A stretch of 64,000 bases of DNA from Longimicrobiales bacterium (GCA_965238005.1 OZ250165.1:2112001-2176000); one strand, 5' to 3'. Positions 1 to 64,000 are shown, counted from the first letter of the stretch. Numbers and translations are program-made. Notes: a model not told the origin generated them from the letters alone.

Positions 1-168
1 TTCAACGAGGTCGGCTTTGGTCATCCTCTTCTCCTCGCCGGAAGTGTGGCCTTGTTCGGCGTCCATCGAACCCCCAGACTTCCCCCCGGAAACCATTGTC
101 TGTGGGGACCCCGCTGAGTCGGATTGCCCGCTCAATGCGAATCTGCATCAACTGTAAAGAGGTATAAG

Positions 169-1206
169 ATGCGCCCACTGACCGTTGTACTGACCGCCCT
201 GCTCATCTTGGCTGTCGGCTGCGAGGGGCCTGTGGGGCCAGCGGGGCCGCAGGGTCTTCCAGGGGCTGATGGAACCGATGGAGCTACGGGCCCCGAGGGG
301 CCACAAGGCCCACAAGGCGAGACCCTGGACTGGTCGGACGTCATCACGGAATCGCGCGTGGACGAAGCCGTGTACCGCGTGGTGGGCACTGGATTCGCAG
401 CACACTACTCGGATGCGATCTGGACGAATGCCCACGTTATTGAGAGGCTGCAAGAGAGCCTTGCTTTTCTGGAGGAGCTGGGCGCGATGAACCCGGAGCC
501 CGTTGTCGTGCGATCAGGCACCGTCGTGGGTGAAAGCGGAACCTTCGAGATCTCCGAGACCCTCGACGACAGTTGGTTCCATCCCGACTACGATAGTGAA
601 ACGCTCACGTCCTCGGACATAGGACTCTTGTACATCGACGGGGAAATGCCTGTTGGGCTGAACCTCCTGCCCCGGGAGATGGTCAACGACATCAGCATCG
701 GACAGCCCGTAGGCACGTTGGGCTTCCCCGGATCGCTGGAGTTCACGGGTATTGATGATGAGGTGGTCAGTGGCATAGTTACCCCCACATTCAAGGACGG
801 AGCGGTCAGTGCGCTCCGGGCGGTCGATTCGGGAGGGTCCCAATTCGTGGAGGTTCAGTACAACTTCGATACCACAGGAGGAACGAGCGGCAGTCCGGTC
901 TTCGATCACGACGGTTGGGTCATCGCCGTGAACTATGCGAGTATTGTCGCCCCTGTGGTGGGTGGGGATGGTGACATTGTACGTGTCCCGGTTGGAAGCC
1001 TGGATTTCGGCATCCGTGTGGATGAGATCTGGGAAGCCATCGACATACGGGCGGCCGGTTGTCAGTGTCGGCGAGCGTCGACCGAACAACCTTCCGGGCG
1101 TTTCGGGCGGCGGGAGGCCGATCAATCCGAACCGTCGGCGATGTTCCCGCGACAGGTCTATCCGGCCGACCTCTACCAGCCATTCCCTGACAGCTGGGAA
1201 CGGTGA
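169..1206 (+). CDS. Lipoprotein with collagen-like G-X-Y repeat and trypsin-like (S1) serine protease domain
   Basis: Signal peptide with lipobox LAVGC; about 11 G-X-Y triplets (GPVGPAGPQGLPGADG...); catalytic-type motifs TNAHV, DIGLL and GTSGSP. Confidence 0.8.
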   Translation: MRPLTVVLTALLILAVGCEGPVGPAGPQGLPGADGTDGATGPEGPQGPQGETLDWSDVITESRVDEAVYRVVGTGFAAHYSDAIWTNAHVIERLQESLAFLEELGAMNPEPVVVRSGTVVGESGTFEISETLDDSWFHPDYDSETLTSSDIGLLYIDGEMPVGLNLLPREMVNDISIGQPVGTLGFPGSLEFTGIDDEVVSGIVTPTFKDGAVSALRAVDSGGSQFVEVQYNFDTTGGTSGSPVFDHDGWVIAVNYASIVAPVVGGDGDIVRVPVGSLDFGIRVDEIWEAIDIRAAGCQCRRASTEQPSGRFGRREADQSEPSAMFPRQVYPADLYQPFPDSWER

Positions 1207-1335
1207 ACGGTGAGACGGCGCGTCCATGACTGACCCGGGGCACTCCTAGCGCTCCGCGAGGCTTCCCCGGCCGGTTCCCTGCGGTCCTGCTTGTAAGGAG
1301 GGGGCAGCGCGGATCAGGGCGCGCTCCCTCCAGGG

Positions 1336-2424
1336 GTGCACCCAATCGCGTCTGCCCACCCCACCCCTTACCCGGCCTATTGGGGATACGGCTGGGGGTA
1401 CGGCCACTGGGGTGGGGGCATCCACCTGAGCTTCGGAAGTCTCTACCCGTACAACTGGTTCGACTATGGGTATGGGAGCAGCTACTACGGCCCCTACTAC
1501 AGAGGTCGCGTCCTGCCGACCTACGTGGGTGTTCGGCCAAGGGTCGTGCCCGGACGGTACGCACGCGGCGGGTCGGCCCTCTATGGCTCGGGGCTGGGCT
1601 ACAAGGAGTCGCCACGGGCTACTCCGGCTAGACGGGTGGCCGACAATCGGGCGGTGACCCCGGCGCCCAGCGCGAGGACCGCAGCGCGGCGTGCAGTGAC
1701 CACTACCGCCGCCCGCACGCCCCAGCGGAGGGCGACGGCCGGTCGGGTGCAGGCACCGACGACTCGTGCCTCCGCGACCCGGGCTGCCGGGGCTCAGAGA
1801 ACGGCGCCCAGGGCTCGTCCCCCGGACGCCCTGCAAGGGCGGACCAACACGCGCTCGAGCGCAGCGTCGCGCGCTCGTGCGCCCAGCCGTGCGCGCTCGG
1901 GCTCCACGGATACGCGGACGCGGACGCCCACGGCTCGTTCGGCACCTTCCAGAGCCGCTACGCCTTGGGCCCGTACCGCGCCCTCCAGGCGGCGCTCGGG
2001 TGCTAGCCGTCCGTCGCCGACCACGCGCTCGAACCTGCAGCGCTCGAGACCGTCGGCGCGCACGGCCCCGCCTGCCCGCTCCGCGCCGGCGACGCGGGCC
2101 GCACCTTCACGGGGTAGCACGCGGTCCGTGACTCCTCGCCGCGCTCCGAGCCGGGCTCGGTTGGCTCCCCGGATCGCTCCGAGCCGTGCAAGGAGCGCAC
2201 CCCCGAGCTCGGCCCGGCGAGCGCCGTCCCGTCTGGCACCGAGTCGGAGTGTGGCGCCCAGTCGGCGTCCGCCGACCCGGTCGGCGGCACCGAGCCGGAG
2301 CTCTGGCAGGCGCTCTGCCCCCCGGGCGGCGCCCTCTCGCTCGTCGTCCGCCCGTAGCGCTCCCGCAAGGAGCGGCTCCTCGGGCCGGTCCCGAAGCGCG
2401 GTGCGGCGTCCCAGGGGCGGCTGA
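1336..2424 (+). CDS. Hypothetical protein with a Tyr/Gly/Trp-rich segment and a long Ser/Arg/Ala/Pro low-complexity tail
   Basis: YWGYGWGYG...YGPYY segment followed by many APSR repeats; convergent with hutI; start codon uncertain. Confidence 0.55.
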   Translation: MHPIASAHPTPYPAYWGYGWGYGHWGGGIHLSFGSLYPYNWFDYGYGSSYYGPYYRGRVLPTYVGVRPRVVPGRYARGGSALYGSGLGYKESPRATPARRVADNRAVTPAPSARTAARRAVTTTAARTPQRRATAGRVQAPTTRASATRAAGAQRTAPRARPPDALQGRTNTRSSAASRARAPSRARSGSTDTRTRTPTARSAPSRAATPWARTAPSRRRSGASRPSPTTRSNLQRSRPSARTAPPARSAPATRAAPSRGSTRSVTPRRAPSRARLAPRIAPSRARSAPPSSARRAPSRLAPSRSVAPSRRPPTRSAAPSRSSGRRSAPRAAPSRSSSARSAPARSGSSGRSRSAVRRPRGG

Positions 2425-2425
2425 T

Positions 2426-3652
2426 CTACGGCCCGACCACGACTCCCTCTTTGATCACGGACCGGCACGGGTTCGTGCCTATCCAGTAGGCCAGCTCTCG
2501 CGGGTGGCTCACGTCCCAAAGAGCCAGATCTGCACGCTTTCCCGGCTCCAAGGTGCCGATGTCTGCCCCCAGGTCCAAAGCCAATGCAGCATTCCTCGTC
2601 ACACCCGCCAGGGCCTCCTCCGGAGTCAGCCGGTAGAGAGTGCAGCCCATGTTGAGGATGGTGAGGAGTGAGAGGATGGGAGACGAGCCGGGGTTGGCGT
2701 CGGTCGCCAGGGCCATGGGCACGCCGTGCTCCCTGAGCGAGCTCACCGGAGGCGTGCGGGTCTCACTCAGATAGTAGAACGCCCCGGGAAGCAACACGGC
2801 CACGGTCTCCGCTCCGGCCATCGCCCGGACGCCATCCTCGGACGCGTACTCGAGGTGATCGGCCGAGAGGGCCGAGAAGCGGGCTGCCAGGGCCGCGCCC
2901 CCCGTATCCGACAGCTGGTCAGCGTGGAGCCTGATCGGAAGCCCCAGGTCGCTGGCCGCCTGGAAGAACGAGGCGCACTCGTCGGGTGTGAATGCGATCC
3001 CCTCGCAGAAGGCATCGACCATGTCCACCAGACCGTCCTCCACGGCCGACGGCAGCAGCTCCCCCACCACGAGAGCCACGAAGTCGTCGCGCCGTCCGTC
3101 GAACTCGGGAGGGAGGGCGTGGAGAGCGAGAAGCGTCGTTCTGACGGTGAGCGGGAGTCTCTCACCGACGCTTCGTGCCGTCTGCAGCATGCGTAGCTCG
3201 GTGGCGACATCCATACCGTAGCCGGACTTGATCTCGAGGGTGGTGACACCCTGGCGAAGCAGCTCGCCGGCCCTCGCCACGGCTCCGGCTTCCAGCTCCT
3301 CGGACGTGGCCTCCCGGGTCGCCCGCACGGTGGAGCGGATGCCCCCCCCGGCGCTGGCGATCTCGACATAGGTGGCGCCCTGCAGGCGAGCCTCGAACTC
3401 GTCGGCCCTGTCCCCTCCGAAAACGAGATGGGTATGGCAGTCGATGAGCCCGGGGGTCAGCCAGGCGCCCCCGGCATCGTGTACCTCGGTTTCGGGGCCC
3501 ATACCACTCGCGGGTAGCTGCGACCTCGGCCCCACCCACTCGATCTTCCCGCTGGTCGCGGCCACGGCACCGTCAGGCACCTCTCCGTAGGCGGCGCCGC
3601 CGCTCCGCATGGTGGCGACCTGGCTATTCAGCCAAACGCTGTCGAATGCCAA
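2426..3652 (-). CDS. hutI: Imidazolonepropionase
   Basis: PGLIDCHTHLVFGG, EIKSGYG, LHADQL, SADHLE and ATDANPGSSP motifs; hut cluster; TTG start inferred. Confidence 0.95.
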   Translation of the reverse strand: MAFDSVWLNSQVATMRSGGAAYGEVPDGAVAATSGKIEWVGPRSQLPASGMGPETEVHDAGGAWLTPGLIDCHTHLVFGGDRADEFEARLQGATYVEIASAGGGIRSTVRATREATSEELEAGAVARAGELLRQGVTTLEIKSGYGMDVATELRMLQTARSVGERLPLTVRTTLLALHALPPEFDGRRDDFVALVVGELLPSAVEDGLVDMVDAFCEGIAFTPDECASFFQAASDLGLPIRLHADQLSDTGGAALAARFSALSADHLEYASEDGVRAMAGAETVAVLLPGAFYYLSETRTPPVSSLREHGVPMALATDANPGSSPILSLLTILNMGCTLYRLTPEEALAGVTRNAALALDLGADIGTLEPGKRADLALWDVSHPRELAYWIGTNPCRSVIKEGVVVGP

Positions 3653-3660
3653 AGAGAGTC

Positions 3661-5508
3661 CTATCCGTTGGTGATTCCTGGCCGCCCTAGCGCCGCCTCC
3701 ACGCACTTCTCCACCACCCGCGCAGCTTCGTCGGCTTCCTGCAGAATGCCATCCAGCTTGCCTCGAACGTCCTTGTCGAACGCTTCGTCCGAGATGTTCG
3801 GGAGGTTGATGCGCACGTTGTAGATCGCGGCCTTGAGGCCCGCATGGGCCATGAGCGCCCCCGATCCCACGTCGCTGATCATCTCGGGCGTGGCCATGGC
3901 CGCCATCTCCTCACAGAGCTTCATGGCCTCCAGGCATCCCTCGGCTGTCCCGAGCGGAACGAGCGTGGCCGTTTTGTAGCCCTCCTGGATGGCGGCGGAA
4001 CGAAGAGTCCGCTCTTCTTCGGTGTCCGGTGGCATGCGCATGCCCGTGAGGACGGAGTCGAAGGCCTGTGTGTCCTCGTCCACCATTCTGACGAGGAGGT
4101 CCTTTACGGCTTGAGCCCTTTCCGCGATGGAGCACAGCTGCTCGTAGCGATCGTCGAACTCGCCCTTCCCCACCGACAGGTTCACCACCATCGAGACCAG
4201 CGCCCCACCGAGAGCGCCGGCCAGAGCGGCTACCGATCCCCCGCCCGGGGCGGGTGTCTCCCGCGAAACCTCGTCGATGAAGTCGAACGTGGGACGCAGG
4301 ACCAAGGGCCCCTCCACGGTGGGCGCCGCCAAGACCTTCTCCCGAACGTCGAAGGGCGCGACGTCTCTCAACCCCATGGACTGGATGGCCGTCTCCAGAA
4401 GATCAGCGACCGGAACGCCCGTGGACTTCATGGCCCGTCTGCGATAGAAGACTCCGGCCTGCCGCAAGGCTTCGAAGGGGATGAGGCCGATCAGCTCGGA
4501 GCCAGTGATGACCACACCCCTCTTGCGCGCCTCTTCCCGAGCCGCCTCCAGCACCTCATGAGGAGGGCTCACCTTGAAGTTCGTGAAGTTGATGCTGATC
4601 TGAGCCCGGTTGTACTCTTCGATCACCCAGCCGATGGCCTTTACGTCCGTAAACAGGCCGTCGTCGAAGACGGGGCCGGACGGGGCCTCGGGATCGATGT
4701 CCAGGGCCTGGTAGCGCGCCCGAAGATCCCCCCCGTGAACGTCCCGGTAGTGGGTCTCCAGCTCCCCGAAGCTCCCGCCCACGAAGTCGCAGGGACCGCA
4801 GGGGTAGGTACCATCCTCGGGGAAGCGCACGACCTCGCCCTTGTAGTAGAACGGATCAGTGTTGCCCACCCGCTTCCACCGCCCCCGTTCCCGGAGCGCG
4901 TAGGCAATGTCGTTGGCGTAGCGCCGGTCGGTGGAGCTCAGGTTGATGTTGTACGCGATCAGGAATTCCCGGGCGCCCACACAGGTGGCTCCCGCCCCCG
5001 GATTGAGGACCTGTGGCCCGAAGTCCGGATGCCAGTCCGGATCCTTGAGCTTCTCGGCCATACTCTCGTACTCGCCGGACCGCACCTGTGCGAGGTTTTC
5101 CCGCTCCGGACGGGTAGCCGCCTGCTCGTAGAGGAAGACCGGAATGTCAAGCTCCTCGCCGATGCGCTTTCCGACACGTTGAGCCATGGCGACGCACTCT
5201 TCCATGGTCACACCGGACACCGGCACGAAGGGCACGACGTCGGTGGCCCCCATCCTGGGATGCTCTCCCTGGTGCTCCCGCATGTCGATGAGCTGGGCAG
5301 CCCTGGCCACGCACTGGAAGGCGGCGTCTTCGACTGCATCGGGGGCACCGACGAAGGTGACCACGGTTCTGTTGGTATTGGCCCCCGGATCCACGTCGAG
5401 AAGGCGGACGCCGGCGACGGCCTCGATGGCGTTGGTGATCTCCTTCAGGACGGCGGGGTTCCTTCCTTCGGAGAAGTTGGGGACACACTCGACGATCGGT
5501 TGAGACAT
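3661..5508 (-). CDS. ftcd: Glutamate formimidoyltransferase / formiminotetrahydrofolate cyclodeaminase (bifunctional)
   Basis: ECVPNFSEGR, NRTVVT and HPRMGATDV motifs; C-terminal PAPGGGSVAA cyclodeaminase motif. Confidence 0.95.
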   Translation of the reverse strand: MSQPIVECVPNFSEGRNPAVLKEITNAIEAVAGVRLLDVDPGANTNRTVVTFVGAPDAVEDAAFQCVARAAQLIDMREHQGEHPRMGATDVVPFVPVSGVTMEECVAMAQRVGKRIGEELDIPVFLYEQAATRPERENLAQVRSGEYESMAEKLKDPDWHPDFGPQVLNPGAGATCVGAREFLIAYNINLSSTDRRYANDIAYALRERGRWKRVGNTDPFYYKGEVVRFPEDGTYPCGPCDFVGGSFGELETHYRDVHGGDLRARYQALDIDPEAPSGPVFDDGLFTDVKAIGWVIEEYNRAQISINFTNFKVSPPHEVLEAAREEARKRGVVITGSELIGLIPFEALRQAGVFYRRRAMKSTGVPVADLLETAIQSMGLRDVAPFDVREKVLAAPTVEGPLVLRPTFDFIDEVSRETPAPGGGSVAALAGALGGALVSMVVNLSVGKGEFDDRYEQLCSIAERAQAVKDLLVRMVDEDTQAFDSVLTGMRMPPDTEEERTLRSAAIQEGYKTATLVPLGTAEGCLEAMKLCEEMAAMATPEMISDVGSGALMAHAGLKAAIYNVRINLPNISDEAFDKDVRGKLDGILQEADEAARVVEKCVEAALGRPGITNG

Positions 5509-5514
5509 GAGTTG

Positions 5515-7182
5515 TCAGCTCTCCCGCATTGGAATAAGAAGCCCCTCTCGCTCGGCGGTCTCCACCGCCTTCTGGTAGCCCGCATCGGCGTGTCGTACGA
5601 CGCCGATACCGGGATCGTTGGTGAGTACCCGACGGATCCGCTCAGACATCTCGGCCGAGCCGTCGGCCACCAGGACCTGGCCGGCATGGAGTGAGTTGCC
5701 GATGCCGACGCCGCCGCCGTGATGGAACGACACCCAGCTCGCTCCCGACGCCGTGTTCAGGAGGGCGTTCAGAATGGGCCAGTCGGCAACCGCGTCGCTT
5801 CCGTCGAGCATGGCCTCGGTCTCGCGGTAGGGCGAAGCCACCGACCCGGTATCCAGATGGTCGCGCCCGATGACGATAGGAGCCGAGACCTCGTCGCTGG
5901 CCACGAGCTCGTTCATGGCCACTCCGAAGCGGGCCCGCTCTCCCTGTCCCAACCAGCAGATCCTGGCCGGCAGCCCTTGGAAGTGGACTTTCTCCCGCGC
6001 CATGCCGATCCAGCGCACCAGATGCTCGTCGTCGGGGAACATCTCCAGCACCAGATCGTCGGTCCGGTGGATGTCGGTCGGGTCACCCGAGAGCGCCACC
6101 CATCGGAAGGGCCCCTTCCCCTCGCAGAACAGAGGACGCACGTAGGCGGGCACGAACCCGGGGAACGCGAAGGCGTCTTCGAAGCCGGCGTCCAGGGCCT
6201 GGGTCCGGAGGTTGTTTCCATAGTCGGTCGTATGGGCGCCTGCCCGCATGAGGTTCACCATGGCCTCACAGTGGATGCGCATGGACTCCATGGATCGCCG
6301 GATGTACTCGTCGGGATCGGAAGCCCGCAGGGACGCGGCGGCTTCCAGGGACAAGCCTGCCGGAACGTAGCCGTGCAGCGGGTCGTGAGCCGACGTCTGG
6401 TCGGTGAGCAGGTCGGGGACGACCCCACGGCGGGAGATCTCCGGGATCACTTCCGCACAGTTGCCCACCAGGCCCACGCTGAGCGCCTCACCCCGGTCGG
6501 CGGCCCCCCGAGTCCACTCGAGCGCCTCGTCGAGATCGTCGGTCATTCGGTCGCAGTACCCGGTGTCCAGCCGCCGCTGGATCCGTGCCGGGTCCACCTC
6601 CACGACCAGAATGGCGCCATTATTCATGGTAGCAGCCAGCGGCTGAGCGCCACCCATGCCCCCCATCCCGCCGGTCAGGACCCAGCGGCCCTTGAGGCTG
6701 GAGCCGAAGTGCTTCCGAGCCATGGCCCCGAAGGTCTCGTACGTGCCCTGCAAGATGCCCTGGGTCCCGATGTAGATCCACGAACCGGCCGTCATCTGGC
6801 CATACATCATGAGCCCCTTCCGCTCCAGCTCGTTGAAGTGGTCCCAGTCGGCCCAACGGCCCACGAGGTTGGAGTTGGCGATGAGGACGCGGGGGGCATC
6901 GGTGTGGGTGGTGAAGACTCCGACCGGCTTGCCGGACTGGACGAGGAGCGTCTCGTCGTCCTCAAGTGCGCGTAGGGAAGCCACGATGCGGTCGAACGCC
7001 TCCCAGCTTCGGGCGGCCTTGCCGGTTCCACCGTGGACGACCAGGTCGTTGGGTCGCTCGGCGACCTCCGGATCCAGGTTGTTCATCAGCATCCGGAGGG
7101 CGGCCTCCTGGGTCCACCCCTTGCAGGAAAGCTCGTTGCCGCGGGGCGCGCGGATCGTTCGCGGCCCGACTGTGGTGCTCAA
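5515..7182 (-). CDS. hutU: Urocanate hydratase
   Basis: [28 protein letters not shown] and GRDHLD motifs; TTG start after a GAAGGAG RBS. Confidence 0.97.
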
Positions 7183-7195
7183 AGCTCTATCTCCT

Positions 7196-8701
7196 TCACT
7201 CGACAAGGCTCGCCAGTGTACCGTCACGTATCAGGTCTCTCACAGCCTCGAAGTCGCCTGACAGAGAGCGGTCGCCGTCGAGGCGCGCGACATGCTCACG
7301 GATCAAAGCGTGTGCCCTTTCTACTCCGTCCCCCGCCTTCAAGGGCCGGTGGTATTCGATCGCCTCGGCCGCCGCCACCAGCTCGATGGCCAGGACGTAC
7401 TCCAGACAGTCCACGATCCGTCGTGCTTTGCGGGCCGCGGCCAATCCCATCGAAACGTGGTCCTCCTGGCTAGCGCTGGTGGGCACCGAGTCCACACTGG
7501 CGGGATGAGAGAGCACTCGCATCTCGGCCAGCAGATCCACGGCCGTCACCTGGGCGATCATGAACCCGGACTGGAGGCCCGGCTCCCGTGCCAGGAAAGC
7601 CGGTAGACCCGAGAGATCCGGGTTGAGAAGCCGCTCGGTTCGTCGCTCACTGATGGCCGCCAGGTCCGTCACAGCCATGCACAGGAGATCGAGAGCCTGG
7701 GAGACGATCTGCGCATGGAAGTTACCGGCGCTCACCACGGCCCGGGCCTCGGGGAAAACCAACGGGTTGTCGGTGGCGCTGTTGGCCTCGGTGGTCAGAA
7801 TCTCCCGCACGTAGCCGAGGGAGCTCCGGGCGGCCCCATGGACCTGCGGCATGCAGCGCAGGCAGTAGGCGTCCTGAACCCGGGGATCACCGTGCCGATG
7901 CGACTCGCGGATCTCCGAGTCGGCAAGCAGCGCCCGGAGGCGGCGGGCCGACTCGATCTGGCCCGGATGGGGCCGGGCCTCCTGCACCTCGGCTCGAAAC
8001 GCCTCGGGAGTCCCCTTCAGCCCCTCGAGGCTCATGCAGCCGGCGACTTCAGCCACGTTCAGGGCCCGCTGCGCCGTGAGCAGGGCCAGAATCCCGAGGC
8101 CCGTGGTGGCCTGGGTCCCGTTGATGAGGGCCAGGCCCTCCTTTTCGCACAGCTCGACGGCGTCGAGGCCGAGCTCGGCCAGCACCTCTCCGGTGTCCCG
8201 AATCCGGTCCCGGTACTCGACCTTGCCCTCTCCGATCAGGGCCAGGGCGATGTGGGCCAGGGGTGCCAGATCCCCGCTGGCGCCCACCGATCCGAACCGT
8301 GGCACCACGGGGTGGACGGCCCGGTTCAGAAGCTCCAACAGCAGGTCGATGACCTCCTCGCGGCAACCCGAGTTGCCGCGGGCAAGGGCGTTGGCCCTGA
8401 GGATGATGATTGCACGCACCTCTTCGGTGGCCATCGTCTCGCCCACCCCGGACGAGTGGCTACGCACCAGATTCCGCTGGAGCTGCCCCTGCTGATCGGG
8501 TGAGATGACGACCTCGGCCAGACGCCCGAATCCAGTCGTAACCCCGTAGATGCGCTCTCCGCTCTCGAGGAGCTCCTCGACGAAGTCCCGGGCTTGGCGC
8601 ACCCGGGATCGGGCCGCCTCCGCCAGGGATACCGGCACCCGCCCGACAGCTGCTTCCTCCACGGTCTCCAATGGGAGGCCGTGGCCCGTGAGCTCGATCA
8701 T
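7196..8701 (-). CDS. hutH: Histidine ammonia-lyase
   Basis: [22 protein letters not shown] (MIO-forming ASG), QDAYCLRC and EDHVSMG motifs; ATG after AGGAG. Confidence 0.96.
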
Positions 8702-8774
8702 CGCACTCCTCGCACACTCGCGGGCCTCCGGACCATCCCTCCCCGGCGCAGCGGGGCGGGTCCCCACCTCCGGA

Positions 8775-9374
8775 TCATTCGCTGGCCCTTCGCTGCTCTT
8801 CGAATTCGGCCCTGGTGAGGGTGTAGTCTTCTTCCCGCCAATTGGCCTCCAGTTCGACGCCCAGTCCGTCGGCCAGGCGGTTGACGTAGTTGTAGTAGCA
8901 GACCACCTGACAGATATCGAGAATGGCGGCTTCGTCGAATCCCACCTCGCGGAGGCGTTCGACATCCCCTTCGCCCACCTTCCACGGCGTCAGGGTCAAC
9001 TTCATCGCGTAGTCGAGCATCGCCCGGTCCTCGACTTCCAGATCGGCCTCCCGATGGTCGCGAGCGAGAGCCCTCGACAGCTCGGGGTCTTTCGTGAGCC
9101 TACGGAGTCCCGCTCCGTGATGGTTGATTCAGTAGAAGCACTCGTTCACCGCCGAGACCGTCACGGCGATCATCTCCCGCTGCGCCCGGCTCAGCGGCGA
9201 CGGTCCCCGCATGAGGTTGTCATAGAGCCGTACGTGGTGCTCCATGGAGGGCGGATTCAGGGAGTGGATCCGGATGATATTGTCTACGTTCATCTCCGGG
9301 CCACCGTATCGCCGATACAGCTCGGCGAGGGAGCCCTGCGCCTCTTCGTACGGCACGTAGGGGATGTGCGCCAA
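8775..9374 (-). CDS. AhpD/CMD-family peroxidase-related protein, predicted selenoprotein (CxxU)
   Basis: ORFs 9129..9440 and 8775..9020 share a frame and are joined by a single TGA (9129-9131): ...REMIAVTVSAVNECFY-U-INHHG...; C-terminal YNYVNRLADGLG; hairpin immediately downstream of the TGA. Confidence 0.85.
9102..9118 (-). promoter_or_regulatory. Putative bacterial SECIS hairpin
   Basis: Minus strand reads TGA-ATCAACCATC-ACGGAG-CGGGA-CTCCGT: a perfect 6-bp stem with a G-rich loop starting 10 nt after the UGA. Confidence 0.7.
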
Positions 9375-9393
9375 TGCTCGGTGCCTTGCTCTA

Positions 9394-9746
9394 GAGGCCT
9401 GTTGAAGAAGTGGGGCGAGCCGCGTTAGGAGCGCCGACAAGCGCTAGGGCGCTTGTTACCGGCCAGATCCTAGGCGGTGCCCCGAAGGCATAGCAATAGC
9501 TACGTCGAGGGGCGCCAACAACGGAGATGGCCCCGTGCCGCCCTAACCCGAAGGGCGAAGGGGGGTTGCGGGCCCATAGCGCGTCTCTCTTCCTCGCCGT
9601 AGCCATGCTACGCCTCGTCATCGTTCGTTCTTCGCCTTCGGCTCAGGTGTCGCGGGTCCGCGACGTTCTCTGGTCACCGCAAGACCGGGGTACCCGCGCC
9701 GAAGGCGTGGGTCGCGCGGCCGCACCCCACTTCTTCAACAGGCCTC
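9394..9746. mobile_element. MITE-like non-autonomous element with 22-bp perfect terminal inverted repeats
   Basis: GAGGCCTGTTGAAGAAGTGGGG (9394-9415) and CCCCACTTCTTCAACAGGCCTC (9725-9746); no transposase inside. Confidence 0.75.
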
Positions 9747-9961
9747 GAGCGTCTGCTCGTGATCTGGTGTTCCGTTACCAAAGTCTCGGCAACGGAACAC
9801 TCGAAGTGCGGAAACATGCCCCGGTCATCGCGGAGGGGCAATGAAACCCCGGCGCATGACCTACACGCAGCGAACGTCCTTGCTTTTCGGCGGATCCGGG
9901 GGGCAGATTTACGCGGCACTGACCAGGATCGCCCCGCCCGTCCCCCTGCTCCCACGAGATC

Positions 9962-11053
9962 TTGAACGTATACGACGTCTCGCCCATCGAACTGGATGAG
10001 GATCTGCGACAGCTGAGGCTCCGCCTGGGCTCCGCCGCACTGTTCATCCTCGCCGTCATGCTCGTGGGGATCGTCGGATATCGCGTCATCGACCCGGGCG
10101 TCGGCTGGGTGGATGCCTTCTACATGACGGCCATCACCCTCACCACGGTGGGGTTCGGTGAGATCGTGGACATGACGGCCCGTCCCGGCGGGCGGATCTT
10201 CACGGTCTTGCTCATTCTCGTGGGGATGGGCGGCGTGCTCTATCTTGTCACAACCGCGACGGCCCTCATTGTCGAGGGACAGATCGGGCACGTCTTCAGG
10301 AGACGGAAGTTGGAGAAGACCATCGGCAACATGTCGGGGCACTTGATCGTGTGCGGCGCAGGAGGTACGGCTGCCTACACAACCAGAGAGCTCCTGTCGG
10401 TCCGGAGACAGGTCGTGCTGATCTGCGAGAAGCGCGACCAGGTCGACTACCTGCGAGGCGAGATCGGAGACACCCCGCTCATCGTCGGTGATCCCGCTTC
10501 AGACGAAGTGCTGCTCGCGGCCGGAGTGGAGAGGGCCGCGGGGATCGTGGCGTGCACCGACAACGACAAGGAAAACGTCGTGATCACCCTGAGCGCCCGC
10601 CAGCTGAACCCGACGATCCGCATCGTCTCGCGCATCACCGACATCCACTCCGAGGACAAGATCCGACGGGTTGGAGCGGACGCGGTGGTATCGCCCACCT
10701 ACATCGGAGGCCTGCGCCTGGCTTCGGAGCTCATTCGGCCCACGGTGGTGAACTTGCTGGACGTCATGCTCCGTGATCGTGACGCCAACCTGCGCATCGA
10801 CGAGATCACGATTCCGGAGTCGTCTCCGGCTGCGGGCAAGCGGGTTCGTGAGCTGGGGCTCGACAAGATGTCCAATGCACTGCTCATGGCCGTGCGGAGC
10901 CCCTCGGGCCAATGGCACTACAACCCGGGCGAGGACCAGGAGGTGACCGCCGGGACCGTGCTCATCTTCCTCGGGTCGCCAGAGGACATGAGGGGTCTGT
11001 GCGATCAGCTTGGCGGTGTGGTCGTCTCCAAGCCCGCGGCGGCAGGAGCGTAG
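9962..11053 (+). CDS. Potassium channel protein (2TM pore plus RCK_N/RCK_C, TrkA-like)
   Basis: TLTTVGFGE selectivity filter; IVCGAG Rossmann motif; GADAVVSP; C-terminal TrkA_C region. Confidence 0.9.
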   Translation: MNVYDVSPIELDEDLRQLRLRLGSAALFILAVMLVGIVGYRVIDPGVGWVDAFYMTAITLTTVGFGEIVDMTARPGGRIFTVLLILVGMGGVLYLVTTATALIVEGQIGHVFRRRKLEKTIGNMSGHLIVCGAGGTAAYTTRELLSVRRQVVLICEKRDQVDYLRGEIGDTPLIVGDPASDEVLLAAGVERAAGIVACTDNDKENVVITLSARQLNPTIRIVSRITDIHSEDKIRRVGADAVVSPTYIGGLRLASELIRPTVVNLLDVMLRDRDANLRIDEITIPESSPAAGKRVRELGLDKMSNALLMAVRSPSGQWHYNPGEDQEVTAGTVLIFLGSPEDMRGLCDQLGGVVVSKPAAAGA

Positions 11054-11054
11054 C

Positions 11055-13598
11055 GTGGAGGAATCCGGCCATCACGTAATCGAAATCGTCGGCGCCACCG
11101 TCGGTCTCCTGCTCGTCGCGGCCGGCGTGATGGCGATCTCGAAGCGCCTCAAAGTCCCGTTCACGGTGGCGCTGGTGGTCACGGGGATCGCTTTGGCCCA
11201 GCTCGCCCACTTCGGTGGGGCGGTTCTCGAGCCCATCGCCAACCTGCGGATCGCCCCGGAGATCGCGTTTTTCGTCTTCTTGCCCACGCTGATCTTCGAA
11301 TCGGCCTTCAACCTCGAGGCGCGGGCGCTCCGTGAGAACCTCACGGCGGTCCTGACCCTAGCCGTTCCCGGCCTCCTCATCTCCACCGGTCTCATCGCGG
11401 CCATCGTGGTGGCGGCCACGCCATTCGGCTGGCTCGAGGCGCTACTCCTGGGGTCGATCCTGAGCGCCACCGATCCCGTGTCGGTGATCTCGCTCTTCCG
11501 CCAGCTCGGGGCACCCAAGAGGCTCACGATCCTCGTGGAGGGCGAAAGCCTCTTCAACGACGCCACGGCCATCGTGCTATCGAGAATTCTGACGGGCATC
11601 CTGCTCGCCGGCGTGATCACCAAGGAGGCCGTGGTCTTCGGGGGCGTCCAGTTCCTGTTCGTGTTCTTCGGTGGCCTGATGGTCGGGTGGGCAGCCGCTC
11701 TCCTGGTGGGGATGATCCTGGGCCGCGTGGAAGCAGACACCTTCATCGAGGTGACGCTCACCACCGTCTTGGCCTACGTGTCCTTCCTCCTGGCGGAGGA
11801 GGTGCTCCACCTGAGCGGGGTGATGGCGACCGTCATGGCCGGCATGCTCATCGGAGGATGGGGGAAGGCCAAGATCTCGCCGTCCGTGGTGGGCTACCTG
11901 GAGCGCTTCTGGGAATACATGGCCATGGTGGCCAACGCCCTCATCTTCCTCATGGTCGGCCTCGCCGTCGACCTGGGGGCTCTGGCGAATAGCGCCCCGC
12001 TCCTGATCGTCGTCGTCCTGGCCATGCTCGTCTCCAGGTCGATCGTGATCTTCGGGCTGGTCCCGGGTATCGGCCGCCTCCCGGGCTCGGACCCCATCGA
12101 TCGCGGTTATCAAACCGTCATGTTCTGGGGCGGCCTGCGTGGCGCCGTGGCCCTGGCCATCGCGCTGAGCCTTCCGGATCTGGGGAGAGAGGTGCCGGGC
12201 TTCGGAGACCTGAATGAGGTCATCGTGGCGCTGGTTATGGGAGCCGTGCTCTTCACGCTCCTCGCCCAGGGGCTCACCGTCGAAGCCCTCGTCCGCAGGT
12301 TCGGGCTGCACGTCCCGCCGCTGTCGGACCGCGTCGCCAGGATCGAGGGCCTGCTCTCCGCGAAGCAGCGGACCCTGGAGCAGATCCCGGACCTCAAGAC
12401 GGGAGGGCTGTTCCCTCCCCGCATCACAGAGGGGGTCCGCTCCCGCTGTGAGGCGGGCATCGAGGAGATGAAGTCGGACCTGGACGAGCTCCGCCGGGAG
12501 GAACTCGACGTCGAGCAGGAGCGCAAGCTCCTCTACCTGCGCTCCTTCGGCGAAGAGAATACGATCTACTACTCGATGTTCTCCCGCGGACATCTCACGG
12601 AGCGGACCTACCGCAACCTCGCCCACTCCATCGAGCTGCAGACCGAGGGGATCCGCCACCAGGGACGCCTTCCCGAGTACACGCTCCACCCACCCACGGG
12701 TGAGACGATCGAGAACGTGGTCTACCGCTTCATGGACCACATCCCGGGCCTGGGGGCTTGGGCAGAGAGCATGAGGGCGGAGCGCACCGCCCGCGACTAC
12801 GAGATCGCATGGGCCCGGTCACGCGGCAGCCTCCAGGTGCTGGAAGAACTGGAGGCCCTCGGTGAGGCCGAGTCGGCCCGGCCCGAGATCGTGGATGACA
12901 TTCGGGCCTCGTACGAGTACTGGCGAGAAAACGCCCGTGGTCGACTCGATCAAAACGCCGAGCAGTTTCCGGAGTTCGTGCACTCCACCCAGGAGCGCCT
13001 GGCGGAGCGCATGGTGCTCCACGCCGAGCGAGAGGCCATCGAGGCGAAGGCTCACGCCGGGATCATCCCCGAGGGTGTGGCCGAGGTCATGCTGGAGGAG
13101 ATGGCCGTAGAGCTGCGCGAACTCCGGGCGAGCAAGGCCGGGAAGCTGGCCGTGGATCCGGAGGAGCTCCTGAAGAAGGTCCCCTTCTTCAGGGACACGC
13201 CGGAAGAGGAGTTCGCCATCGTGGCGTCGAAGCTGAGGCGCAGGACCGCGCCGGCGGGCGAAGTCATCGTCAAGCAGGGGGCGTCGGGTTCGTCCCTCTA
13301 TCTGGTGGCTCGGGGTGTCATCCGGGTATCCCGGCAGGACGGTGGCGTCACCAGGGACATGGCGACGCTGATGGCGGGCGACTTCTTTGGGGAGATGGCC
13401 CTTCTGCACGGCACTCCACGAACCGCAACATGCCGCGCCGTGACCCCGTGTGCTCTTTACGAGCTGCGACGGGATCACATGGACGCGGTTAGGGAGGCGT
13501 GTCCTCGCATCCAGCAGACGTTGGAGGAGGCCGACGAGCGTCGGCGCGCGGAGCTGAGGACGCCAAGCGACCCGGGGGAGTCGGACTCCGAGCACTGA
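11055..13598 (+). CDS. CPA1 Na+/H+ antiporter with C-terminal cyclic-nucleotide-binding domain
   Basis: FLPTLIFE, SATDPVSV, EGESLFNDATAIV and WGGLRGAV motifs; CNBD motif GDFFGEMALL...PRTATC. Confidence 0.9.
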   Translation: MEESGHHVIEIVGATVGLLLVAAGVMAISKRLKVPFTVALVVTGIALAQLAHFGGAVLEPIANLRIAPEIAFFVFLPTLIFESAFNLEARALRENLTAVLTLAVPGLLISTGLIAAIVVAATPFGWLEALLLGSILSATDPVSVISLFRQLGAPKRLTILVEGESLFNDATAIVLSRILTGILLAGVITKEAVVFGGVQFLFVFFGGLMVGWAAALLVGMILGRVEADTFIEVTLTTVLAYVSFLLAEEVLHLSGVMATVMAGMLIGGWGKAKISPSVVGYLERFWEYMAMVANALIFLMVGLAVDLGALANSAPLLIVVVLAMLVSRSIVIFGLVPGIGRLPGSDPIDRGYQTVMFWGGLRGAVALAIALSLPDLGREVPGFGDLNEVIVALVMGAVLFTLLAQGLTVEALVRRFGLHVPPLSDRVARIEGLLSAKQRTLEQIPDLKTGGLFPPRITEGVRSRCEAGIEEMKSDLDELRREELDVEQERKLLYLRSFGEENTIYYSMFSRGHLTERTYRNLAHSIELQTEGIRHQGRLPEYTLHPPTGETIENVVYRFMDHIPGLGAWAESMRAERTARDYEIAWARSRGSLQVLEELEALGEAESARPEIVDDIRASYEYWRENARGRLDQNAEQFPEFVHSTQERLAERMVLHAEREAIEAKAHAGIIPEGVAEVMLEEMAVELRELRASKAGKLAVDPEELLKKVPFFRDTPEEEFAIVASKLRRRTAPAGEVIVKQGASGSSLYLVARGVIRVSRQDGGVTRDMATLMAGDFFGEMALLHGTPRTATCRAVTPCALYELRRDHMDAVREACPRIQQTLEEADERRRAELRTPSDPGESDSEH

Positions 13599-13766
13599 GA
13601 GAACCACTTGCGACGAGGGTGACCACCACGGATATTGCCCCGCTGATGACATGCCAGAATTTGCTGGACAGAACGCACAGACCCTGCCCATCTTTAATAC
13701 AGGAACGGTTTCGTGGCCTGGCGAAGGCCGTGGGTTCGTCGTCCCCCCAAGACAGGAACGAGATGG

Positions 13767-13994
13767 ATGGAAGTTCAGCAAGAGCGTCGGAAAACTAAAC
13801 GCCGAGGACCCGACCAGCGCAGCAGCGAACAGAGACGCATCGGCAAGGGGCGCCGCATCTGGAACCGTCGCATCGACGAGATTCCTGTTGAGGGCGACCA
13901 GCGTAAGGCCCTCCGCCGTATGGGCTCCGCCCGGCGCAACGGCGCGCTGCGCCGTTCGCACGCACGCCGAGACGGCGAACGGCGAATCGCGTAA
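13767..13994 (+). CDS. Small Arg-rich hypothetical protein with repeated (E/Q/D)RR motifs
   Basis: QERRK...QRR...NRR...LRR...ERRIA; followed by a terminator-like hairpin. Confidence 0.4.
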   Translation: MEVQQERRKTKRRGPDQRSSEQRRIGKGRRIWNRRIDEIPVEGDQRKALRRMGSARRNGALRRSHARRDGERRIA

Positions 13995-14018
13995 CGGCTC
14001 CGCTCGAAGCGCTTTTCG

Positions 14019-14052
14019 AAAGGCCTCCCGGTTAGCTCCCCGGGGGGCCTTC
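14019..14052. terminator. Hairpin terminator between convergent genes
   Basis: aaggcctcccgg-ttagctc-ccggggggcctt stem-loop. Confidence 0.55.
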
Positions 14053-14102
14053 TCGTATCCGGGAACCGCGGGTCGGCCTTCCCCGTTAGGCCCCTCCCGG
14101 GA

Positions 14103-15731
14103 TCAGGGTGTCCTCGGGATCAGAACCTTGCCGTCGAGATCGTCCGGCGTCGGGATTCCCGCCAGGGCAGCCAGAGTGGGCGCCACATCCACGGTGGCAA
14201 CCGGCCTGTCGGACCAGCCGGCCTCGACGCCGGCCCCATAGAAGATCAGCGGCACCCATCGGTCGAAGTAGTACGGGGAGCGATGACTGGAGCCGACGCG
14301 GCGTGTCAGCCAGGCGGGAGAGACCAACGAGTGCGGCTCCCACTGGATGTAGGCACCGAATCGGGCGAGCTCGTTCACGGGGCGGTCCCGCACATGGGAG
14401 TTGGCGAAGAACCGGGCGAACGAGTCGGCTGGCTGATCCACCTCGAGCTCACTGAGGGTGAACACCCGGCGAATCTCCGGAAGCGGCTCGAGCGCTTCCG
14501 CGATCCGTGCAGAGACATCGCCGGAATTCCCTGAAGCACCCAGCGCTTGCTGGGCGATCCGCAGGACCTCGCGGACGTCCGCGACGCCGAGGCGGGTCAC
14601 CGGCTCGTCGAGGAGCTCGGGAATGTCGGACGCGCCATGGTCGCCGGAGAGGGCCATGACCCAACCGCCCTCCCCCACCTCCTCGTCCAGGAAGCTCATG
14701 AGCTCGTCGAGTATCCCGTCGAGCCGAATCAGGTTGTCCAGCTGCTCCCGGCTGCGCGGGCCATAGGCGTGACCCACAGCGTCGGCCTGCGAGAACGACA
14801 GGGCCAGAAAGTCCACCTCACGGCGCTGGCCAAGGCGGCGCTCATCGATGGCCTCCATGGCCATATGGAGGACGGCCTTGTCGGGCAGGGGTGTCCCGTA
14901 GCGCCAACTGTTCAGACCCCGTTCATCCGCCCTCCTCACCTCCCCTCGGGCGATGTGCGGAAAGAAGCTGTGGCCGGCGGCACCCTCGAATTCCGAGGTG
15001 TCGGGTCGTGAGAGATGGAGGAACTCTTCGGGAATCCGGCTTTCCCAGATCGTGTCCGAGTAGATCTCGGGGAGGACCCTTTCGTTGAAGCGCACGACCC
15101 ACCTCGGATAACGGTCCGCGTAGAACTTCGAGGTGGCGAACTTTCCGAACTCCTGGAGAAGCCAGTAGACCTCCGCTTTCGTCTTGCCGGCCAGGTTGAT
15201 GGCCGACACGGCCTTCCGCGAGATCGACACGATGCGAGCATCATCGTCGACCTCTTCGATCCAGTCGGCTAGTCCCCCACGGCCCAGGTTGGCCGAAGAT
15301 CGCCCCCCGTAGCCGTTGTACCCGAGGATCGGCGCTAGGGAATCCCCCACCGAGAAGACAGGATCCAGCGTGCCGTTGTCGATCGCATACCACTCGTTCG
15401 CAACGACACCGTGACGCGACGGGTGAACGCCCGTCGCCAGGGTCGCGTGACCCGGCGCGGTGGAGGTCACCGCATGGTCATGAGTCGCCCGTGTGAACCG
15501 GAATCCCTCGTCGAGAAGCTTCCGTAGTCCGCCGCTGAACGCTTCCGAGTACCTCGGGAGCAGGTCGCCACGGAGCTGATCCACGACCACCAGGACCACC
15601 AGCTTGGGGGTCGCCTGGGGCTCCAGGGAGGGTTCGGCTCCTCGATGCGCGGCTCCCGTGGCGCCCCCCATGACGAGGGCAACCACCAACGCGAACGACG
15701 CTACGTATCTCTTGGACCCCGTTATTCTCAC
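14103..15731 (-). CDS. Alkaline phosphatase family protein (PafA-like)
   Basis: Signal peptide; VVVDQLRGD, TSTAPGHATLATG, DAVGHAYGP and SGDHG motifs. Confidence 0.88.
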   Translation of the reverse strand: MRITGSKRYVASFALVVALVMGGATGAAHRGAEPSLEPQATPKLVVLVVVDQLRGDLLPRYSEAFSGGLRKLLDEGFRFTRATHDHAVTSTAPGHATLATGVHPSRHGVVANEWYAIDNGTLDPVFSVGDSLAPILGYNGYGGRSSANLGRGGLADWIEEVDDDARIVSISRKAVSAINLAGKTKAEVYWLLQEFGKFATSKFYADRYPRWVVRFNERVLPEIYSDTIWESRIPEEFLHLSRPDTSEFEGAAGHSFFPHIARGEVRRADERGLNSWRYGTPLPDKAVLHMAMEAIDERRLGQRREVDFLALSFSQADAVGHAYGPRSREQLDNLIRLDGILDELMSFLDEEVGEGGWVMALSGDHGASDIPELLDEPVTRLGVADVREVLRIAQQALGASGNSGDVSARIAEALEPLPEIRRVFTLSELEVDQPADSFARFFANSHVRDRPVNELARFGAYIQWEPHSLVSPAWLTRRVGSSHRSPYYFDRWVPLIFYGAGVEAGWSDRPVATVDVAPTLAALAGIPTPDDLDGKVLIPRTP

Positions 15732-15905
15732 GAACCCTCCGGACAGGTACCGCTATGGCAACTCATTTCCCGACGCCCCACCCAATACCCTGTGAACCCA
15801 TCAGTCATACCGGGGTTAGACTTCCTGGATCCACATACCTGGAAACGACCCACGCTTCTTCCGCATGAGCCCGGGCGCCGGGACGGGCCCGTCCGATGAT
15901 GCTCC

Positions 15906-18272
15906 ATGACCGAAGACAACGACCGATCCCTTCCCAGCCCCGGCCGGGATTTCATCCGCGCCATCATCGCCGAAGACGTGGAGTCGGGCAGGCACGGAGG
16001 CAAGGTGGTTACCCGCTTCCCTCCGGAGCCCAACGGGTTCCTGCACATCGGACACGCCAAGTCGATCTGCCTCAACTTCGGCGCCGCCGCCGAGCACGGG
16101 GGCATCACGCATCTTCGCTTCGACGACACGAACCCCGAGACCGAGGACGAGCTGTACGTTCGCTCCATCCAGGACGATGTCCACTGGTTGGGGTTCGACT
16201 GGGGTGAGCACCTCTACTTCGCGTCGGATTACTTCGAGCGCCTCTACGAATACGCGAGGGAGCTGATTCGGGCGGGTCAGGCGTATGTGGACAGCTCGAG
16301 CGAAGAAGAAATCCGGGAGCATCGGGGCACCGTGAGTGAGTCGGGAAGGGAGACCCCCTTCAGAGATCGATCGGTAGAGGAGAACCTGGATCTCTTCGAG
16401 CGCGTGCGTGCGGGAGAGTTCGAGGGCGGCGAGCACGTGCTCCGGGCCCGAATCGACATGGCATCGAACAACATGCTCATGCGTGATCCTGTCCTCTACC
16501 GAATCCGGCACGCGGACCATTATCGCACCGGTGACGACTGGTGCATCTATCCCCTCTACGATTTCACGCACTGTCTCTCCGATTCGATCGAGGGCGTCAC
16601 CCACTCGGTATGCACCCTGGAGTTCGAGAACAACCGGGAGCTCTACGACTGGGTTCTGGACAACGTGGACGTGCCCCGTCCCCAGCCCAGGCAGTACGAG
16701 TTCGCGCGGTTGAACCTGGAGTACACGGTGCTGAGCAAGCGGAAACTCCTCCGGCTGGTCAACGATGGACACGTGACGGGGTGGGACGATCCGCGGATGC
16801 CTACCCTCGCCGGAATGCGCCGGAGGGGGGTGCCCCCCAAGGCTCTTCGCACCTTCTGCGACATGATCGGGGTGGCGAAGACCGAGAACCGGGTGGACAT
16901 CGGGAAGCTCGAGTACGCCATTCGAGGCGAGCTCAACCACGAGGCACCTCGGGTCATGTGCGTACTGCGCCCCCTCAAGGTCGTCATCGTGAACTACCCG
17001 GAGGGGGAGGTCGAGGAGCTGGACGCCCCGTATTTCCCAAAGGACGTGGGCAAAGAAGGATCCCGCACGATTCCCTTCACTCGGGAGCTGTACATCGAGG
17101 AGAGCGACTTCGAGGAGGATCCGCCGACGGGATTCAAGCGATTGATTCCGGGCGAGGAAGTGCGCCTGCGCTACGGCTTCGTAGTCCGTTGCGTCGATTT
17201 CGTGAAGGACGCCGCCGGGAACGTCGTGGAGGTTCACTGCAAATACGATCCCGAGACCCGAGGCGGTACCACGCCTGACGCCCGCAAGGTGAAGGGGACG
17301 ATCCACTGGGTCTCGGCCACACAGTCGCTGCCCGTGGAGGTGCGGCTCTACGACCGCCTCTTCGTGAACCCCGACCCCGACGATGTGGACGAGGGCGAGG
17401 ACTTCACGGTGAACCTCAATCCCGACTCACTTGTCGTGCTCACCGAGAGCCGGATCGAGCCCAGTGTGGCCGCAGACCCTCCGGAACGCGCGTACCAGTT
17501 CGAGCGGACGGGCTACTTCGTGGGTGACCGGGTGGACTCGAAGCCGGAGAGGCTGGTCTTCAATCGCACCGTAACCCTCCGTGACAGTTGGGCGAAGGCC
17601 CGGGAAGCGTCGGCGATGGGCGCGGGGACGGAAGCTGAAACACGTACGGAATCCCGAGCCGAGTCCGGGCAGCCCCAGCGGACGGAGCCGTCGCCGGCAC
17701 CCCCACCCCGGCCCGCACGCCCTGAGGACCCCGAGGCCGAAGCGGTCTACTACAAGCTGGTAGCGGAATCAGGCCTGTCCGAGGCCGAGGCGTCCGTCGT
17801 GGCGCAGGACGCCGAGCTCCTGACCCTCTTCCGGACGGCGTCCGAGCACACCGGTGACTCCGTGGCTCTGGCCAAGTGGGTCGTCAACGAGGTGCCGCGC
17901 GTTCGGGAAGGTCGCCCGGTGGCCGACCTACCCTTCGGCGGGGCCGAGTTGGGCCGGCTGGTGGAGCTCGTCTCGAGCGGCGCCGTCTCCGGCCGAGCCG
18001 CCAAGGAGGTCCTGGCCGTCATCGCCACCGAGGGCGGTGATCCCGACTCGGTGATCGAAGAGAGGGGTCTGGCCCAGGTGAGCGACGCCTCGGCGCTGGA
18101 GCCGGTGGTTGCGGGCGTGGTGGAGCGGAATCCAGACAAGGTCGAGGCGTACCGGAACGGCAAAACCGGCCTCCTCGGGTTCTTCGTCGGGCAGGTGATG
18201 AGCGAGACGAAGGGCGCCGCCGACCCGGCGCTCACACAGCGCTTGCTGCGCGACACACTGGACAGGAGCTGA
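15906..18272 (+). CDS. glnS: Glutamine--tRNA ligase with C-terminal GatB/Yqey domain
   Basis: [27 protein letters not shown] and QFERTGYF motifs; C-terminal [15 protein letters not shown] Yqey domain. Confidence 0.96.
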
Positions 18273-18359
18273 GCGGCGCGCGGGCTTCGACTCTAGAGGC
18301 TGTTGAAGAAGTACAGTTCATACCAATTATTGTGTTGGGCACAGTTCGGTAGGCGGTCC

Positions 18360-19877
18360 TTAAGAGCTGTGAGACACCTCCAGGCCTTCTTCTCCCGTCC
18401 CGTACACGTAGTCCTCCAGGGCGCCGTGAATTCGACTTATCGTCTCGGCTGATGGTGGCGCGCTGAGCCGCGACACGACGATGCACACCGCCAAGTTCGC
18501 GGCCAAGGACCAGATGGCGCCGTGCACACCGAGTGGATGGGGCACGATTACCAGGGTCCAGTAGAGCGCGACCAGTCCGGCTCCGATGCCTGCCAGCACC
18601 CCCACCCTGCTGAATGGTCGACGAGTCGGGTAGCACACCCCCAGCGTCCCCGGCAGGAGCTGGAGCGCTCCCGCCCCTGACAGCGTCACCAGGGTCACGA
18701 GGAAGCCGAACGTATTCACGGAAAGCACGTAGCCTACCACCAGGAGCCCCAGCACAATCCCCCGCCCCACCCAGACGTAATGGCCCGCGTCACGGTCCGG
18801 AGCGATGTAGCGCTGGTAGACGTCTCGGGTCAGGACCGTCATGTTCGCGTGGAGTATGGAGTCCAGCGTGGACATGGCAGCCGCCGTGGCCCCGGCCAGG
18901 ATCAGCCCGGTGAGCCACGCCGGGGCGTAGCGGACCAGCAGCTCGGGGAAGATGCGGTCCGGAATGGCCAGATCCGGCAGGATGATGGCCCCGCCCAGAC
19001 CCACCAGGGCGGCCGGCATGTACATGGTCATGAGGAAGAGGGGTGTGGTGGCGCCCAACCACTTGATGACTCGCCCCGAGGTCGCCGTGTAGTAGCGGAT
19101 AAACATGTGGGGCTGGAGGACGATCCCGAAAGACAGGGCGACCGTCATGCCCACCCACATGCCCGGGGTGAAGAAGCCCTCGGGGCCAGGGAGCCTCAGA
19201 AGATCCGGACGCTCCTCCGCCACCCTGCGCCAAAGGGCCAGCGGACCACCGAACAGCCTCTCGGCCAGCACGAGAGCGCCGACCCACACGGCCACGTACA
19301 TCCACACGCCCTGGACCACGTCCGTCCAGTATACGGCCCGCAGCCCTCCGGCCATGAGGTATCCACCTGCGACGACGAGGAGAATGAGGGTCCCCATCTC
19401 GAAGGAGATCCGGTCGCCGGACGCCACGGAGATAATGTATCCCAGGCCCTGAGCCTGGACCTGGATGTACAACACGGTAAAAAGGACCGAGACGACCGCC
19501 ACGACCACACGGACGGCTTCGCTCTCATAGAAGTCGGCCAGCATGTCGGCGGGGGTGATGTAGCGGAAGCGCTTTCCCAACACCCAGATGCGGACGCCCA
19601 GCGTGTAGGTGATAGCCCCCATCAGGACCGTCCACGTCCCGGCCTCCCAGAAGCCGATCCCGTGCGTGTAGAAGAAGCCGCCGGAGCCCAGGAAGGCGAA
19701 CGCGGAGTGAATGCTGGCCACCACCGTGAGGTACAGGACCACGAACCCGGCTTGTCGGCCGTAGAGGAGAAAGTCCTCCAGGTCCACGGACAGGGCACGG
19801 TTCGCCAGGAATCCCAGGACGATGGTGACGAGGATGTAGGTGAAGATGAGGCCCGTTGCGACGACCCAGCTCTCCAC
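18360..19877 (-). CDS. Sodium:solute symporter family protein
   Basis: About 13 hydrophobic helices; GGLRAVYWTDVVQG and AAAMSTLDS motifs. Confidence 0.9.
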   Translation of the reverse strand: MESWVVATGLIFTYILVTIVLGFLANRALSVDLEDFLLYGRQAGFVVLYLTVVASIHSAFAFLGSGGFFYTHGIGFWEAGTWTVLMGAITYTLGVRIWVLGKRFRYITPADMLADFYESEAVRVVVAVVSVLFTVLYIQVQAQGLGYIISVASGDRISFEMGTLILLVVAGGYLMAGGLRAVYWTDVVQGVWMYVAVWVGALVLAERLFGGPLALWRRVAEERPDLLRLPGPEGFFTPGMWVGMTVALSFGIVLQPHMFIRYYTATSGRVIKWLGATTPLFLMTMYMPAALVGLGGAIILPDLAIPDRIFPELLVRYAPAWLTGLILAGATAAAMSTLDSILHANMTVLTRDVYQRYIAPDRDAGHYVWVGRGIVLGLLVVGYVLSVNTFGFLVTLVTLSGAGALQLLPGTLGVCYPTRRPFSRVGVLAGIGAGLVALYWTLVIVPHPLGVHGAIWSLAANLAVCIVVSRLSAPPSAETISRIHGALEDYVYGTGEEGLEVSHSS

Positions 19878-19880
19878 GGA

Positions 19881-20105
19881 TCAGACCTTCTTCCGGAGCG
19901 TCCAGAGCAGAACGCCGATGAGCGCGAAATAGATGACGCCGAGGTACACGTAGAGGAAGGGCAGGCCGAGTACCGACGTGCCTTCGAAGTACCCGTCTAC
20001 CCAGAAGACGATGGGCGGCTGGGCCAGCGCCATGAGAGCCAGGAACGCGGTGACGCTGACCCACCCCGCCGAGGACCGGGGAACGTAATGGCTCGGGAAG
20101 CTCAT
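19881..20105 (-). CDS. Small 2-TM partner protein of SSS transporter (DUF3311-like)
   Basis: Two TM helices with a VLGLPF motif, directly upstream of the symporter. Confidence 0.7.
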   Translation of the reverse strand: MSFPSHYVPRSSAGWVSVTAFLALMALAQPPIVFWVDGYFEGTSVLGLPFLYVYLGVIYFALIGVLLWTLRKKV

Positions 20106-20113
20106 GACCTATC

Positions 20114-21526
20114 CTAGAAGAAGGCGACGTAGAGGGCCACGGCCAGAGCGGCACCCACTGCCGTGTTGGTGAGGTTGAGGAGCTCGTTGTCGGATCCCCT
20201 TCGCCCTCCCAGGACGGCACCGATGAAGGACTCTACCGTGGACCCGAAGAAGGCACCGAGGACCGCCGTCATCGCACCCGCGATCGTGACCAGGCCGACC
20301 GAGGAGGCGAGCATCGCCATGGCCAGCGCGGCCACAGCACCAGCCGCAGTCCCTTCGAGCGAAACGGCACCGGCCGTACCGGCCGGAACAGAATGAAGCG
20401 TCGTGATGAGGTGGTGTCGTCTCCCGTAGGCCTTACCGACCTCGGAGGCAGTGGTGTCGAAGATGGCCGTGGCGAAGGCCGCCACCATGGCCAGTGTGAA
20501 GAGCTCCGGGAAGAGCGTGGCCACCGCCAAGAAGCCGAAGGCCACGCCGGCGCCTGTGTTGGCGAAAGCGCTCCCCGCCCCTCTCCGTCCCTCCCTCTCC
20601 TGGGCGATGCCGAGGGCAGCCTTGCGTGAGTGGCCCAAGCGGGTCACGCCCACGCCTCCGACCACGAGCAGGATCAGCAGGGCGAAGCCCGGCCAGCCAG
20701 CGAACGCGTACAGAAGGGTGCCCACGACCGTGCCCGCGAAGGCTCCGTCCTGGTCCACCGACCGAGTGGCGTACGCCAGCACCGCGAACGGCGCCGTGAC
20801 GATAAGCCCCCATATCAGACCGAGCGCCAGCACTGGGATTCTCTCCACCACCTGGGACGGATCGACCAGCGTGGCCGCCAGGAGTACCGCACCCCCCACC
20901 ACCGGCACCAACACGTTGTCGTCTACGCTGGTCTCCATCGACTCTGCAAATGCGGCCGCTACTGCCGCCGCCACGCAGCCGAACAGCAGAAACGTCAAGC
21001 CCCCGGCCTCCATGAGCCGGCCCGGGAAGAACGACGCACCGACCCAGGTCACTTCGACCTCGGGCCACACGGCGGTAGCGCCCCGGGCACGCTGCGTCCA
21101 GCGGATCAGGAAAGCGCAGGCGGCCGCCCCGAACAGCACGAAGGCGCCGAGGCCAGACCACGTCTTCCTCTCGTTCCACGGAAACCGTGGACCGCCGACC
21201 GCCAGGCCTGAGAGGGTGGCCATGCCGTCCCCCACAGCCATGAGCGCCCAGATGCCTGCCGCCAGCTCGAGCCGTGACTGAAAGACGACGAACACGCCCA
21301 GCAGGACGGCGGGGTAGATCACGATGCCCGCCGAGAAGCCTCTTTCCCGCTCATCGGGCCGTAACAGCCTCCTCCCCGTCAGGCGGTGCAAGAAGAAGAG
21401 ATTCAGCACCAGAGCGGCCACCGCCATCAAGACAGCCTGCCATGGTGTCAGCCAGCGCAGAAGGAGGGCGAAGCCCCCCATGGAGATGTGCACGACCTTC
21501 CGGGGAAGCTCCGAGCGGAGCGTCAT
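20114..21526 (-). CDS. Membrane protein: polyprenol/phytol-kinase-like (CTP_transf) N-domain fused to DUF92
   Basis: ELPRKVVHI, GDGMA...KTWSG and DDN in the N-half; DTTASEVG, GAVSLEGT and NELLNL in the C-half. Confidence 0.75.
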   Translation of the reverse strand: MTLRSELPRKVVHISMGGFALLLRWLTPWQAVLMAVAALVLNLFFLHRLTGRRLLRPDERERGFSAGIVIYPAVLLGVFVVFQSRLELAAGIWALMAVGDGMATLSGLAVGGPRFPWNERKTWSGLGAFVLFGAAACAFLIRWTQRARGATAVWPEVEVTWVGASFFPGRLMEAGGLTFLLFGCVAAAVAAAFAESMETSVDDNVLVPVVGGAVLLAATLVDPSQVVERIPVLALGLIWGLIVTAPFAVLAYATRSVDQDGAFAGTVVGTLLYAFAGWPGFALLILLVVGGVGVTRLGHSRKAALGIAQEREGRRGAGSAFANTGAGVAFGFLAVATLFPELFTLAMVAAFATAIFDTTASEVGKAYGRRHHLITTLHSVPAGTAGAVSLEGTAAGAVAALAMAMLASSVGLVTIAGAMTAVLGAFFGSTVESFIGAVLGGRRGSDNELLNLTNTAVGAALAVALYVAFF

Positions 21527-21599
21527 GGCATCCAGCCTGGGCGGGTGGCTTCTCGGCCCACCTGTGTGGTCGGGACGGACGGCGGAGTGCGGCACGGGC

Positions 21600-23891
21600 T
21601 CAGCCGAACATTCGCTTGAAGACCGAGCGGACATGACCTTCGTACCGCTTCACCACCAGCACGGATGCCGGTGAATAGCGGGCCACCTTCTCGGGAATCT
21701 CACCGAAGAGGACTTGCCGGAAGAACGGCTCCCGCGCCGCGCCCAGGACCACGAGATCGAAGTCCTTGCTGGCCCGCGCAATCCCGCCGGCGATGGTCTT
21801 TGCTTCGATGAGGAATCGGTCGACCTGGACCTGCGGTCCCATTCGGGACAGGGTCTTGTCGATCCACCGCTCGGCCTCGGCCCGGTCCGCGGGCGACGCG
21901 TCCGGATCCACGATGTGGCACGCCGTTACCGTCATGTGGAAGGCAGGAGCGAGGACGTTCAGGAGCTCGGCGACCAAAAGAGCATGGGCTCCTCCCGCGG
22001 TCGGGAAGAGACAGCGGTTGGGCAACTGGGGGTCGGCTATCTTGAGGAGGGCCAGGTCACAGGGGGCGTTGCGGATCACCTGGTCGGCCACCTCCCCGAA
22101 GATCCGGTCGCCTGTGTCCGTGTACCCCTTCCAGCCCATGACCAGCATATCGGCGCCGCTTCGGCGGGCGCCCGCCAAGATGCCGTCATGGGCGTGGTGG
22201 GCCACGATCACGTCGGTCTCCAACTCCACACCTCGGAACGCGGCGTGCTCCAGACCGTTCTTGAGCAGGGCTTCCCTGTGATGAGCGAATCGGAGCCCCT
22301 CATGAATGGGAAGCTGGCGGGGCACCTGGACCACCGAGATGGCGGTCGTCTTGAGACCGCGTGCCTCGGCGATGGGTTGAGCGTAGTCCAGGAGGACGTG
22401 CACGTGGTCGGGGTTGTGGAGCGGTACCACGACGGTTTCGTGGACCGCCGGCTCAGCCGGTCGACGTGGCTCGAGGATCTGCGGACGGACCTCCGCTGCC
22501 TGCCTGGCGAAGTACGCGTAGTAGAGCACCAGCCCGGCGAGGATCCACCCACCAGTCACGTACCAGGCCAACGGCTGGAACCTGAACTGGTAGACGGCCA
22601 GATACACGTTCAGGACAATCCCGAGGACGGGTACGACCGGGTACAGCGGGACCTTGTAGCGCCGCGGTAGGTCTGGCGCCTTCCTTCGCAGCGTGATCAC
22701 CGAGAGGTTCACCATGGCGAAGGTGAGGAGGAAGATGAGGCTCGCAGCCGAGCCCACCGCCTCGATCGGCAGCGTCAGCGCCATGGCCAGCAGGATCACC
22801 CCGGTGACGATGATGGCGATGTGGGGGGTGCGACGCTCCGGATGGATCGTGGCCATGGAGACGGGCAGCAGACGGTCCCGCCCCATGGAGAACGCGACCC
22901 GTGACGAGGCCATGACCGTGGCGTTCAAGGCCGACATCGTGGAGAGCAGGCCGCCGAAGACGATGACGGCCACGCCGAACGCCGGCATGAAGCCCTCGGC
23001 CGCGCGTACGATGGCCGTCTCCCCGTAGTCTCCCAGAAAGCGCCACGAGGGCCGGCCGTCGGGAGGCCGCACGGCCGCAAGCGACACGAAGAGGATCAGG
23101 AGATACATGATCATCGTGATGCCGAGGGAGATGAAGGTCGCCCTCGGGATGTTCTTCTCCGGCTCCTTGATCTCCTCGGCCACCGTGGCGATGAGGTCGT
23201 ATCCCTCGAAGGCGATGAACGTGAGGCCCATGGCGACGATCACGCCGCCCATCCCCTGCGGGAAGAAGGGGTTGAAGCTGGCGGCCGCCTGCCCCGGCTC
23301 CTCGAAGACCCGCCGGAGCCCGTAAACGATGAAGACGCCGAGCACGAGGAGCTTGGTGACCGTGAGGAAGTTCTCGGCCTTCCCCGTTACTTCCGCCCCC
23401 CGGACGTTCAGTCGGATGAAGAGGACGCCCACGACAAGAGTGACAAGCAGAATCGCGCCATGCTCGCCCACGACTCCGAATGCACCTCCTGCGAGGCTGG
23501 GTATGTACTTGAGGAAGAACTCCCAGAAGTAGCCGGCGAAGCCAAGGGCGTAGAGGCTGCACGCAACGGTGTAAGCGAACCACAGCATCCAGCCCGCCGT
23601 GAATCCCACCACCCCTGGGAAGGCACGGCGCACGTAGGCGTATCCACCTCCGGCCTCCGGAATGGCCGTGGCGAGCTCGGCGTAGGCGAAGGCCGTGAGC
23701 AGGGTCACCGCGCCATTCAGCGCGAAGGCGAGGATGGAGGCAGGCCCTGACTCGCCCGCGGCGATTCCGGTAAGGACGAAGATGCCGGCGCCGATCATGG
23801 CGCCGACCCCGATCATGGTGGCATCGAAGAGCCCGAGGTCTCGGGCGAAGGCGGGCGCGCCGGGTGTGGAGCCTTCGGCGTTCGAGCTCAC
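21600..23891 (-). CDS. APC-family amino acid permease with C-terminal universal stress protein domains
   Basis: GAMIGAGIF, GGGYAY and FIAFEGY motifs; two USP-like domains (LVMGW...APCD; VVLGA...FGEIPEKV). Confidence 0.9.
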   Translation of the reverse strand: MSSNAEGSTPGAPAFARDLGLFDATMIGVGAMIGAGIFVLTGIAAGESGPASILAFALNGAVTLLTAFAYAELATAIPEAGGGYAYVRRAFPGVVGFTAGWMLWFAYTVACSLYALGFAGYFWEFFLKYIPSLAGGAFGVVGEHGAILLVTLVVGVLFIRLNVRGAEVTGKAENFLTVTKLLVLGVFIVYGLRRVFEEPGQAAASFNPFFPQGMGGVIVAMGLTFIAFEGYDLIATVAEEIKEPEKNIPRATFISLGITMIMYLLILFVSLAAVRPPDGRPSWRFLGDYGETAIVRAAEGFMPAFGVAVIVFGGLLSTMSALNATVMASSRVAFSMGRDRLLPVSMATIHPERRTPHIAIIVTGVILLAMALTLPIEAVGSAASLIFLLTFAMVNLSVITLRRKAPDLPRRYKVPLYPVVPVLGIVLNVYLAVYQFRFQPLAWYVTGGWILAGLVLYYAYFARQAAEVRPQILEPRRPAEPAVHETVVVPLHNPDHVHVLLDYAQPIAEARGLKTTAISVVQVPRQLPIHEGLRFAHHREALLKNGLEHAAFRGVELETDVIVAHHAHDGILAGARRSGADMLVMGWKGYTDTGDRIFGEVADQVIRNAPCDLALLKIADPQLPNRCLFPTAGGAHALLVAELLNVLAPAFHMTVTACHIVDPDASPADRAEAERWIDKTLSRMGPQVQVDRFLIEAKTIAGGIARASKDFDLVVLGAAREPFFRQVLFGEIPEKVARYSPASVLVVKRYEGHVRSVFKRMFG

Positions 23892-24687
23892 GCCAAGGCG
23901 GGTTCCGCTGAGTTCGCTCTGTAGGGCATGGGCCTCCTTACGAATCCTCTTCCGTGTTCAGGCTCCCATGGTCGGGGGGGCGCTCCAAGCTAGTGGCTCG
24001 TTCAGGATTTGCCACCATCGTAGGCCGAATCCCAGGTCTTCTCGGAGGCCGCGAAGTCACACTTGCTCCGGGTGAGTCGATGAGGGACTATTGACCTCTC
24101 AATCCGCCCTGCGCGAGGGGCCACGATGCGTGCAGGACGCATTCGGGCACACCGAGGAATCCCTCCACATCTTCGAAACGTAAGGAAGGGACCTCCTCAT
24201 CCAGCGCACTTGATGATCAACGCGACCGTCATGGCGAGCTTTGCGTACCATGCGGCCATGCGGGACGAGAGGATTCCTCGGAAGCCCTGACGAGATACGC
24301 TCTGTCCTGCTGATGGTCCTCGCGGTCGCCGGCACGCCCTCGTACGTATACTCACGGTATAAAGATACGTATACTTCTTGGTTCCTCCGCTGCCGACCCG
24401 CTTGCCTGCACTGCGGTGCTCGGGCTTGGCGAGTCGACATTGGGAGTTGAAGCGCTGCACTGTGCAGGCGGGGTCAGCTACGGGAGGGCCTCCGCCCCAG
24501 GGAGGACGTCGCGAAGCCGGCGCTAAGTTCCCTCAGGGTAGCCGAGAATCGCCGCCACTCACGGACTCGCTGCGTTTCAGGGCTCTAGGCATACCTGCGG
24601 CTTGAACTTGTGGCGGGGCAGAGGATCTAGATCATATACGCCCGATTCGTCTGCATCGAGAGAGCGAGGGCGAGTGTTGGTTCGAGC

Positions 24688-25060
24688 CTACCCATCCGGC
24701 GGACCATCAGCAACTGCATTCGCGACGGCCTCGAGAAGCTCATCGCGGTCGATAGGCTTTTCGAACGAGGCGACGGCACCCATGGCCTCGGCCCGAGCAA
24801 GTAGTTCCGGCCACTTCCCAGAGACGGCGATTATCGCCGCCTCCGGATACAAACCCAGTAGCCCCTCGATCAGTTCGAGCCCATCGACGTTGGGCATGTG
24901 AAGGGTCCGCGACGACGACGTCAATGTCCTTCTGAAGGTAGGTCTCGAAGGCTTGCTCGCCATCCCAAGCGAAGTAGGTCTCGTGACCCGATCCCTCGAA
25001 GATCGCACGCAGGAGGAGGGCATCCCCAGATTCATCTTCGACGATCAGTATTCGAGCCAC
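24688..25060 (-). pseudogene. Single-domain response regulator, frameshifted near 24905
   Basis: ARILIVEDE...DVVVAD shifts frame to LHMPNVDGLEL...FEKP; paralogue of 54851..55210. Confidence 0.75.
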
Positions 25061-25097
25061 GATGGAACCTCCCCTGCCATTCTCGCGGTTGCCGGCT

Positions 25098-25304
25098 TCA
25101 CCCATCGGCTCCGCGCACCCTCTGGGCATGATCGAGCCGAATCTCGAGCTCCTTGTCGGTGAGGCTGTCTAGCTCGGCTAGGCGGTGCAGCAGCGCGGTA
25201 CGCCGGTCGCCGCCACGAATGAAGACGACCTCCATCCCTAGCCCACGAATCAGCACCCAGACCTTGCCGTCCCTCGGATCCGTCCAGTTCCGCGTGCGGT
25301 CCAT
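25098..25304 (-). CDS. Small 'WTDPRDGK' family protein (copy 1)
   Basis: MDRTRNWTDPRDGKVW...LDSLTDKELEIRLDHA; similar to five other ORFs in the window. Confidence 0.7.
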   Translation of the reverse strand: MDRTRNWTDPRDGKVWVLIRGLGMEVVFIRGGDRRTALLHRLAELDSLTDKELEIRLDHAQRVRGADG

Positions 25305-25308
25305 GCCT

Positions 25309-25531
25309 TCATCTCTTGGCCTCGTCGAGGAGGCCCTGCAGCTCTGCGTCGGAGCGATCCTCGAGTCCGACCTCGAAGTCCACCTCGATGCTGTAGTGCT
25401 CGCCCTCTTCGGCCGCGAACAACCAGCACGTCCCGATCTCCTCGATCGAACCAGAGCATCCAGTAACTGCCGTCGCGGCGATCGAACCACCCGCGCATCG
25501 GAGTTACCGTTTCGTCAGATGCTTCAGGCAT
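25309..25531 (-). pseudogene. Small 'WTDPRDGK' family protein (copy 2), +1 frameshift
   Basis: Near-identical DNA to the intact 63514..63735, with an extra base near 25420. Confidence 0.7.
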
Positions 25532-25734
25532 CAGCCGAACGCCCGACGCGTCGGAGGCCCATGCTCATGGTGCACGATCACCACGCTGGGCTCGAATGCC
25601 TCAGCAAGGTGGAAGGCACCGCTGACCGCTTCCTCCTTGGACCGATATCGAAGTGCGTCCACAGCCGTGTCCCATCGACGAACTGCCCAGTAGTCGCCGA
25701 CCTGACGGACATGGAAGATGGAACGCTTAGCCAT
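25531..25734 (-). CDS. DUF2188-like small protein
   Basis: FHVRQVGDYWAV...SKEEAVSGAFHLA...VIVHHEHG pattern. Confidence 0.65.
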   Translation of the reverse strand: MAKRSIFHVRQVGDYWAVRRWDTAVDALRYRSKEEAVSGAFHLAEAFEPSVVIVHHEHGPPTRRAFG

Positions 25735-25809
25735 CGGTCCCGCGGCTTCGAGAATGTCACTAGGCTGGAAGTCGTCTGGCCCTGCCCTCGCTCGCCAGCC
25801 TCACCGCCC

Positions 25810-26094
25810 CTATTTGTTGTACTTGGGCTTGGACCTCTTGATGCTGCGCGCCTCCGCTTCCCGCGCGTCAGCGATCGAGCTTTTTGGGGTGATCTCAACC
25901 GTTTTGGCACCCGGAATCGCGTCGGGTCCTCCGGGCAGATGTTCCATGAGCCGCTCTGCGACACGTCCTTTCTTCGCCACCCCGGTGTATGTGTTGGTCC
26001 CAGATCGGTTGCGGATCTTGTAGACGACCGGTTTGTCCTGGGCCAGTGATTCGATGCCCGCCTTACTAAACCGGGCCTTCTTTTTTCCCGCCAT
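25810..26094 (-). CDS. Stand-alone mini GIY-YIG nuclease-like protein
   Basis: VVYKI...YTG...R.AERLMEH...E...I...PKYN, matching the GIY-YIG core pattern; GGAGG RBS. Confidence 0.7.
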   Translation of the reverse strand: MAGKKKARFSKAGIESLAQDKPVVYKIRNRSGTNTYTGVAKKGRVAERLMEHLPGGPDAIPGAKTVEITPKSSIADAREAEARSIKRSKPKYNK

Positions 26095-26130
26095 GATGTA
26101 CCTCCGAGGTAATAGTCATGATCGTCCCTC

Positions 26131-26325
26131 CTACCCCCTGGCCCGATCCAGCAGCGCTTCGAGCTCGTTGTCGGTCACGTCGGCAAGCGGCGTATCCGAT
26201 CGCACCTCCGCCGTGAACTGCTTGCCATCCGCCGCGAACGCCAGCACTCCGCGCCGCTCACCCCGTTCGAGCCAGAGCAGCCAGTGCTTGCCGTCCCTCG
26301 GGTCGGTCCAGTCGCGGTGGGTCAT
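26131..26325 (-). CDS. Small 'WTDPRDGK' family protein (copy 3)
   Basis: MTHRDWTDPRDGKHW...LADVTDNELEALLDRARG. Confidence 0.72.
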   Translation of the reverse strand: MTHRDWTDPRDGKHWLLWLERGERRGVLAFAADGKQFTAEVRSDTPLADVTDNELEALLDRARG

Positions 26326-26438
26326 ACCTCGGCCCCGACCACGGTTGCGAGTTCCGGCTTCAGAACCTTCGGCGCGACCTTCCGCTCGTGCTTGATGTCT
26401 TCAGCCAGGTAGACCGTAGCCATGCCGCCCTCACCTAG
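26322..26438 (-). pseudogene. Fragment of a Hanks-type Ser/Thr protein kinase (subdomains I-II)
   Basis: LGEGGMATVYLAEDIKHERKVAPKVLKPELA; cut on the 5' side by IS1182. Confidence 0.8.
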
Positions 26439-28040
26439 GAGTCTGCGCCGCAGAAGCACAGCTGACTGAGCCGAATGGTCATCGAGCCGTCCGCGGCGAG
26501 GCGGATCCGGGTGATTGGGAGGTTGAGGACTTGTGTCTGCGACGGATCGGGAGAGCGGAATGGATGCGTTGGGGGGGGCAAGAGAGCTACGAGAGCCCTC
26601 GCGCCGGCAGATGCGGGTGAACCCTCGTGCAGTCATGCCGCCTGAAGGGTGTGCAGCCGCTTCACATTGAGTGCCAGGCACACGAGGGTCCACTCGGCCC
26701 GGACCTTCTCGAGGCCCCGGAAGCTGAATCGTCGAAAGCCCATCACTTCCTTGATCCAGCCGATGGGCGCCTCGGCCTGCGACTTTCGCCGTGCGTAGCG
26801 TCTGCGGCCATCTTCGCTCGCCAGCTTCTCCGCCATGCGGACTTTCGCCGGATATTCCTCCTTGTCAACCGTGGGGGCGGCCTTGCCCTCCCGGGCCAGC
26901 GCCACATACCCGTCGATGTCTCGCTCTTCCAGTTCCTCGAGATCCCGCTCGTTGCAATAGCCCGTGTCCGCCAGCACCTGCGCCGGCGTCTCGCCGTACG
27001 CTTGCGCCACCGCGTCGACCATGGGCACCAGCTGGCCCTGGTCGCTCGCGTTGTCCGTCACCTCGGCCCCGACCACCAGCTGGTTCTCCCCCTCCACGAC
27101 CGTCTGTGCGTTGTAGCACTGCTGGAACCCCTCCGAACTCGTCTTCATGATCCGGCTCTCAGGGTCCGTGAAGTTGCTCTGCGCCGCCTCGTCCGGCTCT
27201 CCGTACTCCCGCTTGTAGGGCCTGCCGCCCTTCGGGTTGCGCGTCTGCCCCGGCTTGCGGCCCCGTGCGTCGTCCGCCGCTCTCTGCTCGGCTTCCAGGC
27301 GCGCCTTCGCCTCCCGGATCGCCGCCAGCCGGTCCTCGCGCCGCTTGAGCTCCTCCGGCACCTCGTCTCCGCATGCTTCCTCGCCGTAGCGCTCGTCTTC
27401 CGCTTCGTCCACCGCCTCGGCCCTCTCCAACAGCCCCCGGATCTCCGCCTCCAGCCGAGGCTCCCCGGTCACCATCCGGCCGTAGCTCATCGCCTTGCGC
27501 TTGTTCGCGTTCGCCCGAACCTTCGTCCCGTCCACCGACACCCTGCCAAGCCCCGCCAGCCCCAAGGCCCGCGCGAGCATCACCACCTCCACAAACACCG
27601 CCCGGAAATCCCCGAGATGGCGCTTGCGGAACTCGCACAGCGTCCGGTGCTTCGGGAAGTTCTCCGCCGCCAGCATCCGAAACGCGACATCCTCCTCCAG
27701 CTTCCTCGCCATCTTCCGCGACGAGAAGGTGCCCGTCGCATACGCGTAGATCAGCACCTTGACCATCATCCGAGGGTCGTACGGCGAGTTGCGCCGCCCG
27801 TCCCCCCGGTACCGCCCGTAGAACGCGCTCAGCTCCACCGCGTCCACCAGGTCGCTCACATGGTGCGCCAAATGACCCTCCGACACCCACTCCCGAAGAT
27901 CCGGAGGCAGCAACAACATCTGCTCCGGATCGTACGGTCGAAATGTCGTTCCCATTCACCCCCCTCGGTGATCCGCAAGCCTTCCCAATGCCTTCGCTAC
28001 CACCAAAGATAGCCGCCGCAGGGTTCTGCGGCGCAGACTC
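26439..28040 (-). mobile_element. IS1182-family insertion sequence
   Basis: 17-bp perfect IRs GAGTCTGCGCCGCAGAA (26439-26455 and 28024-28040); CTAG on both flanks; transposase inside. Confidence 0.92.
26633..27955 (-). CDS. IS1182-family transposase
   Basis: LLPPDLREW, YDPRMMVKVLIYAY, SSRK, VDGTK, TDPESR, YNAQ and ADTGY motifs. Confidence 0.93.
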   Translation of the reverse strand: MGTTFRPYDPEQMLLLPPDLREWVSEGHLAHHVSDLVDAVELSAFYGRYRGDGRRNSPYDPRMMVKVLIYAYATGTFSSRKMARKLEEDVAFRMLAAENFPKHRTLCEFRKRHLGDFRAVFVEVVMLARALGLAGLGRVSVDGTKVRANANKRKAMSYGRMVTGEPRLEAEIRGLLERAEAVDEAEDERYGEEACGDEVPEELKRREDRLAAIREAKARLEAEQRAADDARGRKPGQTRNPKGGRPYKREYGEPDEAAQSNFTDPESRIMKTSSEGFQQCYNAQTVVEGENQLVVGAEVTDNASDQGQLVPMVDAVAQAYGETPAQVLADTGYCNERDLEELEERDIDGYVALAREGKAAPTVDKEEYPAKVRMAEKLASEDGRRRYARRKSQAEAPIGWIKEVMGFRRFSFRGLEKVRAEWTLVCLALNVKRLHTLQAA

Positions 28041-28595
28041 CTAGCCCAGCTCCAGAACCGTGACTTCCAGGTTCGTGTAGATGCAGATCTCCCCAGCGAT
28101 CTCCAGGGCCCTGCGCACCGTTTCAGCCGCCGATAGCTCGGAGTGAGCCATCAGCGCCCGCGCCGCGGCCAGGGCGTACGAGCCTCCCGACCCGATGGCC
28201 AAAAGTCCGTCGTCGGGCTCGATGACCTCTCCCTCCCCACTCACCAGGAAGAGGTGGCTCGAGTCTGCCACGAGGAGAAGCGCGTCTAGCCTCCGAAGGT
28301 AGCGATCCATCCGCCAATCCTTGGCGAGCTCCACTACCGCCCTCGTCAGGTTGGCCGGAAAGCGCTCCAGCTTCTCCTCGAGCTTCTCAAAGAGTGTGAA
28401 AGCATCGGCAACGGCGCCGGCAAACCCCACCAGGACCTGGCCTTCTCGCAGGGCCCTCACCTTTTCGGCCGTGTTCTTCACGACCGAATCGCCCATCGTG
28501 ACCTGGCCGTCACCACCGAGGGCGACCTTGCCGTCCCGGCGCACGGCCAGGATGGTCGTTGCGTGAATCGCGGGCCGGTCCGTACGACTCTTCAT
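28041..28595 (-). CDS. hslV: ATP-dependent protease subunit HslV
   Basis: [24 protein letters not shown] and ICIYTN motifs. Confidence 0.96.
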
Positions 28596-28778
28596 CTATC
28601 TCCTTCGGTTCGTCCTTCCCACCTAGAACGCGAGCGAGCTCCCCTCCGGCGAGCGCCCGCAGGGGCCCCGAGGCGGCTCGTCACCCCTTCCGGGCGGGCC
28701 TCTACGATACACCAACCGGGAGGGAGGACCAAGGCGCCAAGGGAGCGACCGAGGCGCTACGAAGGGTTCCCGGGGAGC

Positions 28779-29693
28779 TCAGGATCGCGGGTGGGCGTCG
28801 CGATACACCTGGCGGAGCCGCTCCTTGGAGGTGTGGGTGTATATCTGGGTCGTGGACAGAGACACGTGCCCAAGGAGCTCCTTGACGGCCATGAGATCCG
28901 CTCCGGCATCCATGAGGTGGGTAGCGAAGCTGTGACGGAGCGAGTGCACGCTCAAGCCCTCTCCAGCCGCGGCATCCTGCAGGAACTCCCTTACCACCTT
29001 CTGGACGGACCGCTGAGAGAGCCTCTGGCCCCGCGGGTTGAGGAGGAGAGCCCCCTCATCGGACGACCCGGATCGCCGGAGAACCTCCTTGCGTCGTGGC
29101 AAATACCGGCCCAGGGCCTTACCCGCTGCACCCGTGAGGGGGACGATGCGCTCCTTTCGTCCTTTGCCCAAGACCTTCAGCTGGCTCCGTGCGAGGTCGA
29201 GATCCGAGACGTCCAGGCCATGGATCTCGGCCAACCTGAGGCCGCTGCCGTAGAGGAGCTCGAGGATGACCAGGTTCCTCGTGCCACGGGGCGTATTCTC
29301 GGCGGCCCGGTTCTCCGCCACCGCGAAGACGGCCCTCAGATCGGCTTCGCTCGCGTGTCCAGGAAGTGGCTTCTCGAGCTTCGGCGAGCGAAGGGCCCGC
29401 GTGGGATCCGCCGGAAGCCGCTCTCCGACATTGAGGAAGCGATAGAACGTCCGGACGGCCGAGAGCTTTCTGGCCACCGTGCGCCGTCCCAGCCCCCTCC
29501 GCCCACACCATCCCATGAATCCGCGCAGATCGAGGCGTTCGATGCCCGACCAGTGCCAGCCCGTGCCACCCAGATGCTCGTCCAGAAACGTGGCGAGGTC
29601 TTTGAGGTCCTTCTGGTAGGACACCACTGTGCGGGACGACAGCCGGCGCTCGTGCTCGAGGTGGCGGAGGAAGCGAGCGACGTCGGCGTCCAT
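28779..29693 (-). CDS. xerC: Tyrosine recombinase XerC
   Basis: LYGSGLR, GKGRKER, HSLRHSFATH and LLGH...TTQIYT motifs; trmFO-xerC-hslV synteny. Confidence 0.9.
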   Translation of the reverse strand: MDADVARFLRHLEHERRLSSRTVVSYQKDLKDLATFLDEHLGGTGWHWSGIERLDLRGFMGWCGRRGLGRRTVARKLSAVRTFYRFLNVGERLPADPTRALRSPKLEKPLPGHASEADLRAVFAVAENRAAENTPRGTRNLVILELLYGSGLRLAEIHGLDVSDLDLARSQLKVLGKGRKERIVPLTGAAGKALGRYLPRRKEVLRRSGSSDEGALLLNPRGQRLSQRSVQKVVREFLQDAAAGEGLSVHSLRHSFATHLMDAGADLMAVKELLGHVSLSTTQIYTHTSKERLRQVYRDAHPRS

Positions 29694-29715
29694 CGTGGGT
29701 GCCGCGCCTAGCGGG

Positions 29716-31062
29716 TCACCCGATGGAGACCCCGGCCACCCCAGCCGATCGGCCGACGATGCCGTTGGCCCCCATCCATTCCGCCAAGACGGAGGCGGCA
29801 CGCTCGGCGAGCAACTCCCGCTTCTTCTTCTTGTCCTTCACCCGCCTGTCCAGCGGATCCACCAGACCCCAGTTGGAGTTCATGGGCTGGAAGCGGGAGG
29901 GCCGGCTCTCCCTCAGGTATCGGTACAGGCCCCCCAGCATGGTCGTGGGCGGGGGAACGACCGGCTCCTCACCCGAGAGCAGCCTCGCCAGGTTGATGCC
30001 CGCCAGGATCCCGCTGGCCGCCGATTCCGTATACCCCTCGACTCCCGTGAGCTGCCCGGCGAAGATCAGATCCGGTCGGTCCTTCAGCGAGCCGTACGAC
30101 GTGAGACAGCCGGGGAAGTTGAGGTAGGAGTTGCGGTGGATGGATCCCCAGCGCAGGAACTCGCACTCGGCGAGCCCGGGGATGAGCTGGAAGACCCTGC
30201 GCTGCTCTCCGATCCGTAGCCGGGTCTGGAAGCCCACCAGGTTCCACATCTGTCCCGCCCGGTCCTCGCGTCGCAACTGGACCACGGCGTAGGGGCGCTC
30301 CCCGGTACGGGGATCGGTGAGCCCGATGGGCTTCATGGGTCCGAAGCGAGGGGTGTCCTCGCCCCGGGACGCCATCACCTCGATGGGCAGGCAGCCCTCG
30401 AAGTAGGGGACCGCATCCCAGTCGTGCCCCTCGTGCACATCCCCTTCGATGAGAGCCTGCAGGAACTCCAGATACTCCTCTTTCGACATAGGACAGTTGA
30501 GGTAGTCGCTGTCCTCCTCGAAGCGGCCCCCCTCGAAGACCACACTCTCGTCCAGGGAGTCACGATGGACAATGGGTGCGATGGCGTCATAGAAGGCGAG
30601 CCCTTCGTCCCCGAGGACCTCCCGGATGGAGTCGCCCAGGGCGTCGGAGGTCAGGGGGCCGGTAGCGACCACGGCGGGCCCTTCGGGCAGCGTGGTGCAC
30701 TCCTCCCGTACGACCTCGATGTCGGGGTGTGAGGTGACGGCCCGGGTCATGGCCTGCGCAAAGAGAACCCGATCCACGGCCAGAGCCGAGCCGGCCGGGA
30801 CGCTGGTCCCGTCCGCCGATTCGAGGAGCACCGAACCCAAGGCGCGCATCTCCCTCTTGAGCTGCCCGTGGGCGTTCGCCGGGCTCTCGCTCTTGAACGA
30901 GTTCGTGCAGACCAGCTCACCGAGGTGATCGCTCCGGTGCGCCTCGGTCTTCCGGACCGGCCTCATCTCGCACAGGGTTACGGCATGCCCCCGGCTCGCC
31001 AGCTGTAGGGCGGCCTCACAGCCCGCAAGGCCACCTCCCACGACGACGACTGGTTCTCTCAC
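29716..31062 (-). CDS. trmFO: Methylenetetrahydrofolate--tRNA-(uracil-5)-methyltransferase
   Basis: GGGLAGCEAA, ELVCTNS, FYDAIAPI, YFEGCLPIE and GVEGY motifs. Confidence 0.95.
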   Translation of the reverse strand: MREPVVVVGGGLAGCEAALQLASRGHAVTLCEMRPVRKTEAHRSDHLGELVCTNSFKSESPANAHGQLKREMRALGSVLLESADGTSVPAGSALAVDRVLFAQAMTRAVTSHPDIEVVREECTTLPEGPAVVATGPLTSDALGDSIREVLGDEGLAFYDAIAPIVHRDSLDESVVFEGGRFEEDSDYLNCPMSKEEYLEFLQALIEGDVHEGHDWDAVPYFEGCLPIEVMASRGEDTPRFGPMKPIGLTDPRTGERPYAVVQLRREDRAGQMWNLVGFQTRLRIGEQRRVFQLIPGLAECEFLRWGSIHRNSYLNFPGCLTSYGSLKDRPDLIFAGQLTGVEGYTESAASGILAGINLARLLSGEEPVVPPPTTMLGGLYRYLRESRPSRFQPMNSNWGLVDPLDRRVKDKKKKRELLAERAASVLAEWMGANGIVGRSAGVAGVSIG

Positions 31063-31094
31063 AGCTCCGATCCGCTCAAACGGCTTTAGGCGAG

Positions 31095-33578
31095 CTATTT
31101 CTTGTGACGGCCGCGTCCGCGGCCGCCGGTCTTCTTCCTGGTGGCCGCCTGAGCGAGAAGTTCGACGGCCTCATCCATGGTCAGATCCTCTGGCTCCGTG
31201 CCCTTCCCGAGGCTCGCATTGACCTTTCCGTCGGTCACGTACGGGCCATAACGACCGGAAAGGACCTGCAGGTCGGCGCCTGACTCGGGATGTGCGCCGA
31301 GCTCACTGAGCACGGACCGGCCGGCCTTCTTCTGGTCGAGGAGCCGGACGGCCTCCTCGATTCCTACCGTAAACAGCTGGTCCTCACTGGTCAGGCTCGC
31401 GAAGGTCTTTCCTCGGCGCACGAAGGGTCCGTATCGGCCGAGGCCGGCCACCACCTCCTCACCCGTGTCGGGGTCGACGCCCACGGGCCGTGGCAGTGAC
31501 AGCAGGCGAAGGGCTTCACCGAGGTCCACGTCCTCGATCTTCTTGTCCTTGGGAAGGCTCGCACGCTTCGGTTTCTGGCCGTCTTCGCCCTCGCCCAGCT
31601 GAACGTACGGCCCGTAGGGACCCACCTTCGCGTATACGGCCAGACCCGTCGCCTCGTCGTTGCCCAGCACGAGCTCCTCAGCGGACCCGTCCAACGGACG
31701 GGTGCCCTTGCAGTCCGGAAATCCCGAGCATCCGAGGAAGCGGCCGAAGCGGTTCCAGCGAACCTGCATGGTGCGCCCGCACACTTCGCACGTCTCTCCC
31801 TCCGCTGCGAGGATCTCCTTGATGATCCCCTCGGAGCGAGCCTCACCGTGCTCGAGCTGGTCCTGGAAGGGCGGGTAGAACTCCCCGAGCAGGGCCTGCC
31901 ACTGGAGCTCCCCTTCCTCGACCCGGTCCAGCTCGTTCTCCATCCGGCTCGTGAAGTCCACGTCGAAGATGTTGGGAAACACCCGGACGAGGAGCTTCGA
32001 CACGGTGTCGCCGAGCGGTGTGGGGTAGAATCGCCGGTCCTCCAGATCCACGTATCCGCGATCCTGGATGGTGGAGATGATCTGCGCGTACGTGGAGGGG
32101 CGCCCGATTCCCAACTTCTCCAGCTCACGTACGAGGGAGGCCTCGCTGAACCGCGGCGCAGGCTGGGTGAAGTGCTGCCTGGGATCGATGCCGTCGAGGG
32201 AGGCCCGATCACCTACGTTCAGGTCCGGCAGCGGCTCCAGGTCGTCCAGCCGGCGATGCTCCCCGGCCTCGGTGGCCTCGAGGTAGAGGCGGGTGAAGCC
32301 CTGGAACTTCACGATGGATCCTGTAGCCCGGAAGAGATACCCGCGCCCACTGGCTCCCGTCAGGGGGAAATCCACCGTCGTCGTGTCGTGGACGGCGGGC
32401 GACATCTGGCTTGCGACAAAGCGAAGCCAGACGAGCTCGTATAGGCGAGCCGCATCGCCCTCCAGAAAGGGGCGTATCTCGTCGGGATGCAGCTCCACGT
32501 CGGTGGGCCGGATCGCCTCGTGGGCCTCCTGCGCCCCTTTCTGCTGCTTGCCTGCCCATAGCCTGGGCGTTGCAGGCACGTACTCATCACCGAACTCGCC
32601 GGTAACCCACCTGCGGGCCTGATTTACCGCCCCTCCCGACACCCTGGTGGAGTCCGTCCTCATGTACGTGATGAGCCCCACGGCGCCCCGGCCACCCAGC
32701 TCTATGCCCTCGTACAGCCGCTGGGCGTTGGTCATCGTGCGTCGCGCGGAGAAGCCGAGCCTCTTGGCCGCCTCCTGCTGAAGCGTCGACGTGATGAACG
32801 GCGGGGCCGGGTTCTTCCGCCGCTCTCTTCGCTTGACGTCGCCCACGCGGAAGTCGAGGCTCCGAACCTCTTCGGCGACCGCCGTGGCCGACTCCTCGTC
32901 GCCCAGCGTGAAGGCCTTGCCGTCGATCTTGTTGAGCTTTGCCTCGAAGGGCTTGTCGTCCTTGTGGAGCCGGGCCGTGATCGACCAGTACTCGTCGGAC
33001 TCGAAGCCCTGGATCTCGTCCTCGCGCTCGCAGATCAGCCTCAGCGCGACGGTCTGGACCCGCCCCGCCGAGAGCCCTGGGCGGATCGGCTTCCACAGGA
33101 AGGGGCTCACCTGATAGCCCACCAGGCGATCCAGAATCCGGCGAGCCTGCTGGGCCTCCACCTTCTGCATGTCCAGGTGCTCCGGACTCTCCAGAGCCCG
33201 CTGGACGGCTCCTTTGGTGATCTCCCGGAAGGTGACGCGCTGGAATCGGTCCTCGTGGCCCTCGAACCCGAGCTGCTGCGCCACGTGGTAGGCGATGGCC
33301 TCGCCCTCCCGATCAGGGTCGGTGGCAAGTATGATGCTCTCCGCGTTCTTGGCCTTGCCCTTGAGCTCCTGTAGGACCTTGCCCTTACCTCGGATCGTGA
33401 CGTACTTCGGCTTGAAGCCGCCCTCCACGTCCACGCCCAGCTCTTTTTTGGGCAGGTCACGCACATGACCCACCGAGGCGGCCACGTCGTAGTCGCTGCC
33501 AAGGAAACGGCCGATCGTCCTCGCCTTTGCGGGCGACTCGACGATGACCAGGTTTTTTCCTTTGCTTCGCGTCGTCAT
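31095..33578 (-). CDS. topA: DNA topoisomerase I
   Basis: LVIVESPAKA, ATDPDREGE, SAGRVQ, ITYMRTD and GIGRPSTY motifs; C-terminal GRYGPY repeats. Confidence 0.97.
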   Translation of the reverse strand: MTTRSKGKNLVIVESPAKARTIGRFLGSDYDVAASVGHVRDLPKKELGVDVEGGFKPKYVTIRGKGKVLQELKGKAKNAESIILATDPDREGEAIAYHVAQQLGFEGHEDRFQRVTFREITKGAVQRALESPEHLDMQKVEAQQARRILDRLVGYQVSPFLWKPIRPGLSAGRVQTVALRLICEREDEIQGFESDEYWSITARLHKDDKPFEAKLNKIDGKAFTLGDEESATAVAEEVRSLDFRVGDVKRRERRKNPAPPFITSTLQQEAAKRLGFSARRTMTNAQRLYEGIELGGRGAVGLITYMRTDSTRVSGGAVNQARRWVTGEFGDEYVPATPRLWAGKQQKGAQEAHEAIRPTDVELHPDEIRPFLEGDAARLYELVWLRFVASQMSPAVHDTTTVDFPLTGASGRGYLFRATGSIVKFQGFTRLYLEATEAGEHRRLDDLEPLPDLNVGDRASLDGIDPRQHFTQPAPRFSEASLVRELEKLGIGRPSTYAQIISTIQDRGYVDLEDRRFYPTPLGDTVSKLLVRVFPNIFDVDFTSRMENELDRVEEGELQWQALLGEFYPPFQDQLEHGEARSEGIIKEILAAEGETCEVCGRTMQVRWNRFGRFLGCSGFPDCKGTRPLDGSAEELVLGNDEATGLAVYAKVGPYGPYVQLGEGEDGQKPKRASLPKDKKIEDVDLGEALRLLSLPRPVGVDPDTGEEVVAGLGRYGPFVRRGKTFASLTSEDQLFTVGIEEAVRLLDQKKAGRSVLSELGAHPESGADLQVLSGRYGPYVTDGKVNASLGKGTEPEDLTMDEAVELLAQAATRKKTGGRGRGRHKK

Positions 33579-34115
33579 CTATCCTTGGTCGGCTTCACCG
33601 CGAACGATCTTCATGATTTTCGTGGCCAATGTGGCCGGGTCATCCTTATCCGAGTCGAGGACGATCCGTGCTCGCCTGTAGGAGCCCTCACGCTGCTCCA
33701 GGAGCTCGACAGCGCGGCCCAGCGGGTCCTGGACCGCCAGGAGCGGCCGAACCGCACCCTCGCTGGATGCGCGTCGAACCGCAACCCCCGGCGACACTCG
33801 CAACCACACGCTGAGCGTGCCCCGCGGTACCGCTTCCCAGCTTCCCTGCTGGGCGGGCCAGCCGCCTCCGGTGGCCAAAACCGCGCGTTCCAGAACGAGC
33901 AGCTCTCCTGCCACGTCCGCCTCGAGCCGGCGGAAGTGCTCCTCGCCCTCTCGGTCGAAGATCTCGGAGACGGCGACTCCGGCCCGGTCCTCTATGACGG
34001 AGTCGAAGTCGTGGAATTCCCACTCCAGTAGCGCCGCCAATTCCCGTCCCACGCTGGTCTTCCCGCTGGCCATGAACCCGACCAGCAGAACACGGCGGAG
34101 AGCCTCACCGGCCAC
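33579..34115 (-). CDS. aroK: Shikimate kinase
   Basis: GFMASGKT, EGEEHFRRLE, ATGGG and RPLL motifs. Confidence 0.93.
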   Translation of the reverse strand: MAGEALRRVLLVGFMASGKTSVGRELAALLEWEFHDFDSVIEDRAGVAVSEIFDREGEEHFRRLEADVAGELLVLERAVLATGGGWPAQQGSWEAVPRGTLSVWLRVSPGVAVRRASSEGAVRPLLAVQDPLGRAVELLEQREGSYRRARIVLDSDKDDPATLATKIMKIVRGEADQG

Positions 34116-35313
34116 CGTACCCGCGCTCGCTCAGGTACGCGACATAGGAATCGAAGTTCCGGCGGATCTCGCTCATGGCGTCTCCGCCGAACTTCTCCAG
34201 GAACGCGTCGGCAAGGACGAGCGCCACCATGGCCTCGCCCACCACCGCCGCGGCCGGCACCGCGCACACGTCACTTCTCTCCACGGCCGCATCCGCGGCG
34301 GACCCGTCACGCATATCCACGCTGGGCAAGCGTTTCCTCAGCGTCGAGATGGGCTTCATCGCCGCCCGGACGACCAGCGGCTCCCCTGTCGTGACGCCCC
34401 CCTCCAGACCCCCGGCCCGATTCGATGCGCGACCGATGCCGCCGGCCCGGTGGGCGTCCTCGTCCGTGACGATGGGGTCGTGCACCTGTGAACCCGGGCG
34501 CCGAGCTTCCTTGAAGCCCGCCCCGATCTCCACACCCTTGATGGCCTGGATGGATATGACCGCGCCCGCCAAGCGTCCGTCGAGCTTGGCGTCGTAGGAG
34601 ACGTAGCTGCCGAGGCCGGCCGGAAGGCCCTGAGCGACGATCTCGAAGATGCCTCCCAGCGTGTCGCCATCCTCTTTCGCCTGGTCGATGGCTCCCATCA
34701 TCTTCTCCGTAGCCTCGTCATCCAGCGTTCGGAGTGGCGAAGAGTCCACGGCTGCGTTCAGATCTTCCGGTAGCTCGGACGGAGTCTCGGCCTCCACGGA
34801 GCCGATGGAGGTGACGTGACTCCCGATCCTCACGCCGAACTGCGCCAACAGCGTCTTGCACACCGCACCGCACGCCACCCTGGCAGCCGTCTCGCGAGCG
34901 CTGGCTCGCTCGAGGATGTCCCGCGTGTCTCGACGGTCGTACTTGAGAAGGCCCACCAGATCGGCGTGTCCCGGTCTCGGCAGATACAGGGACCGCAGTG
35001 CCTTGGGATTACCTTCGGGATCGGGAGGTAGGGGAGACATGGCCTCCTGCCAGTTCTCCCAGTCCCGGTTCCAGATGACCATGGAAATGGGGGATCCGAG
35101 AGTCTCCCCCAGACGCACCCCGGAAAGGAGCTCGGCTCGATCCGACTCGATCTGCATGCGACGTCCGCGGCCGTACCCTCCCTGGCGTCGCTTGAGCTCG
35201 GGGTCCACATCCCGCTCCATCTCCAGGGAGAGTCCCGCGGGAATCCCCTCCAGGATGGTGGTGAGCCCACGGCCGTGGGACTCTCCTGCCGTACGGAATG
35301 ACACACGTCTCAT
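34105..35313 (-). CDS. aroC: Chorismate synthase
   Basis: TAGESHG, PRPGHAD, ERASARETA, MKPISTL and RSDVCAVP motifs. Confidence 0.97.
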   Translation of the reverse strand: MRRVSFRTAGESHGRGLTTILEGIPAGLSLEMERDVDPELKRRQGGYGRGRRMQIESDRAELLSGVRLGETLGSPISMVIWNRDWENWQEAMSPLPPDPEGNPKALRSLYLPRPGHADLVGLLKYDRRDTRDILERASARETAARVACGAVCKTLLAQFGVRIGSHVTSIGSVEAETPSELPEDLNAAVDSSPLRTLDDEATEKMMGAIDQAKEDGDTLGGIFEIVAQGLPAGLGSYVSYDAKLDGRLAGAVISIQAIKGVEIGAGFKEARRPGSQVHDPIVTDEDAHRAGGIGRASNRAGGLEGGVTTGEPLVVRAAMKPISTLRKRLPSVDMRDGSAADAAVERSDVCAVPAAAVVGEAMVALVLADAFLEKFGGDAMSEIRRNFDSYVAYLSERGYGGR

Positions 35314-35409
35314 CTTAACCCCACTCCCTCATCAAGCTTCTATTGGCTCCCAACAGGTCCCAGAATCCGGGACACGGACCGGAATGGCGCGTGCAACGAT
35401 AAAGGGAAA

Positions 35410-35435
35410 CCCCGGTGGGCGTCTACCCACCGGGG
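35410..35435 (-). terminator. Rho-independent terminator downstream of the pil operon
   Basis: ccccggtggg-cgtcta-cccaccgggg stem followed by TTTCCCTTT on the minus strand. Confidence 0.65.
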
Positions 35436-35642
35436 CTCCTACTCCAGGGAAAGGATCCGCCTAGTGTTCCGTTTCCGAAGTTCGCGAGCCACCAAGAGGG
35501 TCGGGGCGCCGTGGGATCAAGGCGGGACGACGCGGCGTAGCGCAAGCGGGCACCGCGCGAAGCGTGGTCGCAAGGAGTCCCAACGCCGAGCCCACGGATG
35601 CACCGTGCCCTCGACTGGCCGAGACACTTTGGTAACGGGACA

Positions 35643-38384
35643 CTAGTTCCTGGACGGATGGTCCCTCAGTAGATCACTCTTGCGGACATCCACCACCACC
35701 ACACCACCAGCGTCAGTGATTCCCACCAGCTTCACCACGACGCACGAATCCTCGGTGGGCCCGCCACTGGCGGGATGGGGGATGTTGAAGTCTCCGCCCG
35801 CATAGACTTCGACCGCACTACCGATGGTGTTGCCCGCCTGATCGGTGACAGTCGTCATGGCACACGTGAAGCTCGCGTTGTCCTGCGGGAAGGGCAGCAC
35901 GGCCCGGAGCGGTCCGGACGGCACGTCCTTGAGAAAGATCCGGCCGGAGCGGAAGAAGTGGAACGTGTCGATGATGTCGATGGACCGATCACCGGTTCCT
36001 ACGAATGCCAAGTGGGTATCAGGGCGATACACTCCGCCGGTGTTCTGCAGGGACTTGGCGTTCGCGTGCAGCGGGTGCAATACCGCACCGGCGCCACCGA
36101 GCGGCAGGTCGCCGACACCTTGCAATCGAAGATCCGTGGTGAAGAAGTACGCGTTCTGGCCCCGCGCTACGCCCAGCGTTCCATCGTAGTTGAGCCCTAT
36201 GCCGCGTACCGTTTCACTGGCATTCACCATGAGGTCGTCGACCTCGATGGTGGTGCTGATGGCATCCTGCGCCGCCTCGTACATGATGATCCGTCCGACC
36301 GGGTCCGTGGACCCTTCTCCAAAGACGACCCAGCCGCCATCGCCCGACGCCGAAACGAAGGTGGTGTCGTGGAAGCCGAGGTTCGGAACGCTCCACTTCC
36401 CCGCCCGGGAGATGGCGTCCGACCCGAGGCCCTGGACCTGGGTCGTTGCCAGCGCCGCCGTTCCGTCGAGGCCGACGATGAGCGTGCTCAGGTCACCGGG
36501 GGTGTGATCTTGCACCTGCACGGAGTCGTCACCGGCTCCTTGCACCGCGAAAACGAGATCCGAGTGGGCGACGCCCGTGAAGTCCGCATTCTCCTCCATG
36601 GCGGCGTGCTGGACGAAGATCTTGATCTCGACGTCACCACCTCCCGCCGGGACGGCAGCCTTGCGGATCGTGCCGAAGTCGCCGAGCAGCGTCGTCTTCG
36701 TCGAGTAGAGGACCCTACCTGTGGAGTCCACCGCGATGAACTGTGGGCGGTCACTGAATCCCGGCGGCTCTGCAGTCGGAACGGGGGAAACGTTGTACCG
36801 AATGAAGAGGGCGTCGTCGAGTATGGTCTCGACGTTGAAGAGGACTACGTCGGGGGTCAGGAGGCGGGTCAACGGATCCTCGATTGGCACGTCACTTCCG
36901 TCGGTAGCGCCGAGCCGGACCATGGAGACGTTGGTGCCGCCCGAATTGGCCACCAGGAGAGTGTCTCTCCCCCGGTTGAGCGTGAGCCCCCAAGGCTCCG
37001 ACCCCACGGCCGCCGCCACCTCGAACGTCTCGTCCTGGAGTCGGAAGATCTCGATCCGATCCCGGTCGATGTTCGACAGGTAGAGTTTGCGACGGGTCGT
37101 GTCCACGACGGCGTCCATGATCTGACCGCCGGTGGGGAGCTGAACGGTACGGCCCGCGACGATGACGGTCGTACGCCGGTCTCCCGGATTGTTCTGCGAA
37201 ACCGTCGCGCCACCCAGGGTTCCGCACGCCAGCGTAACCAGTGAGTCCGGTCCCACGGACGTAGAGCAGTTGCCCTGCTGGTCCCTGACGAAAGCCGTCA
37301 CCTCGAAGACGAGGGTGTCGGGCAGCGCCAGGGAGTCGGCGTTGAAGACCTGGATGTTGAACGTCTGGGTCGTATTCCCGACGCGGGGTGTAGCGAACGT
37401 GACGCTCTCGGTCTGGATCAGCGTGTCACCGCGCGTGGCCGAGATGGCGAGGGCCGTGTACCCCATCTGCGTGACGCCGTCCCCGAGGACGTCGTCGCGC
37501 GCCTTCACTTCCACCGTGAGGCCGTCCTGTAGCTCCAGTCGGTCCGCGGAAGTCAGCGTCAGCTGTGCGCCGGCTCGGATCGTGTCGCCCGAGCCACCGA
37601 TGATGATCTCCACCTCGAACGGACCGTCATTGCCCGGGACACCCAGCGTGTTCAAGGCCCTCCCCTGCACGGTGATCGTCCCCGTGATTCCGGGCGGAAT
37701 GAACACCACCGTATCGAGCACGGCGAGCGTATCAACCGGGCTAACAGGCTGACTGATGGTCGCCTGGACCGCCCCCCTCACGAAGAGCTCCACCAGCCGG
37801 ATCCCGAGCGGATCCGACGCCCGCACGGTCAGGGGCAGATTGGCCCCGGCCGGCACCACCTCCACCAGATCCTCGAGATCGACCTGGGGACCGCCCAACG
37901 TGAGCGGGAGGGTATCGGCGGCGGAGTTCCCCAAGGTATCGACGGCCGTGACGATGATGTTCGTCTCCTCCTTGATCGTGTCGGAGGTGGCGATCAGCCA
38001 GCGGCTGACGATCGTATCCTTTGCGGGGTTGAGCAGCTGTACGACCTTCGTCTCGAAGCGTGGAACGACCTCGTCCGTGCCCAAATTCACGTCTCCGCGG
38101 AAGGAGAGGCCCTCGAACTGGAGGATCGCGAGGCCCGCATCGTCGGTAGCCTGCACGATGACCAGAACCGAGTCGCCCAGGGGCGCCGCGGCGGAGTCTC
38201 CGGGGGTCTGGATGATCACCGTCGGGGCGCCACAGTCCACTTGCTGCGTGAGGGACGGACCCACGAATAGGTTCTGTCCGTCACAAGCCAACATCACAAG
38301 GCCGGCAGCGAGCCCTCCGAGCAGGCCCTTCAGACTTCTCTTATTCGTTCGTAGACGAAGCATCAGACGTCTCCCTCGCACCAC
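35643..38384 (-). CDS. Large lipoprotein with Ig-like modules and a beta-propeller (YncE-like) region
   Basis: Lipobox MLAC; repeated ATDDAG/ASDPLG Ig-like motifs; LYLSN and VGSEPWG...LLVANSG propeller motifs; directly after pilQ. Confidence 0.7.
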   Translation of the reverse strand: MVRGRRLMLRLRTNKRSLKGLLGGLAAGLVMLACDGQNLFVGPSLTQQVDCGAPTVIIQTPGDSAAAPLGDSVLVIVQATDDAGLAILQFEGLSFRGDVNLGTDEVVPRFETKVVQLLNPAKDTIVSRWLIATSDTIKEETNIIVTAVDTLGNSAADTLPLTLGGPQVDLEDLVEVVPAGANLPLTVRASDPLGIRLVELFVRGAVQATISQPVSPVDTLAVLDTVVFIPPGITGTITVQGRALNTLGVPGNDGPFEVEIIIGGSGDTIRAGAQLTLTSADRLELQDGLTVEVKARDDVLGDGVTQMGYTALAISATRGDTLIQTESVTFATPRVGNTTQTFNIQVFNADSLALPDTLVFEVTAFVRDQQGNCSTSVGPDSLVTLACGTLGGATVSQNNPGDRRTTVIVAGRTVQLPTGGQIMDAVVDTTRRKLYLSNIDRDRIEIFRLQDETFEVAAAVGSEPWGLTLNRGRDTLLVANSGGTNVSMVRLGATDGSDVPIEDPLTRLLTPDVVLFNVETILDDALFIRYNVSPVPTAEPPGFSDRPQFIAVDSTGRVLYSTKTTLLGDFGTIRKAAVPAGGGDVEIKIFVQHAAMEENADFTGVAHSDLVFAVQGAGDDSVQVQDHTPGDLSTLIVGLDGTAALATTQVQGLGSDAISRAGKWSVPNLGFHDTTFVSASGDGGWVVFGEGSTDPVGRIIMYEAAQDAISTTIEVDDLMVNASETVRGIGLNYDGTLGVARGQNAYFFTTDLRLQGVGDLPLGGAGAVLHPLHANAKSLQNTGGVYRPDTHLAFVGTGDRSIDIIDTFHFFRSGRIFLKDVPSGPLRAVLPFPQDNASFTCAMTTVTDQAGNTIGSAVEVYAGGDFNIPHPASGGPTEDSCVVVKLVGITDAGGVVVVDVRKSDLLRDHPSRN

Positions 38385-38388
38385 GGGA

Positions 38389-40110
38389 TCAGTTGAAATC
38401 CCCGCGGACGATGTGCGGCGTCACCAATATCATGAGGTCCCGCTGGATTTGAGATTCCGTGGTCACGCGGAACAGGCGACCGATGAGGGGAAGGTCCATG
38501 AGGAGCGGGATGCCCGAGCGGACCTCCGCGAGCTCGGTCACGGTGAGTCCCCCGATCACCACCGTCTCGCCGTCTCGGACGAGGACCCTCGTGTCGGCGT
38601 TCTGGGTCCGGAAGATCAAGCCGATCTCGGACTCCGCCACGTCGGCGGCCGAGCGCTCGGCATGGATGGTCAGAAGGATGTGATCGTCCCCCGTGATGTG
38701 GGGAGTGGCCTCCAGGATGATCCCCGTCTCCTCGAACTGGACGGTGGCCGTGGGGAAGCCACCGTCCGCGGCTCCACCGGCGGCCGCGTCGATGACCCGG
38801 ATGGGGGTCCGCTCACCGACCTGGAGGCGCGCCTGCTGATTGTCTGCCACCGTCACGGACGGCGCCGCCTGGATGTCGGAGAGGTTCGAGGACTCGAGGG
38901 CCTCGATGAAGTTGAGCAGCGTATGGCGCCCGATCACCAGCGAGGTGAGCAACCGCAAGCTCGGACTCGCGATCCGTGCACTGGCGTTGCCGAGGGCCGC
39001 AATCGAGTTGCCGCCCAGCGTGAAGACATTCGTGCCGATGTCCACCTGTTCGCTCTCGCCGTCCCGATCGAGGTCGGCCTCACCCGGGGCGATCACGTTG
39101 AGCTGGTTCCCCCGCGAATCCTTGAGCTCGTACGTCACTCCCAGCTCGGCCAGCTGGGTCCGGTTCACGAAGATGATCTTGGCCGAGATCATGACCTGGG
39201 GTATGGGCACGTCCAGACTCACGATCAAGCCACTGATGGCATCATGAACCCGACGGATGTCTGTGACGATCACCGTGTTGGTGGCCGGGGCCTCGGCCAC
39301 CTGGCCACGCTCCGTGATGAGCAGGCCGATGGCCAGGGCCATCTCCGAAGAGGTTCCGTAGCTGATCCGGTATGGGACGGTCTCCAAGGGCTCGATGGCC
39401 TCCCGCGTGTTCATGTTCTCGATCCCGTCAACCCGGATGATGCCGTTGTCGTCCTCGATGGCGATGAGCCCTCGCGATTGGAGGATCACCTCCAACGCGT
39501 CGTCCCAGGCCTGGTCCCGAATGTCCGCCGTGACCGCTCCGACCACGGCACTCCCCGCCACGATGGACTTGCCGGAGAACTCAGAGAAGGTGAAGAGCAC
39601 GTCATCGATGGGCGTGTTGTCGAACGAGATGGAGATCCGTCGGGAGACCTCCTGCACCATCGGCAGCTCCTCCACCACGACCGGAGCCTGGTTGACGATC
39701 ATGGCGGGAGACGAGAAGAGCTCCAGCGTCTCCCACGGGTCGAAGGATCCACTGTTATTCTCCAGCGAGATCCGCACCGCGCCGTCGGAAGCCTCCACCA
39801 CGTAACCGGTGGTGTGCTCCAGCTCCACCACCACGCGGACGATGTCTTCGGCGTATTGGCTGGTGCGAACGGCCACCACGCCACCACGGTTTATGCCCAG
39901 GAAGTCTTCCTGGGGAAGGGCGTGCTTGGCATTCATGATATCCAGCACAATCCGCGACGGGCCCTCCATGCTGAACGCCCGGTAGGACACCGCACCCTCC
40001 ACCGACACCAGGACCTCGGTGCGGTTCAGGTTCGGAACGATGCTCAAGGCGGTGACAGGATCACCGGCCGTCAAGAGCACACCAGCCAGTACAGCCAGAA
40101 TGGAACTCAT
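38389..40110 (-). CDS. pilQ: Type IV pilus secretin with AMIN domain
   Basis: AMIN domain (PSRIVLDI, VRVVVEL); LDVPIPQVMISAKI, GETVVIGGL and IPLLMDLPLIGRLF secretin motifs. Confidence 0.92.
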   Translation of the reverse strand: MSSILAVLAGVLLTAGDPVTALSIVPNLNRTEVLVSVEGAVSYRAFSMEGPSRIVLDIMNAKHALPQEDFLGINRGGVVAVRTSQYAEDIVRVVVELEHTTGYVVEASDGAVRISLENNSGSFDPWETLELFSSPAMIVNQAPVVVEELPMVQEVSRRISISFDNTPIDDVLFTFSEFSGKSIVAGSAVVGAVTADIRDQAWDDALEVILQSRGLIAIEDDNGIIRVDGIENMNTREAIEPLETVPYRISYGTSSEMALAIGLLITERGQVAEAPATNTVIVTDIRRVHDAISGLIVSLDVPIPQVMISAKIIFVNRTQLAELGVTYELKDSRGNQLNVIAPGEADLDRDGESEQVDIGTNVFTLGGNSIAALGNASARIASPSLRLLTSLVIGRHTLLNFIEALESSNLSDIQAAPSVTVADNQQARLQVGERTPIRVIDAAAGGAADGGFPTATVQFEETGIILEATPHITGDDHILLTIHAERSAADVAESEIGLIFRTQNADTRVLVRDGETVVIGGLTVTELAEVRSGIPLLMDLPLIGRLFRVTTESQIQRDLMILVTPHIVRGDFN

Positions 40111-40592
40111 TCAGGGCCTCCTTGGCCCGCGGTGCGGTTCGGCAATGCGATGGTTCGTGTTTCGGTGACTCCGAACTGCTCCACCGCCACCACCACGTGG
40201 TGACGTTGGATCTCCCGGATCGTCGTGTTCCCCACGGTCTCCCCGACTCGAAGGCGATAGGTCACCCCGGTCACCTCGACCGAGGTCTCGGTCTCCGAGA
40301 CCGTGGTTCTCGTCCCCTCGCCGAAGATCACCAGACTGTTCTCTTCATCGGGCGCGTACAGAATCCCGAGAAGAACGAGACGCTCGAAGCGAGGCCCCCC
40401 ACCCTCGGCGGACAGGAGAGGCGCAAAGGGGTTCCGACGTGCGTATTGGGGATAGGTGAAGACCTCCCGCTCGAACGAGAGCTCCGTCGTGTCCTGTGAC
40501 GCGGGCGGCGGGTTCTGCGCCCAGACGGGGCAGGGCATCACCGCGGCGAGCACGGCAACGAGGATGACTCGCAGAAGGAGCCTACCGATCAT
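40107..40592 (-). CDS. pilP: PilP-like pilus assembly protein
   Basis: RRNPFAPL motif; lies between pilO and pilQ. Confidence 0.65.
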   Translation of the reverse strand: MIGRLLLRVILVAVLAAVMPCPVWAQNPPPASQDTTELSFEREVFTYPQYARRNPFAPLLSAEGGGPRFERLVLLGILYAPDEENSLVIFGEGTRTTVSETETSVEVTGVTYRLRVGETVGNTTIREIQRHHVVVAVEQFGVTETRTIALPNRTAGQGGPE

Positions 40593-41176
40593 GGGCCTCC
40601 TCCCTCACGGTCCGCTACCACATAGGTCTGGATGCGGAAGGTGACCTGAACGGGTGATGTGTAATCGCTGGCCCCTCTCGCGTCGGCAAACTGCTCGAGC
40701 TGCAAGTCGATCGGAGTGATGATGCGCGGAAGCGAGGCGATTCGCGTGAGGAATCGGCCCACGTCGTGGTATTCGCCCAAGACCCGGATCTCGAAGGTCT
40801 CCTTCGTATAGAAGGCGCCGGGCTCGCTCGCCTCGGGCCGCATGAGGTCCAGATCGATCCCCACTTCCCGGGATACACGCGTCATCTCCGCGAGAAGAGC
40901 CGCGACCTCTTCGGACTCGGGGATGAGCTGCTCGAGCTGTAGGATGTGACGCTCGTAGACGGCCATGCGCTCCTCGAGGTCGCGTGCTCCGCTGATGGCC
41001 AGGGTCTGGGCCACCCGATTCTGGGTTTCGAGGTTCTCTAGACGGTCCTGCTGAGCGACCAGAGCCTCCTTGGCTCCGCTGTACCACATGCTGTTGGCGA
41101 AGTACAGACCCACAAGGCAGAAAACGATCCCCGCGAGGGCGTTCTTCTGTTTCGAATCGTCAGGAATCAGAGCCAT
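40589..41176 (-). CDS. pilO: Type IV pilus assembly protein PilO
   Basis: TM segment plus coiled coil; LIPESEEV and GEYHDVGRFL...LPRII motifs. Confidence 0.88.
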   Translation of the reverse strand: MALIPDDSKQKNALAGIVFCLVGLYFANSMWYSGAKEALVAQQDRLENLETQNRVAQTLAISGARDLEERMAVYERHILQLEQLIPESEEVAALLAEMTRVSREVGIDLDLMRPEASEPGAFYTKETFEIRVLGEYHDVGRFLTRIASLPRIITPIDLQLEQFADARGASDYTSPVQVTFRIQTYVVADREGGGP

Positions 41177-41184
41177 GTCGTCCC

Positions 41185-41844
41185 CTACCGGCTACCGGCC
41201 AAGGGATCAGGTCCGAAGAGCGGGACCGTCTCCAGAAGCTCTTTCGGTGGAACCTCGTATGCCGCGTCCAACTGGAAGACGTAGACGAGCTCACCGGTGG
41301 GCTCGAGCACCTGTTCGGTCTGCACCAGGTTCACGCTCCTGATGAAGGGAGACGCCTCGAGGGCTTCCCAGAACGAAGTCAAAGCGAAGTTGTTGCCGGC
41401 CTTCCCGTGTACCTGGAACTCGATGACGTCTCCGGCGGTCACCTGGAGGATCTGCGTGAGCCACGTGTAGTCCGGCAGGGCCCTCGCCACCTCGTCCAGT
41501 ACGTGGGGCCAGACATAGCGTCCTTCATCGATTTCCTGGATGATGTCCACCTTCTGGCCGATGGAGTCCCGCCGGGCGGTCAGCTGTTCGTTTCGCTGAA
41601 TCAGGTCGGCGTAATTGGCCGAATCCTGAACCGCGTCAGCCAACGCCACCTGGACGTCCTCCTGAGCCGACGACAAACCGAGGTACCCCCATCCGAGCAG
41701 GCCGAGCGTACCCACCGCGGATACGATGGCCCCGATGATGTAGGGATCCGCCGGGATGGCCGGGATGCTTGGTAGGGAAAACCCACCACCACCCCTCTTG
41801 GCGGCGCGCCTCTTCCCTCCTGGAAGGAGATTGACCTCGATCAA
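41185..41844 (-). CDS. pilN: Type IV pilus assembly protein PilN
   Basis: N-terminal IEVNLLP; LPDYTWLT and LEASPF motifs. Confidence 0.9.
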   Translation of the reverse strand: MIEVNLLPGGKRRAAKRGGGGFSLPSIPAIPADPYIIGAIVSAVGTLGLLGWGYLGLSSAQEDVQVALADAVQDSANYADLIQRNEQLTARRDSIGQKVDIIQEIDEGRYVWPHVLDEVARALPDYTWLTQILQVTAGDVIEFQVHGKAGNNFALTSFWEALEASPFIRSVNLVQTEQVLEPTGELVYVFQLDAAYEVPPKELLETVPLFGPDPLAGSR

Positions 41845-41863
41845 GGGTCGTTCCTCGTCCTCG

Positions 41864-42790
41864 TTAGGTCGACCGCAGAGCCAGGCCCAGTGGAAGGAGC
41901 AGCATCGGCGCCGCCTCCTCCAACAGGACGGTCTCCGAGGCCGCCGGCTGGACCGGCACCTGTTCGAACGGGTTCACCACATCGGCTTCCAGATTCATGC
42001 GCCTGCTCAATGAATCAGTCATGCCAGGGATCCGCGCCCCGCCACCACTGAGGTAGATGCGTCCCAGGCCGCCGCCGTCCTGCCGGGTCAACAGGAACGC
42101 CGACGCCCGCTCGATCCCGACTGCGACCTCATCGGCGCTTGATTCCACCAGCGCATACAGATCCGCCAGTTCCTCCCTGCCCTGGACGACGTCCTCGGCC
42201 TGCTCGGCCGTGAGGCCCTTCTCTCTCTGAAGGTCCTCCCGGACCCGTCTCGAGCCGAAGGGGATGTCCCGCGTCAGGATGGGGTTGCCGTCTTCCAGGA
42301 CGTTTACGTTGGTCGTCTCGTGGCCGACGTTCACGAGCGCCACGATGCCCTCCATGGCCTCCGGATAGTTGTGCTCGAAGGCGTTGTGAAGCGCGAAAGC
42401 ATCCACGTCGATGACGACGGGAGACAGCCCGGCGTCCAGGAGGAGGCTCACCTTGTTGTCGACGAGCTCGCGCTTGGCAGCCACCAAGAGGACCTCCATG
42501 TGAAGGCCCTCATCGAACGGATTCAGGATCTGGAAGTCCAACTCCACGCTCTTGATGTCGAACGGGACGTGCTGCTCGGCCTCCCAGCGAATGACCTCCC
42601 TGGCATCGGATTCCTTCATCCGATCCATCTCGATCTTCTTGATGATCACGTCGTGGCCCCCCACCGCCGTGATCACTTCCTTGGTCTTGAGGCCAATTTC
42701 CTGGAAAAGACCGCGGACGGTATCGGCTACTAGGCCCGGGTCCATGATCTCGCCTTCCACGATGGCGTCGGCCACGAGCGGACGCATGGC
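41864..42790 (-). pseudogene. pilM: PilM truncated at its 5' end by IS481
   Basis: WEAEQHVPF, VLLVAA and LSGGGA motifs present; the N-terminal GLDIG phosphate motif is absent and is replaced by IS end sequence. Confidence 0.85.
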
Positions 42791-44273
42791 TGAGCGGTAC
42801 CCCTGATGGGTAACAGTTACACACCCCTGATGGGTGACAGTTCTTGTCAGGTAAGCTGCTGTTTTTTTTGTTACCTCCACCGGTGGAGTCAGAAGCTTCC
42901 GCTGCGCCGGAGCGCAGGGGAGTAGAAGCGAGCGGAGTTCCACGAAGGTAGCGGTTCGCGTCGACGTCTGAGGGGCTGGGCAGTTCACGCGGCCTCAGCG
43001 TCGTGGATTACGGGACGAGGAGCCATCGTGATCGAGGATGGCAGCTTTTCGGACGTGAAGCCAACCGAGGGCGACGGGACCGAAGTAGACAGCCCAGACA
43101 TCGTCGGCGACCTCCTCGAGGCCAATGTATTCGCCGCCGAGCAGATGAGAGACGTTGGCCCAGGCGGAGTGCCATCGGATGCCGCCGTTGATGGAGACCT
43201 TACGGGTCTCGAAGTGGGCGGGGTAGTCGGGGGTCAAGAGCTTGCTGGGGAAGGGACGGGTTGAGGGCTCGTAGACGGAGGCGGGCGGCCTCTGGCCGTG
43301 GGCCTCGTGGGGCCGGATCTCGTTGAAATCAATGCGGAAGGCATTGAAGCGTTTCTGCTGAGCGGATCGGTTTCCGGCGGGCGGGATGGTGGCCTCAGCC
43401 TTGAGGTCTTTGTGCATGCGTTCGTGGCGGCCGTTCTGCTGGGGAGATGCGGGCTCGATGAGATCGGGCAGGATGCCGAGCTTGATCCACCAGACGGAGA
43501 GCCTGGAGAGGCGCCCTAAGGCTATGGAGGCAAAGGGAGTACCGTTGTCGGTACGGATGCGGTCGGGGATCCCGAACTCGTGGAAGAGGCGGGTGAAAAC
43601 ACGTCTGGAACCGGCGTAGGTGGTCCCTGAGAGGCCCTGACAAGCGAGCAGGTAGCGGCTGAAGCCATCCTGGACGGTGAGCGGGTAGCAGTAGACGCCG
43701 TCGAGGGTCTTGAACTGCCCCTTGAAGTCGGCGGACCAGATGGAGTTGGGCGCATCGAAGGGCGCGGTGGGTCGACCGGGATGAGAGGATTTACGTCGGC
43801 GCCGCAGCTTGTTGACCAGGCCCTCGCGCAGGAAGTGTCTGTGCAGGACCTGGGGCGCGGGTAGCGACCAGTCGGGGTGCACCTCGAGGAGGCGGCCTAG
43901 GATCTTGGCAGCTCCCCACCGGGGTCGACGACGGCGGAGCTCGAAGGCAGCCTCGAGGATGTGGGGCTCAGTAGCGTGGGGACAGCAATGGGGCCGATGG
44001 GAGCGGTCGAGCAGCCCGTCGGGTCCTTGGGTCTCGTATCGTTCGAGCCACTTGTAGCCCGTCTTGCGGCTGATGTTGTAGCGTCGGCAGAGTTCGGAGT
44101 GGGAGAAGAGGCTCGCGGTGGCCTCGAGGATGAATCGCTTGCGTTCGTTCATGGGATCGGTCTCCAACCATGGCATGGGCAGCTCCAAGAGCGTGTCGAA
44201 GGAGCGCCACGTTACGGGTCGAGACTGTCACCCATCAGGGGTGAGAAAAGCGTTACCTATCAGTGGTGAGCGT
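42791..44273 (-). mobile_element. IS481-family insertion sequence (ends approximate)
   Basis: Repeated CCCCTGATGGGT(A/G)ACAG at 42800-42842, inverted copies at 44224-44265; transposase between them. Confidence 0.85.
42995..44188 (-). CDS. IS481-family transposase
   Basis: ISRKTGYKW HTH; WSADFKG, RTDNG, PQQNGRHER and RPHEA motifs. Confidence 0.92.
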   Translation of the reverse strand: MELPMPWLETDPMNERKRFILEATASLFSHSELCRRYNISRKTGYKWLERYETQGPDGLLDRSHRPHCCPHATEPHILEAAFELRRRRPRWGAAKILGRLLEVHPDWSLPAPQVLHRHFLREGLVNKLRRRRKSSHPGRPTAPFDAPNSIWSADFKGQFKTLDGVYCYPLTVQDGFSRYLLACQGLSGTTYAGSRRVFTRLFHEFGIPDRIRTDNGTPFASIALGRLSRLSVWWIKLGILPDLIEPASPQQNGRHERMHKDLKAEATIPPAGNRSAQQKRFNAFRIDFNEIRPHEAHGQRPPASVYEPSTRPFPSKLLTPDYPAHFETRKVSINGGIRWHSAWANVSHLLGGEYIGLEEVADDVWAVYFGPVALGWLHVRKAAILDHDGSSSRNPRR

Positions 44274-44492
44274 AGGCTGTACCCCCTGAACTTCTAACCC
44301 GCGGTTGCCGGCCGACCGACCGGGTAGGGTCCCCGGCGGGAGGTGGGGCGGGTCAGATCTTCTTGAGAATCCAGCTCAGCACTACCCGAGCGATCCTCCG
44401 GAGGATGGTCAGCATGCCGTCGTCCGGCTCCGATAAGGTTCTCGTGCGCACAGTTGGACCACCCGAGTGGGCAAAAAGTTGCTCTCGGGCGG

Positions 44493-45729
44493 TCAACTCG
44501 TGGCGTCATCACCCGGCACGCAATCCATGGCGGCGTTCCGTTCCACGACCACCGTGTACGCACCTTTCTCGTCGACTCGAATCTCGATGTCGCCGTGAAC
44601 GTTGGTACAGTAGGTCTCGCTATCGGCCCGCGCCAAGAGAACGTCCAACGCCCGAATCCTGGGGTGACTCTTCCCGTTGGCACTGATGATCTGCAGCCTG
44701 GGGCTAGAGTGGCTCAGCCAACTCGACGTGCCCGACGAGCCGCTGTCGAACACCGCGTCGTTGGCGCCGTGATGACCCACCTTCAGGGCGACGACTCCCT
44801 GGGTCAGGTCGGCGAATTGGTTCCGCCAACGCAGGTTGGCTTCGACCTCTCCGTCTCCGGCGAAGAACATCGTGAACCCAGCCCTGGTCAGAGCGGTGCC
44901 GAGAGAGCCGTCGTTCAGCTCGCTGCCGCCTGCATCCGGGTCCGCCAGGCCGGCGGTCCGCGGCGGAATGATCCGCAGGTTGGAGGCGCCCGAGAACCCC
45001 AGGGCGATGTCGACTATCTCGGACGGGACCGTCACCTGGCCGGCTCGGGACGCCGCCAGCGAGAGCAGCTCGTTGTAGCGCGAGAAGCTCCTGACCTGGC
45101 CGTTGTTATAGAACGTACGGACGTGGGCCTCCCTGAGGATGTCCGGCATGCCGTCGAAGTGATCGGTGTGGGCGTGCGTCAGGAGCAATGCCTCGAGCGT
45201 GTCGACTCCCAGCGCGGCCAGCCTCTCCTGAACGAAGTCCAGGTCGGTGCCGCCCACCCCGCCGGGTCCGGCGTCGATCATCATGTGCCGCTGTCCAGCG
45301 GCCGTGGAGTCGGACAGGAGAATGGCGTCCCCGCCTCCACCCGCACTGTTGTCGCCGAGGTCGAAAACCCGGATGACGAGGACGCTTCCTCCGGCGAGTC
45401 GGATCTCGAAGCTCACCACCGACTGGGAGGTCGATACTCCGTTCTGGGCAACCACCCGTAGGACGTAGCTCCCTGGGTCGGATACGGTGCTCCCCGAAAA
45501 GAAGGAGATCCCGTTCAGGGTCGCCGCATAGGTCCCCACGCTCACCGAGATAGTGATCGAAACCGGCCCCTCGACAACGGCCCCGTCCGACACCCCCTGA
45601 ACGGTGATCACAGGCGCCTGCGGTTCCGGTGCGGTGCCGTCGCTCCCGCCGCACCCGGCGGCTAACGCCGCGGCCATCATCAAGGCGACGTGGCCCTGCG
45701 ATGTCGAGTTGGGAGTGCGTGCGAACATG
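44493..45729 (-). CDS. ComEC/Rec2-like metallo-beta-lactamase-fold hydrolase lipoprotein with an N-terminal Ig-like module
   Basis: Lipobox LAAGC; THAHTDH, FAGD, LKVGHHG, IISA and HP motifs; start uncertain. Confidence 0.8.
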
Positions 45730-45909
45730 ACCGATGGAGGTGCTCGTCTCGCGCCGGAGGTCCCCCCGCGCACGAAAGAGGAAGGTAGGACCGGGGCCGG
45801 AGTGCGCCTAGACGTAACAGCTTCGCAACCCCGGTTGCTCTTCCACCGACCCCGCCCCACATTGGGATTCCGTCTCTCGTCCAACCTCCGAGTACCTTAG
45901 GAGCGCCGC

Positions 45910-48345
45910 ATGAGACCTCCCTTCTCGCGGACTCTGTTCCTCGGCGCCCTTCTCGCCGTCACCGGCTGCGATCAGGAGATGATCAGCCTCGACAGCGGGA
46001 CCACCTCCAGCCTCACGGTTCGGGCATACGTGGACGCCAACGGCAACGGTACCTACGACGCAGGCACGGACGAGGGGGTGGCGTCGGCCACCATCACGGC
46101 CGCCGGCCCAGGCGGCGCCACCACCGCCACCACCGGCGCGGACGGCGTGGCCACTTTCCCGGCACTGACGCCCGGAGGCTACGAGCTCTCCATCGCGGGA
46201 GCGGCTCCCACGGGCACTGTTCTGGCGACCGCAACGACGCCGGTGGTGGCGGCGCCCTTCCGTGGCGTCGCTCTGACCGCCGAGTTCCGGTACTCCTTGC
46301 TCGCGGGCAGCATTTCGGGACGGCTGTACCGCGACGACAACGAGAGCGGAGAGTACGAGGCCGAGGCGGATCTGCCGGCGGCGGGCATCGAGTTGATGCT
46401 CTTCGAGGGAGCCGTCGCCCCCGAGGCCCCTCCTGAGAGCGCCGCCCAAGGCGTCGCCATCCGTACGACGACCACCGATGCAGACGGTACATTCTCGTTC
46501 GATATCCTTCGTCCGGGGACGTACACGCTGCAGGTCAATCCTCTCGAGACGATGGATATCGTCGGGGGCGCGACTCAGGTCGTGACGGTCGGTGCGGGGG
46601 TCGAGGTCTCCTTGGGCGTCGTGTTCGAAGGGACACTGCTGATCTCGGTGGCCGACGCGCGGAATGCGCCGGAGGGCCAGACGGTGACCATCCAGGGCAT
46701 CGTGACCTGGCACCCCACCTTCGACAATCGGACCTACTTCCTCCAGGACGAGACCGGAGGCCTCTCCACCTTCGACTTCAACCGCCCGGACATAGAGATC
46801 GGCGACCGTATCCAGATCACGGGTACGCGAGGCGCGTTCCGCGGTGAGGTACAGGTGTCACCGATCCTGACCCTCGAAAACCTGGGCATCGCCGGCGAGC
46901 CGGACCCGAGGCAGGTCACGGGCATGGAGACCAACGACGGCACGGTGGCCGGGCAGCTCGTCACCATCGACGCTACGGTGCAGAGCGTGGAGGTGCAAAG
47001 CTTCGGGACCCAGAGGATCATCCTCCGAGACGGCACCGGCACCGACTTCCCCGTCCGCGCCGACAACCGGACCGGCGTGACCGAAGACCTGTGGACGGTG
47101 GGCGAGGTCTTCGGCGTCACGGGAGTCGTCGGAACGGACGACCGTGACGACCTGGCGCACCGCATCGAGGTGCGCAGCCCTGCGGATCTGGCCGAGGGAG
47201 GCTCGGTGGTACCCATCGCCGACGCCAGGGCCATGGTCGGCGAGACGGTGGTCGTCCAGGGCGTCATCACGTGGCAGAATCAGTGGGACGACCGGATCTT
47301 CTTCTTCCAGGACGCCACCGGCGGGCTCAGCTCCTTCTTCTCCGGAGCGCCCACCTTGCAGCGTGGCGACATCGTTCGGATCCAGGGGGGTATCAGCGCC
47401 TTCCGGGGTGAGACTCAGATCTCGCCCAGCAGCCTTCAGGTTCTGGGTAACGTGGCCGTTCCCGCTCCGCGAGGCGTCACCGCCGCGCAGATCAACGCGG
47501 GTACGGCGCAGGGTGAGCTGGTGACCATCACCGGCATCCTCCAGACGGTCGAAGAGGTGTCGTTCGGAAGCCAGAACGTCACCATTCGAGATGGAGCGGG
47601 CACCGACTTCAGCGTGTTCGTCGACAACCGCACAGGGGTGAGCACCGCCGACTGGCCGGCGGTGGGCTCGACCGTGCGGGTGACGGGCGTGCTGGGAACC
47701 GACGATCGCAATGACCCGGCGCCGCGCATCGAGCTCCGAGACATCAACGACCTTGTGGTAGGGACGGCCGGACAGCTTTCCATCGCGGAGGCCCGGGCCA
47801 TGGACGGCGCCACGGTCATTCTGGAAGGGGTGGTGACCTGGCAGACCGAGTGGGACGGGCGAATCTACTTCTTCCAGGACGCCACCGCAGGGATCAGCAC
47901 CTTCCACAGCGGCGCGCCCGACCTCAACGAGGGAGACCGTGTTCGGGTCACGGGCGAGGTGTCGACCTTCAGGGGCGAGACCCAGATCGGCTCCATCACC
48001 GACCTCACCGTCCTTGGCAACGAAGCCGTTCCGACACCGCGCCCCGTGACCGGAGAGCAGATCAACCACGGCCTTTTCCAGGGCGAGCTGGTGGTCGCCA
48101 GCGGTACGCTCTTGACCGTGACGGAGCTGAGTTTCGGCACCCAGAGCGTCGCCGTCCAGGACACAGGCGGCACGTCGTTCGTCGTCTACGTGGACAACCG
48201 GACCGGCATGAGCGCCGCCGACTGGCCGGCGTTGGGCAGCATGGTCAGGGTCATGGGCGTGCTGGGAACCGACGACCGCAACGAACCGGCGCGACTCGAG
48301 ACGAGACGCCCCGGCGACGTCACCACCATACCGGCGACGAACTAG
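45910..48345 (+). CDS. Lipoprotein with SdrD-B/Cna-like domains and three tandem double-OB-fold repeats
   Basis: Lipobox VTGC; YVDANGNG and YRDDNESG modules; 3x (IADAR...GxxTW...FFQDxTGG...GDxVxxxG...FRGETQI...DNRTG...GVLGTDDR). Confidence 0.8.
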   Translation: MRPPFSRTLFLGALLAVTGCDQEMISLDSGTTSSLTVRAYVDANGNGTYDAGTDEGVASATITAAGPGGATTATTGADGVATFPALTPGGYELSIAGAAPTGTVLATATTPVVAAPFRGVALTAEFRYSLLAGSISGRLYRDDNESGEYEAEADLPAAGIELMLFEGAVAPEAPPESAAQGVAIRTTTTDADGTFSFDILRPGTYTLQVNPLETMDIVGGATQVVTVGAGVEVSLGVVFEGTLLISVADARNAPEGQTVTIQGIVTWHPTFDNRTYFLQDETGGLSTFDFNRPDIEIGDRIQITGTRGAFRGEVQVSPILTLENLGIAGEPDPRQVTGMETNDGTVAGQLVTIDATVQSVEVQSFGTQRIILRDGTGTDFPVRADNRTGVTEDLWTVGEVFGVTGVVGTDDRDDLAHRIEVRSPADLAEGGSVVPIADARAMVGETVVVQGVITWQNQWDDRIFFFQDATGGLSSFFSGAPTLQRGDIVRIQGGISAFRGETQISPSSLQVLGNVAVPAPRGVTAAQINAGTAQGELVTITGILQTVEEVSFGSQNVTIRDGAGTDFSVFVDNRTGVSTADWPAVGSTVRVTGVLGTDDRNDPAPRIELRDINDLVVGTAGQLSIAEARAMDGATVILEGVVTWQTEWDGRIYFFQDATAGISTFHSGAPDLNEGDRVRVTGEVSTFRGETQIGSITDLTVLGNEAVPTPRPVTGEQINHGLFQGELVVASGTLLTVTELSFGTQSVAVQDTGGTSFVVYVDNRTGMSAADWPALGSMVRVMGVLGTDDRNEPARLETRRPGDVTTIPATN

Positions 48346-48347
48346 TC

Positions 48348-49403
48348 ATGATACGCGCATCAGGAGTGTCCCCAGTGGACGGAAGAACCAACACTCGCCG
48401 CTTCGCCGCCGGCGCCATGCTGTTGGCGTTGACGCTGGTCATCGCGTGCGACGACGAGCTGGCCCCACCTCTGGCCGTGGTGGGAAGCGGATCCCTTGAA
48501 GGCTTCATTTTCTTCGACGCCTCGGAGGACGGGGTCTTCGACGCCGCCGACGGCGATTATGGGATCTCGGCGTTGAACGTCGCCGTACAGGAGCGGGGAA
48601 CCGGCCAGACCTTTTCCGGCGGGTCGACTTCGACCGGAACCGACGGGCGCTTCCGCCTCGACGGGTTGCCCGGCGGAACCCACGACCTGCTCATCGACAC
48701 GCTCACCGTCCCGGAGGGCGTAAACATATGCCAGAACCCAGTCCCGGTGACAATCAACCTGGACGAGACGCGCTTCGCCGAGGTTCGGGGTCGGCCGGGA
48801 TGCCTCATCACCATCGCGGCAGCCAAGGAGCTGGCTGCGGGCACGTTCGCCATCGTGAAGGGTGTCGTCACCGCCGCGCCAGGGCAGATCGAGTCCAGCT
48901 GGACCTACATCCAGGACGCCAGCGCTGGCGCGAAGATCTTCTCGGGCGCCCTCGACGGCCAGGGACTCGAAGTGGGCGACCAGATCGAGATCGGTGGAAC
49001 CGTGGGCGACAACGCAGGAGACTTCGAGTTCACCAGTCCGGTGTTGCGAGGCGTCGTGCCCGACGTGGGCGCACCCTCACCCATGTTGGTGACGACAGCC
49101 GCCATCGCTGCGTCCGGCTCCGACTTCACCGACCCGGTCCAGGGCGCCCTGATTCGGGTCGCGGCCGCGGAGTTCACGGGCATCTTCACATCGATCGGCA
49201 ACCTGCAGAACGGACCCATCGACGACGGCAGCGGTGGCACGGTCATCCGGATCGAAGACGGGGTGGCCGATCGGAATTCGCTCAACGACCTCATGACCGT
49301 CGGGGTTTGCTACGACATCGTCGGGGTCGGCGGCACCTTCCTCGGAACGGGAGAGATCTTCCCACGGACGCTGGCCGACATCGAGGAGGTCGCATGCAAC
49401 TGA
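48348..49403 (+). CDS. Lipoprotein with SdrD-B-like and OB-fold domains
   Basis: Lipobox VIAC; FFDASEDG; TIAAAK...KGVVT...YIQDASAG...VGDQI; homologous to the upstream repeats. Confidence 0.75.
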   Translation: MIRASGVSPVDGRTNTRRFAAGAMLLALTLVIACDDELAPPLAVVGSGSLEGFIFFDASEDGVFDAADGDYGISALNVAVQERGTGQTFSGGSTSTGTDGRFRLDGLPGGTHDLLIDTLTVPEGVNICQNPVPVTINLDETRFAEVRGRPGCLITIAAAKELAAGTFAIVKGVVTAAPGQIESSWTYIQDASAGAKIFSGALDGQGLEVGDQIEIGGTVGDNAGDFEFTSPVLRGVVPDVGAPSPMLVTTAAIAASGSDFTDPVQGALIRVAAAEFTGIFTSIGNLQNGPIDDGSGGTVIRIEDGVADRNSLNDLMTVGVCYDIVGVGGTFLGTGEIFPRTLADIEEVACN

Positions 49404-51076
49404 CCAGAAAGGGCCTCCGGCCCACAGCGCGCAGCCGGTCTGAACCCGCACACGGACTGACGGCAACCATGCGCAAGACCAGCACTTTGATCCGCTTCCT
49501 CGGCCCCCTCGCCATGGTGGTTGCCGGCACGGCTCCCGTCGCGGCGCAGAACTCCACCACCACCGGCCAGATCCGTGGCGGCATCGTGAACGAAGGTGGC
49601 CAGCCCGTGGCATTGGTGGTCGTGACGGCGCGCAACACCGAGACCGGCCTCACCCGGACGGCGCTCTCCAACGCAGACGGTCGGTACACCGCCCGGCTCT
49701 TGCCTTCGGGTACCTACGAAGTGCAGACCGAGATGATCGGGTTCGGCCAGGCCACGCAGACGGTTCGAGTGGCCATAGGAACCTCGAGCCTGGCCAACTT
49801 CGGGCTCACCAGCCAGGCCATCGAGATCGAGGGGATCACGGTATCGGCGGACCGTCCCCCCATCGACGTGAGCGACGGCGGCGTCATCCAATACGTGGGC
49901 CAGCTGGAGATCCAGGAGCTCCCGGTCCTGGGGCGTGACTTCACGGACTTCATCAACCTGTCGGGCCTCGTCGCGCCCGACCCGGGAGTGACCACTGGCG
50001 GGCAGTTCTCCATCGCCGGCATGCGCTCCTCCCAGACCAGCATCCAGATCGACGGCGTGGACGCCAACAACTCGTTCTTCGGTGAGAACCGGGGTGGGTC
50101 CCGGATCCCCTTCGTCTTCTCCCTGGAATCCCTCAAGGAATTCCAGATCATCACCAACGGCTTCGACGTGGAGCACGGCCGCTTCGGAGGCGGGATCATC
50201 AACGTGATCACGCAGGGTGGAACCAACCAGTTCAAGGGGAGCGCCTACGCCAACATCCGAGACGACGCCCTGACGGGGAGTCCGTTCATCCAGGACGACA
50301 CCAACCCGGAGATCACCACGGAGTACGAGGTCCAGCAGTTCGCCGGCTCCATCAGTGGGCCGATCAAGAGGGACAAGGCGTTCTTCTTTCTGTCGGTGGA
50401 CGGTCAGCGACGCCGCGAGCCGCAGCTACCGCTGACCCAGGAGCGCTTCGGGCCCGGTGGGTCGGCCGAGGACCCGGTGGTGTTCAATGAGATTTCGGAG
50501 TACTTCGACATCCTGTCGAGCCAGTACGGCGTCTCCGATCCGGCCGCAGTATATCAGCCCTTCTCGACCACGGAGGACGCGATCACGATCTTCGGTCGGA
50601 TCGACTGGAACCTGAACGACGATCACCGGCTGTCGGTGCGGCACAACTACTCGACGTTCACCAACGACAACGAATGGAACGGGAACTTCGACTTCGCCTA
50701 CGGGATCTCCCGGGCCGAGAAGCTCGAGGACGAGTCCCATTCGTTCGTGAGCGAGCTCCAATCCGTGCTCGGAGACAACACCTTCAACGTGCTGCGGGCG
50801 CAGTACGCGAAGGAAACTCGGCCCCGTCAGGCCAACGACCTGCGGCCGGCCCTGCAGGTGAGCCTCTCGAACAACCAGCGGATCGAATACGGAGGCTCCT
50901 TCGCGGCATTCAACAACCGGTTCGAGGAGACCAAGTTCCAGGTCGTGGACAACTTCACCCACGTCCTGGGCGACCACACGTTCAAGGTGGGGGGCAACTT
51001 CCTCTATACGCAGTACCTCAATCAATCCCTCCGTTGCGAAATTCGTTCCCACCTGCGAACCGTGAAAGGCCAGTAA
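49394..51076 (+). pseudogene. TonB-dependent receptor (carboxypeptidase-regulatory N-domain, Oar-like), C-terminally truncated near 51030
   Basis: TTGQIRG, LPVLGRDF, IDGVDAN, GGGIINVIT and HTFKVG motifs; only about 545 aa, with the barrel ending abruptly at an inverted-repeat element. Confidence 0.82.
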
Positions 51077-51129
51077 TTTCGCAGCAGACGAGGTTTTCGC
51101 CACCCACAGGCCGCAAGCGGCCCCACAAC

Positions 51130-51363
51130 TCATCTGGGCATGCCGATGAGAAACATCATCCCGAGGAGAATCAACCCAAGAAAACCGGAGATCCATACAC
51201 GGAGAATCGGTATTTCGACTATACGCGTGTGTGGGTCGACCTCCCGCTTTAACACGGATCTCCAGTCGTCGATTTTCATCCCGTGTTCCGCGAGGTAAGC
51301 CAGGATACGCAGGCCGCACAGACAGCCGAGACCGACAAGAAACCACCCGATCAGCTCTCGCAT
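51130..51363 (-). CDS. Small 2-TM hypothetical membrane protein
   Basis: GGAGG RBS; two hydrophobic segments. Confidence 0.5.
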   Translation of the reverse strand: MRELIGWFLVGLGCLCGLRILAYLAEHGMKIDDWRSVLKREVDPHTRIVEIPILRVWISGFLGLILLGMMFLIGMPR

Positions 51364-51717
51364 GGGTCGGCCTCCATCGACAGCCGTGGATCGAAGTAGG
51401 AGCGAACCGTGAGGCGAGGATTGGATGGGCGCTGGATCGGTGAATCTAAACTGCTGAAACCGCCATCGATGTCCCACGAGTACATGCCCATGCGCTCAAG
51501 CTATGGGTGATGCTGAGGTTGGGCGATGGCTGGATGGGAGTGATGCGAGGCCGCTAGGTCTCCAGTTTGCCGACGATCACGACGCCTTCCACGAAGACGC
51601 GCAGCCAGGGAATCTGGTGGGTCAATTGGCACCCGTGGTCTTCTCCCCCGCCTCATGAAGCAAGTCCGCGAGAGCGTGTCGAAACGAGTGGCATCTGCGA
51701 CACGTCCCTCCCTAGCC

Positions 51718-53988
51718 CTAGGGCTTCAGATGCTCCTGCAAATAGCGGCGAATGGCGTCGAATGCGTAGGTCTGACTTGTTCGATCAGATGACGACGTGC
51801 CCCGGAACTGGTGGCCCACGCCGGGCAGCACAAGTAGGTCGAAGGGTTTGCCTGCACGGATCAGCGCGTCCACCATCCTCATCGTTCCGGAGACGGGCGC
51901 GTCGACGTCGCTGGTGCCGTGGAGGAGAAACAGCTTACCCTTTAAATTCGCCGCGAAATTGAGATTGGAGGCGTAGTCGAATGCCTCCTTACTACCCGTC
52001 AAGACATCGTTCCAAAGTTCCGGGTTATCCTCCGGGTTGTAGGGTGCACCTCCTGCACCTGCCACACCGACGTGGTACACATCCGGCGCAAGTAGCATAG
52101 CGCGGATGGCAAAATAGGCGCCAAACGAGTGGCCCTGTATCCCGACCCGGCTCAGGTCCATGTAGGGCCTCGTTTCAGCCAACTGCTGGAGTGCCGCGAC
52201 ATGGTCAGGGATCTCGTTTCGACCCAGGTTTCCGTAAACGACCTCTTGGAACTCCCTTCCACGCTCGGGGGTTCCGCGAGCGTCCACGATCAAGTGGATA
52301 AACCCCAGCTGCCCCCGTGCCAGGCTTAGACTATTGGGGAAAAAAGAGTGCGGTACGAAAGCAAGTGCCGGGCTGCCATAGATGCGGTCAATGACTGGGT
52401 ATTTCTTCTTCGGGTCAAAATCGTATGGCTTATAGAGCACGCCGTAGAGATCGGTTTCCCCATCGGCGGCTTTGACGACGAACTCCTCCGGCGGGCTCCA
52501 CTTGAGTTCTGTAATCAGAGCGTCGATGTTGGCTCTTGAGACCGTCTGCAGCAATGTGCCATCCGCCCGTTTCAACTCCACCGCCGGTGGCCGGTCGACA
52601 TCGGAGTGGGTATCCAAGAAGAATTCCTTCGACGGCGCAAACTGGATGTCGTGTTGACCGGTGGCTTCGGTCAGTCGCGTCAGCCGGTTCCCTTCTAGAT
52701 CCACTCTGTAGAGGTGGGTGTCGTAGGGCCGCTGCAGGTCGCCGTGAGCGGTGAAGTACACCCAGCCAGCCTTCTCGTCCACCGCCACAACTTGCACCAC
52801 AGGGAAGAGCCCTTCTGTCAACCGCCGGATCAGATTGCCGTCCAAGTCATACAGGTAGAGGTGATACCAACCATCCCGTTCTGACCTCCAGATGAAGCGT
52901 GCTCCGTCTTCGAGGGGCGTAAAAAGTCGCTCCCATTGCAGCCAGAACCCCCACGTTGTTCGGCTTTCGGTGAGAATAATCCGTGTCGAGCCCGTCGAGG
53001 GATTTGCGGCCATGAGGTCCAACTTCGTGGTCCTGCCGTCAAACCTGAGGAAAAGCAGCTCGGAGCCGTCCGGTCGCCACCCCAGGACGTCGAACGGCTG
53101 ATCCGGCTCCGTGCCAGTGTCGACGCGGACAAGTTTTTGCGTGAGAATATCCACGACGAAGAATTCGCTCGGGGGGTAGGGGTCACTGTCGGAGAGTGAC
53201 CAGTGTACCTCCACCCTCGGCTTTAGATAGTCGACAATGGGGTATTTGGGGGCGTTGCGGTAATCCCCTCTCCTCACCACTAACTTCTGGCTGTCCGGTG
53301 ACCACAAGGCCCAGCCTTCCCAGTAGCGACCCCACCCGTAGTCTCGGATGCCATCGGTAGTGAGCTGCACGGCGCGGTCGTCGTCGGTGGAACGCAGCCA
53401 GAGGTTGTAGTCTCTTACGCTGGCGAACCAGCGGTCGTCGGGAGAGAGGATCTCCATGATGTCAATGCTGGGCACGCCTTACGTGGACCAGGAATAGGTC
53501 CCAATTAGCTGTGGGACGAGGCGCCTTCTCTCCCCCTCGGATACGCTAGGGACTCGGCTTATCTGGTAGGTGTCGAGCCGGAGAATAAACTCCTCGTCCT
53601 CGACGGTGAACCTGACGGCTTCCTGGCCCTCGATAAACGTGAGGTCCTCAAACGGCAGGGCTTCGTATGGTGGCTCATGCCCCAGCACGGCGGCGAGCGC
53701 TTGGCGGAGACGCTCAGCGTCAAACAGAGGTGTCTTGGTGTTGGCTCTTGGATCGACCTTCCAGATTATGGTGTTGTCGGGCGCCCCCTCGGCATACCAG
53801 AAGCTGCTGCCGTCGGCCATCCAGTGGGGATCGACCGAGCCGCCTTTGACGTAGGAAGCGAACTCCAGGTACCGGTAGTACATCGCCTCCCGGTCGGACT
53901 TGGGCGTCTCTTGAGCGCGAACCAGAGGTGCCGTGATCGCGTGGGCGAGAAGTAGAATGACAACCGTTGCTCGTATTGGCGTAATCAT
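51718..53988 (-). pseudogene. S9B dipeptidyl-peptidase IV family protein interrupted by an in-frame TAA (53479-53481)
   Basis: The two ORFs share a frame (...SWST*GVPSID...); WSPDS, SERDGWYHLY, GHSFG nucleophile, HGTSD and GH motifs. Confidence 0.85.
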
Positions 53989-54370
53989 GGTGCACCACCT
54001 TCGTGCGGGTGTTTCTCCGAAGTGGACGCCTGCGGCTCAGCTTCGCGCTCGATGGCGTAACGGCCTTCGAGGGCGGCGTTCAAGCGCACAACTGGATCGG
54101 ACACGGGCTGCACTCCGGGATCAGACCGCGTTCAACATCCGAGAGCGAGCCGGTAGGCGCAAGCAGAAGCCCTGTCAGACGCCTGCAAACACGTTCTGAG
54201 CGTGTTCGGGGTTTATTCGGTATCCTGGGTAGGCTGGAGCGTCCTCGTGGCCTAGAGGGCCGTTAACGGCCCCGTCCCATCACCGCCTCATCCAGCTCCT
54301 CCACCCTCACGTGGATCTGCTCCGTCCCCATCCCGTGCAGCTGCACGAAGCTCAGGATCGGACGCGGGGG

Positions 54371-54772
54371 TCACTCGCCGAGGTTGTCCACCTGATCGTC
54401 CACCGTTCGCTGGAGGATCCTCACATACTTGGCGATATCCTCAGGCTTACGACAGTAGGCTAAGACGCCCAGCTTCGAGGCCAAGTCGGCATCGAGGTTC
54501 TGAAACGCGGAGAAGACGACTACAGGGACCTCCTTCAGCACCTCCTGGCCTCGGAGCCACTCGAGGAACTGGTATCCCGACATCTGAGGCAGACTCAGAT
54601 CGACGAGCAACAGATCCGGAACGCCATCTCGCGACAGGTGATCCAGATGCTCAATGGCGGCTTCACCGGCGTCAAACACCCGAACCTCGGTGCCCGGTCC
54701 CCCGACTTCGGCCACCGCCTTCTCCATCAAGAGGGCATCACCCGCGTTGTCCTCGACGATCAATACCAGCAT
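54371..54772 (-). CDS. Single-domain response regulator
   Basis: LIVEDN, PDLLLVDLSLPQMSG, VVVFS and KP motifs. Confidence 0.85.
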   Translation of the reverse strand: MLVLIVEDNAGDALLMEKAVAEVGGPGTEVRVFDAGEAAIEHLDHLSRDGVPDLLLVDLSLPQMSGYQFLEWLRGQEVLKEVPVVVFSAFQNLDADLASKLGVLAYCRKPEDIAKYVRILQRTVDDQVDNLGE

Positions 54773-54850
54773 TGTTCCCTCCGCTAAGAGTCTGCGATCT
54801 TGTATGCTCCACGGTTTGGGCTTACGGGTGGCCGGCCTCACCCATCATCA

Positions 54851-55210
54851 TCATCCGCTGGCAACTGCATTCGCGACGGCCTCGAGGAGCTCTTCGGGGT
54901 CGACCGGTTTGCTGAACGCGGCGAGGACGCCCAGGGCCTGGGCCTGAGCAAGGAGTTCCGTCCCCTTCCCAGAGACGGCGATGATCGCCGCCTCCGGATA
55001 CAGCGCCAGCAGAGACTCGATCAACTCCAGCCCATCGACGTTGGGCATGTGAAGATCGGTGACGACGACGTCGATGTCCTGCTTTCGGTACGTGCTCAAA
55101 GCCTTCTCGCCATCACTGGCGAAGTAGGTCTCGTGACCTGTTCCCTCGAAGATGGAATACAAGAGGAGGTGATCCGCAAAGTCGTCTTCGACGATCAGTA
55201 CTCGTGCCAC
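54851..55210 (-). CDS. Single-domain response regulator
   Basis: LIVEDD, DVVVTDLHMPNVDG, IIAVSG and KP motifs. Confidence 0.88.
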   Translation of the reverse strand: MARVLIVEDDFADHLLLYSIFEGTGHETYFASDGEKALSTYRKQDIDVVVTDLHMPNVDGLELIESLLALYPEAAIIAVSGKGTELLAQAQALGVLAAFSKPVDPEELLEAVANAVASG

Positions 55211-55254
55211 GGTGTAACCTCCGCTCCGTTCGGTCCGTGGCCAGCTTCAGCCAT

Positions 55255-55680
55255 CTACTCGATTACCCACGTGTACTTATCGCCGGAGGTCCACTTCGGC
55301 GTACCTAGCATGTCCAGAAGCGTTAGGCCGAGTTCGCTATCCGAAGTAACTACGGTGACCCCCACCTCGAAGGGGGTGCCTCCCCAATTGTCGAAGTCCA
55401 GAACGTAGTTCTTCTTCGTGAACTCGAACCCGCCGGGAAGGTAGGCGGCGAGCCCAGGTGGGATGACACCCGAGGCTACCTCAGAGGGCCAGTCGTTTTC
55501 CTCGTTCTGATACGCGTATGCGGCGACCCGAACGACCTCCATGTCGCCTAGGGCCGACGCCGCCCGGGCCTTCACGATGACTTGGGAGATCCTGGGTTGA
55601 GCGATGGCCGCCAGGATGCTGACGATCAGGACCACGACGGTCAGCTCCACCAGGGAGAACCCTCTGCGATCGCTCGTCAT
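55255..55680 (-). CDS. Type IV pilin / prepilin-type protein
   Basis: RRG|FSLVEL prepilin cleavage/methylation motif followed by a hydrophobic helix. Confidence 0.88.
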   Translation of the reverse strand: MTSDRRGFSLVELTVVVLIVSILAAIAQPRISQVIVKARAASALGDMEVVRVAAYAYQNEENDWPSEVASGVIPPGLAAYLPGGFEFTKKNYVLDFDNWGGTPFEVGVTVVTSDSELGLTLLDMLGTPKWTSGDKYTWVIE

Positions 55681-56183
55681 GATGTCCGCCCTCCGGAAAC
55701 CATCTCCTTGGCGTTGGCCAGGAGGTCTTCCACGGGCTGGGTGGATACGTACTCGACCGTCACGCCCCCGACCTCACCATGGAGCCGGAACGTGGAGCCG
55801 ACGAGTGGGAAGTAGCTCACCCCCTCCGCTACGTCGCCGGTGTCCTCGAGCGTGGCCGGCAGCCGCCCGTGGTCAGTCATGTACTGCTGAATACGAGTGA
55901 ACTGCAAGTACATCTCGATCCTGAGGCCTGCTTCTTGAAGCGCTACCGGCACTTCCGGAGGGGGGACCGGTTGAAGGACCTCCGGTGGGAAAACCCAGAG
56001 CCAAAAAGATATGATCGCCAGAATGGGAGCTACCACAGGATGCATCCTACGGTGGGATCGGCGCGTGGGCGCGTCCGCCTGACGCTGAGCATGGTGCGCA
56101 ACATCCTCCAAGACCTCCTTCAGGGTGTCCCGGTACTCGTCGCTGCCCTTTCCCTCGCCGTTCTCCACTCGTCCGCCCTTCAC
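55677..56183 (-). CDS. Hypothetical membrane protein coupled to the pilin
   Basis: One TM segment; GRLPATLE motif; 4-bp overlap with the pilin gene. Confidence 0.65.
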   Translation of the reverse strand: MKGGRVENGEGKGSDEYRDTLKEVLEDVAHHAQRQADAPTRRSHRRMHPVVAPILAIISFWLWVFPPEVLQPVPPPEVPVALQEAGLRIEMYLQFTRIQQYMTDHGRLPATLEDTGDVAEGVSYFPLVGSTFRLHGEVGGVTVEYVSTQPVEDLLANAKEMVSGGRTS

Positions 56184-56279
56184 TGGTGTTCCTCGGCAGG
56201 AGAAGTACCTGCTCCTGATTCTATCGCTGGCTCCAGATCAGGAGCAAGTGAATCCCTGCCCTTCTCGCGGTTGGGGGCT

Positions 56280-56864
56280 TCAGGTATCCTCTTCCACGCC
56301 TTCCTTGCGTTCTCTAAGCCGCTTCAGATACTTGGGCTCGCCGAACGGGTGAGGTGGGAGTATCGGAAGATCGTCGCCGAACACCACCTCACCCTCCAAT
56401 GGGCCAGGCTTTTCACCACCGCTTTCGACCAGGGCCGCCACCAGGGCCGGAAGTACCTGGCACGCGAACGCGGCCTTCGCTTTGATCTCTCGGACGAACT
56501 ACTCCCGTCTCCCGACCAGATCTTGTCGGTTGGCTGAGTACCAAATATTGCCCTCTTGGACATCCCTCAGCTGTGCTTGAAAGTCGGCAAGTGCCTTAAC
56601 AGTCTTCACGTCGAATATGTGGACCTCTGCCACAAGAGCAGTCAGCGCCGGATGACGGAGGTCGTCGTATGCGCTCGGTCCCTTCTCCACAATCTCCCGC
56701 AGGATGCCGTCCAGCCATCGGAGTTCCGCCAATGCCGCGGTCGAAAGGAGCTGACGTCGGGCCGTCGACTCAATCTTCACCCCGACTCGGGAGAGAATGA
56801 ATCCCAGTCCGGCACCTAACAGCAGAATGAGGATGTCGCGAAACTCAATAAGGAGTTCAACCAT
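56280..56864 (-). pseudogene. Hypothetical membrane-anchored protein with an internal in-frame TAG (56499-56501)
   Basis: The frame stays open 72 codons past the TAG (FVREIKAK...EEDT*) and ends inside the junction motif. Confidence 0.55.
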
Positions 56865-56922
56865 CAGGTCCTCGAGCGGTTGCCGGCTTCAGACATCCGG
56901 GGCACCATAGTCACGGGCACCG

Positions 56923-58029
56923 TCAGGCGCTCACGTCCACGAGCGCCTCGCCCAGGACGTCGGGGCGGGGCTCCACGCCGAGGCCCGGCGACTCGGACGC
57001 TCTCATGCGGCCGTCCTGGCGCTGGGGCGCACCGTCTGCCGTGCTCACCGTGACGTAGCTGTTGAAGTCCGTGGCGGTGAACAAGAACTCCGGTAAGGTG
57101 CTGTGGGCCAGATGGGCGATGGCGGCCGTCGTGACGTCGCCACCCCAGGAGTCCTCCAGGGTCATGGCGATCCCCATGGACGTGCACAGGTCCCTGGCCT
57201 GCCTGGCCTTCGTGAGGCCACCGAACTTGCTGATCTTGATGTTGACCACGTCCATGGCCAGGTCGGCATGACCCCGCAGGAGGGCTTCCATCCCGTCGAT
57301 GCTCTCGTCCAGCACGAAGGGGTGGTCGGTACGCCGCCTGATGGAGAGACACTCCTCGTAGCTCAGGCAGGGCTGCTCAATGTAGACATCCACGTCACGG
57401 ACGCCCCGCACCACCCTGGCGGCGGCGTGGGGCAGCCAGCCGGTGTTGGCGTCGGCGATGAGGACGTCGCCCCGCTCGAGCACTGCGGCGACGGCCCGGA
57501 TCCGCTCGATGTCCTCCTCGGGGTCCGCGCCGACCTTCAGCTGGAATCTGCGGTACCCCTCGTCCCGGTACCCGGCCACGCGACCCGCCATGGCCTCGGG
57601 GCTCTCCTGGGAGATGGCCCTGTAGAGCACGAAGTCCTCTCCGTAGCGGCCACCCAGGAGCACGCACGCGGGCTGTCCCGCGACCTTCCCCAGGATGTCC
57701 CAGCACGCCATGTCCACGGGTGACTTCACGTAGGGATGGCCCTTCAGGGCCGCATCCATGGAGTGATTCAGCTTCCCGAGTTCCGTGGGATCCATGCCCA
57801 TGAGGTGGGGCCCCAACTCCTTCAGCCCGGCCCGCACTCCGCCGGCGTAGGCCGGGAGGTAGAAGGCGCCCAGAGGGCACACCTCGCCCCACCCCACCAG
57901 GCCCTCGTCGGTCTCCAGCCTGACGATCGTGCTGTCGAACACGGAGACGGACTTGCCCCCGGACCAGTTGTAGCTGCCCTCGTGGAGGGGCAGGTCGACC
58001 CGATAGGCGGAGAGCCGGGTGATCTTCAT
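56923..58029 (-). CDS. Enolase-superfamily (mandelate racemase/MLE) enzyme, cis-3-hydroxy-L-proline dehydratase-like
   Basis: [40 protein letters not shown] and EDSWG motifs. Confidence 0.85.
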
Positions 58030-58033
58030 CGCA

Positions 58034-58282
58034 TCAGAGGTCCGGGGCTCTCGGCTCATCGATGGTCTGGAGCGCTTCGCCAACCGTCTCCCTCCACCCC
58101 TCAAGACGGGCCTCTAGAGGCGGTGTCACGAGGGCTGAGAAGAGCTCTGCCGCCGCCCCACCTACAAGAGGAATGCTGGATAGCCCGGCACGCGTCACCG
58201 CGTGTGCATGATCACCACCCGAGGTCTCTGGCGGCGTCAGTTCCTCATCGGTTCGTTCTTGGTCCGGCAACATGACCTCCAT
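58034..58282 (-). pseudogene. N-terminal fragment of a hypothetical protein
   Basis: AGLSSIPLVGGAAAELF...PLEARLEGW segment that runs into the next gene. Confidence 0.45.
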
Positions 58283-58521
58283 CGCCCAGCACACAGCCGC
58301 CTTGAGCCATCCTGGTGCCGCGTTTCTTCCAAGTAGCGTGCGACCGGGCGCCCGGCGAGGCGTCACACTTCCGCCACCGGGAGGGGGGCGGCTGGTGACT
58401 TGCTAAAGTTGCTACCTTCCACCTGCTGCTGATTCTACTGCTGGCTCTGGACTAGGAGCAAGCGAATCCCCTGCCTGGTGAACGCGCCGTGACGACCTCG
58501 CCGGCGGCCCGATGAGAACGA

Positions 58522-58943
58522 TCATTCGGGCAGCGTGATTGTCGGAGCCTGCTCGCCCCTGGCGTAGCGCGTCACGTCAATGGCGTCGATGATCAGCGAG
58601 AGGGTGTTCATCAGCATCACCGCTACCAGCCAGGCCCGAAAGCCACCGTCCGCCGGCGCGTCCGCGTAGCGCATCCACAGCCATGGCACCAACGGCACCA
58701 GAATATGTGGCCCAACCCCAGCAGGCGCATGAATCCTTTGGCCTTGAAGATGGCCTCCATCACGATGATCGCCCCAAACAAAGCAGCCACCACGAGCTTG
58801 CCCTCCAGCGAGCCGAAGTAATACAGCCCGCCGGCCAGATTGACGAGGATGAGCACGGCCAGCCAGGCCATCCAGGGCTTGGGCATGTGCAGCATGGTCC
58901 GCATCATAGACCTCTCCCAAGCTGTCGCGAGCATCGCTTTCAT
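58522..58943 (-). pseudogene. Membrane protein with a -1 frameshift near 58699
   Basis: ...GFMRLLGLGHIFW continues as VPLVPWLW...SLIIDAIDV in another frame. Confidence 0.65.
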
Positions 58944-60234
58944 GGCGGTGTCTCCTGTGAAACGCGTTTCGGGAGTGACTTGACCTAAGACCGGGCGACT
59001 CGCGCCACAGGGTGCCCAGGCTCTTCACGGAGTCCGGGGTCTTTTTTTGTCCAAATCTTGTCCAAAACGGTGACCGCGCAGTGCTGATCGACGAGGTCAA
59101 CCACGAACTCGACGAAGCTCAAATCAGAAGCCCGCCTCTCATGCGCTTCCTGGCGGGCTCCCGTGGAGGGATCGGCGGATGTAATGCCCATGACCCCGGT
59201 AATCATCGGGCCGATCTCATCGAACCGCTTTTCCATGAATGCCAGGACAATCCGCGATAGGACGCGAGCTGGGTACCAATCTCTTTCTCGCCTGTTGTAT
59301 TTCCGTCGATCCTCCTCCGCTGGATGCTCTTCGTGACTTTTGGGGCTCATTTCTGCAACATCTCCGATAGAACGGGACTTGAATTGCTCAGGTGATGTGC
59401 TCTCGGTGTAGTGGCCGTGGCAACGGTCGAAGAGGTACAGAGTGAATTACAACCACGGACAAAAGAGCGATCACGAGCATCGTTAGTAGGGCTTGCCAGC
59501 GTTTCATTATCTGCCCCTCGTTTCCTTGTACTGCTTCCACGCATAAGCCCACGCGCCTATGAGCAGGATTCCGACAACGGCCAAGGTCATTTGTCCTCTG
59601 GGTGGAGAGCACGACGGGCACAGCAACTCTTGGCGCAGCCTTGTCCTTCAGAGAAACCGCAGGCGTTGCAGATTAACCACCCGTCTCCCCTGCCAACCCT
59701 GCGCCATCGTGTCTCAAGTAATGCAGTTGTCAGCCTCGCGTTCTCGGCCTCGAGCCTCGTGCGACTTGCTTCGCCGCAACCAATGCAGACAGGTTGCGCT
59801 GAGTCCCGGCGGTGGCTGTAGACGACCACCTGCCAGATGTTGTACTCAGAGGTTAGTGCGCCTGATCTCGAAAACCTTACAGATCACTGCCGCACCGTCT
59901 CACTCCAGAACGGCATCGGCAACTCCCGAGGCTCATCCGTCTCCACTTCGAACTCGTCATGAGCGTGCATCATTTTGAGGAACCAATCGTGCGCTTCACG
60001 GGCGGTGTGGATGCCATAGGATGGGGAGAGCCTGAATGACACACATGTGGGCTCCATGCTGCTATCGGGATACTCGCAGCGGACTGTCAGGCGAGGGGTG
60101 CGAGTCTGCGGCTGAACTGAGCCGAAGCCGGATGCACTCATGCACGAAAGCTATGCCTGACGATGAGGTCGGGGGATGGCTGGATGGGACTACTGCGAGG
60201 CCGCTAGTTATCCAGTTTGCCGACGATCACCACG

Positions 60235-60471
60235 CTAATGTGGTAACCGCACGCGACGTGCACGACGATATCGATTCCTTCGTTTGGGTCCTTCTGCCGT
60301 TCCGATCACAAACGCGGCGAGTTCACCCCAACGGACGGGAGACGGCTTCAATTCTTCGAGAATCTCGTCGGCAGTCGGGCCTCTGAACAGCCCCTTGTGC
60401 CCCTTCTTCGTCTCGTGGTATGCCGCCACAGCACGACGGACGACAGGTTGCTCATCGGGCGTCAAGTCCAT
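60235..60471 (-). CDS. Small hypothetical protein between two ~120-bp repeats
   Basis: ORF exactly fills the interval between repeat copies; no recognisable motif. Confidence 0.4.
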   Translation of the reverse strand: MDLTPDEQPVVRRAVAAYHETKKGHKGLFRGPTADEILEELKPSPVRWGELAAFVIGTAEGPKRRNRYRRARRVRLPH

Positions 60472-60910
60472 GACCGTAAATCTAACGGTACTCCCCCCTG
60501 CCGATGCTGACAGCGACCAGAGTCGAACTCACGGCCTCATGTTTCAGCAGCATGAAGAGTGCGAGTCTGCGGTTGAATCGAGCCAAACCCGAAGGATGCT
60601 ATGCCCCATGCGCTCAAGCTATGGGTGATGCTGAGGTTGGGCGATGGCTAGATGGCACTGATGTGAGGCCGCTAGAAGATATGAAAGGGCTGGCCCAGCC
60701 TGATACTCCTGGCGGTGGTCGTGCTCGTCGCGAAGGATCTCGATCGGGATTGCCCTCGGGGAACGAGCTCGGAGCCTACGGTTCTACTCTGCGTCCATTC
60801 GCGGCCACTCTCCCTCGGTGCGCCCGTCCTCACGAATCCCTCTCTGCCAACTTACGTGAGACACGGAACGCCTAAAGAATTAGAGTAGGGCGAAGGCAGA
60901 GAAACCGAGG

Positions 60911-61360
60911 ATGCTGAGAGACCGAGAGAGAATGAAAGAGAATGGAATAGCCCCACTAACATGGCAGGGTAAGCGAAGCGCGGCAGCCGTCCCGGACCCG
61001 GAGGTCGTGGATAAGCCGCTCCGCCGCCGGTTCGCTCCGTCGTACAAGCTGCGGATCGTCGAAGAGGCGGACCGGTGCACGGAGTCCGGAGAGATCGGCC
61101 GACTTCTACGGCGCGAAGGCTTGTACTCGTCGCACCTGACGACATGGCGCAAGGCGGCGCATAGCGGGTCCCTGAAAGCGCTGTCGAAGAAACGAGGCCG
61201 TAAGCGCGAACGGAATCCTCTGGAGGAGAAGGTGCGCAAGTTGGAGCGCGAGAACACTCGCCTCGAGAAGGAGCTCCAGAAGGCGCACCTGATCATCGAC
61301 GTCCAGGGAAAAGTTGCAGGGCTGCTGGGATTGAGCCTCGAGGACGGAACGCACTCATGA
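60911..61360 (+). CDS. IS3-family transposase OrfA
   Basis: RRRFAPSYKLRI and LLRREGLYSSHLTTWR motifs followed by a coiled coil. Confidence 0.85.
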   Translation: MLRDRERMKENGIAPLTWQGKRSAAAVPDPEVVDKPLRRRFAPSYKLRIVEEADRCTESGEIGRLLRREGLYSSHLTTWRKAAHSGSLKALSKKRGRKRERNPLEEKVRKLERENTRLEKELQKAHLIIDVQGKVAGLLGLSLEDGTHS

Positions 61361-62365
61361 AGGCGACCCAGGAGCTGGCCAAGCATGTAGGGGTGAAGCC
61401 CGCGTGTACTGCGCTCAGGGTCTCCCGAGCCACGTTCTACCGTCGTCGGAGTCCAACGACCGGGCATCAGCAGCCCCGCCCGACCCCCGCCCGGGCCTTG
61501 AGCGAGAAGGAACGAGACAGGGTGTTCGACACGCTGTGTTCGGACCGGTTCGTGGACCGCGCCCCGGCCGAGGTCGTGGCGACGCTGCTCGACGAGGACG
61601 TTCTACCTGAGCAGCGAGCGTACGATGTATCGCGTTCTGGACTCGCGTGAGGCGGTTCAGGAGCGCCGAGCGCAGCGGAGTCATCCCGAATACAAGAAAC
61701 CCGAGCTGATGGCGACGGGCCCGAACCAGGTCTGGTCCTGGGATATCACCCGGCTGCTGGGGCCGAAGAAGTGGAGCTACTTCTACCTCTACGTCATCCT
61801 GGACATCTTCAGCCGCTACGTGCCGGGATGGATGGTGGCGGATCGGGAGAACTCCGCCCTGGCCGGCCGGCTGATCCAGCAGAGTTGCCTGAAGCATGGC
61901 GTCCAGCCCCAGGTCCTGACCCTGCACTCCGATCGAGGGGCTCCGATGACGAGCCAATGCACGGCTCAGCTACTCGCCGATCTCGGCGTGACCCGCTCGT
62001 TGAGCCGACCCCAGGTCTCGGATGACAATCCGTTCTCCGAGACTCAGTTCAAGACCTTGAAGTACCATCCCTCCTTTCCCGGGCGGTTCGGGGATCAGAA
62101 TCAGGCCAAGACCTTCTGTCGCTCGTTCTTCCCTTGGTACAATACCGAGCACCGCCATGGCGGCATCTCGATGCTGACGCCCGAACAGGTCCACTTCGGT
62201 CTCGCCGATCAGGTCATCGCCCGCAGGAAGGCAGTGCTCCGCGAGGCATGGGCCGCTCATCCTGACCGCTTCGTCTCCGGTGAGCCGAAGCCTAAACCAC
62301 TCCCGGAGGCCGTCTGGATCAATCCTCCAAGCCCCACCCTCACTACACAGGAGATTGCTCTCTAA
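61357..62365 (+). pseudogene. IS3-family transposase OrfB (DDE) with a +1 frameshift near 61602
   Basis: PNQVWSWDIT, LHSDRG and DNPFSE motifs; LLDEDV/YLSSERTMYR is broken by an extra base. Confidence 0.82.
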
Positions 62366-62780
62366 TTGTTTCCCCCAAGTGTCTCATCGGGGTTGACAGG
62401 CTCCGAATCGCAGCTGCTATCTGTGCTGGCAACTCGTCCAGTGAGTCGAAGGTCCGTTTGTGTTGATCCACATGGGATAGGTGGTCGATGAACCACTTGG
62501 CCTCTCCTCCACCGTCCTCGTCGAGCTGCCAACTGATGCTCTGGATCTCGCCGCTCATGGGGGCCTCCGGGAGATGTGCAGACTGGAAGACTGGAGGTTA
62601 CGGAGGCCCGGCACTCGCCCGCAAGGAGAGGATGCGGTTAGCGAGAATGGACCCTCTTCTCGGCGCTGTCTGGGGGCACCTAACAGTTGTGAGCGGGACC
62701 GAACAACGAAGAGAGCTCGTTCGGGCCGTGCCAGATGCGGCGGGCGAAGTACCCCCTGCCCTTTCTCGCAGTGGCCGGCT

Positions 62781-63002
62781 TCAGGCATCTCCTCCCAGCT
62801 CTCTCTGCGCCTTATCCAACAGCAACTCGAGCTCCTCGTCGGTGAGGTCGTCTAGCTCGGCTTGGCGGTCCAGCAGCACGGTACGCCGTTCGGGGCCACG
62901 AGTGAAGAAGAGAAGGGACGTGCCAGGGTCCACTCCGAGTCCACACCGCAACCACCACAGCTTCCCGTCCCTTGGGTCCGTCCAGTGTCTAGTGCGTGCC
63001 AT
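62781..63002 (-). CDS. Small 'WTDPRDGK' family protein (copy 4)
   Basis: MARTRHWTDPRDGKLW...LDDLTDEELELLLDKA. Confidence 0.72.
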   Translation of the reverse strand: MARTRHWTDPRDGKLWWLRCGLGVDPGTSLLFFTRGPERRTVLLDRQAELDDLTDEELELLLDKAQRELGGDA

Positions 63003-63045
63003 GCGCCACTCCCCTGCCCTTCGGGCGGTGGCCGGCTTCAGGCAC

Positions 63046-63249
63046 CTACCCGAAGCTCTTCCGCTCGACGATTCCGTTCTCGTGGTGAGTAACGACGACA
63101 CATGGGCGCCCAGAGGCACTCGCGATCTCGTAGGCTCGACTGATCGCGTCCTTCTTCGAACGCTCCTGAAAGACCTCGCCGACGCCTTCGCGGGTCATGA
63201 CCCACTGCCAGCCAATCTGACGAATATGGTATGTGATCCGGTGTGCCAC
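63046..63249 (-). CDS. DUF2188-like small protein
   Basis: YHIRQIGWQWVM...SKKDAISRAYEIA...VVTHHENG. Confidence 0.62.
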   Translation of the reverse strand: MAHRITYHIRQIGWQWVMTREGVGEVFQERSKKDAISRAYEIASASGRPCVVVTHHENGIVERKSFG

Positions 63250-63287
63250 TCAAGCCTCAAAACTCACCTTAGGGAGGTGGCCTGATT

Positions 63288-63509
63288 CTAGCTACCAGCT
63301 GGGTGAATCCTCTTCGACCGATCGAGCAGCGCCTCGAGCTCCTCGTCGGTGAGGTCGTCTAGCTCGGCTTGGTGCTCGAGCAACACGGTACGCAGTTCGG
63401 CGCGACGAGCGAAGAGGAGAAGGGCCGAGGCCGGGTCCACCCCAAGCCTACGCCTCAGCAGCCAGAGCTTTCCATCCCTACGATCGGTCCAACTCCTCGT
63501 GCGTGCCAT
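63288..63509 (-). CDS. Small 'WTDPRDGK' family protein (copy 5)
   Basis: MARTRSWTDRRDGKLW...LDDLTDEELEALLDRS. Confidence 0.72.
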   Translation of the reverse strand: MARTRSWTDRRDGKLWLLRRRLGVDPASALLLFARRAELRTVLLEHQAELDDLTDEELEALLDRSKRIHPAGS

Positions 63510-63513
63510 GCCT

Positions 63514-63735
63514 TCACCTCCGAGCCTCATCAAGGAGCCACTCTAGCTCTGCGTCGGAGCGATCCTCGAGTCCGTCCTCGAAGTCCACCTCGATGCTGTA
63601 GCGCTCGCCGTCCTCGCCCGCAAACACCAGCACGTCCCGATCTCCTCGATCGAACCAGAGCATCCAGTAACTGCCGTCGCGGCGATCGAACCACCCGCGC
63701 ATCGGAGTTACCGTTTCGTCGGACGCTTCAGGCAT
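63514..63735 (-). CDS. Small 'WTDPRDGK' family protein (copy 6)
   Basis: RGWFDRRDGSYW...LEDRSDAELEWLLDEARR. Confidence 0.72.
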   Translation of the reverse strand: MPEASDETVTPMRGWFDRRDGSYWMLWFDRGDRDVLVFAGEDGERYSIEVDFEDGLEDRSDAELEWLLDEARR

Positions 63736-64000
63736 CAGCCGAATTCCCGACGCGTCGGAGGCCCATGCTCATGGTGCACGATAACCACGCCGGGCTTGAA
63801 TGCCTCAGCAAGGTGGAAGGCACCGCTGACCGCTTCCTCCTCGGACACATATCGAAGTGCGTCCACAGCCGTGTCCCATTGACGAACTGCCCAGTAGTCG
63901 CCGATCTGACGGACATAGAAGATGGAACGCTCAGCCATCGGTCTCGCGGCTTCGAGAATGTCACTAGGCTGGAAGTCGTCTAGGCCCTGCTCTCGCTCGC
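63546..64000. repeat. Direct segmental duplicate of about 25341..25795 (runs off the window end)
   Basis: Long near-identical stretches visible by eye, including intergenic DNA. Confidence 0.9.
63735..63938 (-). CDS. DUF2188-like small protein
   Basis: Near-identical to 25531..25734. Confidence 0.65.
   Translation of the reverse strand: MAERSIFYVRQIGDYWAVRQWDTAVDALRYVSEEEAVSGAFHLAEAFKPGVVIVHHEHGPPTRREFG

Follow-up and report, generated by a model that had tools for sequence, protein, structure and literature searches.

A repeated gene-junction motif in a Longimicrobiales genome is the N-terminal coding sequence of a fragmented small-protein family

A motif of about 35-36 nt that recurs at gene junctions in the genome of a Longimicrobiales bacterium, with the consensus GATGnCTGAAGCCGGCAACCGC-nnn-AAGGGCAGGGG, is coding sequence: it contains the start codon and covers codons 1-12 (M-x-E-A-G-N-R-x-K-G-R-G) of a small protein family. 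The copies of this family are fragmented, have mosaic flanks, and often overlap the stop codons of the preceding genes. We consider it probable that the motif represents the front ends of a decaying small gene family and not a new gene-capture system. The window analyzed here is a 64,000-nt stretch of this genome, and positions are counted from its first letter unless given as genome positions.

The motif was searched for at two levels. In the window, a 22-nt core pattern with up to three mismatches has five matches, all on the minus strand, and none in 100 shuffles. An nhmmer profile built from 13 genome copies recovered seven of the eight window copies listed in the preliminary description; the eighth, at 25779-25806, has no profile match (E > 10) and is possibly only a relic of the motif. 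An additional copy is located immediately beyond the window end (genome 2176278-2176308). In the whole 4.84-Mb genome, the profile scan proposed in the preliminary description yields 17 matches at E <= 0.02, and about 21 copies are interpretable. These copies are grouped in seven variable, IS-rich loci, every copy is co-directional with its neighbour genes, and none was found in core-gene blocks. Transposases of insertion sequences occur within 10 kb of all seven loci; they belong to mixed IS families, and no recombinase recurs beside the loci. A REP- or MITE-type repeat was rejected, since the motif is confined to seven loci, always co-directional, and not palindromic; scatter in both orientations through core regions was not observed. 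Pattern scans found real copies at 2 of 16 loci in the genome and at 6 of 19 in the metagenome, the other loci being unrelated coding matches.

The coding identity of the motif was established from intact relatives. Two metagenome contigs (L049 and L055) each contain an ORF longer than 100 codons that begins with the motif, and the ORFs in other contigs (L052, L046/L054) start alike; in these intact ORFs the motif corresponds to codons 1-12. Intact family members have about 100-120 amino acids and begin MGEAGNREKGRGYFARRIWHGPDETCWHVWLE...FVQLHGTGTQQIVR. The variable triplet of the motif is exactly codon 8, third positions are nearly all G or C, and the copies show synonymous differences (TAC/TAT, CGC/CGT, ATC/ATT, GGC/GGT, GCC/GCT/GCA/GCG); among the few independent DNA copies, such changes are common within codons 13-21 and also occur within codons 3-12. 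A protein database search produced 37 clusters at E <= 0.001. In an alignment of 27 sequences, E/D-A/G-G-N-R stands at the aligned N-terminus in 24, with G, N, and R nearly invariant, and 19 of the 27 begin at that Met/Val. An exhaustive HMMER search of 1.84 billion representatives gave 39 matches at E <= 0.001, many of which are N-terminal fragments fused to unrelated sequence. The family matched no model in Pfam, NCBIfam, or PHROG, and the protein atlas contained only unnamed Gemmatimonadota clusters, all below 0.9; the family so far looks specific to Gemmatimonadota. AlphaFold prediction on the family alignment reached a mean pLDDT of 46. The motif is indeed the 5' end of one repeatedly fragmented gene, an outcome that had been named beforehand as refuting a capture system, but the gene belongs to an unnamed family and not to a known one. 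Similarly, the earlier suggestion of a translated leader reading M-x-EAG-N/H-R was correct with respect to the frame and the stop/start overlap, but the peptide is a true protein-family N-terminus and not a free-standing coupling device.

The same observations bear on an operator-like function, in which the motif would be an asymmetric protein-binding site at gene boundaries, comparable with the stoperators and start-associated sequences (SAS) of mycobacteriophages. The motif is asymmetric, has one orientation relative to transcription, and lies at stop/start boundaries, a geometry like that of the 13-bp SAS (PMC3203893). However, its 36 nt are translated and vary codon by codon, its flanks are conserved at least as well, and it is not located in a phage: none of 14 small neighbouring proteins matched PHROGs or NCBIfam. 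We therefore regard a regulatory site of this kind as very improbable.

The position of the motif at stop codons follows from the arrangement of the family genes, which form tight same-strand arrays with DUF2188 genes and with shorter WTDPRDGK genes. The genome contains about 10 copies of the latter, which usually end with GAT-Gnn-TGA and thereby overlap the start codon (ATG) of the following family gene; six of nine 3' ends examined continue into at least the first 14 nt of the motif. The motif thus sits at or on stop codons because genes in the preceding position often have this ending, which includes the ATG of the next family gene. All three TGA codons previously assigned as upstream stops (25100-25098, 56282-56280, and 62783-62781) were confirmed. 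In the window, WTDPRDGK-type genes are located at 62781-63002 (minus strand), where the terminal GAT-GCC-TGA shares bases with the ATG of the following motif, and at 63288-63509, 25098-25304, and 26131-26325. An in-frame 'EAGTRNRGRGRG' before the last of these genes was discarded as a kinase fragment in another frame. An intact 73-aa family paralogue (63514-63735, minus strand; MPEASDETV...WFDRRDGSYWMLWF) overlaps a DUF2188 stop and starts with ATGCCTGAAGC after DUF2188, as does the long form in L046/L054; its frameshifted twin lies at about 25313-25531. The extra 11-nt ATGCCTGAAGC sites reported at 25521-25531 and 63725-63735 are real and are the start codons of 73-aa family genes. The WTDPRDGK genes are probably distant paralogues of the long-form family, as judged from sequence comparison: hhalign aligns the two over 57 colinear columns in a weak match (E 0.014, probability 3%), and a single bridging protein, P0082, is matched by the long-form profile at E 5e-5. 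The genes joined by the motif had been described as unrelated; several of them belong to one family, whereas some genes preceded by front ends are unrelated indeed.

The individual window copies all lie on the minus strand. The copy at 25064-25111 (w25072; E 1e-9) has its ATG overlapping the TGA of the WTDPRDGK gene 25098-25304, and its 12 codons share their frame with a receiver gene, into whose GTG start they run. Two copies are degenerate: that at 54827-54851 (E 0.54; MGEAGHP*) is very much so and lies between two receiver genes, and that at 55211-55260 (E 0.018) directly follows the TAG of a pilin-like gene and forms with its receiver gene a unit common to the 25-kb copy (81% over 398 nt). 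In the copy at 56247-56293 (w56254; E 6e-9) the ATG is mutated to ATA, and an approximately 80-nt promoter-like element, type B, follows (56181-56262). The copy at 56872-56899 (E 2e-4) is cut short after codon 7 (MSEAGNR); its stop and the ATG of the ORF 56499-56864 overlap (TGATG), and the copy forms the end of a 1.6-kb duplicate. A longer front end at 62716-62793 (w62755; E 4e-9 for 62746-62793) has a type A continuation (YFARRIWHGPNE); one extra A causes a frameshift, and the family-gene remnant extends to about codon 24. The copy at 63008-63050 (w63012; E 5e-9) has a GTG start and lies between DUF2188 and the WTDPRDGK gene 62781-63002, which is downstream of it. A further remnant (54226-54355, minus strand) derives from the middle and the C-terminal region of the family gene (LSFVQLHGMGTEQIHVRVEELDEAVM...), and the conserved leader of a Ser/Thr-kinase paralogue (54027-54226) comes next. 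The array is interrupted by an IS3-family insertion sequence (HTH_Tnp_1 and rve; 60838-62405, plus strand), an element with dozens of copies in same-genus genomes; its transposase corrects the earlier statement that no dedicated recombinase is visible in the window. The motif-bearing stretch is part of an island of about 21 kb, the end of which is a tRNA-Gln gene beside an integrase.

Comparison of the copies in the whole genome revealed several features of the fragmentation: (i) the family profile and tblastn detected N-terminal pieces, that is, the motif copies, and three middle pieces, and no intact long-form gene, (ii) the right-hand break points fall at codons 5, 7, about 10, 12, and 21-24 and are spread over 60 nt, and (iii) the left flank is shared by seven pairs of copies, the right flank by nine, and both by only two (one of them a trivial overlap), so that the left and right flanks assort independently. 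One copy (genome 2667794) is a plain internal deletion relative to the intact relative P0059. Identity between motif copies is 58-78%, compared with 77-96% for homologous flanks, and the motif is no more conserved than the flanks. No dyad is visible in an alignment of 19 copies, folds of four copies on both strands had z-scores of -1.25 to +0.83 relative to shuffled sequence and no structure in common, and Rfam at gathering thresholds had no match in the window. Variable break points, the lack of a dyad, and conservation no better than that of the flanks together point to decay and ordinary recombination between paralogues rather than to site-specific capture.

These data are to be weighed against the reading originally proposed, in which the motif is a recombination or insertion site of a non-integron system and gene units are exchanged at it. 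Mosaic flanks and the location of the loci in variable, IS-rich regions agree with such exchange, as does one end of a 1617-bp segment with an enolase-superfamily gene (56876-58492, minus strand), which is 99.4% identical to genome 425378-426985 and ends inside the motif, after AACCGC. The other end of this duplicate, however, is outside any motif. At this upstream end lies a type B element (58401-58476, minus strand), in which no more than the final 8 nt of the motif are retained (GGCAGGGG). A same-genus genome has the enolase-superfamily gene at 98% identity without the motif, the similarity stopping 13 nt past the stop codon. The strain-level difference expected to break exactly at the motif breaks at tRNA-Gln instead, and no recombinase, for which a search had been proposed, recurs beside the seven loci. 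We also compared Logan contigs from four runs with 19 kb of the region. Contigs of two studies keep the reference order over four copies (those of X1 and X2 agree with it over 54230-56905), and none of the joints listed is a convincing alternative order at a motif, as each either has a short side or falls in a known repeat; since contigs break at repeats, this comparison is a weak test. As the motif is the coding sequence of an intact gene in relatives, we consider a dedicated capture site highly unlikely.

The preferred explanation is decay of the family gene. The long form has decayed in this genome to front ends of 5 to 24 codons and a few middle pieces, and deletions, insertions (such as the IS3 element and the 1.6-kb duplicate), and ordinary paralogue recombination would have placed the front ends before unrelated genes. 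We infer that unspecialised recombination and deletion produced the mosaic, and that any front ends left behind act as no more than passive leaders. Several observations do not fit easily. Random decay alone does not predict an excess of front ends, and codons 1-12 are present in about 19 copies, as against 5 for codons 13-24 and 3 for the middle of the gene. Independent assortment of the flanks needs recombination at or beside the motif, break points concentrate near codons 10-12, where in four copies the G-rich tail (GGGCAGGGGAG) has Shine-Dalgarno spacing to the following start, and particular junctions recur, motif plus type B being seen three times in the genome and motif plus an attC fragment in one metagenome contig. 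The homology of the long form and the WTDPRDGK genes is weakly supported as well.

The excess of front ends is in line with their co-option for expression, the 12-codon front end being kept as a short upstream ORF on the preceding stop (ATGnnTGA) and its G-rich tail and own stop passing ribosomes to the next gene. Truncated copies would then be putative functional coupling leaders and not junk. ATG or GTG is retained in 17 of 19 aligned copies, and TGA or TAA follows five bases later in 16 of 19. The stop of the micro-ORF overlaps the next start at genome 426969 (GTGA) and at window positions 56863 (TGATG) and 62755 (ATGA), and the distance between the two is 3 nt at genome 109548 and 12 nt at genome 2176273. 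In two copies the micro-ORF shares the reading frame of the gene that follows. However, such overlaps would be expected by chance, because in GC-rich DNA an out-of-frame ORF usually terminates in the ribosome-binding region of the following gene, which is richer in A/T. Moreover, w56254 has lost its start codon and the copies at 1535644 and 1538478 never had one, and conservation does not exceed that of the flanks. Co-option, as judged from these arrangements, therefore appears unlikely. A more general proposal, that the front end is a reusable gene-start module, in which the start codon docks on the stop of the gene upstream and the G-rich tail binds ribosomes, seems still less likely. If correct, recombination at this point would have repeatedly brought receiver, GIY-YIG-like, and orphan genes, a promoter-like element, and an attC fragment under the expression of the array, a capture route that uses coding sequence as the joint without a dedicated recombinase.

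Type B elements keep TTGCnC-N18-TAGAAT across diverged copies, and one precedes the family gene in L054. We call the element promoter-like on the basis of this sequence pattern; a simple sigma-70 scan did not flag it. Its origin as an attC relic was rejected, as the attC profile has no match to type B and the type B profile none to attC. Other candidates for the motif itself were also discarded: a sigma-54 or ECF promoter was inconsistent between copies by eye; an attC R' box (GTTAGGTGCC), found downstream of two copies, has only two genome copies, one of them inside a coding region; and a tRNA-derived att site is contradicted by the nearest tRNA, which is at least 8 kb from any copy.

The analysis removes a candidate new cassette system and puts a concrete explanation in its place. 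It also defines an unannotated Gemmatimonadota small-protein family that travels with DUF2188 genes, upstream of an expanded Ser/Thr-kinase family, and shows that broken front ends of such a family can pass for recombination sites. Gene capture in this lineage is better studied at a genuine chromosomal integron, which resides 1.27 Mb from the window. Its integrase (3441723-3442649; 326.6 bits against a cut-off of 265) is the only TIGR02249 match above the cut-off in the genome, with none beside the motif array, and it is accompanied by at least 11 attC-like sites with the arms CTAAC...TTGCTGC and GCAGCAA...GTTAGG. A profile of seven attC sites has 30 genome matches at E <= 0.01, none at motif copies and none in the window, where the best match has E 0.18 (60234-60267).

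The motif was also compared with known systems. An attC site is a non-coding imperfect inverted repeat (R''-L'' ... L'-R') that forms a hairpin and has a fixed crossover point. Like integron cassettes and CALIN, the arrays contain same-strand, small, mostly orphan genes with a repeat at gene ends in variable regions; unlike attC, the motif is coding, has no dyad, has boundaries that vary from codon 5 to 24, and shows no sequence kinship to attC, so the earlier analogy to a cassette-type scar is not sustained. Cluster K mycobacteriophage SAS and the stoperators of L5-like phages are also short, asymmetric, one-orientation repeats at the boundaries of genes of different families, but SAS are 13-bp non-coding sites located 3-7 bp upstream of starts in phage genomes (PMC3203893), whereas the motif is 36 nt of coding sequence including the start codon in a chromosomal island. 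Overlapping stop/start pairs (ATGA, TGATG) are the usual packing of small co-transcribed genes and are associated with termination-reinitiation coupling. The motif resembles such pairs in that the preceding TGA lies inside or beside the next ATG (ATGnnTGA), and differs in that the overlap is 8 nt and the downstream gene is often a stump in this genome; stop/start overlap and translational coupling are treated in PMC6728339 and PMC12548453. Fragments of pseudogenes from expanded paralogous families, as found in IS-rich genomes, leave the strong excess of front ends unexplained, but like the motif they occur in many partial copies, have mosaic flanks, and lie together with insertion sequences.

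The repeated sequence of about 35 bp described at gene junctions in the window belongs to an unnamed, fragmented family of small genes, whose front end it forms. The repeat itself, claimed in the preliminary description, is real: its 22-nt core, allowing up to three mismatches, matched five times in the window, exclusively on the minus strand, and never in 100 shuffles. Seven of the eight window copies listed at first were recovered by a profile, and the copy at 25779-25806 was not. In the source genome, a single contig of 4.84 Mb with 64.8% G+C, a profile built from 13 copies yielded 17 matches at E<=0.02, plus a few weaker ones, and these fall into seven loci, at about 109.5-110.4 kb, 359 kb, 427 kb, 1535.6-1538.5 kb, 2137 kb, 2166.8-2176.3 kb, and 2666.7-2667.8 kb. 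At each of the seven loci, all copies lie on one strand, that of the adjoining ORFs. Alignment of 19 copies gave the consensus GATGnCTGAAGCCGGCAACCGC-nnn-AAGGGCAGGGG.

Translated from its own ATG, the motif reads M-x-E-A-G-N-R-x-K-G-R-G, which agrees with the frame (M-x-EAG-N/H-R) that had been offered as an alternative reading, and its variable triplet coincides exactly with codon 8. In five genome copies (type A), the motif is continued by Y-F-A-R-R-I-W-H-G, encoded by codons that nearly all end in G or C. An exact-pattern scan of metagenome contigs gave 19 loci, including six true motif copies, and on two contigs, L049 and L055, an unbroken ORF exceeding 100 codons starts with the motif: MGEAGNREKGRGYFARRIWHGPDETCWHVWLEAPPTHQFRKGRGATVTFVQLHGTGTQQIVRIIP.VDDQYMTDRALL.LY.SPEPEQ. 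At E<=0.001, a protein search found 37 matching clusters, 59-130 aa in length and all lacking Pfam domains; the N-terminal peptide is carried by 24 of 27 aligned family sequences, with 19 starting at its Met/Val. When 1.84 billion representatives were searched exhaustively with HMMER, only 39 matches reached E<=0.001, many of them N-terminal stumps joined to unrelated sequence. The DNA copies show several synonymous differences (TAC/TAT, CGC/CGT, ATC/ATT, GGC/GGT, and all four GCN codons). The motif is thus the beginning of the coding sequence in a gene family that is real but has no name.

Searches with tblastn and the family profile detected no intact gene of the long form (about 100-120 aa in relatives) in this genome; what they recovered was the motif copies, as N-terminal pieces, together with three pieces from the middle of the gene, of which one lies at window positions 54278-54355. 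The copy at genome position 2667794 is a simple internal deletion relative to the intact database protein P0059. In a tandem at genome positions 2667700-2667930 (stretches L010 and L059), the end of one family copy, …EELDEALMG, runs directly into the next shortened copy, EAPNREKDPRPILSFVQLHGTGTEQIHRRV…. Four partial family matches were found in the same-genus genome G001, none in the same-genus genome G002 or the further comparison genome G142, and none in 120 other sampled genomes of the order.

The genome also holds about ten copies of the short WTDPRDGK gene and two 73-aa relatives. Six of nine inspected 3' ends read GAT-Gnn-TGA (or TAA) followed by AGCCGG..., so that the ATG of the next family gene lies inside the last codons of the preceding gene. 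The 73-aa gene at 63514-63735 begins ATGCCTGAAGC on the stop codon of a DUF2188 gene, and the same junction precedes the long form on metagenome contigs L046 and L054. The short and long forms share the pattern W-x-x-P-x-x-x-x-W-x-x-W-L and have counterparts in LFFTRG versus FVQLHG and LTDEELELL versus MTDRALLxL; their hhalign similarity is weak (E 0.014, probability 3%), and a single bridging protein, P0082, is matched by the long-form profile. Judged by these sequence resemblances, the two forms look related, with weak support.

The motif had been interpreted as a scar of a cassette-like gene-capture system. Its right-hand break points vary among copies: at codon 5 in two copies, at codon 7 in the copy at 56863, at about codon 10 in three, at codon 12 in seven, and at codons 21-24 in the five type A copies. 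Among 19 copies, seven pairs have a common left flank and nine a common right flank; both flanks are common to only two pairs, one of which is a trivial overlap. Identity between copies is 58-78% in the motif, not above that of homologous flanks (77-96%), and the predicted DNA folding of four copies on both strands did not differ from that of shuffles. The 1617-bp stretch at 56876-58492, which carries an enolase-superfamily gene and is 99.4% identical to genome positions 425378-426985, has only one end within the motif, and the gene occurs in G001 at 98% identity without any motif. Behind the G001 gene, a strongly A/T-rich stretch (3143-3340 of L027, G001:C1:88200-93300) is unlike the rest of that genome, which suggests a foreign insertion. 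In Logan contigs from two studies, the reference order was kept across 54230-56905, and no convincing alternative joint was seen. Transposases of various IS families lie within 10 kb of all seven loci, and an IS3-family element (60838-62405, orfA/orfB with a frameshift) interrupts the window array; dozens of copies 90-93% identical to it are found in the two same-genus genomes and G142. We infer that a tandem array of paralogues has decayed, its pieces being reshuffled by ordinary recombination and deletion. Also on the minus strand of the window, ORFs 56499-56864 (121 aa) and 56280-56441 (53 aa) share a frame, with a single TAG (56501-56499) between them, and represent either two genes or a single broken one.

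Similarity to the same-genus genomes ends at window position 51029 and returns at genome position 2184239, at a tRNA-Gln gene (2184253-2184323), which places the motif-bearing stretch within an island of about 21 kb that is specific to this strain (genome 2163030-2184239, from window position 51030 to about 8 kb beyond the window end). A weak tyrosine-integrase match lies at genome positions 2182971-2184167. Strain differences breaking exactly at the motif had been proposed as a check of the capture reading; the strain-level break lies at the tRNA gene instead. An abundant repeat of about 380 nt occurs in both orientations, at window positions 54027-54270, at genome positions 2177184-2177335 and 2177759-2177998, and at about 50 other places. 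It corresponds to the conserved 5' leader of an expanded Ser/Thr-kinase family (MSDPIVRLNVALQGRYRVERELGEGGMATV...) together with the first ~60 codons, and four metagenome runs cover it about 100 times as deeply as its flanks. The small family gene immediately precedes this leader repeat on contig L049.

Some features are not accounted for by decay. Front ends number about 19 copies, versus five for codons 13-24 and three for the middle part, and break points concentrate at codons 10-12. The tail GGGCAGGGGAG of four copies is spaced from the following start as a ribosome-binding site would be. Three copies are joined to a promoter-like element of about 80 nt (type B), in which TTGCnC-N18-TAGAAT is conserved even between diverged copies and which stands in front of a family gene on contig L054; on contig L041, the motif is fused to an attC-like site of which the 3' two-thirds are present. 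The front-end excess, the clustering of breaks, the tail spacing, and these joints give a modest chance that the motif stump has been reused as a leader.

A true chromosomal integron is present outside the window, at genome positions 3441672-3466140 (L068 and L069). Its integrase gene intI (3441723-3442649) scores 326.6 bits against the curated TIGR02249 cut-off of 265 and is followed on the same strand by at least 11 attC-like sites, with arms CTAAC/TTGCTGC...GCAGCAA/GTTAGG and spacings of 278-7421 bp; IS110-type transposase genes lie beside two of them. About 19 more attC-like sites, many without the 5' arm, are dispersed over the genome. A profile of the integron's own sites gave 30 genome matches at E<=0.01, including no motif copy and nothing within the window. 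With break points that are not fixed, folds like those of shuffles, and motif copies missed by the attC profile, the cassette interpretation of the motif is not supported. The best attC match in the window is a weak relic at 60234-60267, behind a 78-aa ORF (60216-60471, minus strand) that belongs to a repeated family. Members of this family at genome positions 1735782 and 1792849 lead into clearer attC-like sites, and the window ORF with its relic is therefore probably a decayed integron cassette.
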